A stretch of DNA of 64,000 nucleotides from a virus. The position numbers were made by a program, and so were the translations under genes. The first letter of the stretch is position 1; each line of letters starts with the position of its first letter. Under the pieces are notes generated by a model. That model ran no database searches and had not been told where the DNA came from. It was given only the letters and a program-made list of their open reading frames with translations. Positions 1-64,000 of this stretch are shown here, in pieces. The stretch is from UHGV virus genome UHGV-1378817. One strand, given 5' to 3'.

Positions 1-1202
1 AAGGTCCCTAAGAAACCTTCTCTGTGGATGCCTTGGAAATAAACACTTTCTGTCCAGCTAACTGGCAGGCGTTGCTCAACATATTTAGCTGTAGCAAGAG
101 CTTGATAGTGGATAAAATTTGCCCTAGGGCTATTGTTTGCAGATTGTGCACCAATATCATTACACAAGTTGCGAGAGAATCCACGATACTGCTTAGTGCC
201 ATTGTTGAAGAAAATGCCACTTGTGCCGTACCCACGAGCCATTATTACCTCATGGGTGTAGGTGATATTTAAGGAACGCCATGTGTCATCTCCCCAGACG
301 TCTTGCCCGTAGAATACGTTAACAAGCTGCTGGTCATTGGGTGTGTGCATCCTCTGTGTGGCAATTATTGCCCCGTTAGGACCGCACATAAACCCTTTCC
401 ACTCCTCATCTGCAGGAATGCCTCTCAAATCGTTACGAGTAATCTGCACAGGAGGCCAAACAAGGTCGTTTCTACTGTTATTTCTCAGAAAGTCGTATCC
501 AGCAATCCAGAAACCTCTAGGACCACCGAAAATAACAGAGTTGTCATGAACTTCACAATTAATTCTTGGATTTTTCCAAGGACCTGTCTCTGGACTTTCA
601 GATGTTTCACCGATCTTTACAGGGGTTGCATGCTGATTTTTATCTACATGCAAAGATCCGTAGGTGTTGTTACCAGATCCATACAGGTTCAGTATGCCAG
701 TGCCTTCTGCTTCTGCAATAACCCAGACCGTGTTGTTAATACCTCCCATCACCTCAATAAGGCGCTCTGGGTGGGTGTCAAGGTGCAACCCTTTAACGAT
801 CTGTTCAGGAAGAGGTGTCCACTCTCTTACACAAACATCATTACCGCCTGCAGCATCAGACCCAATAAGCCCTGCCGTGCAGCCGATGTAGAAAAACTGG
901 TTATCAAAAGTTCGGATCACAAACGCACGGTCTGCTCTCCACACATGATCAACGTTCCAGGCAGCCTCGTTGGGATAGTTTATCGTGTCAAGATCCCCAG
1001 TGCGGCACTCTCCGAACCTGTTATAGCCCGTGATATTAAGTTGACCATCATCAAAGAGTATAGCTAAGCTATTTACATAGGATACTGTGTTGCTTGTACC
1101 ATCACTGTTGTCTATTGGGTATGACAGAACAGCAAGTTCCTTAATTCCACCCCTCTTATCGAGGAAATGACGACCAAGTTTTAGCAAAGGGATTGGAAGC
1201 AT
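1..1202 (-). CDS. tail fibre/spike-like structural protein, partial (C-terminal part runs off the window edge)
   Basis: Minus-strand frame is open from ATG (plus 1200-1202) to position 1 with no stop, checked codon by codon; GGAGA 7 nt upstream of ATG; absent from ORF track because it has no in-window stop; lies at distal end of the fibre cluster. Confidence 0.4.
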   Translation of the reverse strand, partial: MLPIPLLKLGRHFLDKRGGIKELAVLSYPIDNSDGTSNTVSYVNSLAILFDDGQLNITGYNRFGECRTGDLDTINYPNEAAWNVDHVWRADRAFVIRTFDNQFFYIGCTAGLIGSDAAGGNDVCVREWTPLPEQIVKGLHLDTHPERLIEVMGGINNTVWVIAEAEGTGILNLYGSGNNTYGSLHVDKNQHATPVKIGETSESPETGPWKNPRINCEVHDNSVIFGGPRGFWIAGYDFLRNNSRNDLVWPPVQITRNDLRGIPADEEWKGFMCGPNGAIIATQRMHTPNDQQLVNVFYGQDVWGDDTWRSLNITYTHEVIMARGYGTSGIFFNNGTKQYRGFSRNLCNDIGAQSANNSPRANFIHYQALATAKYVEQRLPVSWTESVYFQGIHREGFLGT

Positions 1203-1220
1203 TGTGTTCTCCAGATAAGA

Positions 1221-1246
1221 AAACCGCCCCGTCAGGAGCGGTTAGA
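1221..1246 (-). terminator. candidate intrinsic terminator
   Basis: On minus transcript: stem AACCGCUCC / GGGGCGGUU with UGAC loop, followed by U-rich UUUUCUUAU; sits between stop of 1251..2996 and next start. Confidence 0.35.
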
Positions 1247-1250
1247 TATA

Positions 1251-2996
1251 TTAACGTTGTGCAATTACCACGTCTACGATATCACCAACACCGCAATACG
1301 TTAATTGCAGCAAGGTAACACTGTTAGCCTTGTTGTTAATAACAGGTGTTGCCGACAGGATAGCATACTTATCGTGCAAAGTCACGTTGTGACCTACAGC
1401 ATCCTGAATGACATAGATAACTGCAGTGAATGGATAAGGTTTATCTTCCGCTGATGTACCAGGCCATTGCCCTATTGTAAAATCCCCTTTCGCGTGAACA
1501 ACATACATGCTGGCCTGCCCGTTAGGTGTCCATGTCCCACTGGACGCGTCAACCTCCTCTAAATCAAAATCTACCTTTCCTGCGTGGAAAGTAGGGGCAG
1601 TAATGGTTTTACCCGCCTCAATTTCTTGAGAGGTGGTTATCTTACCACTGGAGTTAATGCCATTACAAACAAAGTTGACATTAGAGAAGTCTGGCAGCCA
1701 CCCAGTCACTGTGCCGGATATTTCAAGGTTGTGAAGGTAGGTGGTGCCCGTCCCTGCTGCGTTTAAACTAACATCTCCATTTACCTGCAAGTTTCTGGTA
1801 ACGTTGCAGTTTTCAGAGTTTGCAGTTGTTGCAGTTAAAGTAGTGGTTGTCAGCTCGGTAATTACACCTTTGTTGGCTGTAAGCCCTTCCCCTTCAAAAG
1901 TTGCACGCTCATTGACTCTTAGGGTATTCAGAGCTATGTTTTGGATAGAGGCTGTACCTCGAATAACTACAGATCCGCCAACTTCTAAATCACCATTTAT
2001 TAATGCGTCCCCCGTACTTTCAATATAGCTAGGGTAGATCATGGTGCCATCGACAGAGTAGGTTATCCCTGTAACAGTGCCTGTCACCTCAAGGTTCTTA
2101 ACCCTGGTGGTTCCATCTACCTGCAATGTCGGTTCGGTTGCTGCCTTCATGGCATTACCACGAATGTACACGTAGTCAAAAAAGTTATTACCTAGACCAT
2201 CAAAATGCACATCGTTATTATTAGCCACTGGTTTCCCAGAAGTTATAGTGTCAGCTATAACCCTGTGGGTGGACACTTCATGAGGTTGCAGCTCTGTGCT
2301 TCTCCAGTCTGCATGTTTAGGATCGCTCCACGCAAAAGTAAGTGTAGAAGTATTTGCCGTGAGGATTAGGTTCCTGAAGCGTGCAGTAGAATCTGCTCCA
2401 TTAACAGGCCCATGTAAGGTGAGTGTGCCCCCAACTATGGTGTTAGCAAGTTCTGTAAGACCTTTTACCACCAAAGACCCTACAGTAACTTTCATTCCCT
2501 CCATGGCTTCAAATATGCTATCCACATAGTCAACAACAAACTCTGTGTTTGCTATAGACTCAGACTTATCGTCCATTGGAGGCGTAGGTACTCGCGGGTC
2601 ACCTTCGAACCTCGGGCTGTTAAGTTTTGCGTAGTATTTTGCCATTACTGCAGAATCGGTATATAATCTCCAGTTTGGAGATTGTGAAGGATCTGCTGGC
2701 ATTCTAACAGGGTTAGATTTTGATGCTGCGGGAGCGTACCACCACTGAGGACCTGTGTCCCCTTTAAACTCGTACAGCTGGTTAAAAACTGTTGTGGATG
2801 CGCCATACGCCCAAGGGATCGGTGGCGTTTTAAAATAAAGGTTGTCAAGCATGGCTTTTCGTACCGTAGGGATGGTGGTCCCATCCTCTACGACAACTTC
2901 ATCCACAGCGTTACCGTTGACAACCAAGTGCAAACGTTCAGAATCAACAATTACTTGATCTACCGCCTGCTCAAAGCTTGTCATGTCTTGCGCCAT
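1251..2996 (-). CDS. tail fibre / tailspike protein (581 aa)
   Basis: Long ORF in fibre cluster; Gly/Thr/Asn-rich repetitive beta-type sequence (e.g. TGTVTGITYSVDG, GDLEVGGSVVIRG) typical of fibre/spike shafts. Confidence 0.55.
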   Translation of the reverse strand: MAQDMTSFEQAVDQVIVDSERLHLVVNGNAVDEVVVEDGTTIPTVRKAMLDNLYFKTPPIPWAYGASTTVFNQLYEFKGDTGPQWWYAPAASKSNPVRMPADPSQSPNWRLYTDSAVMAKYYAKLNSPRFEGDPRVPTPPMDDKSESIANTEFVVDYVDSIFEAMEGMKVTVGSLVVKGLTELANTIVGGTLTLHGPVNGADSTARFRNLILTANTSTLTFAWSDPKHADWRSTELQPHEVSTHRVIADTITSGKPVANNNDVHFDGLGNNFFDYVYIRGNAMKAATEPTLQVDGTTRVKNLEVTGTVTGITYSVDGTMIYPSYIESTGDALINGDLEVGGSVVIRGTASIQNIALNTLRVNERATFEGEGLTANKGVITELTTTTLTATTANSENCNVTRNLQVNGDVSLNAAGTGTTYLHNLEISGTVTGWLPDFSNVNFVCNGINSSGKITTSQEIEAGKTITAPTFHAGKVDFDLEEVDASSGTWTPNGQASMYVVHAKGDFTIGQWPGTSAEDKPYPFTAVIYVIQDAVGHNVTLHDKYAILSATPVINNKANSVTLLQLTYCGVGDIVDVVIAQR

Positions 2997-3005
2997 GATT
3001 TCTCC

Positions 3006-3272
3006 TTAAGCTTTTTGCTCTTCGTTTTTAACGTGGTCAGGGTGCTGGCAACCCCACCGGAGCGAGATGAATTTGCTAATAAGCTGGGGGCAAGCTACTG
3101 AAGGTGCATATATCCACGCATACCATTCGGGAAGCGTATCATTGTACCCCATATGAATAAACACCCCAGTCATCACCGCCATGCCTATGTTCGACCATAG
3201 CTTAGATTGGGACACTTTCGTAGGGTCATCAGATGCCGCAACCAGCCCCCATAAAAACTGAGTTAGTTTCAT
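3006..3272 (-). CDS. hypothetical small protein (88 aa) with one hydrophobic segment
   Basis: ORF tightly packed between two fibre genes; hydrophobic stretch WSNIGMAVMTGVFIHMGY; no recognisable motif. Confidence 0.35.
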   Translation of the reverse strand: MKLTQFLWGLVAASDDPTKVSQSKLWSNIGMAVMTGVFIHMGYNDTLPEWYAWIYAPSVACPQLISKFISLRWGCQHPDHVKNEEQKA

Positions 3273-3283
3273 TTACCCTCTTT

Positions 3284-4327
3284 TTAAGCATAAGATATAG
3301 TGATCCATTGACCATTTACAAGTTTTTGGATAGCACCTGTCCAGTAATCACCTTGATAAGGGTGTTTATAAGCGTAGTTACCAGAGCACATCACATGTCC
3401 AGGGTAGACTCTTGACTCTCTGTAGGTGGTTTTGAAACGATTTGCTATCCTTACATCATCAACCCCTCTACTGGGCATAGGGATAGTAAGGTTACCACTA
3501 CCGTCTGCGCTGTTACCATTTACCCTGCGGACCACGTTTCTTCCACCAACTGTTGCATATTGGCCCCTAACGGTTTCATCGTTACAATCAACTCTTTCAC
3601 CTATTTGAGCGCTTCCGCAGGATTGTTGTCCGTTGACAGTTGCTCTTGGTATCGTGACCGCATTGGCATTTGCAGAGGAACTTTTTGCATCATTGCATTC
3701 AAGATTTCCTTGGATAGCCAGTCTTGCACGGTTGGCAGTTATAGCATTGAGCTTCATAGCCGAAAACACAGGCTGCCCACCAGAAGGTTGAAATCTCCAA
3801 CGGAACCCGTCTATTTGGTGAGAAGGATCATCAAGATCTGTGCCGTCAGCACCACCGATGTTGTCCATAATCCAGAAATCCATTGTCGTCTTGTCTGGAG
3901 TTATGGTGGTATATATTGCCGCACTATCTGTTGACGCAGATGCAAACTCGATTCTTTGAAGACCTAAAGTTTGAGTCTGAGTCATTATGTCTCCAGACTT
4001 GTCAACATATAGATCGTCCATTTCTTCAGGCGAGTATACATTGAGAACTTGACGTGCAGCAGCTTTGTCTGGAACGTCTGCTAGATTATTAGTGACCCTT
4101 AAGAATCTATTATCCCATCCTGGGACAACATCTTCTGTTAGATGCTTTAACCACGCAGAAAGCATGTGAAGTTCAAAGTTAACAACTTCACATGCCATTC
4201 TTTGTGTCATATCCCAACCTTTCAATCTCTCTTCTTTTTTTGGTTGAGACTTATTCAACTCTCCCGTATTTTCAAGCACAACATCCTGATTGGCCCAAAT
4301 ATCAAGAGGGATAACTGGTTTAGTCAT
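3284..4327 (-). CDS. tail fibre protein, paralog A
   Basis: N-terminus (PLDIWA..QDVVL.NT....GWD) and C-terminus (QKLVNGQWITISYA) match 5342..6382; GDIMTQTQTLGLQRIEF resembles the GDTMTG motif of phage fibres; start taken at ATG 4327 (AGGAGA 5 nt upstream) rather than GTG 4330. Confidence 0.7.
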   Translation of the reverse strand: MTKPVIPLDIWANQDVVLENTGELNKSQPKKEERLKGWDMTQRMACEVVNFELHMLSAWLKHLTEDVVPGWDNRFLRVTNNLADVPDKAAARQVLNVYSPEEMDDLYVDKSGDIMTQTQTLGLQRIEFASASTDSAAIYTTITPDKTTMDFWIMDNIGGADGTDLDDPSHQIDGFRWRFQPSGGQPVFSAMKLNAITANRARLAIQGNLECNDAKSSSANANAVTIPRATVNGQQSCGSAQIGERVDCNDETVRGQYATVGGRNVVRRVNGNSADGSGNLTIPMPSRGVDDVRIANRFKTTYRESRVYPGHVMCSGNYAYKHPYQGDYWTGAIQKLVNGQWITISYA

Positions 4328-4357
4328 CACGTTCTCCTGAGAAAATTCCTTAGGACT

Positions 4358-4389
4358 ATTTTAACACTTTAGAGAACAAAATGCAAGAA
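4358..4389 (-). promoter_or_regulatory. candidate promoter (TTGCAT-17-TGt-TAAAAT, extended -10) for fibre paralog A
   Basis: Minus strand: -35 TTGCAT (plus 4381-4386), 17-nt spacer, TGT then TAAAAT (plus 4358-4363); about 30 nt upstream of the ATG. Confidence 0.35.
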
Positions 4390-4406
4390 CGGAGTCCTTT
4401 CCGTTC
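4371..4406 (-). terminator. candidate intrinsic terminator downstream of 4417..4731
   Basis: Minus transcript hairpin GAACGGA-AAGGACU-CCGUUC followed by UUGCAUUUUGUUCUCU. Confidence 0.4.
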
Positions 4407-4416
4407 TGACCTTTGT

Positions 4417-4731
4417 TTACCTTTTACTATGCTCTACGAGCATGTGCAAAATCTTTTGTACATCAGCTCGGATACCGGAAACATCTGTCCTGACATCCTG
4501 CTTAAGGTCGTTAATATCGGCCTCTAGCTTGCTTAACCGGGTCTCGATAACGGAATCAAGTCTATCTTTTGTAACCATACTGTTTTTCACTAAGATGAGG
4601 TCTTTCTCCAGCTCATCCAACCTCTTGGAAATGCCTTTCCATTTGGTGTGCCACTGGTTGAAAGCCCATACACAGATCGGGACAACGGTACCCATGCAGA
4701 TACCGTACAATGCCGCCAAATCCAACTCCAC
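4417..4731 (-). CDS. membrane-anchored coiled-coil protein (104 aa), function unknown
   Basis: N-terminal hydrophobic helix (LYGICMGTVVPICVWAF) followed by heptad-rich charged region (ELEKDLILVKNSMV..LSKLEADINDLKQDV). Confidence 0.5.
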   Translation of the reverse strand: MELDLAALYGICMGTVVPICVWAFNQWHTKWKGISKRLDELEKDLILVKNSMVTKDRLDSVIETRLSKLEADINDLKQDVRTDVSGIRADVQKILHMLVEHSKR

Positions 4732-4742
4732 AACACCTCCTC

Positions 4743-5327
4743 TTAGAGGGTAGGTCGCTCCGGGAAGAAAATGTCAGGGGCTTTAGATGTATCTATTTCA
4801 AGAAGTTTTACCCTGTACATTTTCAAATCTCTGATGTTACGTTTCTGGTCATCAGTAAGATCATATTCAAGGTCAATCATGTCTTGATAGGCACCAATTC
4901 TAGCAGTAGCCCAAGCAAGTTCTGTCTCTATGACACCCTCTGCCTGTTGAACAAAGAATTCATTGTCTGTGACAAATTCATCACCAACTAAACGCAAAGC
5001 GTCGTGGTGAAGCATAATGTTTTCTGGTACCTCTTCTTTTTTGGCGATAACCACACGAAGACCTGGAGCAGGCCATAAGGCATCAGGTTCTTCTGTAGAT
5101 GTCTTAAGAATTCCCTTTTCGTCAACAAGTAGGAAGATACAACCCGGATTTTCTTGTCGTAATGTTCGTGACTGCACATACCAATCGCCATCATCATTAC
5201 GTAAAAAATACCCAGTGTATGCGGTGTAATCCTCAACCTCTTGAGGGGTCAGCTCTTTGGTTTCCTTGTTGGCGTGGTATTCGCCAGATCCCGGTTGGTA
5301 AAGTTTAAACTCTTGAAGTATTTTCAT
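4743..5327 (-). CDS. tail fibre assembly protein (Tfa-type chaperone)
   Basis: C-terminal region MYRVKLLEIDTSKAPDIFFPERP matches the conserved C-terminal block I recall for Caudovirales tail-fibre assembly proteins; located immediately downstream of fibre gene 5342..6382. Confidence 0.6.
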   Translation of the reverse strand: MKILQEFKLYQPGSGEYHANKETKELTPQEVEDYTAYTGYFLRNDDGDWYVQSRTLRQENPGCIFLLVDEKGILKTSTEEPDALWPAPGLRVVIAKKEEVPENIMLHHDALRLVGDEFVTDNEFFVQQAEGVIETELAWATARIGAYQDMIDLEYDLTDDQKRNIRDLKMYRVKLLEIDTSKAPDIFFPERPTL

Positions 5328-5341
5328 GCTAGTCCTCCGAT

Positions 5342-6382
5342 CTATGCATAATTAACAGTGATCCATTGACCGTTTACAAGTTTTTGTAAAGGTCCTGCCC
5401 AGTAAGTTGAACCACGCATCTCTTTTTTGTCACCGAAATGCCAGCCTGTGACAACGTAGCCGTTGCGGATTGGAGATTCAGAAACGCCGTCCACAAGTCT
5501 TGCACCGATTCTGATGTCTTGCACACCTGTCTGTGGGATAGTGATCGTTACATCACCGTTACCGTTAGCCGTCACCCCGTTCACAGAGCGAACCACATTT
5601 CTGTTACCGACAACACAGTGCTGGCTTCTTACAACCATACTGTCACAACTTGCACCACCATTAACATATACTGACCCAGCCGTCAACTGACTAGCCACAT
5701 TACAGTTGGTGAATGTTGCGGTATTGCTGATAGTAAGGTTATTGCACCTCATGTTATCGACAACTTCAACATTGCCTACCACTTTCAACAGCGCACGGTT
5801 AGCCGTGATCGCGTTAAGGTACATCAAAGTGAACTCCGGATTAATATCCGGCTGAGTTGGCTGGAATCTCCAACGAAACGCATCTATTGTAGATGTGCCA
5901 CCATCATCAAACGCCCCAATATTATCACTTAACCCAAAGTCGAGAGTTGTCTTATCTGGGCCAATGGTTGTCTCTATCCAAGCCTTATCTGTCTCGGCAG
6001 CTTTAAAGTTGATACGTTGCAAACCCAATGGGCCTGTCATTGTATCACCTGTAACTTTTACATACCTGGCGTCTGCCTCTTCCTTAGTAATAATCCCAAG
6101 GTTTCTACGGGCAACAGGGATGTTCAAAAGATCACTCAAGTTATTATCACGTACCAGATAACGACCTTCTTGAGCGGGGATCTGCTCGTCAGCAATGTAT
6201 TTTGCCCAAGTCCCGAGCATATTGAAAATATAGTTAAGCTCTTCGCACGAGGGCTTTTGACCAAGATCCCAACCTTTTCTCCACAAATCATCAATCGGGC
6301 GTAGCCTGTTCTGTCTGTGGGTGTTAGGCAGAACCTGATCCTCCTCTGCCCAAATCTCTAATGGAAAACTAGGTTTTGACAT
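5342..6382 (-). CDS. tail fibre protein, paralog B
   Basis: Shares N- and C-terminal blocks with 3284..4327 (PLEIWA..QVLPNT....GWD ... LQKLVNGQWITVNYA); contains GDTMTGPLGLQRINF. Confidence 0.7.
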   Translation of the reverse strand: MSKPSFPLEIWAEEDQVLPNTHRQNRLRPIDDLWRKGWDLGQKPSCEELNYIFNMLGTWAKYIADEQIPAQEGRYLVRDNNLSDLLNIPVARRNLGIITKEEADARYVKVTGDTMTGPLGLQRINFKAAETDKAWIETTIGPDKTTLDFGLSDNIGAFDDGGTSTIDAFRWRFQPTQPDINPEFTLMYLNAITANRALLKVVGNVEVVDNMRCNNLTISNTATFTNCNVASQLTAGSVYVNGGASCDSMVVRSQHCVVGNRNVVRSVNGVTANGNGDVTITIPQTGVQDIRIGARLVDGVSESPIRNGYVVTGWHFGDKKEMRGSTYWAGPLQKLVNGQWITVNYA

Positions 6383-6394
6383 TTTATCTCCTGA

Positions 6395-8467
6395 TTATGA
6401 GAAGTCTGGCGGGACAACATCTTCTACATACCCTTTCAAAGCAACCTGCCCCATATGAAGCACGGTAGAATCTCTAGCGGTAACAGTGATGCTGTCGGAC
6501 ATTACTTGCGGGTATGCCCACACATACTGTTTTACCTCAGGGTATCTATACTCTATAGTTGCCATGTTTCCGCAAATACATCTCCATAAAAATTCTTGGT
6601 AATTCCTAGTTGGGTCGTAGCCATATACCGGAGCAAGCTCTTTACTAGGAACGAACCCTGCAAGGTATTGTATTTCGGACGGTTGCCAACCTAACTTAAC
6701 GATAGGTATGTTTACAGACTCTTTTGCCTTTTCAATACCTCCCTGCATCACCCAATCGTAGCACTCGGTGCAGAAGAAATCAAGAGCACCTGCTTCCTTT
6801 TTATATTGGTCAGCAAGGTTCAGCTTTTGTGTAAGCTCAGTTTCCATAATGGTTGGGAAAAACAGCAAAGCTGTCATCTGAGCTGATGCAGCGTGTGCCT
6901 TTATTGCCTTTGAAATAGCCGCAATACGAGCGCCAAGCTTACCACGACAAAATGCTACATACTTGTCGTAAACACCACCAGTTTTAGGATCGTCAATAGT
7001 CCCAATATCTAATGCATACTCACCTGTCTCATCATAAAACGCCTGCTTTGTAGGGTAATCATAAATACAAGGTCTACGAGTATCGGTATTGTACCACCAC
7101 CACGGTTCACCAACCTGCATAATCACTGGCAGGTTGTTTCTCATAGCGGCTGATGCAAAATTCTTAAATACTGCAGTAAGGAAATTCATACCCTCTTCAA
7201 TGGTTGGGGACAGGAGGTAGCTACAAGGTGTATACCCTGTTTTAGCGTAGTTATCGTTCCAGTCTCTTTGGGTCCATTCCAACGGGCAGGCATCGCTGAA
7301 AAGCTCAAAACTTACAGATTGCATAACGTCGAAGTTATGTCGTTTGGCATTGTACATAAAATCATCATGCCATTTATAAGCTGCAGCGTTTAGAGCCCCT
7401 GTTCTGTTTATAGACCATTGGGTTCCGGACCATGTGTAGTCATAATAATGACTCATACCAACATAATGGTTTATGGTTCCGGTATAGCCCAGACGCTTGA
7501 TATTGTTCAACACCCTTAAAGGAGACACGTTCCACATATCGTCATATGCGGTGCAGATCCCAACGTCGTGCTCTCTCACCTGGATATTGTTAAGTTGCAT
7601 CATTTTCCAGCCTGTGTCTGGCTGAAGCAGATCTAGGCGCAACTCACACTCTACATTTTCCGTTCTCGGGTCTGTGCTGTTACTTACCCAGTCTTTAGGC
7701 ATAAGTGGTATTAAAATCCTTCTCACCTGCCGAGGATCAACACCCATCATGCTGTTATTCTGGTCCATCCCGACGCAGTCCTCAAAATCAATATGAATTT
7801 CTGCAACATTCTTATCCTCTGAGATGCTGACAGCATATTGAGCTAAAGGAACATAGATGATTGTGCCATCAACAAGGTCTACAGTCATAATCATCTTTTC
7901 AGGAGTGGAGAAGTTGCTGGCGTTGGTTATTGACATTCTGAACCAAAGCTTGGTGTTTCTCATCTCATAGTGATCATCAAACCCAATACCGAAATGGTCA
8001 TACTTGTCAACTGTTTCCCAAATGCACCCAGCCATACCTCCATATGTTCTTGACACTAAACGGTTAATACAACAGTTGTTATCTGCAACAATACAGGTAC
8101 TTTCAGTCTGCTGAGTAGTTGTAACCCAATATCTTGGGTGAAACATTCTCTCCTCGACAGTATCCCAAGATATCCTGTCAAGATTCTCATCTGAAACTAT
8201 TGTACATTTCGCCCTTTGTGTCCCAATCATCACCCCTTGAGATTTTGATGAAAACTCCATAAAGAAGCTTCTTGGTAACCTGTTGGGTAATTTGTCAACA
8301 ATTTCCACTGGGATCTCAATACTGGTTGCCCCAATTGGGATAGTTACATCGCCCTCAACATGATTATAATCTCTACCAGGAACGGCAGTATCCTGAACTG
8401 TTCGGTAATGAAACTGTGCAGCCATTGTAGAGTAATCACGGTAAGGTTTAAAAACAGCTGTTGCCAT
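6395..8467 (-). CDS. tail fibre/spike protein (690 aa) with Calx-beta-like N-terminal segment
   Basis: TAVPGRDYNHVEGDVTIPIGATSIEIPVEIVD resembles the Calx-beta pattern; large Trp/Tyr-rich C-terminal region could be enzymatic; position in fibre cluster. Confidence 0.45.
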   Translation of the reverse strand: MATAVFKPYRDYSTMAAQFHYRTVQDTAVPGRDYNHVEGDVTIPIGATSIEIPVEIVDKLPNRLPRSFFMEFSSKSQGVMIGTQRAKCTIVSDENLDRISWDTVEERMFHPRYWVTTTQQTESTCIVADNNCCINRLVSRTYGGMAGCIWETVDKYDHFGIGFDDHYEMRNTKLWFRMSITNASNFSTPEKMIMTVDLVDGTIIYVPLAQYAVSISEDKNVAEIHIDFEDCVGMDQNNSMMGVDPRQVRRILIPLMPKDWVSNSTDPRTENVECELRLDLLQPDTGWKMMQLNNIQVREHDVGICTAYDDMWNVSPLRVLNNIKRLGYTGTINHYVGMSHYYDYTWSGTQWSINRTGALNAAAYKWHDDFMYNAKRHNFDVMQSVSFELFSDACPLEWTQRDWNDNYAKTGYTPCSYLLSPTIEEGMNFLTAVFKNFASAAMRNNLPVIMQVGEPWWWYNTDTRRPCIYDYPTKQAFYDETGEYALDIGTIDDPKTGGVYDKYVAFCRGKLGARIAAISKAIKAHAASAQMTALLFFPTIMETELTQKLNLADQYKKEAGALDFFCTECYDWVMQGGIEKAKESVNIPIVKLGWQPSEIQYLAGFVPSKELAPVYGYDPTRNYQEFLWRCICGNMATIEYRYPEVKQYVWAYPQVMSDSITVTARDSTVLHMGQVALKGYVEDVVPPDFS

Positions 8468-9153
8468 TAACCCTCCTGTCTAGTTGCGTTTACTGTAATA
8501 CTTTCACAATAAATGGTTGTGGTGTCCCAATCAGGTCTTACGTCAGGAACATATAGCAAAGTAGCCAGCCCACCAACTCCGAATTGGTTTTCTTCCCACA
8601 CTGATCCGAAGCCAAGAGCTGTAGAGTCCCCTTCAAAACCAAAAGCTTGCCCTTGCGATTCTGTAAGACGCAAATGACAAGGTAATGGTAGCATATCTAA
8701 GATCTGATCGATAGACTGCAATATGTCAAAGCAAGTTTTTCTAATATTTATGTCAAACCTGAAGTTGTCTCCTTTCCACGTATCGAAATTGTCTCTTCCG
8801 AACAATTGTCGCAAGGTGGAGATGACATCTTCGCGAGTCCCGCCCCTTGATGCTGCAGCCTGCTGAATAATTAGTGTGGCACGAAAATCAGCATCTGAAA
8901 GTCCATTCCTAAGAATACCAAGTTGATTACCAACTTCGTCAAGGTATCTTCCGCTGGCATTGTTAAGCAATCTTCCTTCAGCCAAACCTACCAGCATCTT
9001 ATCAACATCCTCCAACCTTTTAAGGTACACGGTTAAGAATGTGACTAAATTAACCTTCTCAGCCAGAAAATCTCCAGGCAGGTAGTCAAGACCTCCCTGA
9101 ACAAAATCTGGCAGAGTGTGGATGTGGTTAACATCCGACTTAATCTCTGCCAT
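8467..9153 (-). CDS. baseplate/tail structural protein (228 aa)
   Basis: ORF with 1-nt overlap to downstream gene (translational coupling); position between baseplate and fibre genes; no diagnostic motif. Confidence 0.45.
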   Translation of the reverse strand: MAEIKSDVNHIHTLPDFVQGGLDYLPGDFLAEKVNLVTFLTVYLKRLEDVDKMLVGLAEGRLLNNASGRYLDEVGNQLGILRNGLSDADFRATLIIQQAAASRGGTREDVISTLRQLFGRDNFDTWKGDNFRFDINIRKTCFDILQSIDQILDMLPLPCHLRLTESQGQAFGFEGDSTALGFGSVWEENQFGVGGLATLLYVPDVRPDWDTTTIYCESITVNATRQEG

Positions 9154-9164
9154 ATCTCGCCGCC

Positions 9165-10655
9165 TTAAATAGTTTGTTGGAAAGTTATATTACTTTCGTC
9201 GAGGTCAAACACCTCGGTCATGTTCGCAACAATATCGTTTGTAGTGTAAGCTTCATCAGAAGCTCCTACAGATTTAACTTGAATTACCAGTCTATTAAAT
9301 CTGCCTATTGACACAGCAGCAGATGCAGCACCGACCAATTGGATATTGTACAACGTATCTGCAACATCCAGCCCGTTAACAACCTGCAAAAGAGCCTCTA
9401 CAATGGCATCTTTTTCGGTTGTGGAAAGCGCAGCACCGGAGTAGGTAATTCTTACATCCAGGCGGTAGGTATTTGCCTTGGAGTAATAAATTCTTTCAGT
9501 TTGACCGTCAGATGTAGTGACATCGTAGAAAATATTACCATAAGTCCTGTTCGTACAGGCTATAGTTTGGTAAAGTGCTTGGCAAATGTCCTCCGTTGCA
9601 CCACCAAACACAACCACTTGGAACTTGTAAGGAGGTATACCTTTAGCATCAGTTTTATCAGTGTTGTTGGAGAACACTCTCACTTTCTCAACACCTTTCA
9701 CCTCGCTTACAGCGCTAAGGATTGCAGGACGGGTAGCCTTAGATGTTAACTGTTTTGTGCTGGAAGCTCTTAAGCGATACTCTGAGTCTTTCTCAACATC
9801 CCTGCCTTCATTGAACCTTTCTCGGTTGGTAAGCTTGATAAATCCACTGGGAGTAGGTGACATTGTTGTCACGGTTTCTGCCTCTCTTGACAGCTCACCA
9901 GCCTCGTTAGCGATAACATCCAGTGTGATAGTTCTTTCCCCTACAATCGGGGATACTCTGAAATCTACTCTACTATTAAGTCCAACTTGATCAAGATTCG
10001 AATTGTACCCTATCCACAACGTTCCTGTCAACATATCGATCTGAATCAAATCGTCGTTCAACAGGGTTGTATTATCGACAATGAATTGCTTAATCTCTCC
10101 GTAAAAGCTTGGCAAATCAGAAGAGTCCAGAGACTTATCTGTTAAAACCAGGCTTTTTGTTTTGATACTTCCATCTGTCTGGTTGGTAATTTGAAAGTTG
10201 TATTTACCAATCCTTAGGTCTGGAGCATTTATTCTGTGAGCAATAAGATTCCCTGCTACTTGCACATCGTTGCTAAGAACAAAGTTGCCACTGTCCAGCG
10301 TATAAGTTTTGGAATCATAAATCATATTGTACGGCACAGTTGTGTTGATTGTCAACTGGCAGGTACCTGATGATTTAGAACGGCCTCTTCGGTAAATACC
10401 CTGTCTTCCAAGAAGCTCATCCAGGTAAATACCTTCTGCCCCATACAGCGTCTGTGATGCGTATACAGATGCTGCCATAAGAATAAGTTGATACTCTCGC
10501 TCGTTGAAGATAGTGGTCAGCTTATCTGCAACGGAGTTACTCTGTACGTTGAAGTTTTCGCCAAAAGCACGGATCAGGCTTTGCTTAGTTTCAACGATTA
10601 GGTCATTTAGGGTTGGTATAACGAAACCAGCCTCTGTCAATCCATACTTAGCCAC
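9165..10655 (-). CDS. baseplate-associated structural protein (496 aa)
   Basis: GTG start with GGAGGA 7 nt upstream; large structural ORF directly after a terminator-promoter cassette; function by position only. Confidence 0.45.
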   Translation of the reverse strand: MAKYGLTEAGFVIPTLNDLIVETKQSLIRAFGENFNVQSNSVADKLTTIFNEREYQLILMAASVYASQTLYGAEGIYLDELLGRQGIYRRGRSKSSGTCQLTINTTVPYNMIYDSKTYTLDSGNFVLSNDVQVAGNLIAHRINAPDLRIGKYNFQITNQTDGSIKTKSLVLTDKSLDSSDLPSFYGEIKQFIVDNTTLLNDDLIQIDMLTGTLWIGYNSNLDQVGLNSRVDFRVSPIVGERTITLDVIANEAGELSREAETVTTMSPTPSGFIKLTNRERFNEGRDVEKDSEYRLRASSTKQLTSKATRPAILSAVSEVKGVEKVRVFSNNTDKTDAKGIPPYKFQVVVFGGATEDICQALYQTIACTNRTYGNIFYDVTTSDGQTERIYYSKANTYRLDVRITYSGAALSTTEKDAIVEALLQVVNGLDVADTLYNIQLVGAASAAVSIGRFNRLVIQVKSVGASDEAYTTNDIVANMTEVFDLDESNITFQQTI

Positions 10656-10688
10656 GTCACTCCTCCGGTATGAAAATCTCTACAAGGT

Positions 10689-10717
10689 ATTTTACCAAAT
10701 TTTGTAACAATAGTCAA
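10689..10717 (-). promoter_or_regulatory. candidate promoter TTGACT-17-TGG-TAAAAT
   Basis: Minus strand reads TTGACT ATTGTTACAAAATTTGG TAAAAT; -10 at plus 10689-10694, -35 at plus 10712-10717; TGn extended -10; about 30 nt upstream of the GTG start at 10655. Confidence 0.45.
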
Positions 10718-10723
10718 TCTGAG

Positions 10724-10752
10724 CATAAAAATAAACCCCGCCGAAGCGGGGC
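10724..10752 (-). terminator. intrinsic terminator (UUCG tetraloop hairpin + U tract)
   Basis: Plus CCCCGC-CGAA-GCGGGG (10736-10751); on minus transcript GCCCCGC-UUCG-GCGGGGU then UUUAUUUUUAU; immediately after stop of 10761..14600. Confidence 0.6.
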
Positions 10753-10760
10753 TTTAAAGG

Positions 10761-13700
10761 TTAGTCGTGAGACTCGTTCCAAGGTCCTTGGAAACTAGAG
10801 TTAGAACGGCTTACCACAACAGTAGGACAGGATATTGCGACCCCTGTTACAGAAGACGTTGACCATGGTGTGTAGATTTCAACAACAATATCTATGGTTT
10901 GTTCACCAAGACCCGTTATCCCTACCGCACACATGCCGTTGTTGTCGTTTCCGTACTTCTTACCTGCAAGGATTTGATGTCCGGCTATCCAAACGTTAAG
11001 CTGGGAGCTGGCAAGAGTACCATTCAGTTTAAAGAAGAATGTTACGTTCTTACCCTGACCTGAAACGTTATCTACGTATCTCCACCTCCAACGGCAAACC
11101 CTTTGCTGGGAGTTATATACTGGAGCACAATCTCCGTAAGTCCTGTGTGCAACAATTGCACCTTCGAACTGGTTAGCGCGGATAACAGAAGCTTCTACAC
11201 GACCACGGAAGGTACCTCCGGTTGCATCTATGGTGCCTCTAAAGCTACCATTATTGGCATAAACATCCCCACGGAAGGTACCACTAGTGGCGTTAACTGC
11301 TCCTGTGAAGTTACCAGAACTGGCGTTGATGTTGCCTTTCACCCACACATCCATAAATTGGGCGTGCCCGTTCTTGTTAATATACCAACCGTATTTATGG
11401 TACCCGTTGCCATCGTAGTTGTTTGACGAAATTTCTTGTGCAATCTTGGCAGAGGAGATCGTGCCATTCTCTATAAAAGCGTCTTTCAAGAACGCTTGGT
11501 TGTTCTTGATTGCGAAAGCAAGGGTTGCTGTTCCATTGCCAGGGTTGTATACCGCAAAATTGTTTGCGCTAACCATGAAGTAGGATTGAACTTGGCCTCC
11601 AGACCCTTCCATCCCCAACTGAATACCTGCAACATATTTATTCCCTGCGGAGTCTACCTGTATTTTTGTGCCCCATTGAGCATTTACTTTACCCTCTAAG
11701 TCGGTTACAGCCTTAGATGTTGTAGCTACTGCAGCCCTGATCTCAGACACATCCCCAACATCATCAATGATCTCCTGCTTAGCAACAGCAAGTTCTTGAC
11801 GAATAGCTGACGCTGTGCCGTTGATAAGGTCCACAGTGGCTTTATTGGTATCGGAAATTGTAGCATCCAGCGCTGTTTTTGTGGAGGTCAGTTTTCCATC
11901 CAAAGCATCAATCGCTTGCTTGTTGGTAGAAATCTCCCCACGTGCAGAAGTTATCTGCTCTGACAGTGCAGATGTTTTCTGATTCAACAAGTCAGTGGTG
12001 GCCTTGTTGGTATTGGCAATCAAGGTGTTGAGGTCAGTTTTTGCGGTAGTTATCTTGCCGTCAAGGGTGGTATAGTTTTTAGATACCGTCGCGTTTGTCT
12101 GACTAATCTTTTGATCCAGAGTTTCAGATGTCCTGTTCAAAAGATCCACAGTGGCCTGGTTAGTGCTCAAGATGCTTGCGTCAAGTTCTGTTCTCTGAGT
12201 ATTGATCTTACCATCCAGAGTTTTATCTCCGGCTAAATACCCGCTCTCAACTCCCTCTATCTGCTCTACCAGCTCACCTTTGGCGGCAACCAATTTCTCA
12301 TCTAAAGCCTCTGTCTTTTTGTTCAGAAGATCAGTAGTTGCTTTATTGGTTGTCTCGATTAGAGATGCCAGTCTGCCACTTTCAGTGTTCAGATCGTTGG
12401 TGAATTTGTTCTGTGCAGCAACAAGTTTCCTATCCAGCGCTGTGATATTGCCATTGACATCCTCAAACTTCTGAGTTGTCTCTGTAACTACCGCACCTAT
12501 TCTGTCTCCAAGTTGCTGGAATGCCTCATCTACCCTACCATCCATGTACCTGTTAAGTTCTGTGACACGATTTTCAACCTCTTCAATAGAGGAATCCAAA
12601 GTGCTCATCAACTCTTTATAAGTTTCTGTCTTTTTGAATTCAGCATCTATCTGAGGCATCAAATCCTCAATAGAGGTGTAGCAGCGTGCAGCGCATTCTA
12701 CAAACTGAGAACTACCAAAAGCGTTTGTGGTTCGAATATACCAATAATAAACCTTATCGTTCTGCAGACCTGAAGATGTCCAAGTTGAACCAACACCCAT
12801 ACGGGTGGCGTTCGAAGTAACGGTTGCATCACTGGTGTCGGGCAACCTTGTCATACCAGATGTCCAAAAGTCATACTGGGTGCTAACACTTGCTAAATCC
12901 CTACTATGCGGAATCAAGGTGATAGCAAAGTATCCTTGCTTAACCTCTACAGAAACCGGAGCTTCAGGTGCCTGAATGTTAAACTCACAATACGCTTCTG
13001 GAGATACACCACCTTTATAAGATGTTGCAACCACGGTTGCTGTGTATGACCCTTTTGTCAAACCTTCTACTCTGACAAACTGCTCAACTGTCTGTGCTGT
13101 CCAAACAATCTCTCCGTTCTTTCTTACCTGCACAATATTTTGAGCGTAAGTCCCAACGTTGTCCCAGGCCAAAACACCGTGAGTTACTTCCCCAGCTTGG
13201 AGAACGGAGTATCTGAAGTTTTGCGGCTGAGCTACACCGGACGGGGATATCGGAATATCTACATCGCCGGAATCCGGAAGTTGCCCTGTGGCATCATTCC
13301 ACTCTTTAGCATCTTGACGAAGTTTTACCTTGACACCGCCCTTTTTGGTGAACTCCCATTCAAGAACCCTCATTTCTTGGCCCACTATACCAATACTTGG
13401 GAGATTCATTGTAACGTAACGGCCAGGCTTAAATTTAAAACCTCGCATATTGCAGGTGACTTCAATAATCCTGCCAGCTCTAGCGCGTCTTAAGAAGATT
13501 GCAGAAACACGCTGAGCTTGATAAGGGCTGGTAACAAAGCGATAGTCTATATCGATTATCTTTCTTTCTCCATCCTTCTCTATCCACTCTGGGACAAACA
13601 CTGATGGAAAATCTGTTTCAGAATACCCTTTGGTCGGACTAGTGAATCTGCCAGTTATTGTGTTGGATCTTTTGTCAAATGAGGCTTCAGGATAGATCTT

Positions 13701-14600
13701 AACCTCACCACAGACACAGTCCTCACTCAGTGTCATTGTTGCAGGGCCATAGTATGCACCAACCAGCAAACCATACTTACCAGCAACATAACTAAGATCT
13801 GCACCGCAAGCTTTCAGCATTTCTGCCATAATACTTGCTGGGGCCTCATCCATATCGAACTCACCATTAATGGTGTAACGGCGCTCACTGGTTCCGTCCG
13901 CGTTTCTTACCGCCTCATCGCATATGTTAGCAGCCTCCTTGAAGGACTCCCAGTTGATGGTTTCGTCAGGACATTTAAGGTACGTTCTTAAATAGTCTAG
14001 AATCACCAAGGCCGCGTTATTGGTATACACCTCTTTACTGATACGGGGATCATAGCATTTTTTACCAACCTTGACGAGTGTAACGTTTGGCAACCCAAAA
14101 GGGAACTTGTTAGGGTCAAACCTGAAGCTGGCACGTAGCCAACTGATCCCTCTACCTATCATGTCTGGTGACCACGATGGACAGTGTGTACCCATGAAAG
14201 GATCAGCTGTTTTTCTGTCGTTATGTAGCTCCCACGATACCAAATCCCCATACGAGGAAATAGGATTACCGTCGATGAGTATATCTTCTATACCTTCCAG
14301 AGGGTGATTGGCAAGAACAATAGCACAGTGGAGAGTTCTGTCTCTATCCTGCTCCAAAAACGCAAGCAATCCGGATGTGCGTGTCTTCCCATACACTACA
14401 GAGCAAGGTGCAGCAGAAGATCTGAGAAGCTTTTGTCTATCTTGCTGACTTCTGTAAGATTTGTTGCCCTCAAAAATCTTATCCAAAGTTCTGGTGGTCA
14501 CAGTGTTCAGGCTGTCAGCCAGAGCTGCCTTGGATGCGTTCCAGTCATAACTTGAAGATCTTGCAGAAGCAACGATGTTATCAATCATTGCAATTGGCAT
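10761..14600 (-). CDS. large tail tip / host-specificity-like fibre protein (1279 aa)
   Basis: 1279-aa ORF; N-terminal globular part, central coiled-coil repeats, C-terminal Gly-rich repeats (SGNFTGAVNATSGTFRGDVYANNGSFRGTIDATGGTFRG). Confidence 0.55.
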   Translation of the reverse strand: MPIAMIDNIVASARSSSYDWNASKAALADSLNTVTTRTLDKIFEGNKSYRSQQDRQKLLRSSAAPCSVVYGKTRTSGLLAFLEQDRDRTLHCAIVLANHPLEGIEDILIDGNPISSYGDLVSWELHNDRKTADPFMGTHCPSWSPDMIGRGISWLRASFRFDPNKFPFGLPNVTLVKVGKKCYDPRISKEVYTNNAALVILDYLRTYLKCPDETINWESFKEAANICDEAVRNADGTSERRYTINGEFDMDEAPASIMAEMLKACGADLSYVAGKYGLLVGAYYGPATMTLSEDCVCGEVKIYPEASFDKRSNTITGRFTSPTKGYSETDFPSVFVPEWIEKDGERKIIDIDYRFVTSPYQAQRVSAIFLRRARAGRIIEVTCNMRGFKFKPGRYVTMNLPSIGIVGQEMRVLEWEFTKKGGVKVKLRQDAKEWNDATGQLPDSGDVDIPISPSGVAQPQNFRYSVLQAGEVTHGVLAWDNVGTYAQNIVQVRKNGEIVWTAQTVEQFVRVEGLTKGSYTATVVATSYKGGVSPEAYCEFNIQAPEAPVSVEVKQGYFAITLIPHSRDLASVSTQYDFWTSGMTRLPDTSDATVTSNATRMGVGSTWTSSGLQNDKVYYWYIRTTNAFGSSQFVECAARCYTSIEDLMPQIDAEFKKTETYKELMSTLDSSIEEVENRVTELNRYMDGRVDEAFQQLGDRIGAVVTETTQKFEDVNGNITALDRKLVAAQNKFTNDLNTESGRLASLIETTNKATTDLLNKKTEALDEKLVAAKGELVEQIEGVESGYLAGDKTLDGKINTQRTELDASILSTNQATVDLLNRTSETLDQKISQTNATVSKNYTTLDGKITTAKTDLNTLIANTNKATTDLLNQKTSALSEQITSARGEISTNKQAIDALDGKLTSTKTALDATISDTNKATVDLINGTASAIRQELAVAKQEIIDDVGDVSEIRAAVATTSKAVTDLEGKVNAQWGTKIQVDSAGNKYVAGIQLGMEGSGGQVQSYFMVSANNFAVYNPGNGTATLAFAIKNNQAFLKDAFIENGTISSAKIAQEISSNNYDGNGYHKYGWYINKNGHAQFMDVWVKGNINASSGNFTGAVNATSGTFRGDVYANNGSFRGTIDATGGTFRGRVEASVIRANQFEGAIVAHRTYGDCAPVYNSQQRVCRWRWRYVDNVSGQGKNVTFFFKLNGTLASSQLNVWIAGHQILAGKKYGNDNNGMCAVGITGLGEQTIDIVVEIYTPWSTSSVTGVAISCPTVVVSRSNSSFQGPWNESHD
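11760..12520 (-). repeat. in-frame tandem coiled-coil repeats inside 10761..14600
   Basis: Roughly 50-aa units repeat about 3-4 times (..TNKATTDLLNxKTxALxExI....LDGKxTxxKTxL..); coordinates approximate, placed from the protein sequence. Confidence 0.4.
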
Positions 14601-15037
14601 TAATACCTCCAGACATCAACAACGATAGAATCTTTCATGTCGAACATAAAGACCCCTTTATCACCTTTAGCCAAAATCTGGTTGTTCCAGAACACACCAG
14701 CGGTGAGCCCGTTCAGACCTTCGAAAATGACAATATCTCCACGCTGAACCTGTTTAGGAGTATCCAGCCGAGTCATAAAGAGATCAAAAATAGTAGGCAG
14801 GTGTGTGGTCTTGAAGCGAAGCATGCACCATCTTTTGCTTTCCAACTCTGTTTTATACGTTCCTTCAAAGCTAGAAAGAAAATCTGTTCCGTATTGGGCA
14901 TCAACACACTTAGCTGCAAATGTGCAACAATCGTGGAATCCCCATTCAAAAGGTATGGTGGCCTCTTCGTCAAACACTTTCCACAATCTTTCTTGCCAAT
15001 CCACTAAACGAGGGTGTGTGCTCATTAAACCTCCCAA
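14600..15037 (-). CDS. minor tail protein (145 aa)
   Basis: ORF overlapping neighbours by 1 and 13 nt (coupled); one of three small genes just upstream of the large tip protein. Confidence 0.4.
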   Translation of the reverse strand: MGGLMSTHPRLVDWQERLWKVFDEEATIPFEWGFHDCCTFAAKCVDAQYGTDFLSSFEGTYKTELESKRWCMLRFKTTHLPTIFDLFMTRLDTPKQVQRGDIVIFEGLNGLTAGVFWNNQILAKGDKGVFMFDMKDSIVVDVWRY

Positions 15038-15591
15038 ATGATCGGGCGGCTCGCCACCTGATCCACATATTTAAAAAATCTGTCGTTATCGTTTCTTGAG
15101 CTGTGGCTTTCCTCCGTGTACCGATAAGGAAAACCTCTTAACCAGCTGTTGAAGATGGAAGAGATGGATATGGACAAAGCACTATTCTCCCCTGTCTGAA
15201 TAGCCATATCTGTTATAAGGCCGTCAAACAAGCCATTAGTTGTAACAGGTAGACCATTCTCCATGGCGGTAATGTACAACGTGGCACGACAACCAGAATA
15301 CTCCGTCTTCAGCAGATCACCTACATACTTAGGATCAAACCCGTTCAATGTTGCTACCACAGATCCGAAGTTGGTGGCATCTTTCTCAGACACAGCGGTC
15401 AATGTTGCTGATCCACCTATCCCTATAAAATGTTGCCCCTCAATTACTACAACACCAGTGCCTGAGCACACCCTGACAGTTCCTGTCGGTAGCTCCAGCT
15501 TTGCAGCAATTAAGATCTCAACACCATCAAGCTCCAGCTTTTCAAGAAATAAATTATCTAATGGCGCTCTGATCATCTTAGAAATCCTCAA
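15025..15591 (-). CDS. minor tail protein (188 aa)
   Basis: ORF in coupled array upstream of the tip protein; no diagnostic motif. Confidence 0.4.
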   Translation of the reverse strand: MRISKMIRAPLDNLFLEKLELDGVEILIAAKLELPTGTVRVCSGTGVVVIEGQHFIGIGGSATLTAVSEKDATNFGSVVATLNGFDPKYVGDLLKTEYSGCRATLYITAMENGLPVTTNGLFDGLITDMAIQTGENSALSISISSIFNSWLRGFPYRYTEESHSSRNDNDRFFKYVDQVASRPIIWEV

Positions 15592-16168
15592 AGAAGTTGA
15601 TAACTATATTATCACCTTTTTGCATAGCATCGACTTTTTGCTTAATTTTATAAATATCTCTGATATGAAACCTACCCTTCGGGGATTGAGTTATTATCTT
15701 CATAGTGTCCCCTGCTGCAATAGGTTTTCTAAGTCTTGGAGATATGCTTATAACAGCAGACCCAACACCATCGCTACGCACTGGAGCTGTTACCACTTTC
15801 AATTCATCATTGACAGATATTTTATCCCCAGCTCTGGCTATGTCTCTGTTTGGCTCCCATCCGACCGTCTTCAAAAAATCGTCGTTACCAGTAGGCCCAA
15901 GGGCGATTGGCTCATTAGCTGTTACTGAGTGACCGTAAGTTTTAATGAGAAAAATGTTCCCATCTTTATACACCTGATCAACAAAGCTCTTAAGCTCTAG
16001 CAACTGTGACTCGCTGATATTGGAGACCGTCAAAGTGCCTTTCCAGTTAGGTGTGGCATAGGTTACTTTTTGCGTCTTACCTGTAAACGGACTTTTAAAC
16101 GTAACAATATCTGCCAGCAGCTCCAATCTGATATCTGGAAGGTATCTAGGCCTTTCCCATAAAAACAT
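15578..16168 (-). CDS. minor tail protein (196 aa)
   Basis: ATG with CCTCC-complement SD (GGAGG) upstream; first gene after a terminator-promoter cassette. Confidence 0.4.
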   Translation of the reverse strand: MFLWERPRYLPDIRLELLADIVTFKSPFTGKTQKVTYATPNWKGTLTVSNISESQLLELKSFVDQVYKDGNIFLIKTYGHSVTANEPIALGPTGNDDFLKTVGWEPNRDIARAGDKISVNDELKVVTAPVRSDGVGSAVISISPRLRKPIAAGDTMKIITQSPKGRFHIRDIYKIKQKVDAMQKGDNIVINFFEDF

Positions 16169-16199
16169 TGTGCCTCCAGGTTAAACAATCATGATAGTT

Positions 16200-16228
16200 A
16201 TTTTACCAGATTTTGAGTTAATACGCAA
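16200..16228 (-). promoter_or_regulatory. candidate promoter TTGCGT-17-TGG-TAAAAT
   Basis: Minus strand: -35 TTGCGT (plus 16223-16228), 17-nt spacer, TGG + TAAAAT (plus 16200-16205); shares TGGTAAAATA with three other late-region sites. Confidence 0.4.
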
Positions 16229-16230
16229 TA

Positions 16231-16260
16231 CAAACAAAAAGCCCCCGCCGAAGCGAGGGC
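16231..16260 (-). terminator. intrinsic terminator (UUCG loop)
   Basis: Plus GCCCCCGC-CGAA-GCGAGGGC (one mismatch); minus transcript hairpin followed by UUUUUGUUUG; directly after stop of 16268..20068. Confidence 0.5.
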
Positions 16261-16267
16261 AAAACAG

Positions 16268-19200
16268 TTACTTCAATTTCTCTTGCAATCCAGTAACAAC
16301 CTCTGTCAATTTTTTAACCTGCTCCTCAAGGGCGGTTATTTTATCGTCCTGTTCCCTGCAAACCTGGACAAGCAAGCCTGTTACAGCTGCGTAGTCAACG
16401 TTATAGAACCTTTCCTCAGTCATTAAAGGAATGCCGTCTTGAGTAGGACCTTCTATTTCCTTCCTTTTCACGAAAGATCCTACTGCCTCTGGCAATGCTT
16501 CCATAACCTCTTGAGCAATCACGCCTGCATAAGGCATACCATTCTCTTTCAAGGTGTAGGTATAGCCTTTCATCTTTCTAATTGCTTCCAGAGCGTTAGG
16601 TATGACCTCTATGTTATCCTTCAGGTCCCTATCGGAACTTTGGCTAACAGTAGTACATTCTACCGTGCCGTTGACAGCAAAATATCTTGATTTAGCCTCA
16701 TCTGCCTTAGCGCCACAGTGGAATACCCAGCTGGCGACTGTTGAGTTATCACTTATCTGAAACTCCAGCACATTCTTCCTATCTGCGCCATTACCCCAAT
16801 AGTACAACCTGCCTGTATTAGAAGGCATGTTGGAAGTGTTGGTAACATCCGTCCCACCACCTGTGTGTATTGTGAACTCCGGCTCAAGATTGGATCCTTG
16901 AGTTTTTAAAGTGATACCTTTACCACCAAGCTGCTGCCAATGGCCCCATGTGAAAACACCACCTATCGTTGTTCCGTAACGCAGGAATTTTTCTCCAAGA
17001 TATGTCGTATATTCCTGTACGCAACTCTCTGGAACGTTGGCATAGTTTCTGTAGACAACTAGAGTACCTGCCTGGGAGCATGGGTAGTTTTTATCAAGTG
17101 CGGCTTGAGCATTAGCCTCTTGATGATAAAAACCCTCTCTATCCCCTTTGTAGTCATTAAGGTCATTAGTCCCCAGCCCTTGACCACGGTGCTGAATAAC
17201 CTTGTTCCATGCCCTATGGTTACCACCCTCGATAGACCTGGTGTATAACTGATCAAGGCGACCAGCCATTTGGAAGGCATAGTTTCCAGAAAACGCCACA
17301 GACAGTCCGCCAACAACCATCGAACCTTCAGGTCCGTTGACGTTGCCAGCCATTATTTTGGACGGATTATTATTCCCGAACTGGTTGTTCCAGTCTGCAC
17401 CTGTGTGGCATACAAAACCACCCGGTGCTGAGAAAGTACCATCTTTGTTGAAATTGTAAAATCTGTGAGCAGAACCTACAATATCGCGAACAATAACTTG
17501 ACCAGCCTCTGGAGTAGATCTGAACTCTGCCTGACCTTTGAGACCAGCACCATTACCGCATTTAGAGGTAAACGTACCGTTAGTCAGATCCTCTGTCCCA
17601 TCGGATGCGCACTGGAATCCTGCATTAGAGAATAACGCCTTTCTAGGACTGCCGTAGCACAAATAGTCAAGACCGTCTGCCCATAGCTCGACTTTTGGCA
17701 TATTCATTTTGCTCATCACAGCATAGCGTTCAGCAGTGCCTATATAGTGCCACTGTGTGCCGCCGCCAGTGTAGAACCCTGAAGTACCTTTGAAGTCAAC
17801 AATAGGTCTGGTATTGGTGTTGTTATCTCCAAGAATAGCAAGATTCAAATCTGCTGACTGAAGAGGTGCAACGAACTTAACCCCATCCTGATTGTCTGTT
17901 ACAGCCCCGACCTGGTAATCTTGCTCTCTGGTAAACACTTCGACAACATTTCTACTTGCGTATATGCTGACAGGGAAAGCACGAGCTTCTACATAGAAAG
18001 CAACATACTCTTGTTTACCCCTTGTTGGAGCAACCATCCCAAGAAGTGCTTTTTCATTCTGGTAGAAATTTACTACCCCGTAGAAAGAGTCTCCTCTGTC
18101 TGTCCAGCCACCAGTTCTATAGTGACACTGCAGAGTGGCACAGTTCATAGGATCATTTCCAGATGAAGACCTGGTGACTATAGTAATATCTGTACCTGTC
18201 GAAGGGGCGTAATACGGATCTGTTCTAACGATGATTGGGTAGTATTTCCCATCTTCCATCCCTGCGGTTCTTGGCAGTGTTAAGAAGTCTTTTACACCTG
18301 CTGCTATAGGAACTTTGAACAGATTCTGAGCATCTGCTAAAGTTGTAGCCCCGGTGCCACCTGCGGCTTGAGGTAGAGGTTCCCACTTGGCCTTCCGGTT
18401 GTTATAAACACCCCATTCCAGAGTGCCGTTACCGGATTCGTCCATCCCGCCATCCCAGACAACCATCTTGGCGGCTTTCTTGGACCCCCAGAAGCCTCTT
18501 TCTGCCCCTGAACTACGGATCCACTCTCCAAGTCCCCAGTTTGTCAGCTGACCAGTAAGATCCCCAACCTGCATATATTTAGGACAGTCTAATACACCGT
18601 CTTCGCGGAAACCTAAATATCTATGAGTTTCAGATCCTTTTGCACCTTTGTGCAGGTGGATTGTCAACCAAGCCTTATTGTCGTTTCTTACCTCAGAGTA
18701 GATCCTATATCCATGCTCAAGGACACCGTCAGCGCTGTATTTGTCCCCGTTAACAATACCTGATGCTGACTTAACATCAGCAGAGCTTTGAGACAGGTAA
18801 AGGTGCCCGAAGGTAGGGGTATTTCTAGGCCCAAGACCGATGTGCGATCTAAAGGTATCATCGTTACGAGGTCTGACCATCGGCTGCCATGCAGTCCACT
18901 GGTTTGTGTTGGCCTGATAGGTTCTCAAATACCAAACATCTACGTTAGAGAATGGATAGTATTCCTGACGACAACCTGTACCGCCGTTAGCATTGTTCTG
19001 CCAAACAATCAAGTGACCAGCACCAGAACCTGCAGGGTAACCATTTGCCTCAGTTGCATTAGCAGTCATCGGCTGGTAGTACACACCATCCTGATTACCA
19101 GTCAAGTTATTGATATTGAAATTTGCCTCAAGGGCTGCACGTTGCTTATAGAAAGCCCCTAAGTTAATGCGTGCACCTGCGGCATCTCTGGCACCTGTAC

Positions 19201-20068
19201 CGCCTTGCTCTATAGCAAGAGGTTGCCACGAGGCTGTTTGTTGGTTCCACATACCCCAACGACCTGTTGCGTCAAGCTGCAAGTACCCTGCCGTGTTTAA
19301 ATCATCTCCAGCACGAATAACTGTTCTTGTTGGGTTATTTGCCTCTAGGCGTTTAAATTCATCACGAAGTGCTATTCTTTTTGTTGTTGCTACACCGTTG
19401 GTTACTGCAATGGTATACATTGCTCCGGAGGTAGCGCCACGGAAAATACCATCAACAGTTGTAGTATCACGACGAGATACCACACCGTTCAGAAATTTTT
19501 CACCAGCTGCTACAGAAGGGTAGTTGGTAGTTCTTCCCTCTTCAATAACTGCAGCGCCAACAAAGTTATCAAGGTGAATAACATCGCCTACAGTATGCAC
19601 TGTACCAAAATCTACACGCTGTGCAAGGGCTTTAGCATCGTTAGCTGTCTGAACAGTAACATCCATTACATCCTGCACAGACTGCCCTTCAGCTGTCATG
19701 ATCATAGATGCGCCAATGGTGGATTCCAGCTCCTCCCTTAGGGACGGGTCAGTATATACCATCCATGCAGCGTCAGTAATCCCACCATCGGAGTACGGTG
19801 AAGATAGTGCAGGAACAGTGTGTGGAAATTCGCCTTTCCAACGCAGGTAGAGGTCTTCCTCTTCGAAGTAGGCAAAATCCATTGGGCCGTTTAACTTACC
19901 ACCTTCCTTAAAGGAGATTACATGAGAAACAGTCCCATCCACATGGACAACATCGCCAATTTTTACACGACGAGTCAGGTCTGGTTGTTGAACAACCAGG
20001 TAATCATCCTCTGTCACTGCGGTAGTGGCAGGAAGAGATTCAATTCTGACAACTTTAATATCAGCCAT
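16268..20068 (-). CDS. long tail fibre with C-terminal intramolecular chaperone (S74-type autoproteolytic) domain
   Basis: 1266 aa; C-terminus has SDRDLKDNIEVI..GYTY..AQEV motif and a terminal coiled coil, matching the self-cleaving chaperone domain of endosialidase/L-shaped fibres; N-terminus has LVV..TRR.KIGDVV anchor-like motif. Confidence 0.65.
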   Translation of the reverse strand: MADIKVVRIESLPATTAVTEDDYLVVQQPDLTRRVKIGDVVHVDGTVSHVISFKEGGKLNGPMDFAYFEEEDLYLRWKGEFPHTVPALSSPYSDGGITDAAWMVYTDPSLREELESTIGASMIMTAEGQSVQDVMDVTVQTANDAKALAQRVDFGTVHTVGDVIHLDNFVGAAVIEEGRTTNYPSVAAGEKFLNGVVSRRDTTTVDGIFRGATSGAMYTIAVTNGVATTKRIALRDEFKRLEANNPTRTVIRAGDDLNTAGYLQLDATGRWGMWNQQTASWQPLAIEQGGTGARDAAGARINLGAFYKQRAALEANFNINNLTGNQDGVYYQPMTANATEANGYPAGSGAGHLIVWQNNANGGTGCRQEYYPFSNVDVWYLRTYQANTNQWTAWQPMVRPRNDDTFRSHIGLGPRNTPTFGHLYLSQSSADVKSASGIVNGDKYSADGVLEHGYRIYSEVRNDNKAWLTIHLHKGAKGSETHRYLGFREDGVLDCPKYMQVGDLTGQLTNWGLGEWIRSSGAERGFWGSKKAAKMVVWDGGMDESGNGTLEWGVYNNRKAKWEPLPQAAGGTGATTLADAQNLFKVPIAAGVKDFLTLPRTAGMEDGKYYPIIVRTDPYYAPSTGTDITIVTRSSSGNDPMNCATLQCHYRTGGWTDRGDSFYGVVNFYQNEKALLGMVAPTRGKQEYVAFYVEARAFPVSIYASRNVVEVFTREQDYQVGAVTDNQDGVKFVAPLQSADLNLAILGDNNTNTRPIVDFKGTSGFYTGGGTQWHYIGTAERYAVMSKMNMPKVELWADGLDYLCYGSPRKALFSNAGFQCASDGTEDLTNGTFTSKCGNGAGLKGQAEFRSTPEAGQVIVRDIVGSAHRFYNFNKDGTFSAPGGFVCHTGADWNNQFGNNNPSKIMAGNVNGPEGSMVVGGLSVAFSGNYAFQMAGRLDQLYTRSIEGGNHRAWNKVIQHRGQGLGTNDLNDYKGDREGFYHQEANAQAALDKNYPCSQAGTLVVYRNYANVPESCVQEYTTYLGEKFLRYGTTIGGVFTWGHWQQLGGKGITLKTQGSNLEPEFTIHTGGGTDVTNTSNMPSNTGRLYYWGNGADRKNVLEFQISDNSTVASWVFHCGAKADEAKSRYFAVNGTVECTTVSQSSDRDLKDNIEVIPNALEAIRKMKGYTYTLKENGMPYAGVIAQEVMEALPEAVGSFVKRKEIEGPTQDGIPLMTEERFYNVDYAAVTGLLVQVCREQDDKITALEEQVKKLTEVVTGLQEKLK

Positions 20069-20104
20069 TCTTTCTCCTGAAAGGGGGCAAACAGCCCCCC
20101 TATG

Positions 20105-22702
20105 TTAAAGGTACAATCCACGGTATTGAGCATAAAGGCCCAGACCGCGAAGGATTTCGCCAGAGTGATAGCCAACCGGATCAGAAACTGCCCAGCAGCC
20201 GTTTAAAATATTATCCCCATTAATGAAGTGGTGCTTTTGCAGTAGCTTCACACAGGCTTCCACAACAATATCTATTTGAGGTATTGTCTCTGAATACCCG
20301 CACAGACCTAGCCAGCAGCAACCTGCAAGCCATTCACCTACCACCCACATCCTGTCTCCTCTGTCCTGATAAGAATATCCCCCAGAGGTGTTAAAGTCTG
20401 TAGGCAGATTTCCTGAATGAGATGACTGGAATCTGTTGAGGAACCATGCCCATTTCTGGCAGAACAGGAATAGTCTTTCATCAACAGGTTCTTTATGTTT
20501 CTTGAGCTCATATATTGTGCGGCACGCAGCAACAAAAGATCTTGACTGGAGCTTAGAGTTATCTACCATCTCCCACCAACCAGTCAACCCTTCATTACCT
20601 CTTTGCCATACATAACGTGAGGCAACTGGACCCTCTGTCTTAAATGTATTATTATACCAGACTTGAGCGTCATACAGAAAGCCTATTGTATTTGACAATC
20701 TATGGCGATCTATGTTTTCTGCACCCATGCAGTAGACTGCTGGGTATTGCATACCAGGGTAGGGCCAATTTGGCCTTTCCTCTAAGAGATAGTTTTCCTT
20801 ATCTATCACCTTTCCGGCAGGGAACACACCCGGTGTGTGCCTGTATGCACCTTGCTTGTAGTTTCTGACATAGCAATCGCCAACCTTAGCGGTTGATTCT
20901 GTCTTGCTTGCCATCCATACGCTAAACCAGATTAGATAAGCATCCCTATCTGCAATATAAAATTGCGGCAGTGTGTTGACGCAATACAGATCAAACAAGC
21001 CATTACCTATCTGCCTGTCGCTTAGACTGAAATCTACAGAGGTTAGCCCCTTAGGATTAGCAAAGAAAGGTTTAATCTCTTCTTCGGTGTGATGAGGTTG
21101 TGTCGGATCTAGTTTGAAATCTCCTAGGGTAAGAGTTTCTGTTATCCATTGTCCATTGGTGGCATATAGATCAGCATACCATAACCACCTGTCTTTGTCA
21201 AGAAATTTGACCCTTACCATCTCATCATCTGATCGATAAGTTACTGAGTTTAAAGAAATCTCTCTTCCAAAATTGAAAGTTACTTTGCCTCTTGCTATAT
21301 TACAACGGGTGAAGTTGTCAGAGTGGTTGTAAATGTCGGTATCATACTGCATACTGACACTAGCACCACCGCTTACGGCAATGTTTTCCTCTTTAGGTAA
21401 GAGATACGGATTACCGTCTTTACCAACTACCTCTACGAAATCGGTAACCTTGGCAACTATTTCTGTTACCTCTGCCCCTCCAAAAGGAACCCCTATCCTG
21501 TACTGTTTTTTGTTATTGTTGCCATCATTAAGGATGAAATGTGGCTGGAATAGAACCCCTTCTCCTCCGAAATTCATAACAATTTCAGCATCTCTGCCTA
21601 TTTTGTATGTAGTCCCTTTTTGAATTATTTCGCAAGGCTGGCGTGCGTTCATTCTAAAATTGATATACCCGTCACTGTCCCTGCTCATGACAGGAACTGT
21701 TCCTGCAACAAGACAAGTACCATCTGTGAACGGTGCCTTAATCAGCGTGGTCTTTCTAAACAGCTTGTCGTAGGCGTTTATATCACTGAAATTAAGCAAC
21801 TTGTTGTAAGACTGTTTAAACGCGGTGTAATACTTTTCCTCACCTGTCAAGGTGTAGAGTTGATAACAAGCGTCACACCACATTTCTTCCCCGTCCAACT
21901 CTGGGGCCTGATTATCTGCAACCACGTTTATAGGATTTACAATTACAGGGGATCCTGCAGGTATCACCGATCCACCCTGCTCTTGAGGTAATCTTACACA
22001 ATAGGTCACCTTGTGGCTGCCTGTAACACCCTTATCTTGTAGTTGGATTGTGCCGAACTCTACAGACGTATGACCACTGTCGGCTATGCTACCGTTAGCC
22101 CAATAGCGGTTACCATCCCATGCTATATACCACTCAACCCACCAACTTAATCCGGATGTTGTCCAATCTGGGTTAGCATCTGTGCCACCGTAAACATCAG
22201 AGTCTACAGTGTTTCTTCCTAACACACCGTTATATGCTTGAAATGCCTTGTCTAGGTATTCCCCCCATGTCGGAGATCCAGCTGGGATTTTTCCTCTACC
22301 ATTGGTAAAAGACACCACCACATCTTTAAACCCACCATGTGATGGAACCCCATCTGTGGATAGAGGGTAGTGGGACAATCTTTGCATTTTACTTTCTACT
22401 GCATATGCACCCAGAAGATGGCTATTGTAAGCTTCCCAAGCATCTTTTGCCCTATCCAAGTAGAAATCGCTTTTCGATGCCCTGTATGCTTCAATGTACC
22501 CCAGAATCAACACAGCTTGGGACTCGTGCATTGCCCAATCATTATTTATCTTATTACCTGCCCACCCTGCAGCTATAAGACCATCAGGGTTTACTAGCTT
22601 ATTTTGTGTAGGGGTGTTGGTAATACCTGTGTTGTTATCGAGGCACTTCCTGTGCCCCTCAATCATCTGAAATACGTTATCAATGTTATGTTGAATACGC
22701 AT
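20105..22702 (-). CDS. large tail-associated protein (865 aa), possible enzymatic spike
   Basis: 865-aa ORF between fibre genes; Trp/Tyr-rich globular sequence without fibre-like repeats; function not assignable by eye. Confidence 0.4.
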   Translation of the reverse strand: MRIQHNIDNVFQMIEGHRKCLDNNTGITNTPTQNKLVNPDGLIAAGWAGNKINNDWAMHESQAVLILGYIEAYRASKSDFYLDRAKDAWEAYNSHLLGAYAVESKMQRLSHYPLSTDGVPSHGGFKDVVVSFTNGRGKIPAGSPTWGEYLDKAFQAYNGVLGRNTVDSDVYGGTDANPDWTTSGLSWWVEWYIAWDGNRYWANGSIADSGHTSVEFGTIQLQDKGVTGSHKVTYCVRLPQEQGGSVIPAGSPVIVNPINVVADNQAPELDGEEMWCDACYQLYTLTGEEKYYTAFKQSYNKLLNFSDINAYDKLFRKTTLIKAPFTDGTCLVAGTVPVMSRDSDGYINFRMNARQPCEIIQKGTTYKIGRDAEIVMNFGGEGVLFQPHFILNDGNNNKKQYRIGVPFGGAEVTEIVAKVTDFVEVVGKDGNPYLLPKEENIAVSGGASVSMQYDTDIYNHSDNFTRCNIARGKVTFNFGREISLNSVTYRSDDEMVRVKFLDKDRWLWYADLYATNGQWITETLTLGDFKLDPTQPHHTEEEIKPFFANPKGLTSVDFSLSDRQIGNGLFDLYCVNTLPQFYIADRDAYLIWFSVWMASKTESTAKVGDCYVRNYKQGAYRHTPGVFPAGKVIDKENYLLEERPNWPYPGMQYPAVYCMGAENIDRHRLSNTIGFLYDAQVWYNNTFKTEGPVASRYVWQRGNEGLTGWWEMVDNSKLQSRSFVAACRTIYELKKHKEPVDERLFLFCQKWAWFLNRFQSSHSGNLPTDFNTSGGYSYQDRGDRMWVVGEWLAGCCWLGLCGYSETIPQIDIVVEACVKLLQKHHFINGDNILNGCWAVSDPVGYHSGEILRGLGLYAQYRGLYL

Positions 22703-22703
22703 C

Positions 22704-23372
22704 TTAGATAGCTCCTGCGATAATCAGTGCCCCGTACCAAGTTAACCCGTTGTCGTAGGTTTCCAACTTGAAAATATCTGTTGCACCAGCTGTAAATGTT
22801 AGGATAGGATCTCTTCCGTAGGACCATTTAACATTACCAGGCCAATAGACTTTGTTGCCGCCAGAGGTCTGAGTAATGCATACGGTTATAGTTCTCGCCA
22901 CCCCTTCAAGACCTTCTGTTTGATTTTCAAAAGAGATTGTGGTATTTGAAGTTAGTCGAACCTTAAAGGTATCCGCAACTTCAAGATCCATATCAAGCTG
23001 ACCACCGATAGATCCGTAATCAACTATTCTGCCAGAAGAAGTTGCAGCAAGCTCACCAAAAACAGACCAGGCATTTGCAGACACGCCCCCAGCACCCTCT
23101 ACAGTGGAGTCTGGTAGGATTATTTTAGGATAATCCCCGTTCCACGTGTAGTAGCGCTTAGTCTCTGGGTCATAAGCAAAGTCCTTCTTGCTCTTAAGAT
23201 AACCACCCTCTGTGAAATAGACTATCTTAGTAATACTAAGATCGTTGACAACATCGTCAATCTTAGCCTTTCTTGTCCCATCAGTCTGGTTGACAACCAA
23301 GAAGTCATCACTCAGGACTGTTTCTGCATCTTCAAGATCTGGAATTGGTATTGTAGGATAAGCTACAGCCAT
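22704..23372 (-). CDS. short tail fibre-like protein (222 aa)
   Basis: N-terminus PIPDLEDAETVLSDDFLVVNQTDGTRKAKIDDVV parallels the N-terminus of 16268..20068 (ESLPATTAVTEDDYLVVQQPDLTRRVKIGDVV). Confidence 0.45.
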   Translation of the reverse strand: MAVAYPTIPIPDLEDAETVLSDDFLVVNQTDGTRKAKIDDVVNDLSITKIVYFTEGGYLKSKKDFAYDPETKRYYTWNGDYPKIILPDSTVEGAGGVSANAWSVFGELAATSSGRIVDYGSIGGQLDMDLEVADTFKVRLTSNTTISFENQTEGLEGVARTITVCITQTSGGNKVYWPGNVKWSYGRDPILTFTAGATDIFKLETYDNGLTWYGALIIAGAI

Positions 23373-23381
23373 GATTTCTCC

Positions 23382-24098
23382 TTAGTTAACATCAACAGCA
23401 CGACCAGACTGGTTGGCAATAGCCTCATCATTGGAGGTAGCAATAACACCAGAGTATTCGCGCTCATCTGGAGCAAGCGTCCAGGTATTGCGGTTAATGG
23501 TTTGTTCTGCCTCAGTCATCAGCAGATCTTTATCCTGAGTCAACAGAGAGCCTACAGGGATCGGGTTTTCCATCTCAGGACCAGCATACTGGTTCCACCA
23601 TGTGGCATCTCCGGTTCTAGGTAATCTGAAGTTGATCAGGTAGTACAGTTTATTAGCCCACTTAATCCAACCCTCATCATCACAGAGAGAGGTTGTCCCA
23701 GAATCAGGTTGTGGGTAGGTGAACTGATCAAGACCTACGAAAGCCAGCCTTACAATCTCGTTCTCTTTGGTAACAACCTCAAAGAACGCTTGGTATGTTC
23801 TCGATCTTCGATCCATGGTAGACTGGAAGTTTATGATGTTTAGCACATCCGGCTCTTGTCTTGCCACTTCCATGATCTTGTTATCAAGAACAGTCTTCAT
23901 GACCTTCTTACTGAGAAAGTCCATATAAGGGAAGCCAAACAACTCGTCAAAGTACCAGCTCCCCTTCCACGTATTAAACCTCATCCACAAGCGCTGGCGC
24001 AGACTTACTTGGTTTGAATCTATCAACTCAAGACCTTTGTCTATCGCCAAATCGCCTGTCTGTGGGTCCATTAATATATCACTATAAAGCGTAGCCAT
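23382..24098 (-). CDS. baseplate protein (238 aa)
   Basis: ORF in coupled baseplate array; position only. Confidence 0.4.
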   Translation of the reverse strand: MATLYSDILMDPQTGDLAIDKGLELIDSNQVSLRQRLWMRFNTWKGSWYFDELFGFPYMDFLSKKVMKTVLDNKIMEVARQEPDVLNIINFQSTMDRRSRTYQAFFEVVTKENEIVRLAFVGLDQFTYPQPDSGTTSLCDDEGWIKWANKLYYLINFRLPRTGDATWWNQYAGPEMENPIPVGSLLTQDKDLLMTEAEQTINRNTWTLAPDEREYSGVIATSNDEAIANQSGRAVDVN

Positions 24099-24110
24099 GA
24101 AAGCCCTCTA

Positions 24111-24788
24111 TTAGTGCGGTCCACTTGTCTCGCCATCAGGGCAAGAGTGGGTATGACCTTTATATTCTGCATAGAATGAATCCAAATCCACACCCGCAGC
24201 AGTTATAATTCTACCAGATGGGTCTATTGTGGCACCATTCATTCTGATATTTCCATCCACAGTAGCTCGCAAATTGGCAGCTCCGTTAGTGAAAGAAAAC
24301 TCCCCGCTACTGTCACACCGTAATGTCCCACCAGGTGTTTGAAGCTCAAAATCACCAGAAGGTGTCAGTTTAAAATAAACCCTATCATTCCATAACTCTA
24401 CGTTATCAGGATCAATCTGTAAAGCGTTTGAGTCTGAATGGACAGAGGTGATTGCCCACCCTGGAAACAGGCCGTGAGTTTGTTGATCGTCGTTATTGTT
24501 TTCATTTCTCTCTGAAAACTGCAATCCTACAACATCCCCAGCCTTAATAGGAAGTGTTAACCTTGCCTTTCCGCTGTTTGCAGACATCACCTGAATTGGA
24601 ACGTCATAGATAAGAGGGTATCTCTCCACATCTCCGTCATCAAACGTGGTTTCAGCTATTGGCTGCACGGCTGCAGAAGGTATACTGTAGTCAACACTGA
24701 CAACTCTGGCCCTGATACTGGTGTGGTAGTCCCTCATTATTTTTTCTATAAAGGATCTTACAGCAGCATCTTTCCTATTTATTGCCAT
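24111..24788 (-). CDS. baseplate central spike protein (gpV/gp5-like)
   Basis: 225 aa; C-terminal GHTHSCPDGETSGPH resembles the His-rich apex motif of phage/T6SS spike tips; position between hub and baseplate genes. Confidence 0.5.
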   Translation of the reverse strand: MAINRKDAAVRSFIEKIMRDYHTSIRARVVSVDYSIPSAAVQPIAETTFDDGDVERYPLIYDVPIQVMSANSGKARLTLPIKAGDVVGLQFSERNENNNDDQQTHGLFPGWAITSVHSDSNALQIDPDNVELWNDRVYFKLTPSGDFELQTPGGTLRCDSSGEFSFTNGAANLRATVDGNIRMNGATIDPSGRIITAAGVDLDSFYAEYKGHTHSCPDGETSGPH

Positions 24789-25792
24789 TATACCTCCTCA
24801 GTTTTGTCAACAACTCCACCCACTGTTTCCCCAAGGCCGAGCTCTGTAGTGTAATCACCACCTTCTATGGTGCCCTTATGATGCACCGTGATCACCTTGT
24901 AGAAGCCTGTATATTGCTTGCTTTTAAGATAAATAGTGGACTCTGGGAGGATAGCTCCGTTAAGGCATGTGGTTACAGTAAGGCCAACATCCTCTCTCGG
25001 GTTTTTCTTTTTCTTTTTAGATGTCGAACCACCTTTGGCAGCAGCTTTAGCTTTTCGTTTTTTAGCAGGTTCTGGGTTTTTAGGGGTGGGAGATCCGTGC
25101 ATCCCAGACTCTGCACTTATTTCAAACACAGAGTCTTTGAACCTTTTTCCAACCTTGGTCCAATACAAAGCCCCATCCTGAACGCTAAATGTGGAGTTGG
25201 TCAGCCTTGCAAACCTGCGGAGGTTCTCTGCAGTGTTTCCAGAGAAAGCCATAGAGTATTGCAAAGTCTGGTTTCCAAAACCAACAACCCTACCTTTTGG
25301 CAAGTTCATATCCTTCAGCAGGTCATTAAGCACAGAGTTCAGAGGTGTGCCTTTCTGATAAGATCTTGTGCTTTGGCACTTAATAATGTTCTCAGTGCCA
25401 TCCCCGAAGATGAACTTAGTTTTTCTGGTCGGACCTTCCCATCTGTCTTCAACAAACTCCACAGTTCCGGAGAATATTAACTGGTTCTCATTATCATAGC
25501 CAGCTTCAAACATAACTGCAAGGGCATCAGCCTGATGCATATCCAGATAGCTAACTGTATCGTCAGACAGGTTGTAAACTGTCACATAACCTTTGTTTGG
25601 CTCTTTGGTATTGTCCTTTTGTATGTCAAACTCTATATTGGCAGCACCAGTGTCCGAGCTAACTTCATAAACTCCGGAATCACTCTCCCCTTTCTTTTCA
25701 ACAGATTTTGGGATATTGGTTTTTGATTTACCGCCATGTTCTACAGGACGACCAAACAATAATCGCCATGTTCTACGTCTGTACTCTGCCAT
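24788..25792 (-). CDS. baseplate hub / tail protein (334 aa)
   Basis: ORF with Lys-rich low-complexity insert (AKKRKAKAAAKGGSTSKKKKK); coupled to neighbours. Confidence 0.4.
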   Translation of the reverse strand: MAEYRRRTWRLLFGRPVEHGGKSKTNIPKSVEKKGESDSGVYEVSSDTGAANIEFDIQKDNTKEPNKGYVTVYNLSDDTVSYLDMHQADALAVMFEAGYDNENQLIFSGTVEFVEDRWEGPTRKTKFIFGDGTENIIKCQSTRSYQKGTPLNSVLNDLLKDMNLPKGRVVGFGNQTLQYSMAFSGNTAENLRRFARLTNSTFSVQDGALYWTKVGKRFKDSVFEISAESGMHGSPTPKNPEPAKKRKAKAAAKGGSTSKKKKKNPREDVGLTVTTCLNGAILPESTIYLKSKQYTGFYKVITVHHKGTIEGGDYTTELGLGETVGGVVDKTEEV

Positions 25793-26172
25793 TATTCTAA
25801 CCCTTGCTGTTCCTTGTAAAGATCAACCGGGGTGCCGTATACAAGTTGTAGCTCAGATCTCGCCCCAAGGTTATATCTTCCAACCCTGCCCCAATATTGA
25901 TCGTCTTTAAACGACAGCGCCATCAGTCTACCTTTCGGTAAATCATCTCGGTAATGCAGTCCGTCTAAAATATCTTGACAAGCTGTTACTTTTCTGGTTA
26001 CTAAAGGGCTGTCACCTACTGGACCAAGAGATAACCACCAGGACTCATCCCTCTCATTCCATTGCATACGCATTTCATACGTTTCATTGTCTAAAACAAC
26101 ACGCATGGTTTGATCAGGAAAGCCGTCAATGTCCCACACAAAGGTGATTATGCACCAATCTTTAAGCTCCAT
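25792..26172 (-). CDS. tail protein (126 aa)
   Basis: ORF coupled to downstream gene by 1-nt overlap; position only. Confidence 0.4.
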   Translation of the reverse strand: MELKDWCIITFVWDIDGFPDQTMRVVLDNETYEMRMQWNERDESWWLSLGPVGDSPLVTRKVTACQDILDGLHYRDDLPKGRLMALSFKDDQYWGRVGRYNLGARSELQLVYGTPVDLYKEQQGLE

Positions 26173-26184
26173 TATACGCTCTCC

Positions 26185-27069
26185 TTATTTCCCGTTAACT
26201 TTGTTGTAGTTTCCCTGCTCAGAGGGGACTATGGTAGAAGGTCTTCCATATTCCTGATAATACCAATCCGCAGCCGATTGGGTAACACCGTTTTCATCTG
26301 TCCACATCATAGATTTGTATGGCTGCCACTCCTCTGCAGCGTTTGTGGATGCAGTGTCTGCGAATGCTCCTGTGTCCCTCTTGTTACCCACGTTACTGCC
26401 ATTCTTACAGTCGTTGACAGCACCTTTTTGCTGGGTTTTGCCTACTTTCTTAGGATTGCTGTATACAGTTGCATTAACAACCTTATTCAAGTAGAATGTG
26501 CGGAACTCTGTAAGCTCTACATCAAACACCATTGCAGCACCTTCACCAACAGACTTGTTGGCAGAAAGACTGGTTATGATGTAGTTCTCAAGAAGTCTCT
26601 CCTCGGTAACCAAAGAAACCAACTGTCGCTTATTGATAATCTCAGTCAAAGCCTCCAATGCAGCGCCTGGTCGCATAGATGCTGCAGGGTTTTTAGAGTC
26701 AGTATTCCTATCAATGTAGTTTTGCTCATAAATTATGTGTGGGGATGTATTTACCCTACCAGTAAAAGAAAATACACCATCTTTAATTACAGCGTGGTCT
26801 GACAGGGTAGATTTATCTTCCACCGCAAACCCAGTCTTATCAACAGAATGTTTGAAAGAGTAATTCTCAACCTGATCGAAGATAATGGCAAGATCGTTAG
26901 TAAAGTTTTTACCCTTCATCTCCGTATTGCGACCGCCATAGTTAAGACCGCTGACAAACATAGTGTACTTTACATCGCTTTCAGTTTGCTGCTCTGCCTT
27001 TTCAGCCTTTGGAGATTTAACCTCTTGAGGCTTGTACAGGTCTTTTTCATCAACTATATTGCTTGGCAT
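26185..27069 (-). CDS. tail protein downstream of tape measure (start revised to internal ATG)
   Basis: Track ORF 26185..27096; the upstream promoter -10 would put the transcript start at about 27096, so ATG at 27069 with GGAGAGG upstream is preferred. Confidence 0.4.
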   Translation of the reverse strand: MPSNIVDEKDLYKPQEVKSPKAEKAEQQTESDVKYTMFVSGLNYGGRNTEMKGKNFTNDLAIIFDQVENYSFKHSVDKTGFAVEDKSTLSDHAVIKDGVFSFTGRVNTSPHIIYEQNYIDRNTDSKNPAASMRPGAALEALTEIINKRQLVSLVTEERLLENYIITSLSANKSVGEGAAMVFDVELTEFRTFYLNKVVNATVYSNPKKVGKTQQKGAVNDCKNGSNVGNKRDTGAFADTASTNAAEEWQPYKSMMWTDENGVTQSAADWYYQEYGRPSTIVPSEQGNYNKVNGK

Positions 27070-27102
27070 AACCTCTCCAGGACACTCCGATACCATCTAG
27101 AT

Positions 27103-27131
27103 ATTGTATCATAAAATAGCCGTTTTTACAA
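27103..27131 (-). promoter_or_regulatory. candidate promoter TTGTAA-17-TGa-TACAAT
   Basis: Minus strand: -35 TTGTAA (plus 27126-27131), 17-nt spacer, TGA + TACAAT (plus 27103-27108). Confidence 0.35.
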
Positions 27132-27135
27132 CACC

Positions 27136-27163
27136 GATAAAATAAAGGGGGCCGGAGCCCCCT
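27136..27163 (-). terminator. intrinsic terminator after tape measure gene
   Basis: Plus AGGGGGC-CGGA-GCCCCCT (27146-27163); minus transcript hairpin followed by UUAUUUUAUC. Confidence 0.55.
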
Positions 27164-27173
27164 GCACAGTTTA

Positions 27174-29510
27174 TTACCAAAGGTCGGTAGACATGAAGTT
27201 GATATCTTTATTGTTCTCCCACTCAAGTTTTGCATCAAATATTTTGTTAAACTCACCCTCATCTATTGAAATCGTGATTTTCCCATCACTGATCTCTAAA
27301 GGTAGCATTTCCATAGTTCTTAATTGAGAAGCAAAACCAGGGCCACCCGGCAACGGAAGAGTCCCGCCCGGTAAGGTGTCCAAAGGATTAACAAACCCGT
27401 TACCTCCCGATATGATATCTTTGCGAATCATATCGCTGATAGTATCCAGCTGCTGATTTCTTTCACTTAGTGGGTTGTAACGGTCATTAAATAATTCCCC
27501 GGCGCTTAGTATTGTACCGATAATGCCCAGCTTACCGAGCAGACCAACTTTGCCACCAGGTGTCTTGAGACCACCTCCACCTTTTCCTGCCGGAGCTCCA
27601 CCACCAGATCCTTCTGTAGTAGCGGCACCCGCTGCTCCAGCTGCACCTCTTAGAGAGTTAAGGAATTTAAAGGTTTTTACAAGCATGGATGCCATGACAA
27701 AACCTTTTGTTAGGGCGTTGACTACCAGCATGATGGCAGCAGCAAACCCTGCCCATTTAGCATAGCTAAAGGTGTCATGAAGCTCTTCAGAATATTCCTT
27801 CGTCTTAGCTGTTATGAATCCCCATTTAATCCCCCATTCAAGGAAAAACATGCGGATCTTGACTATAGTGTTGTTTAGTTCACCAACTACCCAGTTAAGG
27901 CCTCTCACAAACCCGCTAACAAAATCACCAGAGGCATCCCACACAAATTGCAGAGTCTCACCCGTGCGGATTAGTGTATAATAGAACTCTGTTAGTTCGT
28001 CAGACCAACGGGTGAACAGTTTCTGACGAGTCAGTTCGATGAAGGTTTTCAGTCTGTTTTCTGCCAGCACGTTAGACTTCTGCATTCTTTCATAACCAGC
28101 TGCAGATGCCTCGTTCATGTACTTAGCCACATACTTCATGATCTTGGCTGTTTTAACCTCACCTTTCTTCATCATGTCCATGAACTGATCCATGGAGAGT
28201 TCAGAAAGACCAAAAGCCTCTTTGGTGGCCTTGATAAAAGGTTCGTATGCACCAGGCAAGGCTTCAGCAAGTTGTTGCTTCAGTTCTTCGGACATTACTT
28301 GTCCCTTGCCAAGCATCTGTTGGATTGCCATAATACCGCGCTGGTATTTTACCTCATCAGCACCATAAGCAGCAGCGTACTGGGAGTATGCAGAAAACAG
28401 CTCATGCACTTCCTGATTTGTCATCTGGTTTTTGGCGTTTACCGACATCTGGGCGTAACCTTGAAGACCAGATTTGAGATCAAAACCAAGACGCATAGCC
28501 TCTTGCTGGACAAACGCAACCTCACTGTTGGCTTTGTTTGGATCTCCAGTAACAGCAGTAAGAGCAGCACTTGCCCCCTCCATCATGTGACCGGATCTAT
28601 TAACCGCAGCAAATCCAGAAAAAGCTGTATACGCAGCTGTTGCATTAATAACAGATCTACGTAAGTCTCTCATGGCATCGCCTAGTGTAAGCGTTTGGCT
28701 GGTGGCGCTTTTAAACCCAGACTGCAGCGCTGACAGGTGGGCGTTAAAGGTTGACTTTTTCATCTCCCCGCGAGCAAACCTGGACTCTAACTCTGAGTAT
28801 CCTGGCAAGCTTCCACGGAATCCGGCCCCATACTTGGCAGAAAGTCTTATCGCGGAGTTGTAGAGGTGGGTTCTTCTTGCCTCACGATCCGACATAAGCC
28901 TATTATCCATACCAGCTTTACCATCCCTTCTTAGCTGTCTATGATAACGATTCATAGCAGCTGTCTGAGCTTTTACAAGATTAGGGTCGGAAGCCACACC
29001 ACCCATATTAGGGTTACCGGGGATATATTTGAAAGCTTTGGCATTAGCCAGAACTCTTGCCTTAGGTGCCTTATAACCGCCGTAAGACACTGGTGCAGAT
29101 TTGGCAGCCTTTTTGGCCTCTTTAGCTTGCTGCTGGTAGAACTTACGCATCCTAGCCATTTCTGGATTTTTAGCGGTAAGATTACCTACAGCTTGTTTAC
29201 GTCTCGCATTCTCCCTACGTTCTATTGCAGCCCTTACTGCAGCCTCTTTCTTGGCCTGTGCTACGCTCTCCCTGTGAAGTTTAGCATTTGCCTGAGATTG
29301 CTGTCTGGCAACCCTCTGCATTGTCTGCTGGGTTTTAACAGCTACCGCCTGCCATCTACTCATGGGGTTGGCTGAGTTAAAATCCTCACCTAGTTTCCTG
29401 AACTCCCTCCCAATACTGCGAATTTTCTCTACAGCTTTTTTGTAGGAGGAGTTCTCTATCTCAAAGCCAATCTTGTTGACTGTTGTGGCAACTATTTTGT
29501 TTGTAGCCAT
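27174..29510 (-). CDS. tail tape measure protein (778 aa)
   Basis: Long alpha-helical Ala/Gln/Lys-rich N-terminal half, central hydrophobic segments, Gly-rich tract (GAAGAAGAATTEGSGGGAPAGKGGGG), directly downstream of G/GT chaperone pair. Confidence 0.7.
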   Translation of the reverse strand: MATNKIVATTVNKIGFEIENSSYKKAVEKIRSIGREFRKLGEDFNSANPMSRWQAVAVKTQQTMQRVARQQSQANAKLHRESVAQAKKEAAVRAAIERRENARRKQAVGNLTAKNPEMARMRKFYQQQAKEAKKAAKSAPVSYGGYKAPKARVLANAKAFKYIPGNPNMGGVASDPNLVKAQTAAMNRYHRQLRRDGKAGMDNRLMSDREARRTHLYNSAIRLSAKYGAGFRGSLPGYSELESRFARGEMKKSTFNAHLSALQSGFKSATSQTLTLGDAMRDLRRSVINATAAYTAFSGFAAVNRSGHMMEGASAALTAVTGDPNKANSEVAFVQQEAMRLGFDLKSGLQGYAQMSVNAKNQMTNQEVHELFSAYSQYAAAYGADEVKYQRGIMAIQQMLGKGQVMSEELKQQLAEALPGAYEPFIKATKEAFGLSELSMDQFMDMMKKGEVKTAKIMKYVAKYMNEASAAGYERMQKSNVLAENRLKTFIELTRQKLFTRWSDELTEFYYTLIRTGETLQFVWDASGDFVSGFVRGLNWVVGELNNTIVKIRMFFLEWGIKWGFITAKTKEYSEELHDTFSYAKWAGFAAAIMLVVNALTKGFVMASMLVKTFKFLNSLRGAAGAAGAATTEGSGGGAPAGKGGGGLKTPGGKVGLLGKLGIIGTILSAGELFNDRYNPLSERNQQLDTISDMIRKDIISGGNGFVNPLDTLPGGTLPLPGGPGFASQLRTMEMLPLEISDGKITISIDEGEFNKIFDAKLEWENNKDINFMSTDLW

Positions 29511-29517
29511 GGTTTCC

Positions 29518-29561
29518 TCATAATAAAAAGGGCCAGATCCCAGAAAAGGAATCCGGCCCTT
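29518..29561 (-). terminator. candidate terminator/hairpin between chaperone and tape measure genes
   Basis: 7-bp stem AAGGGCC/GGCCCUU with large internal loop, then UUUUUAUUAU on minus transcript, then GAGGAAAC SD and the tape measure ATG. Confidence 0.35.
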
Positions 29562-29564
29562 AGA

Positions 29565-29813
29565 TTATCCTCTCCTGCGCTTAGCTTTCGCAGCAGCTGC
29601 GGCAGCCTTCTGCTCCCGCTCCATTTCCCTGTTTTGGACGGTATCTAGGAATTCTTCGATATCAAGATACTCACAGAGCTTCAGGAAATACGCCATATCT
29701 GCAAGATTTAGCGATTCAAAATTTTCCCCTTTGAAATTCTTGAGCACCCTGCACCAAAGAAAGTCGAACCAGTTAAGTGAACTGTTCTTGGCTGCCCACT
29801 CACTGGCCCTCAC
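29565..29813 (-). CDS. tail assembly chaperone -1 frame extension (gpT-like), probably expressed as a fusion with 29825..30298
   Basis: This frame is -1 relative to the upstream chaperone ORF and stays open from the slippery site (plus 29924-29930) to the stop at 29565; C-terminus Ala/Lys/Arg-rich. Confidence 0.5.
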   Translation of the reverse strand: MRASEWAAKNSSLNWFDFLWCRVLKNFKGENFESLNLADMAYFLKLCEYLDIEEFLDTVQNREMEREQKAAAAAAKAKRRRG

Positions 29814-29824
29814 AACAACCTTGC

Positions 29825-30298
29825 TTATTCCTGCTCTTCCGGAGTCTGATCCAGGTTGTTCACCTGCTGAATCATACCCATCTGCTGTAACATCTCCAGA
29901 AGGCTTCCTAAACCGTCTTGTGTGAAAAAACAGCCGTAGTTAACCTCCAGAACCTTACCTGCCAGCTTAATCATCTCCAGCAGATGCCCTGCAAACACAA
30001 CATCCGGGTTAAGCTTATCCACACCATCTACGGTAATATCTTCGAACAAAATTTTAAATAACTCTTCAATAGAGTTATCATCAAGTTCTTGGAACAGGTA
30101 AGCCAGAGCAGTAGGAAGGACTTCTGCCATGTTCTGACCGCCTGAGATAATAGATCCGCCGATAGCACCTAGCGGGACAGCCACAATCTTACCGATTTTA
30201 GGCATGTTTTTCATTGCTTTCATCGGTCCCCAGTGGGTGATCACAAAGTTGTGCCCTGCTAAATCAATCTCTGTTGTAGGTCTAAAGTTTATAGCCAT
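29825..30298 (-). CDS. tail assembly chaperone (gpG-like, 157 aa)
   Basis: First gene after promoter at 30342-30370; acidic C-terminus; immediately upstream of tape measure gene; contains slippery heptamer. Confidence 0.55.
   Translation of the reverse strand: MAINFRPTTEIDLAGHNFVITHWGPMKAMKNMPKIGKIVAVPLGAIGGSIISGGQNMAEVLPTALAYLFQELDDNSIEELFKILFEDITVDGVDKLNPDVVFAGHLLEMIKLAGKVLEVNYGCFFTQDGLGSLLEMLQQMGMIQQVNNLDQTPEEQE
29924..29930 (-). promoter_or_regulatory. candidate -1 ribosomal frameshift slippery heptamer U_UUU_UUC
   Basis: In the zero frame of 29825..30298 the sequence reads tgT TTT TTC (C-F-F); the heptamer fits X_XXY_YYZ and the -1 frame is open downstream. Confidence 0.5.
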
Positions 30299-30341
30299 TT
30301 TATAGCATCCTTATTAGTCATGTTGTGCACCATATTTGTGT

Positions 30342-30370
30342 ATTTTACCATGATTATGGTGCATTGTCAA
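30342..30370 (-). promoter_or_regulatory. near-consensus promoter TTGACA-17-TGG-TAAAAT
   Basis: Minus strand reads TTGACA ATGCACCATAATCATGG TAAAAT; sits between tube-gene terminator and chaperone gene start (30298). Confidence 0.5.
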
Positions 30371-30410
30371 TTTAACCTTTCAAGCAATTCAAGAACGTGT
30401 GTCAAAACCA

Positions 30411-30442
30411 TAAAAGCAAAAAGCCCCACCCGAAGGTGAGGC
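30411..30442 (-). terminator. intrinsic terminator after tail tube gene (UUCG loop)
   Basis: Plus GCCCCACC-CGAA-GGTGAGGC; minus transcript hairpin followed by UUUUUGCUUUUA. Confidence 0.6.
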
Positions 30443-30460
30443 TTATGCTAAAGTGTGCCC

Positions 30461-30934
30461 TTAGATAATACCTGCAAGACCTGCGAGGCCAGTAAGAGCA
30501 CCAGTGATGTTATCACGGTTGAGCCATGCATCCAGAATACCGATATCCCAGTCCAGTTGACCTACTTCGGTTCCGTAAGTCAGGTCAGGCTGTTTCTGGA
30601 TCCAACCGATTGTGGAAATACCAGGACCCTGGCTACCTTCCAGCAGAACCGGGAAGAATACCAGGCCAGTAATCGATGCCTGTTTCTGCCAGTCAGAAAG
30701 GTAAGCGTTCCATACAGAAGTGTTCTGCAAAGACACGGTCATAACACCGGATTGGTTACGGGACAGAGCCGCAGACATTTCACCATCCACACCGACGTGA
30801 GGATAAATGTTGTCTTCGTTTCTTGAAACAACAATCTTGGTGTCAGCAGCGAAGCCAGTGACACGCTGCTGCATCAGATACAGTTTGACCTTTTTAGGGT
30901 CATACGCATAAGGAGTTAAAATTTGAGTTTCCAT
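30461..30934 (-). CDS. tail tube protein (157 aa)
   Basis: Size and position (between sheath and chaperones); strong terminator downstream as expected for an abundant structural gene. Confidence 0.6.
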   Translation of the reverse strand: METQILTPYAYDPKKVKLYLMQQRVTGFAADTKIVVSRNEDNIYPHVGVDGEMSAALSRNQSGVMTVSLQNTSVWNAYLSDWQKQASITGLVFFPVLLEGSQGPGISTIGWIQKQPDLTYGTEVGQLDWDIGILDAWLNRDNITGALTGLAGLAGII

Positions 30935-30944
30935 CTAGGCTTCC

Positions 30945-32321
30945 TTATTCAGTCATTGCAACAGCATTGGTGGATTTAGAACCAACTTTGTCCAGAAGGA
31001 CGTTGATCCGGATACGAACGAAGTGCAGGGCGTTATTATACACCAGTTCTACTTTCACACCTTCCAGAACACGAGCAGCCAACTGATTGGTTGGGATTTC
31101 TGCACGTTTAGGAACTGTGATGATCGGGTCGTAGAATACATTATTGTCTTCGTCGAAACCTGTCAGGATCGCACCATTCTTAATGCCAGTGTTGATTGGG
31201 TTGTTCATCAGGACAGACTTGATAACCGGAAGATCATCATCAGACATCTTCATGCTTAAACCCATATTAGAGCGACGATGCATGTACCCAAACATAGATT
31301 CTTCAGATCTGAACTTGATCCAGTGTGCAAAACGAATAGCGTCTGCATACTGGCCTGAAGCACACTTGCCTTCCCAGAAAGCACCAACACCGTTAATCAT
31401 TCTGTAGAAGTTAACGTGGTTTTCCCAAATCGCCATACGCTGAGTTAAAGTCATAGATGGTGCAATCACACCCGGCATCTGTTTTAAATGCAAGCTGTCA
31501 CCGTAAGACGGATCGTTGGATGCCATAGCGCCTACGATACCACCCTCTGGAAAATCTTTATCAGCACGAGGGTCGTACATGCCAACACTGTCATATTGTG
31601 CAGCCATCAGTTTGGTGGCGATGTTATTATCTTTACCAGTCACATCTTCTGCAGTAGAGTAGACATGCAGTTTGTAGTTAGCCTGAGCCCACTTAGCACA
31701 TGCTTCAATGTCGGTGTGGTCTTCATGGCACAGGAAGTACCAATTGTCACGCTCAGCATTGATCTTATCAACCACTGTAGAAGGTTTTTCAGCATTGGCG
31801 ATATTTTTGATTGTATAGTTACCGGTATGGTAACCAACAGTACAGTCACCAGTGATAGTGATAACACCATCATCAGCCTCTACGGTGATATCGTTCAAGC
31901 TATCATCTGCTTCAATTTTAGTCTTCATTGACTCTGCAATCTGAGTTGCACCTGTTCCACCAGAGATAGGTACTATCAAAGAAGTATTGTAGCTACCTTT
32001 TGCAATAGTCATTACGACATCGGTATCAGCTGCGGCAGCAATACCTTTAAAATCTACAGTGGTCTTTTCTTTGGCCTGTCTGCCGATCATAACGTATTGT
32101 GGAGGGAATACACCACCAAAAGCTTTTGCTGCAAACTCATACGCTGCAGAGCCTTGTGCGAAACCATCTTCCACCATCTGATCCAGCTCTGCATATACGC
32201 GAGCTCGCTCAGTAAAGTTGTTGTGGATAGCGATGAACAGGGGAGTTTCGAAACCTACAGTGTCTATAGGCTGGGTTCCGAGGTTAACTGTAACATCTAC
32301 CACTTTATCTAAATATGGCAT
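30945..32321 (-). CDS. tail sheath protein (458 aa)
   Basis: 458-aa ORF immediately upstream of tube gene; AAGAGGAAAC SD; order sheath-tube-chaperones-tape measure typical of contractile tails. Confidence 0.6.
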   Translation of the reverse strand: MPYLDKVVDVTVNLGTQPIDTVGFETPLFIAIHNNFTERARVYAELDQMVEDGFAQGSAAYEFAAKAFGGVFPPQYVMIGRQAKEKTTVDFKGIAAAADTDVVMTIAKGSYNTSLIVPISGGTGATQIAESMKTKIEADDSLNDITVEADDGVITITGDCTVGYHTGNYTIKNIANAEKPSTVVDKINAERDNWYFLCHEDHTDIEACAKWAQANYKLHVYSTAEDVTGKDNNIATKLMAAQYDSVGMYDPRADKDFPEGGIVGAMASNDPSYGDSLHLKQMPGVIAPSMTLTQRMAIWENHVNFYRMINGVGAFWEGKCASGQYADAIRFAHWIKFRSEESMFGYMHRRSNMGLSMKMSDDDLPVIKSVLMNNPINTGIKNGAILTGFDEDNNVFYDPIITVPKRAEIPTNQLAARVLEGVKVELVYNNALHFVRIRINVLLDKVGSKSTNAVAMTE

Positions 32322-32362
32322 TTGTTTCCTCTTAATATCTGTGCACGGATATCAAACACGCA

Positions 32363-32389
32363 GTGTAATCATTACACTACACAATTATA
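32363..32389 (-). promoter_or_regulatory. candidate -10 element (TATAAT) followed by palindromic 5' leader element upstream of sheath gene
   Basis: Minus strand TATAAT (plus 32384-32389) then palindrome GTGTAAT-G-ATTACAC (plus 32363-32377); -35 region is weak. Confidence 0.3.
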
Positions 32390-32393
32390 ACGA

Positions 32394-32945
32394 TTACTGA
32401 CCACTGTCTGTAACCGCTTTACCAGAATTGGGTGAAGGGAAGTGTGTGGTTATTTCAGCCTTAATTCCCTGAAGATCCTCAAAAGCCCCAATGTCTGTTT
32501 CAACAAACCTTACGTTAAATGTCAGCATCACAGTGGCTCTATTTTCATACATCTGCTTATTCAACGGCACTCTTTGAGGTGAGATTGTTGAATTGTTAGA
32601 GTAGGCAAAGCACGATCCCAGAGGGAAATACTTGTCATAAAACATTGGAAGGTTTATTGCTTGCAATACTCTGCTAAGTGCAGCATATGCCCTGCCACGA
32701 TAAGCTGTTAACAGATAAGTAACAGTATAGCTGTGGGTGACGTAAGCATTACCCTCCGCGTCTTGAAACTCATTATCTTCCCAAGTGGTTGGATTGATCG
32801 CCAAGGTTTGTAAAAGTACAAACTCACCTTCCGGCTTAGGTATGGTAGAGCTTTCTGCCAGAACTACAGTTCTTCCTGTGGCAACCTTGACGAGCTTGGC
32901 AATGGTTGTTTCAAGATCAGAAAAAACTTTTTCGAAAGCTTCCAT
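32394..32945 (-). CDS. neck / tail completion protein (183 aa)
   Basis: ORF between head-tail joining genes and sheath; position only. Confidence 0.4.
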   Translation of the reverse strand: MEAFEKVFSDLETTIAKLVKVATGRTVVLAESSTIPKPEGEFVLLQTLAINPTTWEDNEFQDAEGNAYVTHSYTVTYLLTAYRGRAYAALSRVLQAINLPMFYDKYFPLGSCFAYSNNSTISPQRVPLNKQMYENRATVMLTFNVRFVETDIGAFEDLQGIKAEITTHFPSPNSGKAVTDSGQ

Positions 32946-33370
32946 CAGTTTTCTCCTTCAGGCTCTTCTACCACAAAAAATCTATATCTCCCACCACCAG
33001 AGGTAACATATGCATCGCATTTTAAAACAGTAAACCATTTCAAGTCACCACGGATGTCGGGCAGCTGAATTTGGTCAGCCATTGCATATGTTCCTTCATC
33101 CGGACTGTACAACTTGGTTGAGGAGTAAACTGTAAAAGCCTCGTACTGTCTGTCACCTTCAGGGTTTATTTGAGAGGAGTAATCTTTGGCTGCCCTTCCT
33201 GTCAACGGCTGCACAACACACTCTAAGACATCAAACTCTTCATACTCAAGTTCTAACCCCTCGTTGGCAAAAGGGCCACCAACTGTTTTGTTATACACTC
33301 TGTGGCGACCTTTGAATGTTTTACGAGGTATTAGTCTGTTCTTTCCTATCAGCTTATAACCTGCTGCCAC
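32945..33370 (-). CDS. head-tail joining protein (141 aa)
   Basis: ORF coupled by 1-nt overlap to downstream gene; position only. Confidence 0.4.
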   Translation of the reverse strand: MAAGYKLIGKNRLIPRKTFKGRHRVYNKTVGGPFANEGLELEYEEFDVLECVVQPLTGRAAKDYSSQINPEGDRQYEAFTVYSSTKLYSPDEGTYAMADQIQLPDIRGDLKWFTVLKCDAYVTSGGGRYRFFVVEEPEGEN

Positions 33371-33385
33371 TCAACCCCCTTATTT

Positions 33386-33844
33386 TCACTGTCCGATTTT
33401 AAAGGTTGCAGATTCAAGCAGCACATCGTAATGCCGCATAGCCTCGTTGAAGCCCTTTTCTTGTGCCCACTGCTCACTAACAGTAGGATTACTAAACTGC
33501 CCAGCCTCAATAACAAACTGAATAGCTTTGGCCCCTGTGTCCCCCATCTGCTTAAGAATATCCTCTGCACTTGATCCTCTAGCCATAGCTCTCAACAATT
33601 TTTCTGTCAAGGTCTGTAGTTGAGTACTATGAAATGCAAAGGCTGTCTCCATGAAATTGCGAACAGGCAGCCCGTTCCAACCGAAGTTGTGAATGGCTGC
33701 CAATGTTGCCATATTTAAGCCTGACGGGTGAGGTTCGTCATAAAAGCCGTAGGTTATTGTTTTACTTTCAAGTCTCACAAGGTCTTTGTAGAAGCGATCT
33801 AAACGCTTTAGGTTGAACCTTGTTTGACATTTAACCTTTAGCAT
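33386..33844 (-). CDS. head-tail connector region protein (start revised to ATG 33844)
   Basis: Track ORF starts at GTG 33856; ATG at 33844 has GAGGGA SD upstream and lies just downstream of a TGGTAAAATA promoter-like site. Confidence 0.4.
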   Translation of the reverse strand: MLKVKCQTRFNLKRLDRFYKDLVRLESKTITYGFYDEPHPSGLNMATLAAIHNFGWNGLPVRNFMETAFAFHSTQLQTLTEKLLRAMARGSSAEDILKQMGDTGAKAIQFVIEAGQFSNPTVSEQWAQEKGFNEAMRHYDVLLESATFKIGQ

Positions 33845-33862
33845 TATATCCCTCACTAATGT

Positions 33863-33891
33863 ATTTTACCACAAAGATACATCAAAAGCAA
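33863..33891 (-). promoter_or_regulatory. candidate promoter (weak -35 TTGCTT, TGG-TAAAAT extended -10)
   Basis: Minus strand TGTGG TAAAAT ACATTAG; shares TGGTAAAATAC with the promoters at 10689 and 30342. Confidence 0.3.
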
Positions 33892-33897
33892 CAATTT

Positions 33898-34518
33898 TTA
33901 AAAACTGCGTTTGCGTCTTGGGTGGCGAGGAGGTTGGTTATTTAGACCACTGATAGGTGTAATCCCCTGGACATCAAACGGTCCGTTGCTGTTTTCATTA
34001 AATTTAACCCGAATTCCTTCGTCTACACGAACACCACCAATGATAATCATTCTGCTGTAAGCATCCAGTTCAGAATCTACATAGTCAGGGTGTGCCAGCA
34101 GCCAATCAAGGAAATCTTTCCATTGGGCGTAGGAAGATCCACCACGAATCTCTATGGTCTCATCACCTATTTTTTCCAGACGGGAAGTTATACTTGCATT
34201 ACCGCTGGACACTTCCTGCATCATCAGCCACCTCACAAGCTGCACAAGCACATTGTACTTAAGCAGAGGTAGCTTATCAGGATCTGCCGGATAATTTAGT
34301 TTCAGCTTCTCCATGTCAAGGAATGTTTTAATTACCTCGTCAGGGAGGGTTTCCTCATCAACATTGCCAAGCAACAACCTCATAATATTAATAAGAGGTT
34401 GATCTGGATCAGGTTCCGGAGGTACAGGATCTTCTTTTGGTGGTTCTTCTGGGGTATCAACTACACCATCATGGTTAGGCGGGGACGGGATAATCTCTTC
34501 ATCTTCATACCATGCCAT
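33898..34518 (-). CDS. structural protein with Pro/Glu-rich N-terminal linker (start revised)
   Basis: Track ORF extends through an upstream terminator to 34575; ATG at 34518 (MAWYEDEE) follows the terminator and a GAGG SD. Confidence 0.4.
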   Translation of the reverse strand: MAWYEDEEIIPSPPNHDGVVDTPEEPPKEDPVPPEPDPDQPLINIMRLLLGNVDEETLPDEVIKTFLDMEKLKLNYPADPDKLPLLKYNVLVQLVRWLMMQEVSSGNASITSRLEKIGDETIEIRGGSSYAQWKDFLDWLLAHPDYVDSELDAYSRMIIIGGVRVDEGIRVKFNENSNGPFDVQGITPISGLNNQPPRHPRRKRSF

Positions 34519-34530
34519 TTGAAAATACCT

Positions 34531-34568
34531 CGTAAAAATAAAGCCCCATTCCTGATTTGGAAGGGGCC
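34531..34568 (-). terminator. intrinsic terminator
   Basis: Minus transcript GGCCCCUUCC-AAAUCA-GGAAUGGGGCU then UUUAUUUUUACG; downstream of stop of 34578..35426. Confidence 0.5.
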
Positions 34569-34577
34569 TTAACAAAA

Positions 34578-35426
34578 TTATGCCAGTGCAGCCTCAAAAT
34601 CTTTCATCATATTTTGGAAAGTTTTTGCCTTACTTAAGGTAACACCGTACTCTTTGGCGAAGGCTTGAAGTGCATCTTTTGAACCACTTTTGTCATCTTC
34701 GTTGTTAAGAGCTGCTGCCTGCTGTAGCAGGGCATCAACATCACTGCGAGAAGATCTTGATTCTTGTGCCTGTTCAGGATCCTGCTCAGTGCCTTCCTCC
34801 GGTACAGTCGGGCCTTGGGATTCTTCACCACCACCACCAGGTTCAGTAGGACCTACAGGCGGCTCCGGCTCTGGTTCAGGCGGTGGAGCTATCGTAGAGA
34901 CCAGTCCAAGATTTACAACCTGAGAACGTTTCTTAGGCCACTCAATGGTGAAAGTTTGGGTATCTTCTTCATAAACAATGCTGCATTGCTCATCGTTTAT
35001 GGTCACTTTTTTAGGCATCCCTACAGGGTCCCATAGATGGCCCTCTGCCACGGAAACTTGGAAAGCCGCATCTACCTCTTTAAACACTGACGGGGTGAGT
35101 GTGATATTGACATCCCCGCTTTGCAGTGTTAAAGTGCTTTCATCAAGGTTCTCTGTGAAGAACAGAAGAATAACACCCATACGGATAGTTGAAATACCAG
35201 TATCAATTGGCAGTCCTGTATGTTTTGCAATCTTCTCGAAGAAGTCTACAATCGTTCTGCACGGATAGTGAACACTGCCGATAACGAATTCTGTTGGTGG
35301 CAGCAGGGCTGATAAACCAACATTGATTTCTGGATTATATTGTGCTAAAAATTGATAAAAACTTAACTGATTGTTGAAAACTCTTAATAGAGGATCATAC
35401 TCAACTGGGTAGACGGTTCGCTTCAC
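34578..35426 (-). CDS. head-associated protein with acidic Pro-rich linker (282 aa)
   Basis: GTG start with AGGAG SD; PPPEPEPEPPVGPTEPGGGGEE low-complexity linker; first gene after capsid-gene terminator. Confidence 0.4.
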   Translation of the reverse strand: MKRTVYPVEYDPLLRVFNNQLSFYQFLAQYNPEINVGLSALLPPTEFVIGSVHYPCRTIVDFFEKIAKHTGLPIDTGISTIRMGVILLFFTENLDESTLTLQSGDVNITLTPSVFKEVDAAFQVSVAEGHLWDPVGMPKKVTINDEQCSIVYEEDTQTFTIEWPKKRSQVVNLGLVSTIAPPPEPEPEPPVGPTEPGGGGEESQGPTVPEEGTEQDPEQAQESRSSRSDVDALLQQAAALNNEDDKSGSKDALQAFAKEYGVTLSKAKTFQNMMKDFEAALA

Positions 35427-35447
35427 GGGACACTCCTGTTAAACCCT

Positions 35448-35483
35448 AATAAATAAAAAGGGGAGGGGGAGAACCCCCTCCCC
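35448..35483 (-). terminator. strong intrinsic terminator after major capsid gene
   Basis: Perfect 10-bp GC stem GGGGAGGGGG-AGAA-CCCCCUCCCC (plus 35460-35483); minus transcript followed by UUUUUAUUUAUU. Confidence 0.65.
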
Positions 35484-35507
35484 ATATGGGATGAATCACA
35501 TCAGTGA

Positions 35508-36518
35508 TTATTCACCACCTTTCAGAGTTGCTTTAACAACCAGCTCTGGACGGGTGTTAACTGCCAGCATGGAAGTTTCAGATTCAATCTTCTCTTCACG
35601 CAGGTATGCAGAGTGTTTATACCACATGTACAGTTCCTGTGCTGGAGTGTTTGCTTCGTTAACATCGTCTGCCGGAGCAAAGTGCAGCTGGAACATCTGA
35701 TCAATACCCATCGGCAGAATGCGAGCTTCTTTCTTAGGAATATTGCCAGAGATATCTTCAATAAAGGTGATACCTTTATGCTCAAACACACGGTATACGC
35801 TGTCTTGACCGCCAGCACCCAGACGGCGACGCAGAGGTTCCTGAGCAGAGCCGTAATAGGTGTATGCCAGTTCTACCAGCGGGTGATGAGTAACAGCACT
35901 GAAGAACTCCGGTGAGCACAGAGCTACAATGCGATAGCCAGCTGCGTTATCACCAGCTTGCAGTGCGATGTGCAGACGAGCTTCTTCCAGAACCTCCATA
36001 GGATCCTGATCTGCTTTTGCAGGGTCGATCTCAACAGACTTCTGAGACACACCCCACAGAGTGTAGTAATCATACTGGCAGGTAGCGTCACCAGGTGCAT
36101 AGGATTTACCAAGAATAGCCTGGAACAGCGCTTTCTCACGCAGTGCTTCATGGGAAACACGGATACGGCGAACAACGCGGGTTACTACGTCCTGAACAGT
36201 TTTCGGAGCATCAGGAGTGAAGTAACGACGGAAGTTCTGGACATCTGCAGCAGTGATACCTTTATCCAGAGGGAAGAACGGGATGTTCAGGTTTTTAACC
36301 TGAGCACGTTCATTACCAACGTAGTTACGCTCACCACCACGACGGCGTGCCGGAATGTCGGTTACAACTTCATCAACACGCTCAATCTGAGCAATTGTTG
36401 AGGTGCCAAGACGAGTTTCGAACAGATCCATGCCGGTAATCAGGCGAAATTGACGCGGAACAAGGTCCAGAGTAGCACCTAAATCGACAATGCCAAATTC
36501 ATCTTTACGAGTAATCAT
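35508..36518 (-). CDS. major capsid protein (336 aa)
   Basis: Size, position after scaffold/decoration genes, GGAGAAATAA SD, and a very strong terminator immediately downstream. Confidence 0.65.
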   Translation of the reverse strand: MITRKDEFGIVDLGATLDLVPRQFRLITGMDLFETRLGTSTIAQIERVDEVVTDIPARRRGGERNYVGNERAQVKNLNIPFFPLDKGITAADVQNFRRYFTPDAPKTVQDVVTRVVRRIRVSHEALREKALFQAILGKSYAPGDATCQYDYYTLWGVSQKSVEIDPAKADQDPMEVLEEARLHIALQAGDNAAGYRIVALCSPEFFSAVTHHPLVELAYTYYGSAQEPLRRRLGAGGQDSVYRVFEHKGITFIEDISGNIPKKEARILPMGIDQMFQLHFAPADDVNEANTPAQELYMWYKHSAYLREEKIESETSMLAVNTRPELVVKATLKGGE

Positions 36519-36569
36519 TTATTTCTCCAAAGTAAAACTTAAATATTTTCCCGAACAATTTAGGGCTTA

Positions 36570-36956
36570 TTATTCACCAAGAGTCTGGACGTGAACTTTG
36601 TTACCTAAAGCTTCCAACTTATCCAGAATTCTTTGGTCTGCTTTAGCTCCATCTGCACCTAACAGCATGTCTTTTGCAAAGGTAACACCATGGACGGCAA
36701 CAACCAGGTTATAGGATTGGCCTACTTCTAACGGTTTTGCAAGATGGACCGTACCAGCATCTTTGACAAGAGCACGGTCAACAAGAACGCCGTACACATC
36801 AGAACCGTCTGCGTTAGCGATGGTACCAGTTTTTGTTACAACAGTGCCAGCGTGGTGATGCTCTGTCAGTGTTACCTTAATCTCTTTAAAATTGTAGCCA
36901 GCATCGCTAGAATCAACTTTGCCGAGCACGATATCAGAATATTGAGCGGTAATCAT
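36570..36956 (-). CDS. head decoration-like protein (128 aa)
   Basis: Small Gly/Val/Ala-rich ORF between scaffold and capsid genes. Confidence 0.4.
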   Translation of the reverse strand: MITAQYSDIVLGKVDSSDAGYNFKEIKVTLTEHHHAGTVVTKTGTIANADGSDVYGVLVDRALVKDAGTVHLAKPLEVGQSYNLVVAVHGVTFAKDMLLGADGAKADQRILDKLEALGNKVHVQTLGE

Positions 36957-36976
36957 TTATTTCCCCCGTTAATGTC

Positions 36977-37954
36977 TTATTTGGTAGATTCTGCACGTGC
37001 ACGAGCAAGTGCTTTTGCAACGTTTTCAGCAAGAATTTCTTCTGCGGATTTCGCAATATCATCCACAACAGGTTCGCCATCATTACCATGTTCAGTGGTG
37101 GCAAACTCTTCTTTGGTTTTATGCACCTCTGCTTCCAGCTCTTCAATTTTTGCTTGAGCTTTCTCCAGCATAGCTACGATAGGTTCGTTAGCTTTTTCCA
37201 GCATGAAGTCAACCAGGGTTGCATGATCTTCTTCACCAACAAAGCTTAAAGCTTGAGCCTTAGTCAGCATTTTAGCTTTTTCAACTTCAACCTGGGCCTT
37301 GATGATTTCTTCAGCTTTACTCTGGGTTGCTTTCAGCTCTTCTACTTGCTTCAGCAGATCCAGATACTCTTTAGTTTTGGTTACGTCCACCGGATTCTCC
37401 TCGGTATTTGCGGATTTTGCAACATCATCCACCTCGGCAGTTTTATCCACCTCAGCAGGTTCCTGTACCGCCTTGATCAGGTTCCCTTCTTTATCGAAGA
37501 GATCAGCGGTTACTTGTTCAAAAATCTGTTGTGTTTTTAACAGGCTGTACTGATCTACCACGCTAAGCTGCTTACCTTCTTTTGCAGCTTTATGAATGGT
37601 CACGTTATCACAACGCTCTTCCAGCCATGCAATACAAGACTCTGCGTCAGCTTGCGCCCATTCCCAATCAGGATGCTCTTTAGCCCAAGCCTCCTCTTCA
37701 ATCTCAAAACCAAGCATGTGTGCAAGTGCTTTAGCATCATCATACCACATATCAAAGAAACGACGCAGGTATTCTTCAAAACTAAGCTCCACAGTAACTT
37801 GGCGAAGTGCCTTAACAATATCGTCTGTTAACTGCTCAGGCTTAAGATCACTCTTCATCAAAAGAGATACAGGTCTGTTGTTAGCGCTATAGCCTTGCGC
37901 CTTATGGCACAGGGCAATCCCCTTCTCTTTAATAGTAATCGTTTTTTCAGACAT
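36977..37954 (-). CDS. scaffolding protein (325 aa)
   Basis: Highly acidic, alpha-helical, Glu/Lys/Ala-rich sequence with coiled-coil segments; position between portal-side genes and capsid gene. Confidence 0.55.
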   Translation of the reverse strand: MSEKTITIKEKGIALCHKAQGYSANNRPVSLLMKSDLKPEQLTDDIVKALRQVTVELSFEEYLRRFFDMWYDDAKALAHMLGFEIEEEAWAKEHPDWEWAQADAESCIAWLEERCDNVTIHKAAKEGKQLSVVDQYSLLKTQQIFEQVTADLFDKEGNLIKAVQEPAEVDKTAEVDDVAKSANTEENPVDVTKTKEYLDLLKQVEELKATQSKAEEIIKAQVEVEKAKMLTKAQALSFVGEEDHATLVDFMLEKANEPIVAMLEKAQAKIEELEAEVHKTKEEFATTEHGNDGEPVVDDIAKSAEEILAENVAKALARARAESTK

Positions 37955-38385
37955 TATTCATTGCCCTCTTCTACAACACTGATCCCGAAGTTTACGTTGG
38001 TAATTTCACCAGTTTCTTCATCAACATTACCTGTTGCCTGAATGCTTAGGCCACCAACAATGCCAGCCTTCTTAGCTTCCCATAATTCAGGATTATTGTA
38101 TTTAACTTTAGCAACCCAAGAGCCAGCCTTGATGACCTGCTCAGTGCCAATTACTACAACATCAAACTCTTCTTGAATCCACGTCTTTTCAATAGTGAAA
38201 GAATCTGTAGAGGTCAAGTGAAAAAGGTTTTCAGAAACTAGGCCTGCGGCGTATGCTGCGTCCCAGTTATCTTTAGCCTTTTTGATGGTGTCTTTACTCA
38301 TCCACTCACCGTGAGCATCTTTAGTGTCAGGTTCGTAGATGATTTCGTAGGAAATCATTTCTTCCTGTGGCATCTTATTCCCCAT
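37954..38385 (-). CDS. head morphogenesis protein (possible prohead protease/assembly factor), start uncertain
   Basis: Track ORF 37954..38529 overlaps the portal gene by 89 nt; first ATG downstream of the portal stop is at 38385. Confidence 0.35.
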   Translation of the reverse strand: MGNKMPQEEMISYEIIYEPDTKDAHGEWMSKDTIKKAKDNWDAAYAAGLVSENLFHLTSTDSFTIEKTWIQEEFDVVVIGTEQVIKAGSWVAKVKYNNPELWEAKKAGIVGGLSIQATGNVDEETGEITNVNFGISVVEEGNE

Positions 38386-38440
38386 GTGGATTATTTTATC
38401 ACGCCAAAGGAGGTTTTGCAACCCCCTGTGTTGATAATTT

Positions 38441-39997
38441 TTAATTTTCCATGTTGGATATGGAATTATCTCTGGTTGATGACATCTTAGAAGTGCCGTT
38501 GCCAGTGGATCCTGCAGCCATTCCATCACCAGCCCTACTAATGTCCTGGCCCAAGAGCTTCATCAGCTCTTCCTGATCCATGTCCTCGTCAAATCTTTCA
38601 TCAAACCCGCCTACTTCAAGAATCTTATTAATTACTGCAGGAGTTTTTGGCAAGTAACCTACAGCACCGATCCTCTGGACAAACTTGGAGAAGCTCTCCA
38701 TATCCACTTCTTCAATCAGACCAGGTTTCAGTTTAGGCATATCATCATCTTCAAGGATGATACCATTCAATGCCAGAAGCTGTGGAATAAGATCTTTATT
38801 GAAGGCCTCAGTGATAATATCTATATCACGCTGAACAAAATGACCATGGATAGACTGTTTTGACTCAGACAGAGAGAAGGACCCAACGTTATCGTTACCG
38901 AGGTTAATAAAGCCAGCACCGAAACGGTCAAGAATCGCCTTCTTACGGGCATCAATCAAATCTTTAGTGGAATACTGCTTACCCATACCGTCAACCCCCT
39001 TCAGGGTCATGGAGTAAAGCTCTTTACCAGACTTATCTCTATCAGACGGAAGTATAAAGAAACTTTGCTCACCACTATGGGCGTTTGCTGCGTCAAGCAT
39101 AAGGTCTGCAACCATTCTCCCTTCCATTGAATTCGGGTCAATGCTGGCCTTGTTCAAAATATTGGAAGGAATTTTCAGCTCAAGCACACCACCAAGGTCT
39201 TTGGAACAGCCAACAACCTCAAGGTTTTCAATCAGAACTTTCTCACGGAAAGATCTGTAGCAACCTATCATCGGTGACACACCTGCAGGGTTAGATTCTG
39301 TTCCTGACAGGGTCATGAGCATAAGCTTTTTAGCAGGGATGAAAATTTCAGGCTCATTAAAGCCTTTTGAAGGCATTGCAGCAAGAGGTCCAGCCCAGCG
39401 TGCATTCTGAGTGTTTAGAAATGCATTAGGTGATTGATAAATACCTGTCAGTGTTCTACTATTCTTGTCAAAGACAAACGGCTCTGATCTGGACAAACTG
39501 GCCTGAGGTCGGAATGCAATTTTATCAATAAGAAGCATCCCGGTATATTTACCTTCTTTCTCTCTGCGGTATACTTTCTCAAACAGTGAAAAACCATACT
39601 CGTTAAAGGTAGCTGCGCTTCTTGCAATATCTCGAAGAGTTTGTTGGTTTGCCAAATTACGCAAAGAATACTCTATAAGCTCTGCAGCTTTCTTAGAGTC
39701 TTCACTTTTAACATTATAAAGGATCTTAAAATCATTGAATGCTTTCGTGATGAAAACATATTTTGTATCTAAGGCAGTAGCAACTGTGGAATCACATTTC
39801 ATAGTCTCCACTGTGGCAATCAGCTGAGGCCAACGCAATTCCTCAACCATCATAGATTGCGATTCTGCCATAATTTGGGAAAGTGCGCCAGAACCGATCT
39901 CACTCATACGAACATTATGAGTTGGTGCGCCTGCGTTCCCAGATTTATTCACAGTTTTGGCTGTGGCGTTGTGTTTCCTGCGGTTCTTTTTGGACAC
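38441..39997 (-). CDS. portal protein (518 aa)
   Basis: Approx 500-aa ORF immediately downstream of large terminase; basic N-terminus, acidic C-terminus. Confidence 0.65.
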   Translation of the reverse strand: MSKKNRRKHNATAKTVNKSGNAGAPTHNVRMSEIGSGALSQIMAESQSMMVEELRWPQLIATVETMKCDSTVATALDTKYVFITKAFNDFKILYNVKSEDSKKAAELIEYSLRNLANQQTLRDIARSAATFNEYGFSLFEKVYRREKEGKYTGMLLIDKIAFRPQASLSRSEPFVFDKNSRTLTGIYQSPNAFLNTQNARWAGPLAAMPSKGFNEPEIFIPAKKLMLMTLSGTESNPAGVSPMIGCYRSFREKVLIENLEVVGCSKDLGGVLELKIPSNILNKASIDPNSMEGRMVADLMLDAANAHSGEQSFFILPSDRDKSGKELYSMTLKGVDGMGKQYSTKDLIDARKKAILDRFGAGFINLGNDNVGSFSLSESKQSIHGHFVQRDIDIITEAFNKDLIPQLLALNGIILEDDDMPKLKPGLIEEVDMESFSKFVQRIGAVGYLPKTPAVINKILEVGGFDERFDEDMDQEELMKLLGQDISRAGDGMAAGSTGNGTSKMSSTRDNSISNMEN

Positions 39998-40099
39998 AAG
40001 CTTTACCCCTCAAAACAGTATAACAAAATAGCCCTCGTGTTAGAGGGCTAGTATCTCCGATTACTCTATTCTACCACATCTAATTAAGATTGGCAACAC

Positions 40100-41647
40100 T
40101 TAGATAAAACGCTTGAACATAGAAGGTGATGAGATTGATGGAATCACACAAGGAAGTGCTACCTCCTCTTTCTCCAGGAAATTAATCGCAGAAGCTACAC
40201 AGTCGGCCCAGTCGTCTTTTCTATTAAATGTTGATCTTTCCCCGTTGAATTTTTCAAGTTCAGTCAGAAATGCTTCCAGAGTATCAGGATGGAAACTGGA
40301 TTTTACAATCCTCACCATTCCTTGTTGGGCAAGATTGGCAAAAGGTGAGAACCTTGTCAGTTTAGATTTGTTGGAAGGCATTGGGTCTTCTTCAACCCTA
40401 AACCCTTCGGCGAGCAAGGATCTAGAGGAGGTTAAGAACTCACTCTTACCTGCCTGACCTGGGTCCACAGAGAAGACGATTATGCAATCATCACCATCAA
40501 ACTGCGCCTGTTTCCTGATGATCACATCTCGTTCACCAGCCTTTTTACAGAACTTGCCTTCCAGACCTGTGGAATACCTCCCGTCATCCACGTTCTCAGG
40601 ACAATAATCACCGGACAGGTAATAAAAGCCGTCGCTATCTTTACTTACCTTAACACTGGCGGTAAAGTCAGGAAACTTATTACCAGAAGTTCTCTCGGTT
40701 CCTGCCTTATCCCATGCCCTACAAGATACTGATCCAAGGGGCACTCTGTCGGCATCACGAAGGAAAGATCTTTGAAAATAGTTTGCACCCTCAGGCTTTG
40801 CAAACCAGTTACCATGGAGAAGCTGAGCTTTTTCAAGCTCGGGCAGACCTTCAAGGAAAGCAAGGTATTCTGGGTTGTCTCTTAAGCAGACAGGATTATC
40901 GAATATTGTTGCGCCTATAAACGAGAATGACAACGGTCTTGGCTTGATCTCCACACCCAGTCCGTTAACCGTGGTGTATTTCTCTATCAACTCTTCTTTA
41001 GAGTCTCCCCAGATAAATTCACCGTCGCGTCGGATAAAATATCTTTTCTTACCACATTTCTCCGGATCTGGATACCCTTCATCGTCCAACCACCATCTAA
41101 CCAGTTTGGCAAGCATGTGTTCTGAATCGGGGTTACAGCTGATAACCATTCTTGATGGATACTTTGACTGAGATCGCAGACGAGACATCAGATAGTCTAT
41201 CTGCTCCCATTCGAACTGCGTGCCCTCATCGAAGCAAACCATGGTATACTCAAGCCCTTGATGGTTAAGCTTATCTTGTACATACTCCATGTGGCAGTAT
41301 TTTACAACAGCTCCCTTTTTGCTTCTATCCCACTTGCCAGTGTTCGGATCAAACCGTGGAAAAATGAACTTATGATCCTTCTCTCTGAACTTTGGCTTAA
41401 TGTTTTCAGGCAGATCACTATAAATAGCTACTGCTTTAGGCCATAGTCCACCCTCACCTTCCAACTGTGGGGTTGTTCTTCGGAACATAACCACAGAGCT
41501 GTGGGGGTCATCAATAATTTTAAGTGGCATCAATTGCAAGAGGAACGACTTGCCAGACCCTGCGGCACCGCCGATTACCAAAATATCTGCATCGTTTTCG
41601 AGGATCATCTTCTGCTTTTCAGAACACGGTCCGTAAATCTTAGACAT
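40100..41647 (-). CDS. terL: terminase large subunit
   Basis: Walker A GGAAGSGKS near N-terminus (ILVIGGAAGSGKSFLLQ); 515 aa; followed by portal gene. Confidence 0.75.
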   Translation of the reverse strand: MSKIYGPCSEKQKMILENDADILVIGGAAGSGKSFLLQLMPLKIIDDPHSSVVMFRRTTPQLEGEGGLWPKAVAIYSDLPENIKPKFREKDHKFIFPRFDPNTGKWDRSKKGAVVKYCHMEYVQDKLNHQGLEYTMVCFDEGTQFEWEQIDYLMSRLRSQSKYPSRMVISCNPDSEHMLAKLVRWWLDDEGYPDPEKCGKKRYFIRRDGEFIWGDSKEELIEKYTTVNGLGVEIKPRPLSFSFIGATIFDNPVCLRDNPEYLAFLEGLPELEKAQLLHGNWFAKPEGANYFQRSFLRDADRVPLGSVSCRAWDKAGTERTSGNKFPDFTASVKVSKDSDGFYYLSGDYCPENVDDGRYSTGLEGKFCKKAGERDVIIRKQAQFDGDDCIIVFSVDPGQAGKSEFLTSSRSLLAEGFRVEEDPMPSNKSKLTRFSPFANLAQQGMVRIVKSSFHPDTLEAFLTELEKFNGERSTFNRKDDWADCVASAINFLEKEEVALPCVIPSISSPSMFKRFI

Positions 41648-41934
41648 TAACCTCTCTCCTTTGGAAACAGTGTTCTAATATAGTCTTGCAAAATGATCAA
41701 TTTAGCTCTATCATTGCTACAAGACAGATTATTATCCCTCATAATGCCAGAATTCACTGCATCTGGAGCACCTTTCTTCAAAGGCATAGCTTTAGCAGGT
41801 GGTTTCATGGCACCTTCCGGGGGTTTAACAATCAACCTTCCTACATCCGGAGGGTCAATCTTGTATTCTCTCTCAACGCTGGTTGCACACCCACATAATA
41901 ACAAGCACACAATAAACAGTGTAGCAACTCTCAT
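41647..41934 (-). CDS. outer-membrane spanin (Rz1-like lipoprotein)
   Basis: Signal peptide with Cys-containing lipobox-like LLLCGC; Pro-rich mature part; 4-nt overlap with upstream i-spanin-like gene. Confidence 0.55.
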   Translation of the reverse strand: MRVATLFIVCLLLCGCATSVEREYKIDPPDVGRLIVKPPEGAMKPPAKAMPLKKGAPDAVNSGIMRDNNLSCSNDRAKLIILQDYIRTLFPKERG

Positions 41935-42329
41935 CGATCCTCCTGATTGATACTCTCATTATAAATATCTATAAGCTGATCAGGGAGTGTTGACTTCTTG
42001 CCTTCAGGTGATTGGAGGTAGATAATCTGCTTTTCTTTACCTGCCCTCTCAGCCATATTTAATTTATCCTGCAGATCAGAAAGAGATTTTTCAAGGTTTT
42101 TAACCTCCTCTGCGTGGCCCATTTTAATTTTGTCGGCCTGCTTTTGTTGCTGATCAAGGATCCGTTCCCACTTTAACTCTGTTGCTGACACACCCTCTTG
42201 GTAGGCATCATTAAGCTTGGAGTTAAACCAATACACGGCCCCAAGATAAGCTGTACCTATCGCAGCTGCAAAAACTAAACCTTTTATGATCCCTCTATAC
42301 CTACTCAGCCATGTTAAAACTGAAATCAT
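41931..42329 (-). CDS. inner-membrane spanin (Rz-like)
   Basis: N-terminal TM helix (GLVFAAAIGTAYLGAVYWF) followed by coiled-coil periplasmic domain; paired with overlapping lipoprotein gene. Confidence 0.5.
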   Translation of the reverse strand: MISVLTWLSRYRGIIKGLVFAAAIGTAYLGAVYWFNSKLNDAYQEGVSATELKWERILDQQQKQADKIKMGHAEEVKNLEKSLSDLQDKLNMAERAGKEKQIIYLQSPEGKKSTLPDQLIDIYNESINQEDR

Positions 42330-42345
42330 TTTAAGGCTCCAGAAA

Positions 42346-42380
42346 CGAAAAAACCCCGCAGCTATACAGCTAACGGGGCG
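42346..42380 (-). terminator. candidate intrinsic terminator
   Basis: Minus transcript stem CCCCG/CGGGG with 15-nt loop followed by UUUUUUUCGUUUCUGG. Confidence 0.4.
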
Positions 42381-42434
42381 GGTTAAAATTGAGTAACCTA
42401 AATAGATCGAAACTAACTAAAAGGAGACTAATAC

Positions 42435-42704
42435 TTATCGAGGCACTCGGTGGATGATTCTAACAGTAACTGCATTTTCATTCATCAAGTATGCATCTAC
42501 ATCTCTGTAAATATAAAACTTCTGCTCACTATCAACAACACAAGCTACCGCCCCTTCAGAGTTGTCTTCAAAAAAGACCACCACTGCATCGCAGCTGAGT
42601 TCATGATATGACTCTCGAAGATTTACAGCCAGAGGATTGAAATCGTCACGAAAATCTACGGTATGGGTTGGATTTACACGCTCTACAATTTTAAGTGTAT
42701 ACAT
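42435..42704 (-). CDS. hypothetical protein (90 aa), start revised
   Basis: Track ORF 42435..42794 would overlap tRNA-Pro; internal ATG at 42704 has AAGGAA SD 8 nt upstream. Confidence 0.4.
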   Translation of the reverse strand: MYTLKIVERVNPTHTVDFRDDFNPLAVNLRESYHELSCDAVVVFFEDNSEGAVACVVDSEQKFYIYRDVDAYLMNENAVTVRIIHRVPR

Positions 42705-42750
42705 TTTAAAGGTTCCTTTTGTTTGTATATGTTTAAAGTATAACTGAAAG

Positions 42751-42827
42751 TGGTCTCCACGGAGTGATTCGAACACTCGACCTCCTGATCCCAAATCAGG
42801 CGCTCTACCAAGCTGAGCTACGCGGAG
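42751..42827 (-). tRNA. tRNA-Pro (anticodon UGG)
   Basis: Hand-folded cloverleaf: acceptor CUCCGCG/CGUGGAG (one G-U), D-arm GCUC..GAGC, anticodon loop UUUGGGA, T-arm GAGUG-UUCGAAU-CACUC, encoded CCA. Confidence 0.8.
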
Positions 42828-42838
42828 TATTTATTATT

Positions 42839-42913
42839 TGGTGGCCCTGGGTGGAATTGAACCACCGTCTGGCGATTATGAGTCGCTTGCTTGAACCTTC
42901 CAGCTACAGGGCC
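42839..42913 (-). tRNA. tRNA-Met (anticodon CAU; elongator Met or Ile2, G1-C72 paired)
   Basis: Acceptor GGCCCUG/CAGGGCC perfect, anticodon loop CUCAUAA, T-arm GGUGG-UUCAAUU-CCACC, encoded CCA. Confidence 0.75.
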
Positions 42914-42914
42914 A

Positions 42915-42990
42915 TGGTGCTGATAGCAGGACTCGAACCTGCAACCTATTGATTACAAATCAATTGCACTACCAATTGTGCTACATCAGC
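42915..42990 (-). tRNA. tRNA-Thr (anticodon UGU)
   Basis: Acceptor GCUGAUG/UAUCAGC (one G-U), D-arm GCAC..GUGC, anticodon loop UUUGUAA, T-arm GCAGG-UUCGAGU-CCUGC, encoded CCA. Confidence 0.8.
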
Positions 42991-42995
42991 AAAAA

Positions 42996-43094
42996 GGTGC
43001 TAGGTGATGGAATCGAACCACCTATGTATTCAACGACTACCTCGTCTATTTTCAGGATTAAAAATCCTCGCCCTTGCCAAAGGGCTTACCTAGC
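42996..43094 (-). ncRNA. atypical tRNA-like gene (98 nt), possible pseudo/variant tRNA with UUU anticodon-like loop
   Basis: Perfect 7-bp acceptor GCUAGGU/ACCUAGC, D-arm GCCC-UUUGGCAA-GGGC, T-arm GGUGG-UUCGAUU-CCAUC, but 3' end is CC not CCA and there is a 30-nt extra region between anticodon and T arms. Confidence 0.35.
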
Positions 43095-43100
43095 TCAGTA

Positions 43101-43189
43101 TGTTGACCATGTTGCTAGTCGGCGATGACGACTGTAACATTTGATAATCCGGTTCTGCTTCCGGCTTTCGCTTAATTACAAGGTCAACA
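43101..43189. ncRNA. candidate structured RNA element inside tRNA cluster
   Basis: 8-bp terminal helix UGUUGACC...GGUCAACA encloses about 72 nt with two internal hairpins (AGUCG/CGACU and CCGG/CCGG); does not fold as a canonical tRNA by hand. Confidence 0.2.
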
Positions 43190-43192
43190 ATA

Positions 43193-43283
43193 TGGCTGAG
43201 GGTAATGGAATCGAACCATCATCGAGTCATCCTCAACGGGACGGTTTTCAAGACCGCTTGAGCACCATTGCTCCCTACCCTCA
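43193..43283 (-). tRNA. tRNA-Ser (anticodon UGA), type II
   Basis: 91 nt; acceptor UGAGGGU/ACCCUCA, anticodon stem GCGGU/ACCGU with loop CUUGAAA, long variable arm, T-arm GAUGG-UUCGAUU-CCAUU, discriminator G, encoded CCA. Confidence 0.7.
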
Positions 43284-43397
43284 TTTATAAACAATACTGA
43301 TAATGACACTGATTTTCGAGCAGTTAGTGACTAGTATAAACGACGATAAATATCAATGCCATTATCTGTATGATTTATGCATTTAAAACTATAAATT

Positions 43398-43484
43398 TGG
43401 TGGGGAGTGGTGGAGTCGAACCACCCGAGTCGCAATGACAATAGATTTACAGTCTACACCGCTACCTCTACGGGATAACTCCCC
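43398..43484 (-). tRNA. tRNA-Tyr (anticodon GUA), type II
   Basis: 87 nt; acceptor GGGGAGU/ACUCCCC, anticodon arm GUAGA-CUGUAAA-UCUAU, long variable arm, T-arm GGUGG-UUCGACU-CCACC, encoded CCA. Confidence 0.8.
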
Positions 43485-43488
43485 AATT

Positions 43489-43563
43489 TGGCACCCCGTA
43501 CTGGACTCGAACCAGTGTCAACGGCTTAGAAGGCCGCTGCTTTATCCACTAAGCTAACAGGGC
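43489..43563 (-). tRNA. tRNA-Arg (anticodon UCU)
   Basis: Acceptor GCCCUGU/ACGGGGU (two G-U), D-arm GCUU..AAGC, anticodon arm GCGGC-CUUCUAA-GCCGU, T-arm CUGG-UUCGAGU-CCAG, encoded CCA. Confidence 0.75.
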
Positions 43564-43621
43564 ACTGGGTGGCTTTCTTTTACACCTTAGCCGCCAGAAA
43601 AGGTGGGAGACCATGTTTACA

Positions 43622-43650
43622 ATATTACACTGTTAAGCAAAGTTTGTCAA
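43622..43650 (-). promoter_or_regulatory. near-consensus sigma70-type promoter for the tRNA cluster (TTGACA-17-TAATAT)
   Basis: Minus strand reads TTGACA AACTTTGCTTAACAGTG TAATAT; predicted start about 50 nt upstream of tRNA-Arg 5' end. Confidence 0.5.
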
Positions 43651-43659
43651 GAAAATATT

Positions 43660-43998
43660 TTAGCTATTGCCAACAGGTTGTATTTCTGTGGTAAATGGCA
43701 TAAAAGGTGCTGGTTTTTCAGCCTCTTCTACTACCACCTCTTCCTCTTCACCAAACATCTCATCATATTCTTCCTGCATTCGGTCTGCCTTATCAAGAAC
43801 ATACTCTGCAATGCTTTGACGAATATTTTGTTTGGTTTTCGGGTCCAACATCAGCTCTCTTAAAACTTTGTGAGCTTCTGGAACCATCGCTATAAAAGAT
43901 TCCTTCATATCAAGGATGTTCTTCTCTAGCTGAATGGCGTTGGACTCCTCTTTCAGAGGTCTGCCTCTACGGCGACGCTTTTTAGTTGTATCCGCCAT
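43660..43998 (-). CDS. small AT-hook-type DNA-binding protein (112 aa), start revised
   Basis: ATG at 43998 with GGAGGA SD; N-terminal KKRRRRGRPLK (AT-hook-like GRP core); acidic C-terminus; track ORF extends upstream without SD. Confidence 0.45.
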   Translation of the reverse strand: MADTTKKRRRRGRPLKEESNAIQLEKNILDMKESFIAMVPEAHKVLRELMLDPKTKQNIRQSIAEYVLDKADRMQEEYDEMFGEEEEVVVEEAEKPAPFMPFTTEIQPVGNS

Positions 43999-44039
43999 GT
44001 TTCCTCCATTATCACGTGATAGGTGGATTTTATCATAGC

Positions 44040-44300
44040 AAATACTGATTGTCAAGTTCGCCGCAGGGTGGTATTCCCTGCGACTTGCCCAGCGTCCTGG
44101 ACCAGCAAGACCCAACAAGTGGGTTTTCCAGCTATACCCATTACCGCACACAGGCTCGACCTTATTACAGGTTGGCTGGGGTCACATCGTCATGTGCTGG
44201 CTGCCCCTACCATTTTAAGTGTGGTGCACTATCAAGCCCTCTAAGGGGAACTCAGCCTTCTCCGAACCCTGTTTCAAAGCATCCGGAGATAAAGCCATCA
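44040..44300. other. GC-rich non-coding island (candidate structured RNA or acquired fragment)
   Basis: Visibly GC-richer than flanking AT-rich phage DNA; local hairpin GCAGGG-UGGUAUU-CCCUGC; overlapping plus-strand ORFs lack SD/start context. Confidence 0.2.
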
Positions 44301-44346
44301 AATTCATCTTTAAATTGGATATTCATCATAATACACGAAAACAACC

Positions 44347-44589
44347 TCATTGTAAAGCACAAATAAATAAAACATACTTAATTTGTTTGTTATCAGGCTC
44401 AGGGTAGAAGTAGAAGATCTTGCTATCACCGATCTGAACACCACCATCCCAACAGCATAGCCCATAACCCGTATTCATACAAGCTAAGTCGTTGGCAAAA
44501 TCTATTGCATCATCCAGTGCACGAAATTCACCTTCATCTTCTAAATAATCCTCATTCATGGAACGAAAAACGAGCTTAACCTTAAACAT
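44347..44589 (-). CDS. hypothetical protein (80 aa)
   Basis: ORF from track; acidic, Cys-containing; no motif recognised. Confidence 0.35.
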   Translation of the reverse strand: MFKVKLVFRSMNEDYLEDEGEFRALDDAIDFANDLACMNTGYGLCCWDGGVQIGDSKIFYFYPEPDNKQIKYVLFICALQ

Positions 44590-44665
44590 AGCATTACCTG
44601 TAGACCTCGTAAGTTAAAATTGTATCACATCATATTGCAGATCTTATCAGGTAACATTATTTTTG

Positions 44666-44875
44666 TCAACAGATTCCGGCCTTATCTCGCCTGTCTGCGT
44701 ATTCTTTAATCGCAACCTCCTCGGCATGGGTGACTAAATCTTCAAAGTAACTCTCAAGCTCCTCGTCAATGTCAGGAAACCAACTCTTTTTCCTGTCAGT
44801 GTGAATCGCAGACTTGTTGAATTTATTACAGTTCTTTGCTACCGGATTGTTCATTAATCGCCCCTCAGCGTTCAT
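44666..44875 (-). CDS. hypothetical protein (69 aa)
   Basis: ORF from track, overlaps upstream gene end by 11 nt. Confidence 0.3.
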   Translation of the reverse strand: MNAEGRLMNNPVAKNCNKFNKSAIHTDRKKSWFPDIDEELESYFEDLVTHAEEVAIKEYADRRDKAGIC

Positions 44876-45443
44876 AGTAAATCTTATTTAACATTACCTC
44901 ATCCTTTGCAGAGAGAATACCGAGATATGCATCACCGAACCTACCTGCAACAACCTCTACATGATACATAACTTCGTTAATATCGTCAAGAGTGATAACT
45001 GGATGACCGTATCTCTCTGAGTATTGTCTCAGAGTGCGATGTAGGGAATCATCATCGTAGGCAGACTTTTTAATATCACAAACACGACGAATAGCCTTGA
45101 TGTCGAAAAACCCTGTGCGATACCAACCAAGAAAAAGGTTTCGTACAGTGTCAACACCTACATCAACACCGTCAAGAACCTTATCTACAAGATAGCTGTC
45201 ATCCTTTGGACCTGCTTCCTTAGTTCGAATGTAGTTGCCATCTTTTCCAGGTGACAGCTCCTTCTCATCACCAACCTGAATGCCATCATTTGGCGGTGTT
45301 AACCACTTATCCGGATGCTTACGATCACGAGCGTTAGAATGATTACGCTGGAAACCTGGCTTCCACTTGAAAGTTTTCTCCATCTGTTCTTCATTCTGAT
45401 AACGTTTTGCAATCTTTTCACGGTCATCTTTGCGTGGACTCAT
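44865..45443 (-). CDS. hypothetical protein (192 aa)
   Basis: ATG with GAGGAGG SD; basic N-terminus; first gene downstream of the long non-coding region. Confidence 0.45.
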   Translation of the reverse strand: MSPRKDDREKIAKRYQNEEQMEKTFKWKPGFQRNHSNARDRKHPDKWLTPPNDGIQVGDEKELSPGKDGNYIRTKEAGPKDDSYLVDKVLDGVDVGVDTVRNLFLGWYRTGFFDIKAIRRVCDIKKSAYDDDSLHRTLRQYSERYGHPVITLDDINEVMYHVEVVAGRFGDAYLGILSAKDEVMLNKIYYER

Positions 45444-45539
45444 AACTACCTCCTCTTCAAGTTATAGAAAAACTCACTGTATCGCTTTGTAACGAGCTTT
45501 TCTATCAAACTGGTGCGATTGCCTTACCTGGTATAGTTT

Positions 45540-45820
45540 ATATAGCTGTGGAGCGATTTAGGTGCCTTCTTGTCCGTTTCCACACATAAACTTCATCCAA
45601 GCTCGCGCGGGAGACTCTCAACCGACTCCTTACGGCGCTGGCAAGCTTTCGTCGGTGGTCCACATCAGTGCTCGGCCTTTGGCCTGCGCTATCGCTTCGC
45701 TCCCACACATGTTAACAGACCTGCATGTATGCACTTCTGTTATTGTGTGCACCAGGGAGGCCCGGCATCTCGCCCCTCGTAGGCGAGTGCCAATGAAGGG
45801 CCGACACTACCCATAGTAAG
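45540..45820. other. GC-rich non-coding island (candidate structured RNA)
   Basis: GC-rich block within an AT-rich intergenic region; plus-strand ORFs 45562..45816 and 45570..45782 lack SD and look like composition artefacts. Confidence 0.25.
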
Positions 45821-45846
45821 TAATAAATTTAAAACATGGTACTTAG

Positions 45847-45904
45847 GATCTAGTATATTCTACATAAGTTAAGTATATGTACTTAGTACCATAAGTACTA
45901 GATC
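45847..45904. repeat. 9-bp inverted repeat (GATCTAGTA ... TACTAGATC) spanning an AT-rich tract
   Basis: Arms at 45847-45855 and 45896-45904 separated by 40 nt of AT-rich sequence containing repeated GTACTTAG. Confidence 0.4.
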
Positions 45905-45946
45905 TTTTATTTTTTATTATTTAGTTATTTTAGTTATATTCTTTAT

Positions 45947-46029
45947 GTGTCCGTATCACGGACAGTTAGTGTCCGTATTACGGGCAGATGTGTCCGCGTG
46001 ACGGACAGTAGTGTCCGTATCACGGACAG
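45947..46029. repeat. four phased dyad-symmetric iterons (candidate operator array or origin iterons)
   Basis: GTGTCCGTATCACGGACAG at 45947, variants at 45969 and 45990, exact repeat at 46011; each has arms TGTCCGT/ACGGACA; spacing 22, 21, 21 bp. Confidence 0.6.
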
Positions 46030-46103
46030 TTACTAACCTCTGTTCCATAGCGAACATAAAACATACGAATCCTTATAGTACAGATATTTAAGTTTTTACT
46101 GGT

Positions 46104-46454
46104 CTAACCAGTTGTTGACATTCGAATAACCTCTTCTGGTGGCAAAACTTTGGAAAATGTGCATCTTTTACCTCTCCCTTGTGTGGATATTTCAACCACT
46201 CCTGCACATTCTAAAGTTTTAACGCACGCTGCTGCTTTTGTTTTCTTTATCCCAACATCTGCTGCAATTTTCCTTGTGCTGGGTGTGAAGCGTGAACTTC
46301 CTCCAAGCTTATACCAGTTGTGCAGGTAGCAGTATACGATCTTGTCATACAAGTCAAGAACAACAACCTCCCCAGTTGTGTCATTCAAAACTTTTGACAT
46401 AGACAGTATTTCAAGGGGGACTTTAAGATATAGCAGCTTATCCCCATCTTTCAT
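46104..46454 (-). CDS. putative helix-turn-helix DNA-binding protein (116 aa)
   Basis: Segment SSRFTPSTRKIAADVGIKKTKAAACVKTLECAGVVEI resembles an HTH/winged-helix recognition unit; iteron array lies 75 nt downstream of its stop. Confidence 0.45.
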   Translation of the reverse strand: MKDGDKLLYLKVPLEILSMSKVLNDTTGEVVVLDLYDKIVYCYLHNWYKLGGSSRFTPSTRKIAADVGIKKTKAAACVKTLECAGVVEISTQGRGKRCTFSKVLPPEEVIRMSTTG

Positions 46455-46501
46455 ATCTCCTGATTCTCCTTGTGTGGCAATTTTCTTTAAAATAGCAGGG
46501 A

Positions 46502-47056
46502 TTACTCCCCGCTGTCAATAGCAAGACTCATTGCAATACTGTATGCCTCTTCTAATGGTAAGAGTCTACCCCACACATCCCAACCGACATCAAACTGCCT
46601 GCCAAACAACTGTTGTGTGGTTCCGTGAGCATGACCGAACAGTTGTACTGATCCGTGAGGCTTTCTGTTCCACTTTGCAAACTGGTAATGGCTCATACAG
46701 ATCAAATTCTTGTTGTGGCGAAGCTCGTAATAATCTACAACCTCATGATAGAACTCTTTCATAATTCTGACAGTCGTCCTTGTGTCATGGTTGCCACGAA
46801 CAAGAATAATATGTCCGTTCAACATATTTAGAATATCTGGAAGTAAGTTGTTGATATTTTTATCAGTAGTGCACGCAATATCTCCCAAGTGGAACACAGT
46901 GTCTGCAGGTGACACAACAGAGTTCCACTCGGCGATGATTCCCGCATTCATACTGTCAAGATTGTGATCATACTGAGATCTGTGTTTTTGACATGAATCA
47001 AACTCCATGACCCGCTGGTGGAGAAAGTGTGTGTCGCTTGTTACAAAGTATTTCAT
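46502..47056 (-). CDS. calcineurin-like metallophosphoesterase (candidate RNA-repair phosphatase), start revised
   Basis: Motifs SDTHF, HLGDIA, VRGNHD, FGHAHG; ATG at 47056 (MKYFVTSDTHF) lies just past the stop of the kinase gene; track ORF extends to 47161. Confidence 0.65.
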   Translation of the reverse strand: MKYFVTSDTHFLHQRVMEFDSCQKHRSQYDHNLDSMNAGIIAEWNSVVSPADTVFHLGDIACTTDKNINNLLPDILNMLNGHIILVRGNHDTRTTVRIMKEFYHEVVDYYELRHNKNLICMSHYQFAKWNRKPHGSVQLFGHAHGTTQQLFGRQFDVGWDVWGRLLPLEEAYSIAMSLAIDSGE

Positions 47057-47063
47057 ACATTCC

Positions 47064-47474
47064 TCATTTAAGTTTAATGCAGTTTTTAAGCTGGCGTTCC
47101 ATACGATCCACAACCCTGTCTGGAACATCATGAATGCTTTTATTACCGTGTCGGTTTTCAACCACGATTACGGTATAATTATACCCATGGCTGATTGCCA
47201 TGTCAACATATTCTTGCACATGTTTTTCTTTTGTAAACGTATTACTTACCACGATACGGTCGTATCCCATACGCATCATATCTTCTACGTTATCTTTGCA
47301 CCATTTTGCTGCAAGTGTTACTTTACTTGCATCCCAGTTGTAATTGCCGTCATCGTCGTACCAGAACATGTCGTTCTCAAAATGTGGATACAGACCTTCT
47401 AAAGATAGCGCATTTGCCAGTGTTGATTTGCCAGACCCTGGTAGACCACGCACGATATATAGCATTTTAGACAT
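47064..47474 (-). CDS. P-loop kinase, polynucleotide kinase-like, start revised
   Basis: Walker A GLPGSGKST (as in T4 Pnk kinase domain); ATG at 47474 with GGAGG SD; track ORF extends to 47531. Confidence 0.6.
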   Translation of the reverse strand: MSKMLYIVRGLPGSGKSTLANALSLEGLYPHFENDMFWYDDDGNYNWDASKVTLAAKWCKDNVEDMMRMGYDRIVVSNTFTKEKHVQEYVDMAISHGYNYTVIVVENRHGNKSIHDVPDRVVDRMERQLKNCIKLK

Positions 47475-47502
47475 AGTAATCCTCCGTTTTAATTTCAAAG
47501 AT

Positions 47503-47531
47503 AGTATACCTAACTGTTTTGTTAATTTCAA
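47503..47531 (-). promoter_or_regulatory. candidate promoter TTGAAA-17-TATACT for kinase/phosphatase operon
   Basis: Minus strand reads TTGAAA TTAACAAAACAGTTAGG TATACT in the 100-nt divergent intergenic region. Confidence 0.4.
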
Positions 47532-47592
47532 GTGTTGACACTAGGTTATTTGTGTGGCAGGATAGACTGACAAAATGACAAATGAGGAACGT

Positions 47593-48510
47593 ATGATGAA
47601 GTATTTTAATGCAGACGACCTAGTTGACAAAGGTCTTGTAACCAGTAGATATTACCCAGATCTTGGGTTAAAGATCTATAAATACGCCAGAAAAGTATTT
47701 TACAACAATTTATGGCATTTGTCCCCTCGTTTACTGGAGTGCCGAGGCATTGTTGTCGGTAATGAAGGAAATGTTGTGGCATGGCCCTTCACAAAAGTGT
47801 TTAACTTGGGAGAAAACTCCACCAACCTGCCTGACAATAAGCTTGTGACGGCGGTAGAGAAAAAGAACGGATTCCTTGGTGTGGTATCATCTCATAAAGG
47901 TGAACTATTGTTCTCAACAACCGGATCTCTTGATTCTCCATATTGTAACCTTGCAAAGGAAACCATCCAGGAGCAATGCGGTAATTTAGATCTTATCAAG
48001 AAGGTTATGGGCAATGAAAACATGACATTCATGTTTGAAATTTGTCACCCTTCAGATCCGCATATTGTTCAGGAAGATCATGGCGCATATTTGATAGGTT
48101 GCAGGTATAATGATTCTGGAATAATGCTACCAGAGGCAGCTTTAGATGGGATTGCCAAATACCTTGGTGCAAAACGTCCTCACACTGTGCGTGAAATTCC
48201 GTTCAGCTATGCAAAAGAATTGGCTGCAGAAACAAGAGGTGAAGGGTATATGATTCGTAAGCCTTACTATCCTTATGATCTGCAGCTGAAGATCAAGTCT
48301 CCATACTATCTGGCACGGAAGGCCGTAATGAGGGGTAAAGCTTGGAAGATTTGGGATGATGATATCTTTAAACGTGTTGACGAAGAGTTTTACGGCATGG
48401 TAAACTTCATTCGCAACAACTACACAGAGGATGTATGGAACTGCCTCCTGGAGCAGGAACGCCGTGAGATACTTGACTACTATTTCCACAACGAGGACTA
48501 TATGCAATGA
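47593..48510 (+). CDS. nucleotidyltransferase-superfamily ligase, RNA-ligase-like
   Basis: Motif I KKNGF (KxNG), motif IV-like EGYMIRK, motif V-like LKIKSP; start taken at ATG 47593 after GAGGA (track 47575); a TTGACA -35-like hexamer lies upstream at 47535. Confidence 0.5.
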   Translation: MMKYFNADDLVDKGLVTSRYYPDLGLKIYKYARKVFYNNLWHLSPRLLECRGIVVGNEGNVVAWPFTKVFNLGENSTNLPDNKLVTAVEKKNGFLGVVSSHKGELLFSTTGSLDSPYCNLAKETIQEQCGNLDLIKKVMGNENMTFMFEICHPSDPHIVQEDHGAYLIGCRYNDSGIMLPEAALDGIAKYLGAKRPHTVREIPFSYAKELAAETRGEGYMIRKPYYPYDLQLKIKSPYYLARKAVMRGKAWKIWDDDIFKRVDEEFYGMVNFIRNNYTEDVWNCLLEQERREILDYYFHNEDYMQ

Positions 48511-48857
48511 AGAAGTTGATTGTGTGGCTGGATGACTTGAGAGACCCGTCAAATTATGGGCTCCCAGACGCTATTTGGCTAAAGAATTCCTCCGAGTTTA
48601 TGGATTTTATTAACGATAATAGAAAGCTCTACAGACGCGTTTCTGAGTGGCATATGGACAACGACCTTGGAGAGGTATTAGAAGGGTACGATTGTCTATC
48701 TATGTTGGAGGAAAAATTTGTATTTGGTAAGCCTCCTGTAGTTGACAACGTGAAGATTTTCGTGCATACTTCTAACCCATCAGCTGCTCGTAAATTCATG
48801 CTTGCAGCTGACTCGTTTAAAAAGTTTGGAATAGAGATTAAACAAAACATCTACTGA
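48507..48857 (+). CDS. hypothetical protein (116 aa), receiver-like fold suspected
   Basis: ATGA overlap with upstream gene; pattern IVWLDDLRD...WHMDNDLG...VKIFVHTSNP loosely resembles a CheY-like receiver topology (weak). Confidence 0.4.
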   Translation: MKKLIVWLDDLRDPSNYGLPDAIWLKNSSEFMDFINDNRKLYRRVSEWHMDNDLGEVLEGYDCLSMLEEKFVFGKPPVVDNVKIFVHTSNPSAARKFMLAADSFKKFGIEIKQNIY

Positions 48858-48865
48858 GGACACTT

Positions 48866-49627
48866 ATGCGACGACTTATTATTATCTCCGGTGCTGGTTT
48901 GAGCGCTGAATCTGGTATTCCCACTTTCCGATCTGGTAGCACTGCAATGTGGGAGAATTTCAGCATCGATGAGGTGTGCAACATCCACACCTTTGCCAAG
49001 AACTACTATAAGGTGCATGACTTTTACAATGCACGTCGTGTAGCTCTAGGCAGTGTTGAGCCTAACCTTGCACATCTTCGGATCGCTGAGTGGTATTCCC
49101 GCTGGTCTGGTCGTGTGATCAACCTTACCACCAATGTAGATGATTTGCTGGAGCGTGCTGGTGTAAAACATGAAGATATTTTACATGTCCACGGGTATTT
49201 GCCAGAAATAGTCTATGAGGACGATGAAGGAAGTGACGTCATTAAGGACATTGGATACTCTGAGGTAGACGCAGGAAAGTATACCTGGGTTAAGCCTAAT
49301 GTGGTGTTCTTCGGAGAAGTAGCTCCGAAGTATACAGACATGTATGACCTGTTGACTTCTCTTACGAGCAATGATATGGTTATCCTTGTAGGGTGCTCCA
49401 ACACAGTTATCAATTTTAACTGGGAGCTATTCCCTGCCTGCAATAAGGGAACAAAACTGCTGATCGTTAACAAATACGACTCACAGCAGCTAGGGGAGAA
49501 TGGCATTTCACGTAGTGATATTTACCAATATGAGGATCGCGGCATCCCAGTTTGGTTTAACGGGGCGGTTGATGCTTTCTCTGATAAAACATTCATTGAG
49601 ACCGTAGAAAACTTTATGGAACTTTAA
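48866..49627 (+). CDS. Sir2-family NAD-dependent protein (sirtuin-like)
   Basis: GAGLSAESGIPTFR matches the sirtuin GAGIS..SGIP.FR motif; later TTNVDDLLERAG and HG..P blocks; GAGGA SD. Confidence 0.7.
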   Translation: MRRLIIISGAGLSAESGIPTFRSGSTAMWENFSIDEVCNIHTFAKNYYKVHDFYNARRVALGSVEPNLAHLRIAEWYSRWSGRVINLTTNVDDLLERAGVKHEDILHVHGYLPEIVYEDDEGSDVIKDIGYSEVDAGKYTWVKPNVVFFGEVAPKYTDMYDLLTSLTSNDMVILVGCSNTVINFNWELFPACNKGTKLLIVNKYDSQQLGENGISRSDIYQYEDRGIPVWFNGAVDAFSDKTFIETVENFMEL

Positions 49628-49640
49628 AAGGAGACCTTTA

Positions 49641-50354
49641 ATGCTGAATACCAAATTAATTGACAACCTGGAAAAACTGTCCCAACCTGAAAACTACCTT
49701 TGGTCTGCCAACTGGGTGGAAAACTGGAACCGTGTGGCAGCTAAAGTGAAAAAATCATACACACCATTCGAATTACAGCTTAGCTTCATTGAGGAAGAGT
49801 TCAATGAAGTTTTGGAAGAGCTGGAGAAAGGTGATGGCGGAGATCACCTGCTAAAAGAGGCCTGCGATCTTCACGTTGTCACAAGTTATGCCGCTTATCT
49901 TGTTAATGATAATCACGAAAAGTGGTCAAACCTGTTTGATAATCCACAGGGTCTTAAGTTCAAGATCGGTGAGTTCTATGATACACTGATCGCTGCGAAA
50001 AACACCTCTAAGCAAAAAGCGTCCGCTTACCGCTTAGCAGAGTTGTCAACAGCTTTGCTGTTCCAGCTTCGCGGCGATGTGTGCGGGATGATGCGTAAGG
50101 TTCTCAAATCGAATGACAGCAAGTTTGCACGGGTCAACCATCTACGGTATTCACACGGTGCCAGTGCAGATATGCCTGCTGAACAACTCATCGAGTTGGA
50201 GATTAAAGATCTTGAGCGACGCTTTGATGGTCGATATGAAGGTTTTGTTGCTAAGGAAGAATTCTACAACGGTAATAAAGTTATCATATTCCTTGACAGC
50301 AAAGGTAAGATCATGAAGCCTTCGAGCTTCAAGGATGTAACAGAGTATATTTAA
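49641..50354 (+). CDS. MazG-like all-alpha NTP pyrophosphohydrolase domain protein
   Basis: EEEFNEVLEELEKGD ... EACDLH fits the ExxE...ExxD metal-binding pattern; AAGGAG SD. Confidence 0.4.
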   Translation: MLNTKLIDNLEKLSQPENYLWSANWVENWNRVAAKVKKSYTPFELQLSFIEEEFNEVLEELEKGDGGDHLLKEACDLHVVTSYAAYLVNDNHEKWSNLFDNPQGLKFKIGEFYDTLIAAKNTSKQKASAYRLAELSTALLFQLRGDVCGMMRKVLKSNDSKFARVNHLRYSHGASADMPAEQLIELEIKDLERRFDGRYEGFVAKEEFYNGNKVIIFLDSKGKIMKPSSFKDVTEYI

Positions 50355-50360
50355 CAACAT

Positions 50361-50386
50361 AGCCGGGATTACCCGGCTTTACTTGT
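50361..50386 (+). terminator. intrinsic terminator
   Basis: AGCCGGG-AUUA-CCCGGCU followed by UUUACUUGUUG immediately after stop of 49641..50354. Confidence 0.5.
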
Positions 50387-50417
50387 TGTGGAAAGTATGC
50401 AAGTGAGGAAGATAGTT

Positions 50418-50726
50418 ATGTACAAGCACTCTAGAGATCTTGAAAACGATGCTGTGTTTGGGGATCAGATGAAAGAGTTGGTTAAACTCATAGGCAGGAT
50501 AGAGGATAAGTTTGACACTAAGATCTACATCGACAGCAAAGTATTCAACCACAAAATATGGACAAATCTGTGTGTTGGACTACATGGAGATAAAGATGTG
50601 GTAAATTTAGTTGTAATTAAGTTCATAGTGTGGCAGAATAAAACTATAAATTATTACGATCCACACCTGCTTGTTTACCCGATAAAAGACCTATTAGATA
50701 AGGAGGACTGCAGTGCCGTTATTTAA
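50418..50726 (+). CDS. hypothetical protein (102 aa), start revised
   Basis: Track start GTG 50388 lies inside terminator tail; ATG 50418 has GAGGAAG SD. Confidence 0.4.
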   Translation: MYKHSRDLENDAVFGDQMKELVKLIGRIEDKFDTKIYIDSKVFNHKIWTNLCVGLHGDKDVVNLVVIKFIVWQNKTINYYDPHLLVYPIKDLLDKEDCSAVI

Positions 50727-50982
50727 TCTTGCTAAACCTGTAGAAGCACACCAGTTTGACGGAAGCTCTTCATCAGTATCTGATCTGCAACGGTGGATTG
50801 ATACAGGTGTGTTTACATCGTCACCTGTTCGTACCAGAGATCTTCGTCGCATGTGTGAGCTTGTCGAGCCGTTTGGTAACCTGGTCTTGTACCAGGGAGA
50901 TTGGTTAGTTGACTTTATGGGAGACTGGTTGGTAATGAGTAAAGAAGAGATGTTTAACATTTTTAAGGAAGAGGCCGAGTAA
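50713..50982 (+). CDS. hypothetical protein (89 aa)
   Basis: GTG start with AAGGAGGA SD 6 nt upstream. Confidence 0.4.
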   Translation: MPLFNLAKPVEAHQFDGSSSSVSDLQRWIDTGVFTSSPVRTRDLRRMCELVEPFGNLVLYQGDWLVDFMGDWLVMSKEEMFNIFKEEAE

Positions 50983-52265
50983 TGCATCAGATCAAAACAA
51001 CACTGTACGCACTGAACAAAGATGGCAGCTACCAACAGTGGAAAGTATTCACGGATGGTGATAAGGTTATCGTAGAGTTTGGCAAGCTTGATGGTAAACT
51101 GCAATACAAAGAGACGGTATGCACGCCTAAGAACGTAGGTCGTGCCAACGAGACTACCGCTGAGCAACAGGCCGAGCTTGAGGCTATTAGCAAGTGGGAA
51201 AAACAAGTCCGTCTTGGGTATGTTGAGAATATGGAAGATTGCGAGCAGGGTGTTGACCTTTTACCCATGCTGGTGCATGACTACCTGAAGCGTGGCAAGG
51301 CTCTTAAATTACCTTGCTGGATCTTGCGTAAGTTAGATGGCCTTCGTCTACTTGTTGTTTTCCAGAATGGTGAGCCCAAATTTATTTCCCGTGGTAATAA
51401 GTCCTACCCTATTCAAGGAAAGCTTCTGGAGCAACTTCGCTCTTTCCACCTCACCACTGGGATTAAACAGCTCGACGGAGAGCTCTATATTCATGGTCTG
51501 CCTCTGCAGAAAATAGTTTCTCTTGCTAAACGATGGCGCACACAGGAAGAAATTCAGGCCGAGATCGATAAAGACTACAAGGCAGATAAAAAACGCCGTC
51601 AGGCTGCTATTAAGGCAGGTTTAGCAACATACAAAAACTTCAATAAGATGGACATTCCTGTTGATGTTGAGCCTGTTCGTGATGATTTGCGTTACGGAGG
51701 GTATTGCAGCTACGACTTAGAGTATCATATTTTCGATATCCCTAGCGATAAGGTGTGGTGGGATCCTGAAACAGAGTCTGGGCGCTGTAAGGATCTTATG
51801 GAGGCAAATGGTGCCATTTCTTCTTTGATGCTTGATCATATTAAGGTTGTTGATGCAGAGCTTGCATATACAGTTGATCGGTGCGAAGAGTCTGTTGGTA
51901 TATTTATGTCTGAGGGATATGAAGGTACCATTATGCGTAACTTCTGTGGTAAGTATGAGTATGGTCAGCGAACATCTGAAGCATTGAAATGGAAAAAGTT
52001 CAACGACGCAGAGGTGAAAGTTATTGACGTTGAGAAAGATAAGAATGATGAAGGTGTTCTTATCTGTGTTGACAAGGAGGGTGTTGTTGTTAAAATGAAG
52101 ATGAAAGGCACGCACGAGGAGCGTAGCTATGACAGGATGCAGGAAATGATCGGCAAGTTTGTCACCTTCAAATATCAAGCAAGGACAGAAGACAACAATT
52201 ACCAATTCCCTGTCGGTATCTGCGTCCGAAATGTTAACCCGGACACTTGGGAGGTGCTGGAATGA
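50982..52265 (+). CDS. ATP-dependent DNA ligase
   Basis: Motif I KLDGLR (KxDGxR adenylation lysine) at about aa 115; 427 aa. Confidence 0.7.
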   Translation: MHQIKTTLYALNKDGSYQQWKVFTDGDKVIVEFGKLDGKLQYKETVCTPKNVGRANETTAEQQAELEAISKWEKQVRLGYVENMEDCEQGVDLLPMLVHDYLKRGKALKLPCWILRKLDGLRLLVVFQNGEPKFISRGNKSYPIQGKLLEQLRSFHLTTGIKQLDGELYIHGLPLQKIVSLAKRWRTQEEIQAEIDKDYKADKKRRQAAIKAGLATYKNFNKMDIPVDVEPVRDDLRYGGYCSYDLEYHIFDIPSDKVWWDPETESGRCKDLMEANGAISSLMLDHIKVVDAELAYTVDRCEESVGIFMSEGYEGTIMRNFCGKYEYGQRTSEALKWKKFNDAEVKVIDVEKDKNDEGVLICVDKEGVVVKMKMKGTHEERSYDRMQEMIGKFVTFKYQARTEDNNYQFPVGICVRNVNPDTWEVLE

Positions 52266-52279
52266 TGTAGTGAGGTTCA

Positions 52280-52327
52280 GTAGGTAACGGTAGCCAATTG
52301 AATGATGGTTTTTCAATTGGCACCTAC
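52280..52327 (+). other. long imperfect hairpin downstream of DNA ligase gene
   Basis: Inner 10-bp stem GCCAATTGAA/TTCAATTGGC with 9-nt loop plus outer 6-bp GTAGGT/ACCTAC and a 7-nt bulge; no U tract follows. Confidence 0.3.
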
Positions 52328-52389
52328 ATAACCACACTATGTAGTGTTGTTGATCGGGTTAGTTATGAGTAAACTGGAGAGTATGAAAG

Positions 52390-52860
52390 ATGAAACTTGA
52401 TAAAAATGTTCAACGAAAAGCTTTCTTGGATATGATCGCATATTCGGAAGGCACAGATAATGGTAGACAACCTACCAAGGATCGGGGGTACGATGTCATA
52501 GTCGGAGGCAAGCTGTTCAGCGATTACAGCAAGCATCCCGGTGTTTACGTTAAGCTAAATGCTAAGCTTACCTCCTCCGCTGCTGGGCGTTACCAGGTTT
52601 TGGAGAAGTTTGCTAAACACTACATGAAACAGTTAGGATTACCAGATTTTGGCCCTGCCAGTCAGGACAAGATTGCGTTGCAACTGATCCGTGAGTGCAA
52701 GGCTCTCGCCGACATTGACGAAGGGCGTATCCACGAAGCTATCCGCAAATGCCGTTCCCGCTGGGCTTCGTTACCCGGTGCCGGATATGGTCAGCATGAA
52801 CAGAAGATCGAGAAGTTGATCGAGGTGTTTAAAAAGGCAGGCGGCATTGTTCTGGATTGA
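52390..52860 (+). CDS. endolysin, lambda R-type lytic transglycosylase
   Basis: Near-colinear match to lambda R as I recall it: QRKAFLDM..SEGTDNGRQ..GYDVIVGG..AGRYQ..KQLGL.DF..WASLPGAGYGQ. Confidence 0.85.
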   Translation: MKLDKNVQRKAFLDMIAYSEGTDNGRQPTKDRGYDVIVGGKLFSDYSKHPGVYVKLNAKLTSSAAGRYQVLEKFAKHYMKQLGLPDFGPASQDKIALQLIRECKALADIDEGRIHEAIRKCRSRWASLPGAGYGQHEQKIEKLIEVFKKAGGIVLD

Positions 52861-52863
52861 TCA

Positions 52864-52892
52864 TTGACATAACCACACGGACGTGGTATTGT
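52864..52892 (+). promoter_or_regulatory. candidate promoter TTGACA-17-TATTGT
   Basis: TTGACA at 52864-52869, 17-nt spacer, TATTGT at 52887-52892, then AGGAGGG SD and ATG 52924. Confidence 0.4.
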
Positions 52893-52923
52893 TACCTCAT
52901 AAGATGTTCAGGAGGGTTTAACC

Positions 52924-53130
52924 ATGAAAGATTTTCTGTTGGCAATTTTGTTCATGGCAGCATGTCTGTCCTGTGGTGTCGTGTTTGCAGGTGAAACAGC
53001 GTATCTTGTCGATGTGTATCGGGACAATGGTAAACGTATTTGCCTTTATGAGACAAGCCAAGGTGAGCTCTACGAGCTTGTGAAACAAGGCGAGGCAGGT
53101 TCCTGCCCTCGCACCCATTTCTTTGAATAA
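52924..53130 (+). CDS. small secreted/lipoprotein-like protein (68 aa)
   Basis: N-terminal signal peptide LLAILFMAACLSCG with Cys near cleavage region; strong SD; own promoter; directly downstream of endolysin. Confidence 0.5.
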   Translation: MKDFLLAILFMAACLSCGVVFAGETAYLVDVYRDNGKRICLYETSQGELYELVKQGEAGSCPRTHFFE

Positions 53131-53139
53131 GGGGGATAC

Positions 53140-53604
53140 GTGGAAGACGGACGTTTAATGAAGTCTGAACGCAGGCTTATTGTGCAACTGATCCCAGAAA
53201 CAGCTTGGTATAATAACCTCCGAAACGCTGTGAAGAAGAGTGAGTGGGATAAGATCCGTAAGAAGTGCTACAGAGAAGCCAACTACACTTGTGAGGTGTG
53301 CGGCGGTAAAGGCAGCAAACATCCAGTGGAATGTCATGAACTTTACACTTTCGAAGAGGGAGTGATCCGGCTTGTCGGACTGATAGCGTTGTGCCCAGAT
53401 TGTCACACATCTGTGCATCCTGGGTTAGCAAATATCCGTGGAAAGTATGCTCAGGCAGTTAGTCAGTTGGCTAAGGTGAATAAGATCACTAAGGGTATGG
53501 CAGAGGCGTATTACCGAGACTGCTTTGCAGAGTGGCGTGAGCTTAGTAAAGTTCCGGAATGGAAGACTGACTTTTCTTGGATACATCAGTATTTGGAGAG
53601 TTAA
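53140..53604 (+). CDS. HNH endonuclease-like zinc-finger protein
   Basis: CEVCGG...HPVECH...LIALCPDCHTSVH fits the CxxC...H...N/L..C..CH HNH pattern; GTG start after AAGGGGGAT. Confidence 0.45.
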   Translation: MEDGRLMKSERRLIVQLIPETAWYNNLRNAVKKSEWDKIRKKCYREANYTCEVCGGKGSKHPVECHELYTFEEGVIRLVGLIALCPDCHTSVHPGLANIRGKYAQAVSQLAKVNKITKGMAEAYYRDCFAEWRELSKVPEWKTDFSWIHQYLES

Positions 53605-53606
53605 GT

Positions 53607-54461
53607 GTGGTATACTACAATGACAATGATAAAGATGCAGTTGCTTGGTTGAAGAATCTAATATCTTTAGGACTACTTCCTCAAGGCGAGGTGGATGATC
53701 GTTCTATTACAGAGGTTACTGTAGAAGATCTTAGAGGTTTCACTCAGTGGCACTTCTTCGCTGGCATAGGTGGATGGCCTTTGGCCTTGAAACTTGCTGG
53801 CATTCCAGAAACTTGGTCGGTATGCACAGGATCTCCGTGCTGCCAACCTTTCTCTCAGGCAGGTAAGCAACGTGGAAAATTTGACCCAAGACATCTTGCA
53901 CCAACATACCTCCGGCTCGTTAAACAGCTTAAACCTGAGTTCATGTTTGGAGAGCAGGTTGCAAAAGCGGTTGAATCTGGATGGCTCGACGATATGCAGA
54001 ATGAAATGGAAAACTCTGGTTACAGCTTCGGGGCTTCCATACTTAATGCTGCAATCCTCAACGCCCCGCACCGCCGCGAACGACTTTACTTCGGGGCAGT
54101 TAGCAACGTGGTTAACCCCTACGGTAACTCAGGTAGGGTGCAGATCTCAGGAAGCGATGGAAAGGCGCAAGCAACAACGCTTAGCAACTGGCAGGAAGTC
54201 ATTAAGTCCTGGGAATCTGTGGGAGCAGGTGAGGATGTATTACGGGTGTGGGAGCATACAAGACAGTATCTATGCCGAGACGGAAAATGGCGTAAACTTC
54301 CTGAACCCGGCATTCCCTTGTTGGTTGATGGGCTATCCACCCCAATGGGATTGTCTCGCCACAAAGGCTTCGGTAACGCTATAGTTCCGCAAATAGGGGC
54401 ACTTTGGGTGCAAGAGTTTATGAAGTCAGTGGATGATTGTGTAAGAGGTGAGTATGGCTAA
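53607..54461 (+). CDS. DNA (cytosine-5)-methyltransferase
   Basis: Motif I FFAGIGGW, motif IV GSPCCQPFSQAG (PCQ), motif VI-like FGEQV; start ambiguous between ATG 53577 (overlaps HNH gene) and GTG 53607. Confidence 0.75.
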   Translation: MVYYNDNDKDAVAWLKNLISLGLLPQGEVDDRSITEVTVEDLRGFTQWHFFAGIGGWPLALKLAGIPETWSVCTGSPCCQPFSQAGKQRGKFDPRHLAPTYLRLVKQLKPEFMFGEQVAKAVESGWLDDMQNEMENSGYSFGASILNAAILNAPHRRERLYFGAVSNVVNPYGNSGRVQISGSDGKAQATTLSNWQEVIKSWESVGAGEDVLRVWEHTRQYLCRDGKWRKLPEPGIPLLVDGLSTPMGLSRHKGFGNAIVPQIGALWVQEFMKSVDDCVRGEYG

Positions 54462-54744
54462 GAAACCTGTAAAAGAGAAATTTGATAAGACAGCTTTTGT
54501 ATTCGATACACCTCTGGACGACATCATCAGAGGTATGCAATCCTTGTATCGGAAGGCTGAATCTGAGCAGTTGTCTGAATCAGAACTTTACTGGCTTGGT
54601 TGGTGGGAGTTAAACCTGCCTAAAGCTGAAAGTTCTTGTCTGAGAACTGTTAAAACGTGCGCCCAAGAAAACGCTGCACTTGGAATCTACCACAAAAGGA
54701 AAAGATCAACAAAAAGCTCTCCAAGAAAGACCAAAAAGTCTTGA
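54454..54744 (+). CDS. hypothetical basic protein (96 aa)
   Basis: ATG 54454 with AAGAGGTGAG SD, overlapping methyltransferase stop; Lys/Arg-rich C-terminus. Confidence 0.4.
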   Translation: MAKKPVKEKFDKTAFVFDTPLDDIIRGMQSLYRKAESEQLSESELYWLGWWELNLPKAESSCLRTVKTCAQENAALGIYHKRKRSTKSSPRKTKKS

Positions 54745-54770
54745 CAAAAGTGTTATTAATCTGATATTAT
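54741..54770 (+). promoter_or_regulatory. candidate promoter TTGACA-18-TATTAT
   Basis: TTGACA at 54741-54746, TATTAT at 54765-54770, then AGGAGA SD and ATG 54804. Confidence 0.45.
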
Positions 54771-54803
54771 CGGTCAGATATCTATAAACTAGGAGAACTA
54801 GAT

Positions 54804-55112
54804 ATGCTTAAAATTTTTATTGTTGAAGATAAAGATATTGTCCAGTTGTATGCAAACGAGAATCATAAAGGTATGATTCTGAAGAAGGCAAGCAACCTTC
54901 ATGAAAACACAATTCAACCTGGCGATGTAATTAAGATCTGTGGTTATATGATATCAGACTCCTTGATGAAAATAACCCACCACTGGGGGTCTAATCCGTT
55001 CCTTTTTGAAAAGTATTGGGATGTTGAGTCACTTATTGCAGAGAGTGATGATGCATTCCATTACAGCATCCAACCATCTTGCAGAATAACTAACAGGAGG
55101 GTCTTTGAGTAG
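54804..55112 (+). CDS. hypothetical protein (102 aa)
   Basis: ATG with AGGAGA SD downstream of promoter; no motif recognised. Confidence 0.45.
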   Translation: MLKIFIVEDKDIVQLYANENHKGMILKKASNLHENTIQPGDVIKICGYMISDSLMKITHHWGSNPFLFEKYWDVESLIAESDDAFHYSIQPSCRITNRRVFE

Positions 55113-56244
55113 AGAATATCCACTTATTGAGTCCATAGATTGTCTGGCTGATCTTCTTGAACCTGACGCTATAGTTTATTATGACTTCGATCAAGTTGCA
55201 TATCAAGCTGCAGCAAGTTGTGAAAAAAGGACAATTGAGGTAACACACAAAGCCTCCGGACGTAAGAAGATGTTTAAAACACGAACAGAGTTCTGGGGGC
55301 GGCAGAAGAACACCGTTGGTGGTTGGTTAAAAGCTGAGAATACCAACCGTGAAGCTGCATGTAAAAAGGCTGGCAAGGAGTTTATTCCGTGGACACGAGA
55401 AGATTTCGATGTCTTGGATATCCAAACCCCTGATCCTGTAGAGAACTGCTTGCACACAATTAAGTGTAAAGCTAATGCAGTCCTTAATTATCTCGGTATT
55501 CCGGAAGATCGGTGCGTGGGGGTACTTGGAGGCACAGGTAATTTCAGACTAGATCTTCCCATGCCGGAAAGATATAAAGCCAACCGTAACAATACTCTTC
55601 GACCACTGCTGCTTGGAGATGCAAGACAGTATCTCCAAAAGCAGTATAATGCTCAAGTGATCAACGGTATCGAGGCTGACGACTGGTTAGCTATCCAGCA
55701 ATTTGAAGGTTGGAACCACTACCAAAAAACAGGTAAGTTCAACAAGTTTATTATCTCTATTGATAAGGACCAAAGAACACTACCGGGGCTTGTGTTCGAT
55801 CCCATGCGAAACGATAAGGGAGATTTTGTAAGAGAAACCCCTATGCTGATCGATAACGGTATGGGAAACATCTTCATGAAGCCTAATGGAGAGGTTGGTG
55901 GTTACGGAATGCTGTTCTTCGGATACCAAATGCTGTGTGGTGATTCTGCTGACAACATCAAGCCGTATCAGGGACTTATCGGTAAGGGTAAGTTCGGAGA
56001 TGCCTCAGCATTCTACCTACTGTCTCAGTGCAGCACTCCAAAGGAGATGTGGATGGCTATTATTGATCAGTACAAGAAGTGGTTCCCGAAAGGTGTTGTT
56101 AAGTATACTGACTTCAATGGTATTGATCGTAGAATTTCCGTAGGTCAATGGATGAGTATAATTTTTGACTGTTTGTATATGAAGCGAACATTCAATGATC
56201 AAACAAAACTTGTTAACGTTCTTAGAAATGTTGGAGCAATTTGA
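55105..56244 (+). CDS. 5'-3' exonuclease / flap endonuclease (RNase H-like)
   Basis: GIEADDWLA matches the conserved acidic EADD block of FEN/T5-D15-type nucleases; TTG start with AGGAGGG SD. Confidence 0.6.
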   Translation: MSREYPLIESIDCLADLLEPDAIVYYDFDQVAYQAAASCEKRTIEVTHKASGRKKMFKTRTEFWGRQKNTVGGWLKAENTNREAACKKAGKEFIPWTREDFDVLDIQTPDPVENCLHTIKCKANAVLNYLGIPEDRCVGVLGGTGNFRLDLPMPERYKANRNNTLRPLLLGDARQYLQKQYNAQVINGIEADDWLAIQQFEGWNHYQKTGKFNKFIISIDKDQRTLPGLVFDPMRNDKGDFVRETPMLIDNGMGNIFMKPNGEVGGYGMLFFGYQMLCGDSADNIKPYQGLIGKGKFGDASAFYLLSQCSTPKEMWMAIIDQYKKWFPKGVVKYTDFNGIDRRISVGQWMSIIFDCLYMKRTFNDQTKLVNVLRNVGAI

Positions 56245-56576
56245 TGACTAAAAATTCTGTAGATAACGCAATTATGGAAGCTGTTTTTGAGGATGATCAC
56301 ACAACAGGGACACTTAAAACAAAAAATACATTCGTTGTTGCCACAGGTATGTGGCGGTTGTATGAAGATGACACCATTTCATACATCCTGTACACGGATG
56401 ATTACGCAGATGACCGTGTATGGTCTGCTGTTTTAAAAGAGGATTGTGAGCTGATTGAGGGCGAGCGGTTATGCATGTTCACCAGTGTGGAAACAGATGT
56501 TAAGCTTTGCTCTCTCGTATTGTTCAAAGATAAGGCTTATGCTCCTGATGAAGGAGAGGAGGATGAGGAAGCATGA
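56241..56576 (+). CDS. hypothetical acidic protein (111 aa)
   Basis: ATGA overlap coupling with upstream gene; acidic C-terminus. Confidence 0.4.
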   Translation: MMTKNSVDNAIMEAVFEDDHTTGTLKTKNTFVVATGMWRLYEDDTISYILYTDDYADDRVWSAVLKEDCELIEGERLCMFTSVETDVKLCSLVLFKDKAYAPDEGEEDEEA

Positions 56577-57202
56577 GAGAGCGTCTATTATCCATAGACC
56601 AGTCGTTGACACACACAGCTTGCGTTGTATGGGACGATGGAAAGCCTGTTCATAAGGTTGTGTTACGAACTCAAAGCTCATCTGCAAAAGAGAAGAAACC
56701 AGGGACGGTTTCTTTTGCAACAGCTGCTGAGCGTATTGACTGGATCTGCAAACAGGTCAGATATTATATCCACACGCACGGCGTTGACACCGTAGTTATG
56801 GAAGGGCTTTCCTTTGGATCACGCGGGGATGCCACACGTGAACTGGCTGGGTTGTTTTACGGTCTTGAAGTTATGCTTTGGGATGCCTTAGCTGATTGTG
56901 AAAATGACGGCCTGTTTAAGGTCCACACAGTGACACCAACAACTGCCAAAAAGTTTGCTCGTAGTCATCTTCCTGAGGAACTGGCTTTCGAGGAGAAGAA
57001 AAAGCTTGACAAAAAGACAGGTAAAGAGCATACTGTGAAGAAACCTGTTACAATGGATAAAAAGTTGATGGTTAAGGCCTGCGAAGTATCTGAACCTGGG
57101 TTCCTAGATGGGATCAATTTGGTACAAGGTAAGGCCGATCTCGCAGATGCTTATTGGATAGGCAGGGCGCATCTGGAGGGATTATCGCAAAGCGTAAAAT
57201 AA
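56573..57202 (+). CDS. RuvC-like Holliday junction resolvase (tentative)
   Basis: N-terminal LSIDQSLTHTACVVW resembles the RuvC beta-1 Asp motif; later VVMEGL acidic residue; overlap coupling. Confidence 0.4.
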   Translation: MRERLLSIDQSLTHTACVVWDDGKPVHKVVLRTQSSSAKEKKPGTVSFATAAERIDWICKQVRYYIHTHGVDTVVMEGLSFGSRGDATRELAGLFYGLEVMLWDALADCENDGLFKVHTVTPTTAKKFARSHLPEELAFEEKKKLDKKTGKEHTVKKPVTMDKKLMVKACEVSEPGFLDGINLVQGKADLADAYWIGRAHLEGLSQSVK

Positions 57203-57759
57203 GAAAGAAAGCTGTCAAAGCCCCCGTTCATAACGGGTGGTTAAAAGATTCTAAGGACATAGCCAACTTTCGAAAAGAATTGTCAGAGGAGCAGGATGGT
57301 CTTGATCCGATCTTGTGCGAGCCACTTCGTAAGCCTTGTTTGGATCATGACCATCTGACTGGTCGTTGCAGGGGTGTTTTGTCACAATGCACTAATACCT
57401 TTGAGGGGTATGTGCTTAAATACTGGATGAAATACTGTAACGAGTATACAGATTGCAGTTTATCAGAGGCGTTGCGCCGGATGGCTGACTATTTGGAGAA
57501 AGACTACAGCGACTTCCCGCTCCACAAAAACTACAGAGATGATATGACAAAGTTCTTGAGGAGATGCTCTAAAGCTACGATCATTGCACGAGCAGAATCA
57601 GATCTCAATCTTGTCATTAATCCAGAGTGCACCAAGCATGAGGCTATTGAGTTCTACATGCAGGAGTTTATAAAGAAAACTGAGGAGAGAGATTTCTATG
57701 GGGATGAAAAAGGTATTCAATCCTTGCGACTCAGTCCTGATCAGGATGAAATACCGTAA
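57154..57759 (+). CDS. endonuclease VII-like recombination endonuclease
   Basis: ILCEPL...CLDHDHLTGRCRGVLSQCTNTFEG parallels T4 endo VII CLICQREL...HLDHDHELNG..RGLLCNLCN; start uncertain (TTG 57154 overlaps upstream gene). Confidence 0.55.
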   Translation: MDRQGASGGIIAKRKIRKKAVKAPVHNGWLKDSKDIANFRKELSEEQDGLDPILCEPLRKPCLDHDHLTGRCRGVLSQCTNTFEGYVLKYWMKYCNEYTDCSLSEALRRMADYLEKDYSDFPLHKNYRDDMTKFLRRCSKATIIARAESDLNLVINPECTKHEAIEFYMQEFIKKTEERDFYGDEKGIQSLRLSPDQDEIP

Positions 57760-57919
57760 CTGGAAAGGTGTTGTTGCAGATCGCTGCGTTACTGAGCCTA
57801 ATTTATGGTTTGGCTCTACAGAGTATCATAAAGAAGAGCAGTGGTTGATGCGTGCCTTCGATGTAGACAAGGGCGAATATCGTGACTTCGCTTTAAAAGA
57901 CATTCTTCAGTTTTACTAA
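57746..57919 (+). CDS. hypothetical small protein (57 aa), start uncertain
   Basis: Track ORF 57698..57919 overlaps upstream gene by 62 nt; internal ATG 57746 chosen; weak SD. Confidence 0.3.
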   Translation: MKYRNWKGVVADRCVTEPNLWFGSTEYHKEEQWLMRAFDVDKGEYRDFALKDILQFY

Positions 57920-57931
57920 GGAATCTTAACG

Positions 57932-58915
57932 ATGATGACAAAGTTAACTCTTGAGCAAATTTTAACACTAAAGCAACAGGGATACACTAATAGACAAATT
58001 GCTCGTGAATTTTTAGGCCGTGAGTCACGTGAGAGCTGGATCCGACTACAGCTTAAACGTGCACAAGAGAATATGTCAGAGATTGTAGGAGAAGCAACGG
58101 AGCGCTTCCTTGAAGAGCACAAAGGTGCTAAAGTTTGGGTGTATGATACAGAGACATCTCCAACAAACGGCTGGTTCTTTGGGCACTATAAGACCAACAT
58201 TCAAACCTGCGGTATTGAAATTATGCCCTACATGCTAACTTTCGCAGGTAAGTGGTTAGACAGTCCTAGTGTGGTTGACTGCGCTCTTCCTGATTACAAA
58301 ATGTGGGATGAGGATATTCACAATGATCTCGAATTGATTCAGGATTTGTGGTATTATCTGGATACATGTGATGTCGCAGTAGCCCACAATTCAGGTTTTG
58401 ACTGTGGGTGGGCCAACCAACGATTTGCATTTCACGGATTGCCTCCAACAAGCCCCTACAAAGAGGTTGACACCCTTAAAATGATCAAGAAGGCATTCCG
58501 TTTGAATGCAAACACTTTGGAGTATGCATGCAAATACTTCCAACTTGCCCGACAGAAACTGATTGACCACACATTTGAAATGTGGATCAAGTGTGTTCAC
58601 GGTGATCTTGAGGCGTTTAAACAGATGCGGGAGTACAATGTTGGCGATATCCTATCTCTGGAAGGCCTGTATTTGCTGGCTCGCCCGTTTGCTAAGCAGC
58701 ACCCCAACATGTCATTGTACTACCAGGATGAGGAGCCAAAAGTTCGTTGCCCACGCTGTGGTGGAGAACACCTTCACGAGGAAGAAGCTTTGGCGTATAC
58801 TCAACTGAGTGCATTTAAAACATACCGCTGCGAAGGTTGTGGATCTGTTGTTCGTGACCGTAACAACATCCGCACCAGAGAAGAAATGAAAAATACCCTG
58901 ATTCAGATAATCTAA
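57932..58915 (+). CDS. DEDD-family 3'-5' exonuclease with N-terminal HTH
   Basis: Exo I VYDTETS, Exo II AVAHNSGFD, Exo III region HGDLEAF..Y..D; N-terminal LKQQGYTNRQIAREF HTH-like. Confidence 0.6.
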   Translation: MMTKLTLEQILTLKQQGYTNRQIAREFLGRESRESWIRLQLKRAQENMSEIVGEATERFLEEHKGAKVWVYDTETSPTNGWFFGHYKTNIQTCGIEIMPYMLTFAGKWLDSPSVVDCALPDYKMWDEDIHNDLELIQDLWYYLDTCDVAVAHNSGFDCGWANQRFAFHGLPPTSPYKEVDTLKMIKKAFRLNANTLEYACKYFQLARQKLIDHTFEMWIKCVHGDLEAFKQMREYNVGDILSLEGLYLLARPFAKQHPNMSLYYQDEEPKVRCPRCGGEHLHEEEALAYTQLSAFKTYRCEGCGSVVRDRNNIRTREEMKNTLIQII

Positions 58916-58923
58916 CAATTATA

Positions 58924-58951
58924 GGGAGGCTTGCGCCTCCCTTTTCCTTTT
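58924..58951 (+). terminator. intrinsic terminator
   Basis: GGGAGGC-UUGC-GCCUCCC perfect 7-bp stem followed by UUUUCCUUUU, directly after exonuclease stop. Confidence 0.6.
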
Positions 58952-58960
58952 GGAGGCACT

Positions 58961-59779
58961 TTGAGCAAGAAAGAGTCCAACGACAAATACTACACAAACC
59001 CTGAGTATGCAGAATATCTTGTTGGTAAAGTAAAAGATAAGTATGGGAATTGTGCATACGTTGAGCCTTCTGCTGGAAGGGGTTCTTTTTCAAAACTATT
59101 TTCAGAGATACTGTCGTACGATTTAGTACCAGATCCTGAATTTGAAGGACCAACACCGTGCATTCAGGCAAACTTCTTGGAGGTGCATCCCAAGGCAGAT
59201 GTCTTCATAGGTAACCCACCATTTGGCAAGAATTCATCCTTAGCTTGCAAATTCTTTAACCATTGTGCATCATTGCTAGAGCTTGGAGGGGCTATAGCCT
59301 TCATCTTGCCACGGACATTTGAAAAAATATTTTTTGCAAACAAACTGGACATGTCGATGCACCTTGTCTACAGCGAAAGGTGCCCTAAGAATTCGTTTTT
59401 ACTTAATGGCAAACCTTATGACGTGCCATGTGTTTTCCAAATTTGGGAGAAAAAGGCGTGCAATAGGGATCCTGTAGAGATTGGAGAGAATAAGTTATTT
59501 TCTTTTAGCACACCAGATGACTACGACTTCTGTGTAAGACGTGTTGGGTATAATGCTGGAAAAGTATTGGGGGATGATGACCCAAAATCTGAAGAATCAA
59601 CATATTTCATAAAATCTTTAGTTAACGGTGTTGACAGAGTGTTTGCTGAATGCTATTCTTCTTTTCAAGAAGAAGCAGGTAAGACTGCTGGAATGAAGAG
59701 TATAGGTAAGAAAGAACTACAATACATTTTGGAGACCAGGTATGATCAAAAGCATAGACTTGACCAAAGAACTTACTGA
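58961..59779 (+). CDS. DNA amino-methyltransferase (N6-adenine or N4-cytosine class)
   Basis: Motif I YVEPSAGRGSF then motif IV FIGNPPFGK (NPPF); start moved from track 58931 (inside terminator hairpin) to in-frame TTG 58961 after GGAGG. Confidence 0.6.
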   Translation: MSKKESNDKYYTNPEYAEYLVGKVKDKYGNCAYVEPSAGRGSFSKLFSEILSYDLVPDPEFEGPTPCIQANFLEVHPKADVFIGNPPFGKNSSLACKFFNHCASLLELGGAIAFILPRTFEKIFFANKLDMSMHLVYSERCPKNSFLLNGKPYDVPCVFQIWEKKACNRDPVEIGENKLFSFSTPDDYDFCVRRVGYNAGKVLGDDDPKSEESTYFIKSLVNGVDRVFAECYSSFQEEAGKTAGMKSIGKKELQYILETRYDQKHRLDQRTY

Positions 59780-60200
59780 TGCAAAAGCTTTTGGTGAGAC
59801 AGCGGTACAAAGAGGACAGGCGATGGGACTGGCACTACCTTTCGTCTTAAAAGAGCACTTTACAGATTTTCAACTTATCAAAGGTGATAAGGGAATGCTT
59901 ATCCTGGAGCATAAGTTGAGTAAGAAACGCTATAAAGTCGTTTTTAATTCTAAAGCTCCAACAAAACTGGGATTCAGAACTTACAATCTTAACCCTTCCT
60001 ACACTAAGGGTGTTGGAAGGGTAGAACAACAGCATTTCAGTGCCAGAGCTTCTTTAGCCCCTTTGATGCTAAATTTCTCAGGGGTGGCTTTAGGATACCT
60101 TGATAAGAAAAGGGTTCTTCATGTTCGTTTCACAGACTTTGTAACGCTTTTAGCTAACAACGAGGTTGATGAGAAGGGACGTGTAAAAACAAACTTCTAA
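59742..60200 (+). CDS. hypothetical protein (152 aa)
   Basis: ORF from track overlapping methyltransferase end; no motif recognised. Confidence 0.4.
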   Translation: MIKSIDLTKELTDAKAFGETAVQRGQAMGLALPFVLKEHFTDFQLIKGDKGMLILEHKLSKKRYKVVFNSKAPTKLGFRTYNLNPSYTKGVGRVEQQHFSARASLAPLMLNFSGVALGYLDKKRVLHVRFTDFVTLLANNEVDEKGRVKTNF

Positions 60201-60215
60201 TAACGCATAGTATGA

Positions 60216-60419
60216 TTGGAGACCGAAATGACACTAGAGTTAACAATTCCAGACAGCTTTTCAGAAAACTTTATCCCAGAAATGATGAGTAAGATGCGAT
60301 CATTGCTTGATCAGATTGAGGAGGCTGTTTGGGAAGACGATGCTGTAGTGGCTAACGAGCTGGTAGATAAGTGTAAAAGTATTATTGATGCAGTTGAAGA
60401 ATACCACGGAGGTTTTTAA
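60216..60419 (+). CDS. hypothetical small acidic protein (67 aa)
   Basis: ORF from track with GGAGA SD; coupled to downstream gene. Confidence 0.4.
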   Translation: METEMTLELTIPDSFSENFIPEMMSKMRSLLDQIEEAVWEDDAVVANELVDKCKSIIDAVEEYHGGF

Positions 60420-61033
60420 TGGATATTATTGTTCTTAACGCCCCACCCAGCAGTGGTAAGGATCACATTGCAGATCTCTTGTTGGAAGCTATTCCTAACT
60501 CACACCACCGTGAGGTTAAGGAAATGCTCTTCAGTGTGGCAATTAAGGCAGCTGGTGTAACTCCTCAACTCTGGAATGCACTTTATGACCGCCACTACAA
60601 AGAAGAGCCTTGCCCTTTCTTAATGATAGACGGCAAGCATGTTTCTCCGCGAGAATGGATGATCCATTGTAGTGAAAATCTGATTAAACCTATCTTTGGT
60701 GAAGATGCTTTCGGTAAAGCCGCAGTCGCATCTTTGAAGAAAGATTTCCCTGAAGGTAAAGGGGTTATTGTTTACTCCGATGGGGGATTCAAAGAGGAGC
60801 TGGCATGCCTTAGCGAGTACGCATACAGCACAGGTGGAGATCTGTTGTTGTTCCGTATTCACCGTGTAGGATATGACTGGGGAAATGATTCCAGAACCTA
60901 TCTAAGTCTGGAAAAGAACGGAATAAAAGGGGTTGAGTTTGATGTTGTAAACCCTGAAGGTGCACCTTGGGAGTGTGCATCGGAGATTGTGTGCAAGTAT
61001 ATTGATGCTAAAGAGGCCCAAGAAGAATGTTAA
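60419..61033 (+). CDS. deoxynucleoside monophosphate kinase-like
   Basis: N-terminus MDIIVLNAPPSSGKDHIADLL parallels T4 gp1 MKLIFLSGVKRSGKDTTADF as I recall it. Confidence 0.55.
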   Translation: MDIIVLNAPPSSGKDHIADLLLEAIPNSHHREVKEMLFSVAIKAAGVTPQLWNALYDRHYKEEPCPFLMIDGKHVSPREWMIHCSENLIKPIFGEDAFGKAAVASLKKDFPEGKGVIVYSDGGFKEELACLSEYAYSTGGDLLLFRIHRVGYDWGNDSRTYLSLEKNGIKGVEFDVVNPEGAPWECASEIVCKYIDAKEAQEEC

Positions 61034-61620
61034 TCGGAATTGATGTAGATCTGACACTGGTAGATTCAGGAACAGCATGGTGGGAGTGGTTGGAGCGTTT
61101 GTATGGTCCAGCCAGTAAGACAGTAGCTAAACCTTCTAATGGGCTAATGTATTACGATTTGTCAAAGTATTGGCCTGATCGTCCCAAAGAAAACATCATA
61201 GGACCTTTTGATTTCTGGAGTGATCCGTTCCTCTACGACTTCCTTAAGCCTGAAGAGGGGGCTATTGAGGTTATGAAAGATTTGGTGGCTCGTGGTCACA
61301 AGCTTGCATTTATCTCGGTATGCAAGAAAGGTCACCTTGCATCTAAATCAAGGTTCTTAAAGCGTTGGACCAGTGATTTTATGGACCTGGACGATCACAC
61401 CCAGGGCCACGGCTTCTACGCCACACATTTCAAAGGGAATGTGGCTGTAGATGTTATAATTGACGACAGGCATGAATACCTGAACCAATTCGCTTCACGA
61501 CCTGAAGTTATTAAAATCCTAAAAGATACGCCTTATGAGCAATTCGAGGAGTTAAAGGTCAGTGTTGACTATACCGCTAATAGCTGGTATAAAATAGGAA
61601 AATTTTTAGAAGGTATTTGA
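61027..61620 (+). CDS. HAD-family phosphatase, 5'(3')-deoxyribonucleotidase-like
   Basis: N-terminal IGIDVDLTLVDS fits HAD motif I DxDx(T/V). Confidence 0.5.
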   Translation: MLIGIDVDLTLVDSGTAWWEWLERLYGPASKTVAKPSNGLMYYDLSKYWPDRPKENIIGPFDFWSDPFLYDFLKPEEGAIEVMKDLVARGHKLAFISVCKKGHLASKSRFLKRWTSDFMDLDDHTQGHGFYATHFKGNVAVDVIIDDRHEYLNQFASRPEVIKILKDTPYEQFEELKVSVDYTANSWYKIGKFLEGI

Positions 61621-61621
61621 A

Positions 61622-61822
61622 ATGGGCAGATGTTCTAAAGGTGGCGATCCTGTAGTCAGATACGGTGACTGGCTAGAGGTGTATGATCTAGGAGGTAAGC
61701 TAGTGTATGCCTCTAGGATCACCCAAGATATGTGCTCTGACATGTTCAACAGATACCTTGCATTTAAGGCCAACATAAACCCAGACGAAATTTCCAAAAT
61801 TAAAACAAGGAGAGCTAAATAA
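61622..61822 (+). CDS. hypothetical small protein (66 aa)
   Basis: ORF from track, coupled to ThyX-like gene start. Confidence 0.4.
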   Translation: MGRCSKGGDPVVRYGDWLEVYDLGGKLVYASRITQDMCSDMFNRYLAFKANINPDEISKIKTRRAK

Positions 61823-62805
61823 TGCTAAAACTGTGCACTGCAAAGATTATTGCTGACAGCATTTCCGAGAAAGGTAAGCGTATCACCACTTTTGAACTAG
61901 AGTATCCTCGAATTATTCACTCAGAGCTTATGACGCACCGAGTGTTCAGCCGAAACGCCATGTCTTCCCGTGCAGTACCTGTCGGCAAGATGCTGCAACA
62001 GATTGTGGAGAATCCGGCAATGCCAGTTCGCTTCGGTGTAAATAAGCGAGGAATGGAAGATGGTGGGGAACACGATCAAAAGATCCGTGTAGAGTACACT
62101 GACATGGAGCTAACTCCTGAAGAGTTTTGGAAAGAAGCTGCAAAAAACGCCGCTTGGCATGCAGAGAAGTTCGCCCTTGCTGGTTACCATAAGCAAGTAT
62201 GTAACCGCTTAGTGGAGCCGTTCCAGCGCATGAAAACAGTTGTAACAAGCACCGAGTGGAATAATTTTTTCCACCTCCGTTGCTGGCACGATGCGGATCC
62301 TACGATTCAGATGTTAGCTAATTGTATGTGGGAGGCTCTTGAGAATAGCACTCCTGAAATCCTTAAACCGGGTCAATGGCACACCCCATATGTAGAGCAC
62401 GTTTATTTGGACGGAGAGTTTAACTACGCTGTACGTGACACAGAAGGAAAGCTCTGCATTCTCGATACTAAAGAAGCTCTGTCTATCAGTGCTAGTTGCT
62501 GTGCACAAGTATCTTATCGAAATATTGACAGCACGTTTGAAAAGGCAGATAGTGTGGCTAAAAAATTGATTGGTGGGGATCGTATTCATGCAAGCCCTTA
62601 CGAGCACCAGGCAACACCTATGGATCACGATAACGCAATGGAACGTTTAAACTACTACCTGTCTTCATGTGAAATCACACAAGACATCAGTACTTGGCAG
62701 GAAGGTGTAACCCATCAAGACCGTGATGGTAAATTCTGGTCTGCCAACTTTTGTGGGTGGGTTCAGCACAGACAACTGCTTAATAACCACTTCGTGAAAG
62801 GTTAA
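61822..62805 (+). CDS. thyX: flavin-dependent thymidylate synthase (ThyX-like)
   Basis: SELMTHRVFSRNAMSSRA aligns with the ThyX RHR..S.N..S.R signature; GGAG SD. Confidence 0.7.
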   Translation: MLKLCTAKIIADSISEKGKRITTFELEYPRIIHSELMTHRVFSRNAMSSRAVPVGKMLQQIVENPAMPVRFGVNKRGMEDGGEHDQKIRVEYTDMELTPEEFWKEAAKNAAWHAEKFALAGYHKQVCNRLVEPFQRMKTVVTSTEWNNFFHLRCWHDADPTIQMLANCMWEALENSTPEILKPGQWHTPYVEHVYLDGEFNYAVRDTEGKLCILDTKEALSISASCCAQVSYRNIDSTFEKADSVAKKLIGGDRIHASPYEHQATPMDHDNAMERLNYYLSSCEITQDISTWQEGVTHQDRDGKFWSANFCGWVQHRQLLNNHFVKG

Positions 62806-62806
62806 T

Positions 62807-62823
62807 CCTATCACAGTGATAGG
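62807..62823 (+). terminator. perfect palindrome CCTATCAC-A-GTGATAGG (terminator hairpin or operator)
   Basis: 8-1-8 dyad immediately after ThyX-like stop, followed by TAACTTTTGTG; overlaps region upstream of a consensus promoter. Confidence 0.4.
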
Positions 62824-62834
62824 TAACTTTTGTG

Positions 62835-62863
62835 TTGACTAATAGTATTAGATAATCTATAAT
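62835..62863 (+). promoter_or_regulatory. consensus-like promoter TTGACT-17-TATAAT
   Basis: TTGACT at 62835-62840, 17-nt spacer, TATAAT at 62858-62863; the track ATG at 62865 lies only 2 nt after the -10. Confidence 0.45.
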
Positions 62864-62903
62864 AATGGCTCACTTTGTTGGTGAGCCAGAAATGGAGACA
62901 GAT

Positions 62904-63365
62904 ATGAGTAATGTTATGATTCCTAAAAAGACATTTATTTCAGTTACTTTAGATTTTCTATCTACCGTCCCCGGGTTTAACGTTCGCACACGAAACGGTC
63001 TCCGAGCTGCACTCTTTGCCGTAGGGTTTGATTTAAAAAGTATTGATGTTCTTCGTGGAAAAAACGTTCGATGCAAAAATAAGCCAACACATTATCGAAA
63101 GGCAGATGTATTTGCTGGTGTCATGCGTGCAGACTTTAGATACCCACAAATGTATAACGGTGTAGATATTTTAGATGTAGATAAAGCACCTGGTGAGGCA
63201 ATGCTTGTTCAAGATCTCCCGTATGATATCCCCGTAGAGGATCGTGTTAATGTAAGAAAGTATACAAAACAATCTGAAAAGGCTGAAGATATTCATATTG
63301 TTGATGAACCTTTCAATTTTGAAGATCTGCATCGCCTGGAAAAATTATTCGGTATTGAAAGCTAA
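62904..63365 (+). CDS. hypothetical protein, start revised to internal ATG
   Basis: Track ORF 62865..63365 would begin upstream of the predicted transcript start; ATG 62904 (MSNVMIPKK) is preceded by GGAGA. Confidence 0.35.
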   Translation: MSNVMIPKKTFISVTLDFLSTVPGFNVRTRNGLRAALFAVGFDLKSIDVLRGKNVRCKNKPTHYRKADVFAGVMRADFRYPQMYNGVDILDVDKAPGEAMLVQDLPYDIPVEDRVNVRKYTKQSEKAEDIHIVDEPFNFEDLHRLEKLFGIES

Positions 63366-63375
63366 GGTGGTGAAG

Positions 63376-63606
63376 ATGAATCATAACTCCAAGTGGAAGG
63401 ATCTTGGTTTTGCAAGTCGGGCAGAATATGTTGGTTGGCTTTGGTTCAACGGCCTGACAAACGATATTAAAATGTATGATGATGTTTATTATGACGAGTA
63501 TACAGGTAAAATTATAAATATCTCTGTAGAAGAGGATACCTTTATCCAGCAAGATACTGATACCTGCCTTGATAAATACGTTAATGAAGTGGAGGAAGCA
63601 AATTGA
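63376..63606 (+). CDS. hypothetical small protein (76 aa)
   Basis: ATG 63376 with GGTGGTGAAG upstream; in frame with track ORF 63298..63606. Confidence 0.4.
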   Translation: MNHNSKWKDLGFASRAEYVGWLWFNGLTNDIKMYDDVYYDEYTGKIINISVEEDTFIQQDTDTCLDKYVNEVEEAN

Positions 63607-64000
63607 TCACCAAGGTAATTAAAAGCAACGGATGTGAAGTGGCATTCGATCCAGAACGTTTAAATAAGGCAGCTATTTTCGGTGACGACGGTAACGGCAA
63701 TTGGTCACACATTGCACTGGATGCATACAAACGACTGTATGATGGATGTACAACCAAAGAAGTTAACCAAGCTATCATAGACTCCTGTGTTAGCCGTAAA
63801 GACGAAGCACATTCCCGTATGGCTGGTCGTGTTCTTATTGGTCAGATTTATAAAGAGGCTTTTGGAGGGTTTACAAAGATCCCTTCCTTACCATCATTTT
63901 ACAATGACATGGTTGAGAAAGGTTATTGGGAGGATATGGGTTATAGCTTTACCGAGCTAAACACTTTAGACGCTGTTATTGACCACAGTAAAGATCTCGG
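63603..64000 (+). CDS. nrdA: ribonucleotide reductase large subunit, N-terminal ATP-cone region (partial, continues beyond window)
   Basis: TTG start with GGAGGA SD 6 nt upstream; ITKVIKSNGCEVAFDPERLNKA ... resembles the ATP-cone N-terminus of NrdA-type reductases; no stop before window end. Confidence 0.55.
   Translation, partial: MITKVIKSNGCEVAFDPERLNKAAIFGDDGNGNWSHIALDAYKRLYDGCTTKEVNQAIIDSCVSRKDEAHSRMAGRVLIGQIYKEAFGGFTKIPSLPSFYNDMVEKGYWEDMGYSFTELNTLDAVIDHSKDL

Follow-up and report, generated by a model that had tools for sequence, protein, structure and literature searches.

Introduction

Host defences that cut tRNA (PrrC, RloC, PARIS, OLD, Cas13 and retron effectors) have turned out to be widespread, and the only well-studied phage repair answer to them is that of T4, in which the polynucleotide kinase-phosphatase Pnkp (PseT) and the RNA ligase Rnl1 (gp63) counter the PrrC anticodon nuclease. 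In bacterial RNA repair, the binuclear metallophosphoesterase of Clostridium thermocellum Pnkp (CthPnkp) has been proven to be a 2',3'-cyclic phosphodiesterase and phosphatase (PMC2190708). Fungi and plants rely on Trl1, a tRNA ligase of the Rnl6 type that is fused as LIG-KIN-CPD with a GTP-dependent kinase and a 2H cyclic phosphodiesterase, together with the 2'-phosphotransferase Tpt1/KptA, and the putative 2'-PO4 site of Trl1-LIG is made up of Asn150, His227, Arg334 and Arg337 (PMC6379707). Closest of all to the locus studied here is a sirtuin-centred phage RNA-repair neighbourhood, termed type 2, whose prototypes are Escherichia phage V5 and Proteus phage Mydo (Iyer, Burroughs, Anantharaman and Aravind 2022; PMC9503650). 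The components listed for it are a sirtuin, a T4-like tRNA ligase, cREC, a nucleotide kinase, a MazG pyrophosphatase and, sometimes, a calcineurin-like phosphoesterase. What is in print about it is purely a prediction by computation.

The DNA that we analysed (the window) is a stretch of 64,000 nucleotides of the virus genome UHGV-1378817. It comes from an rV5-like coliphage and shares about 98% identity with Vequintavirus genomes that are already annotated, and all six type 2 components are found within positions 46502-50354. The cluster is not new: it is already annotated in GenBank and described in print for phage V5 (PMC9503650), so the value of the finding is confirmatory. Our literature searches found no biochemical or genetic study of RNA repair in rV5 or the Vequintavirinae. 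What we add is that a trio of kinase, phosphoesterase and ligase is the widespread core whereas Sir2 is lineage-specific, and that the ligase carries a Trl1-like, co-varying signature. With a probability of roughly 0.7, we read the cluster as a phage RNA end-healing and sealing cassette of separate proteins that mends RNAs, most plausibly tRNA.

Results

Genes and signals of the cluster

The initial annotation had described three genes: a minus-strand pair coding for a P-loop kinase and a metallophosphoesterase, and a divergent plus-strand ligase gene. All three open reading frames lie where it placed them and carry every motif that it cited. Its account of the gene set was right as far as it went, but the unit is larger and the cREC, Sir2 and MazG-like genes had been missed. 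The features discussed below are as follows.

42751-43563, minus strand: seven phage tRNA genes, given as context (ARAGORN, Rfam)
46502..47056, minus strand: metallophosphoesterase gene, 184 aa (Pfam, PHROG, five motifs, Shine-Dalgarno)
47064..47474, minus strand: small P-loop kinase gene, 136 aa (Walker A, T4 Pnk alignment, model fold)
47475..47592, no strand assigned: divergent kinase/ligase intergenic region with promoter-like sites (consensus matches only)
47593..48510, plus strand: ATP-dependent RNA ligase gene of the Rnl1/Trl1 lineage, 305 aa (Pfam, PHROG, motifs, model fold)
48507..48857, plus strand: cREC (cyclic-phosphate-processing receiver-like) gene, 116 aa (PF20274, phrog_1479)
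48866..49627, plus strand: Sir2-family gene, 253 aa (PF02146, 3e-27; phrog_2162, 5e-109)
49641..50354, plus strand: MazG-superfamily-like 'nucleotide pyrophosphohydrolase' gene, 237 aa (phrog_671, 6e-22)
50361..50378, both strands: terminator-like G+C-rich hairpin, AGCCGGG-ATTA-CCCGGCT, with a T-rich tail

Shine-Dalgarno sites precede all genes of the cluster. Upstream of the minus-strand pair, 29 nt before the kinase ATG, is a promoter-like TTGAAA-17-TATACT that runs from 47531 to 47503 and matches the consensus at 10 of 12 positions. On the plus strand a perfect -35 hexamer, TTGACA, can be read at about 47535, with no acceptable -10 beside it in the intergenic region that could complete a promoter for the ligase operon. 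The start of the cREC gene overlaps the ligase stop, the MazG-like gene is the last of the plus-strand genes, and the terminator-like hairpin closes the unit after this fourth gene; ligase, cREC, Sir2 and MazG-like genes are thus one operon. The cREC protein scores 55 bits against PF20274 (cREC_REC; cut-off 27) and 2.3e-35 against phrog_1479, and its family is predicted to open 2',3'- or 1''-2''-cyclic phosphates (PMC7824862, PMC9503650). The MazG superfamily is listed in the phage V5 neighbourhood (PMC9503650), and the MazG-like protein had no hit in the Pfam scan.

The tRNA cluster lies downstream of the kinase-phosphoesterase pair and has the same orientation. It had been described both as about 3.5 kb away and as directly beside the repair genes; the 2.9 kb gap to the phosphoesterase gene, with several small ORFs inside, makes the former fair and the latter generous. 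One of its members, a Lys(UUU)-like tRNA at 42998-43094, is a structurally unusual, 99-nt tRNA-like gene. We considered and rejected an intron in it that would need a ligase, since Rfam and folding place the extra 26 nt in a variable arm and not in an anticodon-loop intron.

The kinase and the phosphoesterase

The PHROG family matches of the three core proteins are far beyond chance (E-values of 1.8e-52 to phrog_547 for the phosphoesterase, 9e-59 for the kinase and 1.3e-66 to phrog_562 for the ligase), and their Pfam hits exceed the curated cut-offs. Searched as single sequences against PDB sequences, the ligase and the kinase returned nothing useful, and family profiles were needed for both.

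The kinase ORF spans 47064-47531 on the minus strand, with a likely start at 47474 preceded by GGAGG, and 7 nt separate its stop from the phosphoesterase start. Its Walker A motif, GLPGSGKST, occupies residues 10-18. The T4 Pnk kinase domain aligns with it at an hhalign probability of 95.8%, D35 falling on D35, so that the general-base Asp35 and the P-loop Lys/Ser of T4 Pnkp are both matched; R108 aligns with T4 R122 and K112 with R126. Arg38, which we take to be an essential residue of T4 Pnk, has no counterpart in this alignment, where the residue opposite it is W38 (F in most relatives). The predicted model lies nearest to polynucleotide and tRNA kinases, ahead of dNMP, nucleoside, nucleotide and nicotinamide-riboside kinases. 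The protein is predicted to be a polynucleotide (RNA) 5'-hydroxyl kinase. Its 136 aa amount to the kinase domain alone, and the polypeptide lacks a C-terminal DxDxT (HAD) 3'-phosphatase domain; the GenBank name '3'-phosphatase, 5'-polynucleotide kinase' therefore over-states a kinase-only protein. Members of the family are carried by 622 phage records, in which the names given include dephospho-CoA kinase and ATPase, and Iyer et al. 2022 (PMC9503650) termed the protein a 'nucleotide kinase'.

The phosphoesterase ORF (46502-47161, minus strand) probably starts at the ATG at 47056, before which stands a GAGGA Shine-Dalgarno site. All five motifs are present (D8-x-H10, G58-D59, G88-N-H-D91, H123 and G141-H-x-H144), and the metal ligands D8/H10, D59, N89/H90, H123 and H142/H144 are at least 90% conserved among 30 relatives, which leaves the binuclear metal site intact. 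The protein scores 29.5 bits against Pfam Metallophos (PF00149; cut-off 21.5). When its family profile was compared with solved structures, only aq_1665 of Aquifex (1XM7, 3.9e-19) was found, with no sequence match to PPP protein phosphatases, CthPnkp or lambda phosphatase. Judged by sequence, the family is an uncharacterised, aq_1665-like subfamily, and we predict that it acts on the 3' ends of RNA as a 2',3'-cyclic phosphodiesterase / 2'(3')-phosphatase.

The ligase and its Trl1-like signature

The ligase ORF opens at 47575 on the plus strand; translation probably begins at 47593, behind a GAGGA Shine-Dalgarno site, and the gene begins there in relatives and in the GenBank annotation too. In ORF numbering, motif I is K96-K-N-G99, motif III E155, motif IV E223-G224 and motif V K239-x-K241, and R57, K74 and F76 match the Rnl1-specific N-subdomain residues R54, K75 and F77 of T4 Rnl1, so that the catalytic residues R54, K75, F77, K99, E159, E227, G228, K240 and K242 of the T4 enzyme all have their equivalents. 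These nine ligase residues (R57, K74, F76, K96, E155, E223, G224, K239, K241) are invariant in 33 relatives, and also in 66 ligases from the fetched loci save for F76, which is F or Y. The profile searches that had been proposed as a check gave an Rnl1-type ligase: PF09511 (RNA_lig_T4_1) is covered over positions 1-227 of 227 at 6.4e-15 and 56.0 bits (gathering score 28.3), and the family profile finds T4 Rnl1 (2C5U) at 8e-13. Fold prediction puts the modelled ligase nearest to Trl1-LIG, the best match, and T4 Rnl1 rather than to DNA ligases or capping enzymes. Against the T4 RnlA equivalog TIGR02308 (NCBIfam), a model whose cut-off marks orthologues with the function of T4 RnlA and its C-terminal tRNA-specificity domain, the protein scores 39.3 bits, far below the required 242.25. 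About 70 residues follow motif V, versus about 130 in T4 Rnl1, and a T4-specific segment is missing. There is no fused kinase or 2H cyclic phosphodiesterase domain in the ligase, nor any 2H domain among the neighbours scanned. Some GenBank names, transferred from T4 gp63, suggest a role in tail-fibre attachment, which we rejected as a primary explanation: nothing speaks for it, and the gene lies within a nucleic-acid-metabolism region.

Compared with a single Trl1-LIG sequence, the ligase family reaches an hhalign probability of only 7.4%, and we therefore used the Trl1 alignment for residue mapping only, cross-checked with MAFFT and hmmalign. All three programs place ligase N98 on Trl1 Asn150 and H163 on His227, positions at which T4 Rnl1 has D101 and I167. 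Just past motif V lie the conserved K249 and R253; R253 follows the second lysine of motif V by 12 residues, just as Arg337 does in Trl1. Both hhalign and MAFFT placed the Trl1 RQWR in an insertion, and the equivalence of K249/R253 with Arg334/Arg337 is thus alignment-dependent. Among the 66 distinct Rnl1-like ligases of the fetched loci, the positions of N98, H163, K249 and R253 co-vary almost perfectly: 48 have N/DPH/K/R, 17 a T4-like D/NRI/H/T and one the variant DQKIHD. Taken at the level of sequence, the signature is a hint that the end chemistry may resemble that of Trl1 and not be strictly that of T4.

Linkage across viral loci

In 80 viral loci anchored on relatives of the kinase (42-51% identity), the phosphoesterase family is present in 57, an Rnl1-like ligase in 28, an Rnl2-like ligase in 26 and either ligase in 49; ligase and phosphoesterase occur together in 40. 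Where at least 8 kb of flank was available on both sides, 30 of 39 kinase loci have a ligase, and in loci with at least 9 kb on both sides the Rnl1-like ligase (16/18) and the phosphoesterase (20/20) share the strand of the kinase and are no more than 3 kb away from it. Reciprocal anchoring on the phosphoesterase recovered a ligase in 42 of 80 loci, Rnl1-like in 38. Relatives show the gene order MPE-ligase-(cREC)-kinase-Sir2 in one co-directional operon, four of them (L008, L047, L018 and L049) hold the full gene set, and phrog_8238 is a fused phage protein family in which kinase and ligase match different parts. Given a phosphoesterase in 57 of the 80 loci and ligases of two families in 49, the trio has the look of a conserved phage cassette for healing and sealing ends, and its linkage across unrelated phages supports the earlier view that the three genes belong together. 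T4-type (class B) ligases, too, are found alongside these kinase and phosphoesterase families, and in three loci (L056, L062 and L071) cREC is directly upstream of an Rnl2-like ligase.

Sir2 behaves differently from the trio. It was found in only 3 of the 80 kinase-anchored loci, and when loci were anchored on Sir2 itself, 14 of 50 held repair genes and 36 held Sir2 alone; as a negative control, these 36 Sir2-only phage loci gave no match to any of the four profiles. The link between Sir2 and repair genes is confined to rV5-like lineages, and the Sir2 and MazG-like genes of the ligase operon are lineage-specific accessories. The kinase, for its part, occurs without phosphoesterase or ligase in 9 of the 39 full-flank loci, so its family members may not all act on RNA ends; in some of these nine, the kinase gene adjoins one for a PRPP synthetase, an IMPDH/GMP-reductase-like protein or an HD protein.

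Split kinase/metallophosphoesterase/ligase cassettes are common, in viral metagenomes as well as in cultured Escherichia, Pseudomonas, Vibrio and Klebsiella phages.

Discussion

The locus can be judged on the families and folds to which its proteins were assigned, on catalytic residues that are intact, on the structure of the operon and on a gene linkage that is conserved across unrelated phages. Every computational test that had been proposed for the RNA-repair interpretation of a kinase, a 3'-phosphatase and a ligase came out in its favour, and the cluster most likely serves to mend RNAs that host defences have cut. What each enzyme does, in which order, on which RNA and against which host nuclease would, as we infer it, be as follows. 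A metal-independent host ribonuclease would cut an RNA, most plausibly in a tRNA anticodon loop, and leave a 2',3'-cyclic phosphate and a 5'-OH. The binuclear metallophosphoesterase would then open and remove the cyclic phosphate, and cREC may assist it or work in parallel. The small P-loop kinase would next phosphorylate the 5'-OH with Asp35 as general base, and the ligase, self-adenylylated on Lys96, would finally activate the 5'-phosphate and seal the break. That the substrate would be tRNA cut by anticodon nucleases, as the initial annotation held, is in keeping with this scheme.

The same cassette might instead use eukaryal-type, Trl1/Tpt1-like chemistry, which we regard as possible though rather unlikely. 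The phosphoesterase or cREC would open the cyclic phosphate to a 2'-phosphate, the ligase would take the 3'-OH/2'-PO4 end and leave a junction 2'-phosphate, the adjacent sirtuin would strip it with NAD+ in the manner of KptA/Tpt1, and the ADP-ribose cyclic-phosphate by-product would fall to cREC and the MazG-like protein to clear. The sirtuin part of this route was proposed by Iyer et al. 2022 (PMC9503650), where both the phage V5 neighbourhood and the hypothesis are described, and the Trl1-type 2'-phosphate residues of the ligase are consistent with the published NAD+/sirtuin-dependent route. The tight operon of ligase, cREC, Sir2 and MazG-like genes and the N98, H163, K249, R253 signature that co-varies in the 66 ligases speak for it as well. 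Moreover, an active-site mutant of CthPnkp yields only 2'-NMP, and metallophosphoesterases can therefore make 2'-phosphate ends. Yet Sir2 is not a core partner, being absent from 77 of the 80 kinase loci and unaccompanied by any repair gene in 36 of its own 50, the kinase and phosphoesterase families are found with class B ligases too, the RxxR equivalence is ambiguous with an hhalign probability to Trl1 of 7.4%, and no sirtuin is known with 2'-phosphotransferase activity. It is only tentatively, then, that we would see in the rV5-type ligase a bacterial-virus counterpart of Trl1, acting on a 3'-OH/2'-phosphate end through Asn98, His163, Lys249 and Arg253, which are missing in T4 Rnl1, and in Sir2, whose gene is the second one downstream of it, a new NAD+-dependent RNA 2'-phosphotransferase that replaces Tpt1/KptA. 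If this were true, the phage would have rebuilt the whole fungal/plant healing-sealing-dephosphorylation pathway from unrelated parts, with a metallophosphoesterase/cREC in place of the 2H CPD and a sirtuin in place of the ART-fold Tpt1. The Trl1-like signature beside a sirtuin offers a concrete way to ask whether sirtuins act in RNA 2'-phosphate removal.

Three further readings take the enzymes away from host-inflicted RNA damage. It is improbable that small molecules (nucleotides, cyclic nucleotides, or immune signals derived from NAD+/ADP-ribose) are the substrates of the kinase, the phosphoesterase, cREC, Sir2 and the MazG-like protein, which would then form a module for counter-defence or metabolism and adjoin the ligase by accident. 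The kinase relatives that adjoin a PRPP synthetase, IMPDH-like or HD gene with no ligase nearby would suit such a module, as would the dephospho-CoA kinase and ATPase names in GenBank and the literature that links the Sir2, cREC and MazG families to NAD+/ADPr and nucleotide processing; however, kinase and phosphoesterase are tied to RNA ligases of two families in most loci, in the fold comparison of the kinase, polynucleotide kinases come out well ahead of nucleotide and nicotinamide-riboside kinases, and the fused kinase-ligase proteins of phrog_8238 exist. Processing of the phage's own RNAs, for example the maturing or re-joining of the downstream same-strand tRNAs, strikes us as more improbable still. 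The pair does sit upstream of the tRNA cluster in the same orientation, and the Lys(UUU)-like tRNA is odd, but its extra nucleotides form a variable arm and no splicing endonuclease is found among the neighbours scanned. Lowest of all we place the repair of DNA ends (5'-OH/3'-phosphate nicks) that would feed the ATP-dependent DNA ligase encoded on the same strand 2.5 kb downstream (50982-52265, plus strand). T4 Pnkp also acts on DNA, and the phosphoesterase has a weak match, far below the cut-off (E 7e-4), to the NCBIfam model PdeM, a ligase-associated DNA damage response protein; against this, the partner conserved across phages is an Rnl1- or Rnl2-like RNA ligase and not a DNA ligase, and the terminator-like hairpin lies between the operon and the DNA ligase region.

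Read as an RNA end-healing and sealing cassette, the locus follows the same logic as T4 Pnkp and Rnl1, namely a 5'-kinase, a 3'-end phosphatase and an Rnl1-lineage ligase, and the kinase fold, catalytic Asp and P-loop match T4 Pnk just as the ligase has all T4 Rnl1 catalytic residues. It differs from T4 in that the three activities are split over three proteins, the phosphatase is a binuclear metallophosphoesterase where T4 has a DxDxT HAD domain, the 305-aa ligase lacks most of the T4 Rnl1 C-terminal domain and has N/DPH/K/R where T4 Rnl1 has D/NRI/H/S, and the genes are clustered with those of cREC, Sir2 and a MazG-like protein. In bacterial Pnkp-Hen1 systems (Clostridium thermocellum Pnkp; Capnocytophaga Pnkp1-Rnl-Hen1) the domains are fused and partnered by the 2'-O-methyltransferase Hen1, whereas the cassette here has three separate genes and no Hen1-like gene or methyltransferase among the nine neighbours scanned; those systems use a Rnl4-type ligase and a lambda-phosphatase-like phosphoesterase, a type to which the window phosphoesterase has no sequence match. 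With fungal and plant Trl1, whose LIG domain is the best structural match of the ligase model, the window ligase has two putative 2'-PO4 contacts in common, the Asn of motif I and the His after motif III, and the NAD+-using enzyme beside it is a sirtuin where Tpt1 has the ART fold. Trl1 is fused, unlike the separate window proteins, and the predicted phosphodiesterase here is the metallophosphoesterase and/or cREC rather than a 2H CPD. From the type 2 neighbourhood of phage V5 (PMC9503650) nothing structural differs, and the window holds that same system.

Organization and extent of the gene set

The initial annotation read a P-loop kinase, a metallophosphoesterase and a ligase near the phage tRNA genes as an RNA end-healing and sealing set. 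That reading is real and correct, and the three ORFs lie where it placed them with family matches far above chance, but the unit proves larger than it allowed:

42751-43563 (-): tRNA cluster, seven genes, Pro(UGG), Met/Ile(CAU), Thr(UGU), Lys(UUU), Ser(UGA), Tyr(GUA), Arg(UCU)
46502-47161 (-): metallophosphoesterase ORF; likeliest start the ATG at 47056, with GAGGA ahead of it
47064-47531 (-): kinase ORF; likeliest start 47474, with GGAGG ahead of it
opening at 47575 (+): ligase ORF; GAGGA Shine-Dalgarno at 47593, where relatives and the GenBank annotation also begin
50361-50378: terminator-like hairpin closing the ligase-cREC-Sir2-MazG-like unit

The kinase and phosphoesterase genes are 7 nt apart and share a strand with the tRNA cluster, which lies 2.9 kb away from the phosphoesterase; the kinase is preceded by a sigma-70-like site. 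A perfect sigma-70 consensus (TTGACA-17-TATAAT, 12/12) also occurs at 47206->47178 (- strand), within the kinase coding sequence and ~120 nt ahead of where the phosphoesterase begins, and could serve the phosphoesterase and genes downstream as an internal promoter. The three further genes 3' of the ligase encode, in order, cREC (a cyclic-phosphate-processing receiver-like protein; PF20274), a Sir2-family protein and a MazG-like protein (phrog_671). The cREC start overlaps the ligase stop, downstream intergenic gaps are 8-13 nt, and every gene is preceded by a Shine-Dalgarno site.

The 4.4-kb stretch around the trio is 97-98% identical to >100 Vequintavirus (rV5-like) coliphage genomes, Escherichia phage RudolfGeigy being the top match, and GenBank names in those records vary (RNA ligase, polynucleotide kinase, phosphoesterase, Sir2). 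A "Campylobacter phage" label is carried by 18-23 GenBank records with >90% identity to this E. coli phage region; mislabelling or contaminant genomes are the probable cause.

The operonic linkage of cREC to RNA ligases was noted when that family was defined (Iyer et al. 2021, PMC7824862). The same neighbourhood was later described, with Escherichia phage V5 named, as a sirtuin, a T4-like tRNA ligase, cREC, a nucleotide kinase, MazG and sometimes a calcineurin-like phosphoesterase, the sirtuin being proposed as a KptA-like remover of 2'-phosphates (Iyer et al. 2022, PMC9503650). Since the searchable literature yielded no experimental study of this phage repair system, the finding, although well interpreted, is already known as a computational prediction, and its mechanism is one that we infer. 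The Sir2 protein (48866-49627, +) carries GAGxS and HG core motifs. No zinc-ribbon CxxC...CxxC cysteines were seen in its sequence (C38 and C177 are the sole conserved cysteines among four relatives), which fits the "distinct clade of sirtuins" of PMC9503650. Near homologues (57-58% identity) stand alone in ~104-122 kb contigs.

A widespread core across phages

We searched the ORFs of 80 viral-contig loci, anchored on kinase relatives of 42-51% identity, with in-house profiles. The phosphoesterase family was present in 57, directly adjacent in 24, and a ligase in 49 (Rnl1-like in 28, Rnl2-like in 26), rising to 30/39 where at least 8 kb flanked the kinase on both sides. Where the flanks reached at least 9 kb on each side, 16/18 Rnl1-like ligases and 20/20 phosphoesterases were same-strand neighbours of the kinase no more than 3 kb away. 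Reciprocally, 42/80 phosphoesterase-anchored loci (31-41% identity) held a ligase, Rnl1-like in 38, and the same profiles gave zero matches in 36 unrelated Sir2-only loci. In the fused phage family phrog_8238, the kinase matches one part and the ligase another. Partnership with ligases of two families is what would be expected of an end-healing module. Because closer relatives share a co-directional order, MPE-ligase-(cREC)-kinase-Sir2 (MPE, metallophosphoesterase), the divergent layout in the window reads as a rearrangement of one unit.

These counts refine the published account. The kinase-phosphoesterase-ligase trio makes up the core that is widespread. Sir2 is confined to rV5-like lineages: it occurs in 3/80 kinase-anchored loci, and all repair genes are absent from 36/50 Sir2-anchored loci.

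The predicted healing enzymes

The kinase, whose Walker A motif GLPGSGKST is present as annotated, belongs to a very large family of ~130-aa proteins (>7,900 clusters among the matches scored). With a T4 Pnk sequence checked against GenBank, hhalign aligned the whole kinase domain at 95.8% probability, with the P-loop and general-base Asp35 in register; T4 Pnk Arg38 has no counterpart. Domain-spanning matches among PDB sequences were limited to PSTK, Pnkp1, T4 Pnk and CthPnk, and nucleotide kinases matched at the P-loop alone. The alignment and these matches together argue against the nucleoside or dNMP kinase that the initial annotation had held up as a counter-reading. Nine of the 39 full-flank loci have neither phosphoesterase nor ligase partner. 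Partnerless members beside a PRPP synthetase, IMPDH/GMP-reductase-like or HD-domain gene (L038:8731-9663, L036:7445-8476 and L066:9486-10016, three of the fetched loci) hint at a nucleotide-metabolism role for part of the family. Many GenBank records name the 136-aa kinase "3'-phosphatase, 5'-polynucleotide kinase", although it lacks a phosphatase domain; related genes are entered as dephospho-CoA kinase or ribose-phosphate pyrophosphokinase.

The phosphoesterase motifs (DxH, GD, GNHD, H, GHxH) were all found, and the metal-binding motifs are intact and conserved across 30 relatives. Among solved structures just one is related, that of the uncharacterised Aquifex aq_1665 (3.9e-19), and there was no sequence match there to the CthPnkp phosphatase, lambda phosphatase or other PPP enzymes. 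The predicted role thus rests on gene context and on the precedent of bacterial RNA repair, in which binuclear metallophosphoesterases perform the 2',3'-cyclic phosphodiesterase and phosphatase steps (PMC2190708). Most family members have a conserved C-terminal D-H-H motif; the window protein, ending ...IDSGE, lacks it, and its closest relatives (loci L047 and L018) retain D-H. Two homologues, L064:8007-8522 and L053:8013-8531, have degenerate metal motifs (SNQQ for SDTH, LGN for LGD, GEFD for GNHD) and are probably inactive, yet still lie near a kinase and an Rnl2-like ligase.

tRNA genes

The phage tRNA set overlaps known targets of tRNA-cutting defences, and in this phage replacing tRNAs and repairing them may complement each other. 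As tRNA-Lys(UUU) is what PrrC classically cuts, a copy of unusual shape might evade nucleases. The tRNA-Lys(UUU)-like gene at 42998-43094 (-), 97-99 nt, is called "tRNA-???" by ARAGORN and tRNA-Lys in the RudolfGeigy annotation. It has a normal cloverleaf plus ~26 extra nt folding as an additional variable-region stem-loop, unusual for a lysine tRNA (Rfam tRNA 35.5 bits; fold z-score -3.7). Among the tRNA-cutting defences, P2 OLD favours tRNA-Thr(UGU), and Thr tRNAs of phages are resistant to it (PMC12445682). Rfam "Plastid-ycf2" matches at 42841-42990 (+), of 41 and 27 bits and below gathering, run exactly antisense to a pair of tRNA genes and are artefacts that tRNA-like structure produces.

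The ligase and its relation to Trl1 and T4 Rnl1

The ligase motifs of the initial annotation are present (KKNG, EGYMIR, LKIKS), and both profile and fold bear out an RNA ligase. Pfam assigns RNA_lig_T4_1 (56 bits, cut-off 28.3), and among solved structures a profile from 33 relatives reaches those of T4 Rnl1 (8e-13) but of no further ligase. A confident AlphaFold model (pLDDT 89) retrieves fungal Trl1-LIG and T4 Rnl1 first in Foldseek (~1e-12), followed by Rnl3 and Rnl5; DNA ligases match far more weakly. A separate ATP-dependent DNA ligase (50982-52265, +; phrog_114, 4.9e-83) lies 0.6 kb past the operon's hairpin; Pfam matches its C-terminal part only (residues 285-416), so its N-terminal adenylation region is divergent.

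Chaetomium Trl1-LIG binds a sulfate through Asn150 (motif I), His227, Arg334 and Arg337; the sulfate is read as standing in for the terminal 2'-PO4, which is essential, and these residues are described as unique to Trl1 (PMC6379707). We compared Trl1 sequences from PDB alignments and T4 Rnl1 from GenBank with the window ligase (numbered from the ORF opening at 47575). Three alignment methods agree in placing N98 at Asn150 and H163 at His227, where T4 Rnl1 has D101 and I167. Directly past motif V the window family conserves K249 and R253; R253 and Arg337 each stand at +12 relative to the second lysine of motif V, though gapped alignments disagree over that region. Across the fetched loci, 66 distinct Rnl1-like ligases show near-perfect co-variation (48 N/DPH/K/R, 17 T4-like D/NRI/H/T and one variant, DQKIHD), which suggests that these positions form one functional site separating two ligase classes. 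The co-varying N98/H163/K249/R253 would be compatible with recognition of a terminal 2'-phosphate and in line with the sirtuin hypothesis, a reading that we consider unlikely. Against it, the same kinase and phosphoesterase families accompany both ligase classes, and the Sir2 association (15/54 vs 1/21) is confounded by relatedness and locus sampling. End specificity of the ligase offers one testable new angle on an otherwise published gene set.

Compared with T4 Rnl1, the window ligase is missing most of the C-terminal domain and is not an RnlA equivalog (39 bits vs 242), and it has conserved counterparts of R54, K75, F77, K99, E159, E227, G228, K240 and K242 of the T4 enzyme.

What the first reader, a model, noticed from the sequence alone, without database searches (positions are those of the whole stretch)
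48507..50354. Sir2-like protein flanked by a receiver-like ORF and a MazG-like ORF, directly downstream of the RNA ligase
A phage-encoded sirtuin-family protein (GAGLSAESGIPTFR) is uncommon and NAD-consuming. Together with a putative NTP pyrophosphohydrolase and an uncharacterised 116-aa protein it forms a small co-transcribed block. These could act on host NAD or nucleotide pools, or be counter-defence factors.
Basis: partly seen in the sequence, partly recalled or inferred. Interest (0 to 1): 0.6.

Follow-up and report, generated by a model that had tools for sequence, protein, structure and literature searches.

The report
Phage sirtuin inside an RNA-repair operon
The three genes are real and belong to a tRNA/RNA-break repair gene cluster of an rV5-like E. 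coli phage. This sirtuin-containing cluster was already described and interpreted from genome comparisons in 2022, but no one has tested it at the bench.

Summary
The window is a Vequintavirus (rV5-like) E. coli phage. Four tightly coupled + strand genes end at a terminator-like hairpin:
- an Rnl1-like RNA ligase (47575-48510)
- a 116-aa cREC 'cyclic-phosphate-processing receiver' protein (48507-48857)
- a 253-aa sirtuin (48866-49627)
- a 237-aa MazG/HisE-like protein (49641-50354)

A P-loop kinase and a metallophosphoesterase are transcribed divergently just upstream.

The sirtuin keeps all NAD-binding and catalytic residues, including His109, and the class III Tyr/Arg acidic pocket. It has lost the zinc ribbon. 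Its closest sequence and fold matches are the deacylases CobB and SIRT5, not defence NADases.

Homologues sit next to RNA-end-healing genes in rV5/Mydo/phi92-like phages, T5-like phages (HAD_SAK_2) and a jumbo phage (Rnl1).

Iyer et al. 2022 (PMC9503650) describe exactly this neighbourhood, naming phage V5. They predict a Tpt1/KptA-like, NAD-dependent removal of RNA 2'-phosphate by the sirtuin. I take that as the best, still untested, explanation. An ordinary protein-deacylase role is the main rival.

The MazG-like gene is the loosest member. Its family also occurs without the sirtuin, beside DNA ligase and dNTP-metabolism genes.

Verdict: real, moderately interesting, already known computationally.

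The parts
46502..47056 (-). Calcineurin-like metallophosphoesterase (184 aa as annotated in relatives). Candidate 2',3'-cyclic phosphodiesterase or 3'/2'-phosphatase for RNA ends.
   Evidence: Pfam Metallophos 5.3e-7 and Metallophos_2 3.3e-6; phrog_547 phosphoesterase 1.8e-52; PDB 1xm7 8.4e-11. All metal-ligand motifs are invariant in 15 homologues, numbered on the longer 219-aa ORF 46502-47161: D43xH45, G93D94, G123N124H125, H158, H177xH179.
47064..47474 (-). P-loop (AAA_33) kinase, a candidate RNA 5'-OH polynucleotide kinase.
   Evidence: Pfam AAA_33 6.6e-11; phrog_2071 9e-59 and phrog_505 'polynucleotide kinase' 6e-10. Annotated '3'-phosphatase, 5'-polynucleotide kinase' in phage Gotham. 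The P-loop GxxGxGKST and D54 are invariant in 13 homologues.
47475..47574 (.). Divergent intergenic region between the kinase and RNA ligase genes. The GC-skew sign changes here.
   Evidence: Composition profile. Promoter-like hexamers on the - strand at 47531-47503. A promoter is predicted at the same place in phage Gotham. No promoter has been shown experimentally.
47575..48510 (+). T4 Rnl1-like RNA ligase (311 aa).
   Evidence: PF09511 6.4e-15; phrog_562 1.3e-66. Motif I K96-x-N98-G99, E155 and K239-x-K241 are invariant in 12 homologues. It scores far below the NCBIfam T4 RnlA equivalog cutoff, 39 against 242 bits.
48507..48857 (+). cREC (cyclic-phosphate-processing receiver-fold) protein, 116 aa.
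   Evidence: PF20274 1.3e-14; phrog_1479. D51, D53, H87, S89, N90, P91 and K96 are invariant, and D9, D10, D13 and T88 nearly so, in 17 homologues at 36-73% identity. No solved relative was found by sequence.
48866..49627 (+). Zn-ribbon-less, class III-like sirtuin (253 aa).
   Evidence: PF02146 3e-27. Best PDB sequence hits are SIRT5 and E. coli CobB at about 2e-21. AF2 model pLDDT 89.5. Foldseek top hits are CobB 6rxq/1s5p at E 2e-18, TM 0.74-0.83. Invariant across 21 homologues: G9 A10 G11 S16 G17 F21 R22, Y54/R57, N90/D92, H109, and FxE within the FGE motif (G150 nearly invariant); there is no Cys where CobB has its Zn ligands.
49641..50354 (+). MazG/HisE-superfamily (all-alpha NTP pyrophosphatase-like) protein with a conserved C-terminal extension of unknown fold (237 aa).
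   Evidence: phrog_671 6e-22. PRA-PH hits 31 of 46 family members and MazG hits 11 of 46. HisE 1yvw E 0.007-0.014 over the EExxE...D helix pair only. Invariant: N30 E53 E56 D76 N158 K161 K223 K226. The single-sequence AF2 model is unusable, pLDDT 47.6.
50361..50378 (+). Terminator-like hairpin AGCCGGG-ATTA-CCCGGCT followed by a T-rich tail. It closes the four-gene unit.
   Evidence: Terminator scan; sequence; annotated as a terminator (ARNold) at the same place in phage Gotham.
42751..43563 (-). Cluster of 7 phage tRNA genes about 3 kb from the repair genes. This is context: possible substrates.
   Evidence: ARAGORN; Rfam tRNA hits.

Best explanation
The three ORFs are the downstream part of a six-gene RNA-break (probably tRNA) repair locus of an rV5-like phage.

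Proposed sequence of events (inferred throughout):
1. Host ribonucleases, such as anticodon nucleases used as abortive-infection weapons, leave a 2',3'-cyclic phosphate end and a 5'-OH end.
2. The P-loop kinase phosphorylates the 5'-OH.
3. The cREC protein and/or the metallophosphoesterase open and trim the cyclic phosphate.
4. The Rnl1-like ligase seals the break.
5. The sirtuin uses NAD+ to take off a remaining 2'-phosphate, as Tpt1/KptA does. This releases nicotinamide and ADP-ribose 1'',2''-cyclic phosphate, which cREC could then linearise.

What is shown here: gene identities, intact catalytic motifs in all five enzymes, operon structure, and recurrence of the sirtuin next to RNA-end-healing genes in several phage lineages.

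What is inferred: every biochemical step, above all the Tpt1-like chemistry. That chemistry was proposed by Iyer et al. 2022 and has not been tested.

The MazG-like protein is probably a nucleotide pyrophosphatase. Its tie to the sirtuin is loose.
For: (1) Gene content: Rnl1-like ligase, cREC, SIR2, AAA_33 kinase and Metallophos, all with invariant catalytic residues.

(2) Operon anatomy: an ATGA overlap, 8- and 13-nt gaps with ribosome-binding sites, and a terminator hairpin.

(3) Recurrence:
- 14 of 58 IMG/VR loci carry PE-Rnl-(cREC)-Kin-Sir2-DNA ligase-...-MazG-like. These are rV5-, Mydo- and phi92-like phages. The linkage persists although the kinase and phosphoesterase are inverted in rV5-like phages (the window and L001), the gene order differs, and Sir2 identity is only 44-56%.
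- In T5 and its relatives the orthologous sirtuin (58% identity) is followed by PF18143 HAD_SAK_2, a 'Swiss Army Knife RNA repair' phosphatase.
- In a 607-kb phage an Rnl1 gene lies two genes upstream of the sirtuin.
- In a 279-kb phage the sirtuin is flanked by DUF4326 and a nucleoside deoxyribosyltransferase-like gene.

(4) The class III Tyr/Arg pair, Y54/R57, is invariant. In SIRT5 the equivalent Y102/R105 binds an acidic group. It could hold a phosphate; that is my inference.

(5) Sirtuin chemistry runs parallel to the two Tpt1 steps: a nucleophile attacks C1' of the nicotinamide ribose, then the ribose 2'-OH attacks. This rests on established mechanism knowledge.

(6) PMC9503650, section 3.7.3, describes this neighbourhood with phage V5 as prototype and reaches the same prediction.

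(7) A 7-gene tRNA cluster lies about 3 kb away.
Against: - No experiment exists. None was found in the literature searches.
- By sequence and fold the protein is closest to bona fide protein deacylases, CobB and SIRT5, and it keeps the FGE/acyl-lysine channel motifs.
- The whole clade is strongly acidic: pI 4.7-5.8, net charge -6 to -19. That is unusual for an RNA-binding enzyme.
- A kinase, a metallophosphoesterase and Rnl1 would already suffice for T4- or Clostridium-type healing and sealing, so a 2'-phosphate step is not obviously needed.
- The rV5-, Mydo-, phi92- and phAPEC8-like phages are related, so part of the linkage may be inherited synteny.
- In the phAPEC8-like group the sirtuin has no recognisable RNA-repair neighbour within 4 kb.
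- cREC is missing beside the sirtuin in phi92-like loci.
Confidence: 0.45

Rival explanations
1. The sirtuin is an ordinary class III NAD-dependent protein-lysine deacylase (deacetylase or desuccinylase, like CobB). It acts on host or phage proteins. One speculative target is the catalytic lysines of the neighbouring RNA and DNA ligases, which it would keep free of acylation. Its position in the repair locus then reflects co-regulation or a protein substrate, not RNA chemistry.
For: - Best sequence hits are SIRT5 and CobB at about 2e-21.
- Best fold hits are CobB-peptide complexes at E 2e-18.
- NCBIfam deacylase models are the only hits.
- The catalytic His, the N/D pair, FGE and the succinyl-binding Tyr/Arg pair are all invariant.
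- The protein is acidic, as expected for a protein-binding rather than RNA-binding enzyme.
- In Mydo- and phi92-like phages the gene lies directly between the kinase and the ATP-dependent DNA ligase.
Against: - Scores are far below the CobB equivalog cutoffs, 122 against 243 bits.
- The zinc ribbon, which forms part of the peptide-binding cleft in canonical sirtuins, is lost in the whole clade.
- The host already has CobB.
- It does not explain the repeated association with RNA-end phosphatases such as HAD_SAK_2 in T5-like phages, or with cREC.
Confidence: 0.25
2. The block manipulates NAD or nucleotide pools or immune signals. The sirtuin acts as an NADase or as a degrader of NAD-derived signals. 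cREC and MazG clean up cyclic or linear nucleotide messengers (cADPR variants, cyclic oligonucleotides, (p)ppGpp) to blunt Thoeris-, CBASS- or Sir2-type defences.
For: - cREC is predicted in the literature to linearise cyclic ADPr or cyclic phosphates.
- In a 152.7-kb phage, cREC lies next to NAPRTase and PRPP synthetase, which are NAD salvage genes.
- In a 279-kb phage, the sirtuin is flanked by DUF4326 and a DrHyd-like gene. The literature links DUF4326 to ADPr-derivative processing.
- MazG-superfamily enzymes hydrolyse nucleotides.
Against: - The sirtuin hits no PADLOC defence Sir2 model.
- No defence-type Sir2 structure is among the top 50 fold hits.
- Depleting NAD would copy what host defences do to stop phage.
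- The adjacent RNA ligase, kinase and phosphoesterase are not explained.
- Distant MazG-like family members sit beside dNTP-metabolism genes, not immune-evasion genes.
Confidence: 0.12
3. There is no single module. The genes are neighbours because of inherited synteny in a 'nucleic-acid enzymes' region of rV5-like genomes. The MazG-like protein is a dNTP or NTP house-cleaning or pool enzyme tied to DNA ligase and DNA metabolism. The sirtuin and cREC are independent accessory insertions.
For: - A distant MazG-like member lies in Metallophos-Rnl1-AAA_33-DNA ligase-x-x-MazG-like with no sirtuin and no cREC.
- Others lie beside DNMK, ThyX and RNR.
- A 152.7-kb phage has cREC, a phosphoesterase homologue, DNA ligase and a MazG-like gene with no sirtuin within 7 kb.
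- In sister phages the MazG-like gene is separated from the sirtuin by DNA ligase and two other genes.
Against: - In this phage the four genes are translationally coupled and share one terminator.
- The sirtuin is independently next to RNA-end enzymes in unrelated T5-like and jumbo phages.
Confidence: 0.15

Closest known systems
The phage 'sirtuin-centred RNA repair' neighbourhood of Iyer, Burroughs, Anantharaman & Aravind 2022 (Viruses 14:1977, PMC9503650, section 3.7.3, type 2, prototype Escherichia phage V5 / Proteus phage Mydo)
   Same: The gene set is identical: sirtuin, T4-like RNA ligase, cREC, nucleotide kinase, MazG-superfamily protein and calcineurin-like phosphoesterase. The window is 97-98.6% identical to rV5-like genomes.
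   Different: Nothing substantive. Details added here:
- loss of the Zn ribbon
- retention of the class III Tyr/Arg pocket
- the acidic pI of the clade
- operon boundaries
- the weaker linkage of the MazG-like gene
E. coli CobB / human SIRT5 (class III sirtuin protein deacylases)
   Same: Best sequence and fold matches. The GAGxSxxSGIPxFR motif, the N/D of the QNID motif, the catalytic His, FGE and the Tyr/Arg acidic-acyl pocket are all conserved.
   Different: About 26% identity over the fold. No zinc-binding cysteines. The Q of QNID is a Thr. It scores below the CobB equivalog cutoffs. It is restricted to phages: no relative was found in 185,579 species genomes with clade-specific patterns. 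It is embedded among RNA-end enzymes.
Tpt1/KptA RNA 2'-phosphotransferase with the yeast/plant Trl1 pathway (cyclic phosphodiesterase, kinase and Rnl1-type ligase, then NAD-dependent 2'-phosphate removal)
   Same: The proposed workflow and the NAD-consuming two-step chemistry would be the same. The ligase is Rnl1-like and the kinase is a P-loop enzyme, as in Trl1.
   Different: There is no homology: Tpt1 has an ART fold and the sirtuin a Rossmann fold. The cyclic phosphodiesterase would be cREC or a metallophosphoesterase instead of a 2H enzyme. The sirtuin is acidic. The activity is untested.
T4 Pnkp-Rnl1 and Clostridium thermocellum Pnkp/Hen1 RNA repair
   Same: A kinase, a phosphoesterase and a ligase counter tRNA anticodon nucleases. 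The metallophosphoesterase plays the role of the CthPnkp phosphatase domain.
   Different: The enzymes are separate polypeptides. There is no HAD phosphatase domain and no Hen1. A sirtuin and cREC are added.
Defence-associated Sir2 NADases (ThsA, DSR1/2, Sir2-HerA, SPARSA) and macrodomain-linked SirTM
   Same: Same superfamily, and they consume NAD.
   Different: No hit to any PADLOC Sir2 model. There are no SLOG, HerA, pAgo or Macro partners among the flanking genes. The gene is encoded by lytic phages.

Membership tests
Sirtuin (SIR2, PF02146) superfamily | Passes the Pfam gathering score; has the Rossmann NAD-binding motif GAGxSxxSGIPxFR | tested here: met
   96.2 bits against a cutoff of 24. 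G9 A10 G11 S16 G17 F21 R22 are invariant in 21 homologues.
Sirtuin (SIR2, PF02146) superfamily | Catalytic His and the Asn/Asp of the QNID motif | tested here: met
   H109 aligns with the CobB and SIRT5 catalytic His. N90, D92 and H109 are invariant. The Q position is T89.
Sirtuin (SIR2, PF02146) superfamily | Four-Cys zinc-ribbon module in the small domain | tested here: not met
   There is no Cys in residues 113-143 in any of the 21 clade members, whereas CobB has C...CxCC there. The AF2 model keeps a small three-stranded sheet in that position.
Class III sirtuins (CobB/SIRT5 deacylases) | Tyr-x-x-Arg acidic-acyl pocket (SIRT5 Y102/R105) | tested here: met
   FYNARR aligns with SIRT5 FYHYRR and CobB FYNARR. 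Y54 and R57 are invariant.
Class III sirtuins (CobB/SIRT5 deacylases) | Reaches the curated equivalog score for CobB-type deacylases | tested here: not met
   Best NCBIfam hit is NF001753 at 122 bits against a cutoff of 243; prot_deacyl_CobB scores 103 against 320.
Class III sirtuins (CobB/SIRT5 deacylases) | NAD-dependent removal of acyl groups from lysine | not testable with these tools
   This needs an enzyme assay.
Defence-type Sir2 NADases (ThsA, DSR, Sir2-HerA, SPARSA) | Match to defence Sir2 profile models; partner SLOG, HerA or pAgo domain or gene | tested here: not met
   No PADLOC Sir2 model is hit; the only hit is a chance-level PDC-S65 at 0.0076. The neighbours are ligase, cREC, MazG-like, kinase and phosphoesterase genes.
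SirTM (macrodomain-linked ADP-ribosylating sirtuins) | Adjacent or fused Macro domain gene | tested here: not met
   None of the flanking ORFs from 46104 to 52265 matches Macro.
Tpt1/KptA RNA 2'-phosphotransferase (functional analogy only) | NAD-dependent transfer of RNA 2'-phosphate to give ADP-ribose 1'',2''-cyclic phosphate | not testable with these tools
   There is no homology. This is a prediction from context.
cREC_REC (PF20274) | Passes the gathering score; has the receiver-type acidic active site; has no histidine-kinase partner | tested here: met
   55 bits against a cutoff of 27. D51, D53, H87, S89 and K96 are invariant and D9, D10 and T88 nearly so. No histidine-kinase domain is among the flanking ORFs scanned.
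cREC_REC (PF20274) | Hydrolysis of 2',3'-cyclic or 1'',2''-cyclic phosphates | not testable with these tools
   The activity is itself only a literature prediction.
MazG/HisE all-alpha NTP pyrophosphatase superfamily | Passes the Pfam gathering score for MazG or PRA-PH | tested here: not met
   The window protein scores 13.7 bits against a cutoff of 21.3. At family level, 31 of 46 members hit PRA-PH (best 3.9e-7) and 11 of 46 hit MazG.
MazG/HisE all-alpha NTP pyrophosphatase superfamily | EExxE ... D metal-binding helix pair | tested here: met
   E53, E56 and D76 are invariant and E52 nearly so in 46 sequences. They align to the corresponding HisE 1yvw and MazG 3crc helices.
MazG/HisE all-alpha NTP pyrophosphatase superfamily | Four-helix-bundle fold | tested here: inconclusive
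   The single-sequence AF2 model is helical in the N-terminal two thirds, but its pLDDT is 47.6.
T4 Rnl1-type RNA ligase (PF09511) | Gathering score and the nucleotidyltransferase motifs (KxNG lysine, motif V KxK) | tested here: met
   56 bits against a cutoff of 28.3. K96, N98, G99, E155, K239 and K241 are invariant. It is not an RnlA equivalog: 39 against 242 bits.

The most novel reading that the evidence does not exclude
The phage sirtuin is a nucleic-acid enzyme: a Rossmann-fold, zinc-less analogue of Tpt1. It would use NAD+ to strip 2'-phosphates from broken or re-ligated tRNA, with its class III Tyr/Arg pocket re-used to bind phosphate. cREC would linearise the resulting ADP-ribose cyclic phosphate. 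Together with the kinase and the Rnl1-like ligase, this would be a yeast/plant-type tRNA ligation pathway rebuilt from unrelated folds in a phage, serving as a counter-defence. The idea is already published as a prediction. Only its demonstration would be new.
Probability: 0.25. Interest if true: 0.75.

Novelty: already known. Interest (0 to 1): 0.35.

Why it matters
If the sirtuin really dephosphorylates RNA with NAD+, it would be a new reaction class for a heavily studied enzyme family. It would also be a new way for phages to undo tRNA-cleaving bacterial immunity.

Orthologues occur in well-studied phage groups: T5 itself, rV5-like phages including members of the BASEL collection, and Mydo-, phi92- and phAPEC8-like relatives. 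Genetics and biochemistry are therefore straightforward.

As it stands, the finding repeats an existing annotation and a published computational prediction.

Tried and rejected
- **MazG-like structure.** Single-sequence AlphaFold gave pLDDT 47.6 and is unusable. It also consumed one of only two structure jobs, so no fold search was possible for this protein.
- **MazG-like profile searches.** Profile searches against the PDB matched only the EExxE...D helix pair of HisE and MazG, at E 0.007-0.2. The conserved C-terminal part has no recognisable family; its invariant residues are N158, K161, K223 and K226 (motifs SNDSK and GKIMKP).
- **The 162-aa protein that replaces cREC in phi92-like phages.** I tested whether it belongs to a known ADPr-processing family. 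It has no Pfam hit even at E 10 and no PDB hit. A NADAR-like impression from reading the sequence is therefore dropped.
- **Defence-type Sir2.** Rejected on PADLOC and fold-search results.
- **cREC, kinase and RNA ligase against PDB sequences.** No hits.
- **Cellular relatives of the sirtuin clade.** A search of 185,579 species genomes with clade-specific peptide patterns found none.
- **Literature.** Searches for experimental work on phage sirtuins, cREC, or rV5/T5 Sir2 found only the two comparative-genomics papers.
- **GC-rich non-coding stretch at 45535-45815.** Rfam scans gave nothing credible.

Full report
**What is there**

The window is an rV5-like (Vequintavirus) E. coli myophage. Nucleotides 47500-50400 are 97-98.6% identical to RudolfGeigy, bov10K2, rV5_ev147 and about 120 other deposited genomes, where the central gene is already annotated as a Sir2/sirtuin deacetylase.

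- 47575-48510: Rnl1-like RNA ligase, PF09511, 6.4e-15
- 48507-48857: 116 aa, PF20274 cREC_REC, 1.3e-14
- 48866-49627: 253 aa, PF02146 SIR2, 3e-27
- 49641-50354: 237 aa, with only PRA-PH at 0.085 in Pfam but phrog_671 'nucleotide pyrophosphohydrolase' at 6e-22

Two further genes are transcribed divergently just upstream. One is an AAA_33 P-loop kinase (47064-47474, - strand). The other is a calcineurin-like metallophosphoesterase (46502-47056, - strand). The GC skew changes sign at the divergence point.

The four + strand genes are tightly coupled:
- The ligase stop and the cREC start overlap as ATGA.
- Gaps of 8 and 13 nt follow, each with a GAGGA/AGGAG ribosome-binding site.
- A GC-rich hairpin, AGCCGGG-ATTA-CCCGGCT, lies 7 nt after the last stop.
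- The same terminator and a divergent promoter are annotated in phage Gotham.

Seven tRNA genes lie about 3 kb away, at 42751-43563 on the - strand.

**The sirtuin**

phmmer against PDB sequences ranks the hits as follows:

| Hit | E-value |
|---|---|
| SIRT5 and E. coli CobB | about 2e-21 |
| Archaeoglobus Sir2-Af1/Af2 | next |
| Sir2Tm | 1e-13 |
| SIRT2 | 2e-12 |

This is a class III-like ranking.

The alignment puts H109 ('LHVHGYL') on the catalytic His of CobB and SIRT5. It puts FYNARR on SIRT5 FYHYRR, so Y54 and R57 correspond to SIRT5 Y102 and R105, the pair that binds the carboxylate of succinyl-lysine.

Across 21 phage homologues at 50-62% identity, the following are invariant:
- G9 A10 G11 S16 G17 F21 R22
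- F53 Y54 R57 R58
- N90 D92
- H109 G110
- P144 N145 V146 F148 F149 E151
- G176 S178 N179
- N202

No member has a cysteine in the 30-residue segment that replaces the CobB zinc ribbon.

An AlphaFold model built on this alignment is confident: pLDDT 89.5, pTM 0.87. Its best PDB fold matches are CobB-peptide complexes at E 2e-18, TM 0.74-0.83, followed by SIRT5 and Af1. No defence-type Sir2 or SirTM appears in the top 50.

Further classification results:
- No PADLOC defence Sir2 model is hit.
- NCBIfam CobB equivalog models are hit far below cutoff, 122 against 243 bits.
- The clade is strongly acidic: pI 4.7-5.8, net charge -6 to -19.
- Clade-specific peptide patterns found no relative in 185,579 species genomes.

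The catalytic His and the NAD-binding residues are present. By sequence and fold the protein is of the deacylase (class III) type, not the NADase type, but it is a divergent, zinc-less, phage-restricted clade.

**cREC**

The 116-aa protein is not a signalling receiver. It belongs to the cREC family, named by Iyer et al. 2021 (PMC7824862) as a predicted cyclic-phosphate-processing receiver-fold enzyme that is never paired with histidine kinases.

In 17 homologues at 36-73% identity, the receiver-type active site is kept. D51, D53, H87, S89, N90, P91 and K96 are invariant, and D9, D10, D13 and T88 are nearly so. No solved relative is detectable by sequence.

**The MazG-like protein**

An exhaustive HMM search found only 168 cluster representatives at E of 1e-3 or better among 1.84 billion proteins. 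Most are 205-260 aa and match over their full length.

In 46 diverse members, N30, E53, E56, D76, V79, N158, K161, K223 and K226 are invariant. Thirty-one of the 46 match Pfam PRA-PH (HisE) and 11 match MazG. The profile aligns the EExxE...D helix pair to HisE 1yvw and MazG 3crc, at E 0.007-0.2.

So it is an all-alpha NTP-pyrophosphatase superfamily member with a conserved C-terminal module (SNDSK, GRY, GKIMKP) of unknown fold. The single-sequence structure model failed, with pLDDT 47.6.

**Context elsewhere**

A scan of IMG/VR found 58 loci with a sirtuin of this clade, falling into 23 clusters at 80% identity.

- **rV5-, Mydo- and phi92-like phages (14 loci, contigs up to 153 kb).** Most carry phosphoesterase, Rnl1, (cREC), kinase, sirtuin, DNA ligase, an o89 homologue, another small gene and MazG-like, co-directionally; the shorter or more divergent loci lack some members. 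In rV5-like phages (the window and L001) the kinase and phosphoesterase are inverted and the MazG-like gene abuts the sirtuin.
- **phi92-like loci.** cREC is absent beside the sirtuin. An unrelated 162-aa protein (phrog_652, no Pfam or PDB match) takes its place.
- **T5 and its relatives.** L002 is a 121,750-bp contig I take to be T5 itself. The orthologue (58% identity) is followed by a PF18143 HAD_SAK_2 'Swiss Army Knife RNA repair' phosphatase.
- **A 607-kb phage.** An Rnl1 gene lies two genes upstream of the sirtuin.
- **A 279-kb phage.** The sirtuin is flanked by DUF4326 and a deoxyribosyltransferase-like gene.
- **The phAPEC8-like group.** No RNA-repair gene is seen within 4 kb.

The MazG-like family tracks other genes:
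- One distant member lies in Metallophos-Rnl1-AAA_33-DNA ligase-x-x-MazG-like with no sirtuin or cREC.
- Others lie beside DNMK, ThyX and RNR.
- A 152.7-kb phage has cREC near NAPRTase and PRPP synthetase, a phosphoesterase homologue, DNA ligase and a MazG-like member, with no sirtuin within 7 kb.

In short, the sirtuin is linked to RNA-end enzymes in at least three phage lineages. The link between the MazG-like gene and the sirtuin is weak.

All five enzymes in the window locus keep their catalytic motifs:
- ligase: K96xNG, E155, K239xK241
- kinase: P-loop and D54
- phosphoesterase: DxH, GD, GNH, H, HxH

**Literature**

Iyer, Burroughs, Anantharaman and Aravind (Viruses 2022, PMC9503650, section 3.7.3) describe precisely this neighbourhood. 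[quoted passage not shown]

They also describe the T5-like (SP15) HAD variant and a jumbo-phage variant with 2H, Nudix, cREC and PIN. They propose that the sirtuin acts like KptA/Tpt1 in removing 2'-phosphates. In their scheme cREC and the other phosphoesterases either open the cyclic phosphate or process ADPr>P.

Their text states that cREC is experimentally uncharacterised. My searches found no later experimental work on phage sirtuins, cREC, or the rV5 and T5 genes.

**Interpretation**

The best-supported reading is that these ORFs belong to a phage RNA-break repair locus. It would counter host ribonucleases that leave 2',3'-cyclic phosphate and 5'-OH ends. The sirtuin would supply an NAD-dependent step. 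I put this at about 0.45 overall and the specific Tpt1-like chemistry at about 0.25.

Two points add to the published argument. First, the invariant Tyr/Arg acidic pocket could accommodate a phosphate. Second, sirtuin chemistry mirrors the two Tpt1 steps: attack on C1' of the nicotinamide ribose, then attack by the ribose 2'-OH.

Four points count against it:
- The protein is closest to true protein deacylases.
- The clade is very acidic.
- Kinase, metallophosphoesterase and Rnl1 would already suffice for T4- or Clostridium-type repair.
- Part of the linkage may be inherited synteny among related myophages.

The main rival, at about 0.25, is a conventional class III protein deacylase acting on host or phage proteins. 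It leaves the ligase, kinase and phosphoesterase unexplained, and the sirtuin does not resemble defence NADases.

**Verdict**

It misses the RNA-repair context.

Both the annotation and the functional hypothesis are already in the literature, with this very phage genus as the prototype. Novelty is therefore 'already known', and interest is moderate at 0.35. The residual value is that an unusual predicted sirtuin activity remains untested in easily handled phages.

Noticed in passing
window 45947-46032: Four tandem 21-22 nt repeats, GTGTCCGTATCACGGACAGTTA, each internally palindromic (TGTCCGT..ACGGACA). They lie just beyond the 3' end of the 116-aa winged-helix 'replication initiation protein' gene at 46104-46454 (-). 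They look like iterons and are a candidate origin or operator.
   Followed up: partly
window 45535-45815: A GC-rich 280-nt stretch with no credible ORF lies between two - strand genes. It folds somewhat better than shuffled sequence (z -2.2 and -2.4 on the two strands) and matches no Rfam family. It may be a non-coding RNA.
   Followed up: partly
window 42996-43094 (-): Within the 7-gene tRNA cluster, ARAGORN calls a 99-nt 'tRNA-???' with a four-base anticodon, atcc. Rfam scores it as a tRNA at only 35.5 bits. It could be an odd or intron-bearing tRNA, or a pseudogene.
   Followed up: no
L040 5302-5790 and L050 5079-5564: In phi92-like relatives, a conserved 162-aa protein (phrog_652, no Pfam or PDB match) sits between the kinase and the sirtuin, exactly where rV5/Mydo-like phages have cREC. 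It may be a non-homologous replacement.
   Followed up: partly
L065 2376-11662: In a 152.7-kb phage, cREC lies next to NAPRTase and PRPP synthetase (NAD salvage genes), T4_Y16D, a homologue of the window's metallophosphoesterase, a DNA ligase and a MazG-like family member. No sirtuin is nearby.
   Followed up: partly
L002 7651-8481 (phage T5): Two tandem paralogous DUF7415 genes (142 and 130 aa) follow the Sir2 and HAD_SAK_2 pair in T5-like phages. Their function is unknown.
   Followed up: no
window 47500-50400 against the phage database: Eighteen records named as Campylobacter phages (16 listing Campylobacter jejuni as host) share at least 90% nucleotide identity with this E. coli rV5-like region. 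This suggests mislabelled hosts or contamination in those deposits.
   Followed up: no
window 50388-50982: Two small conserved genes of unknown function (112 aa, phrog_7684; 89 aa, phrog_14585) lie between the terminator and the ATP-dependent DNA ligase at 50982-52265. Homologues travel with the repair and ligase block in Mydo- and phi92-like phages.
   Followed up: partly
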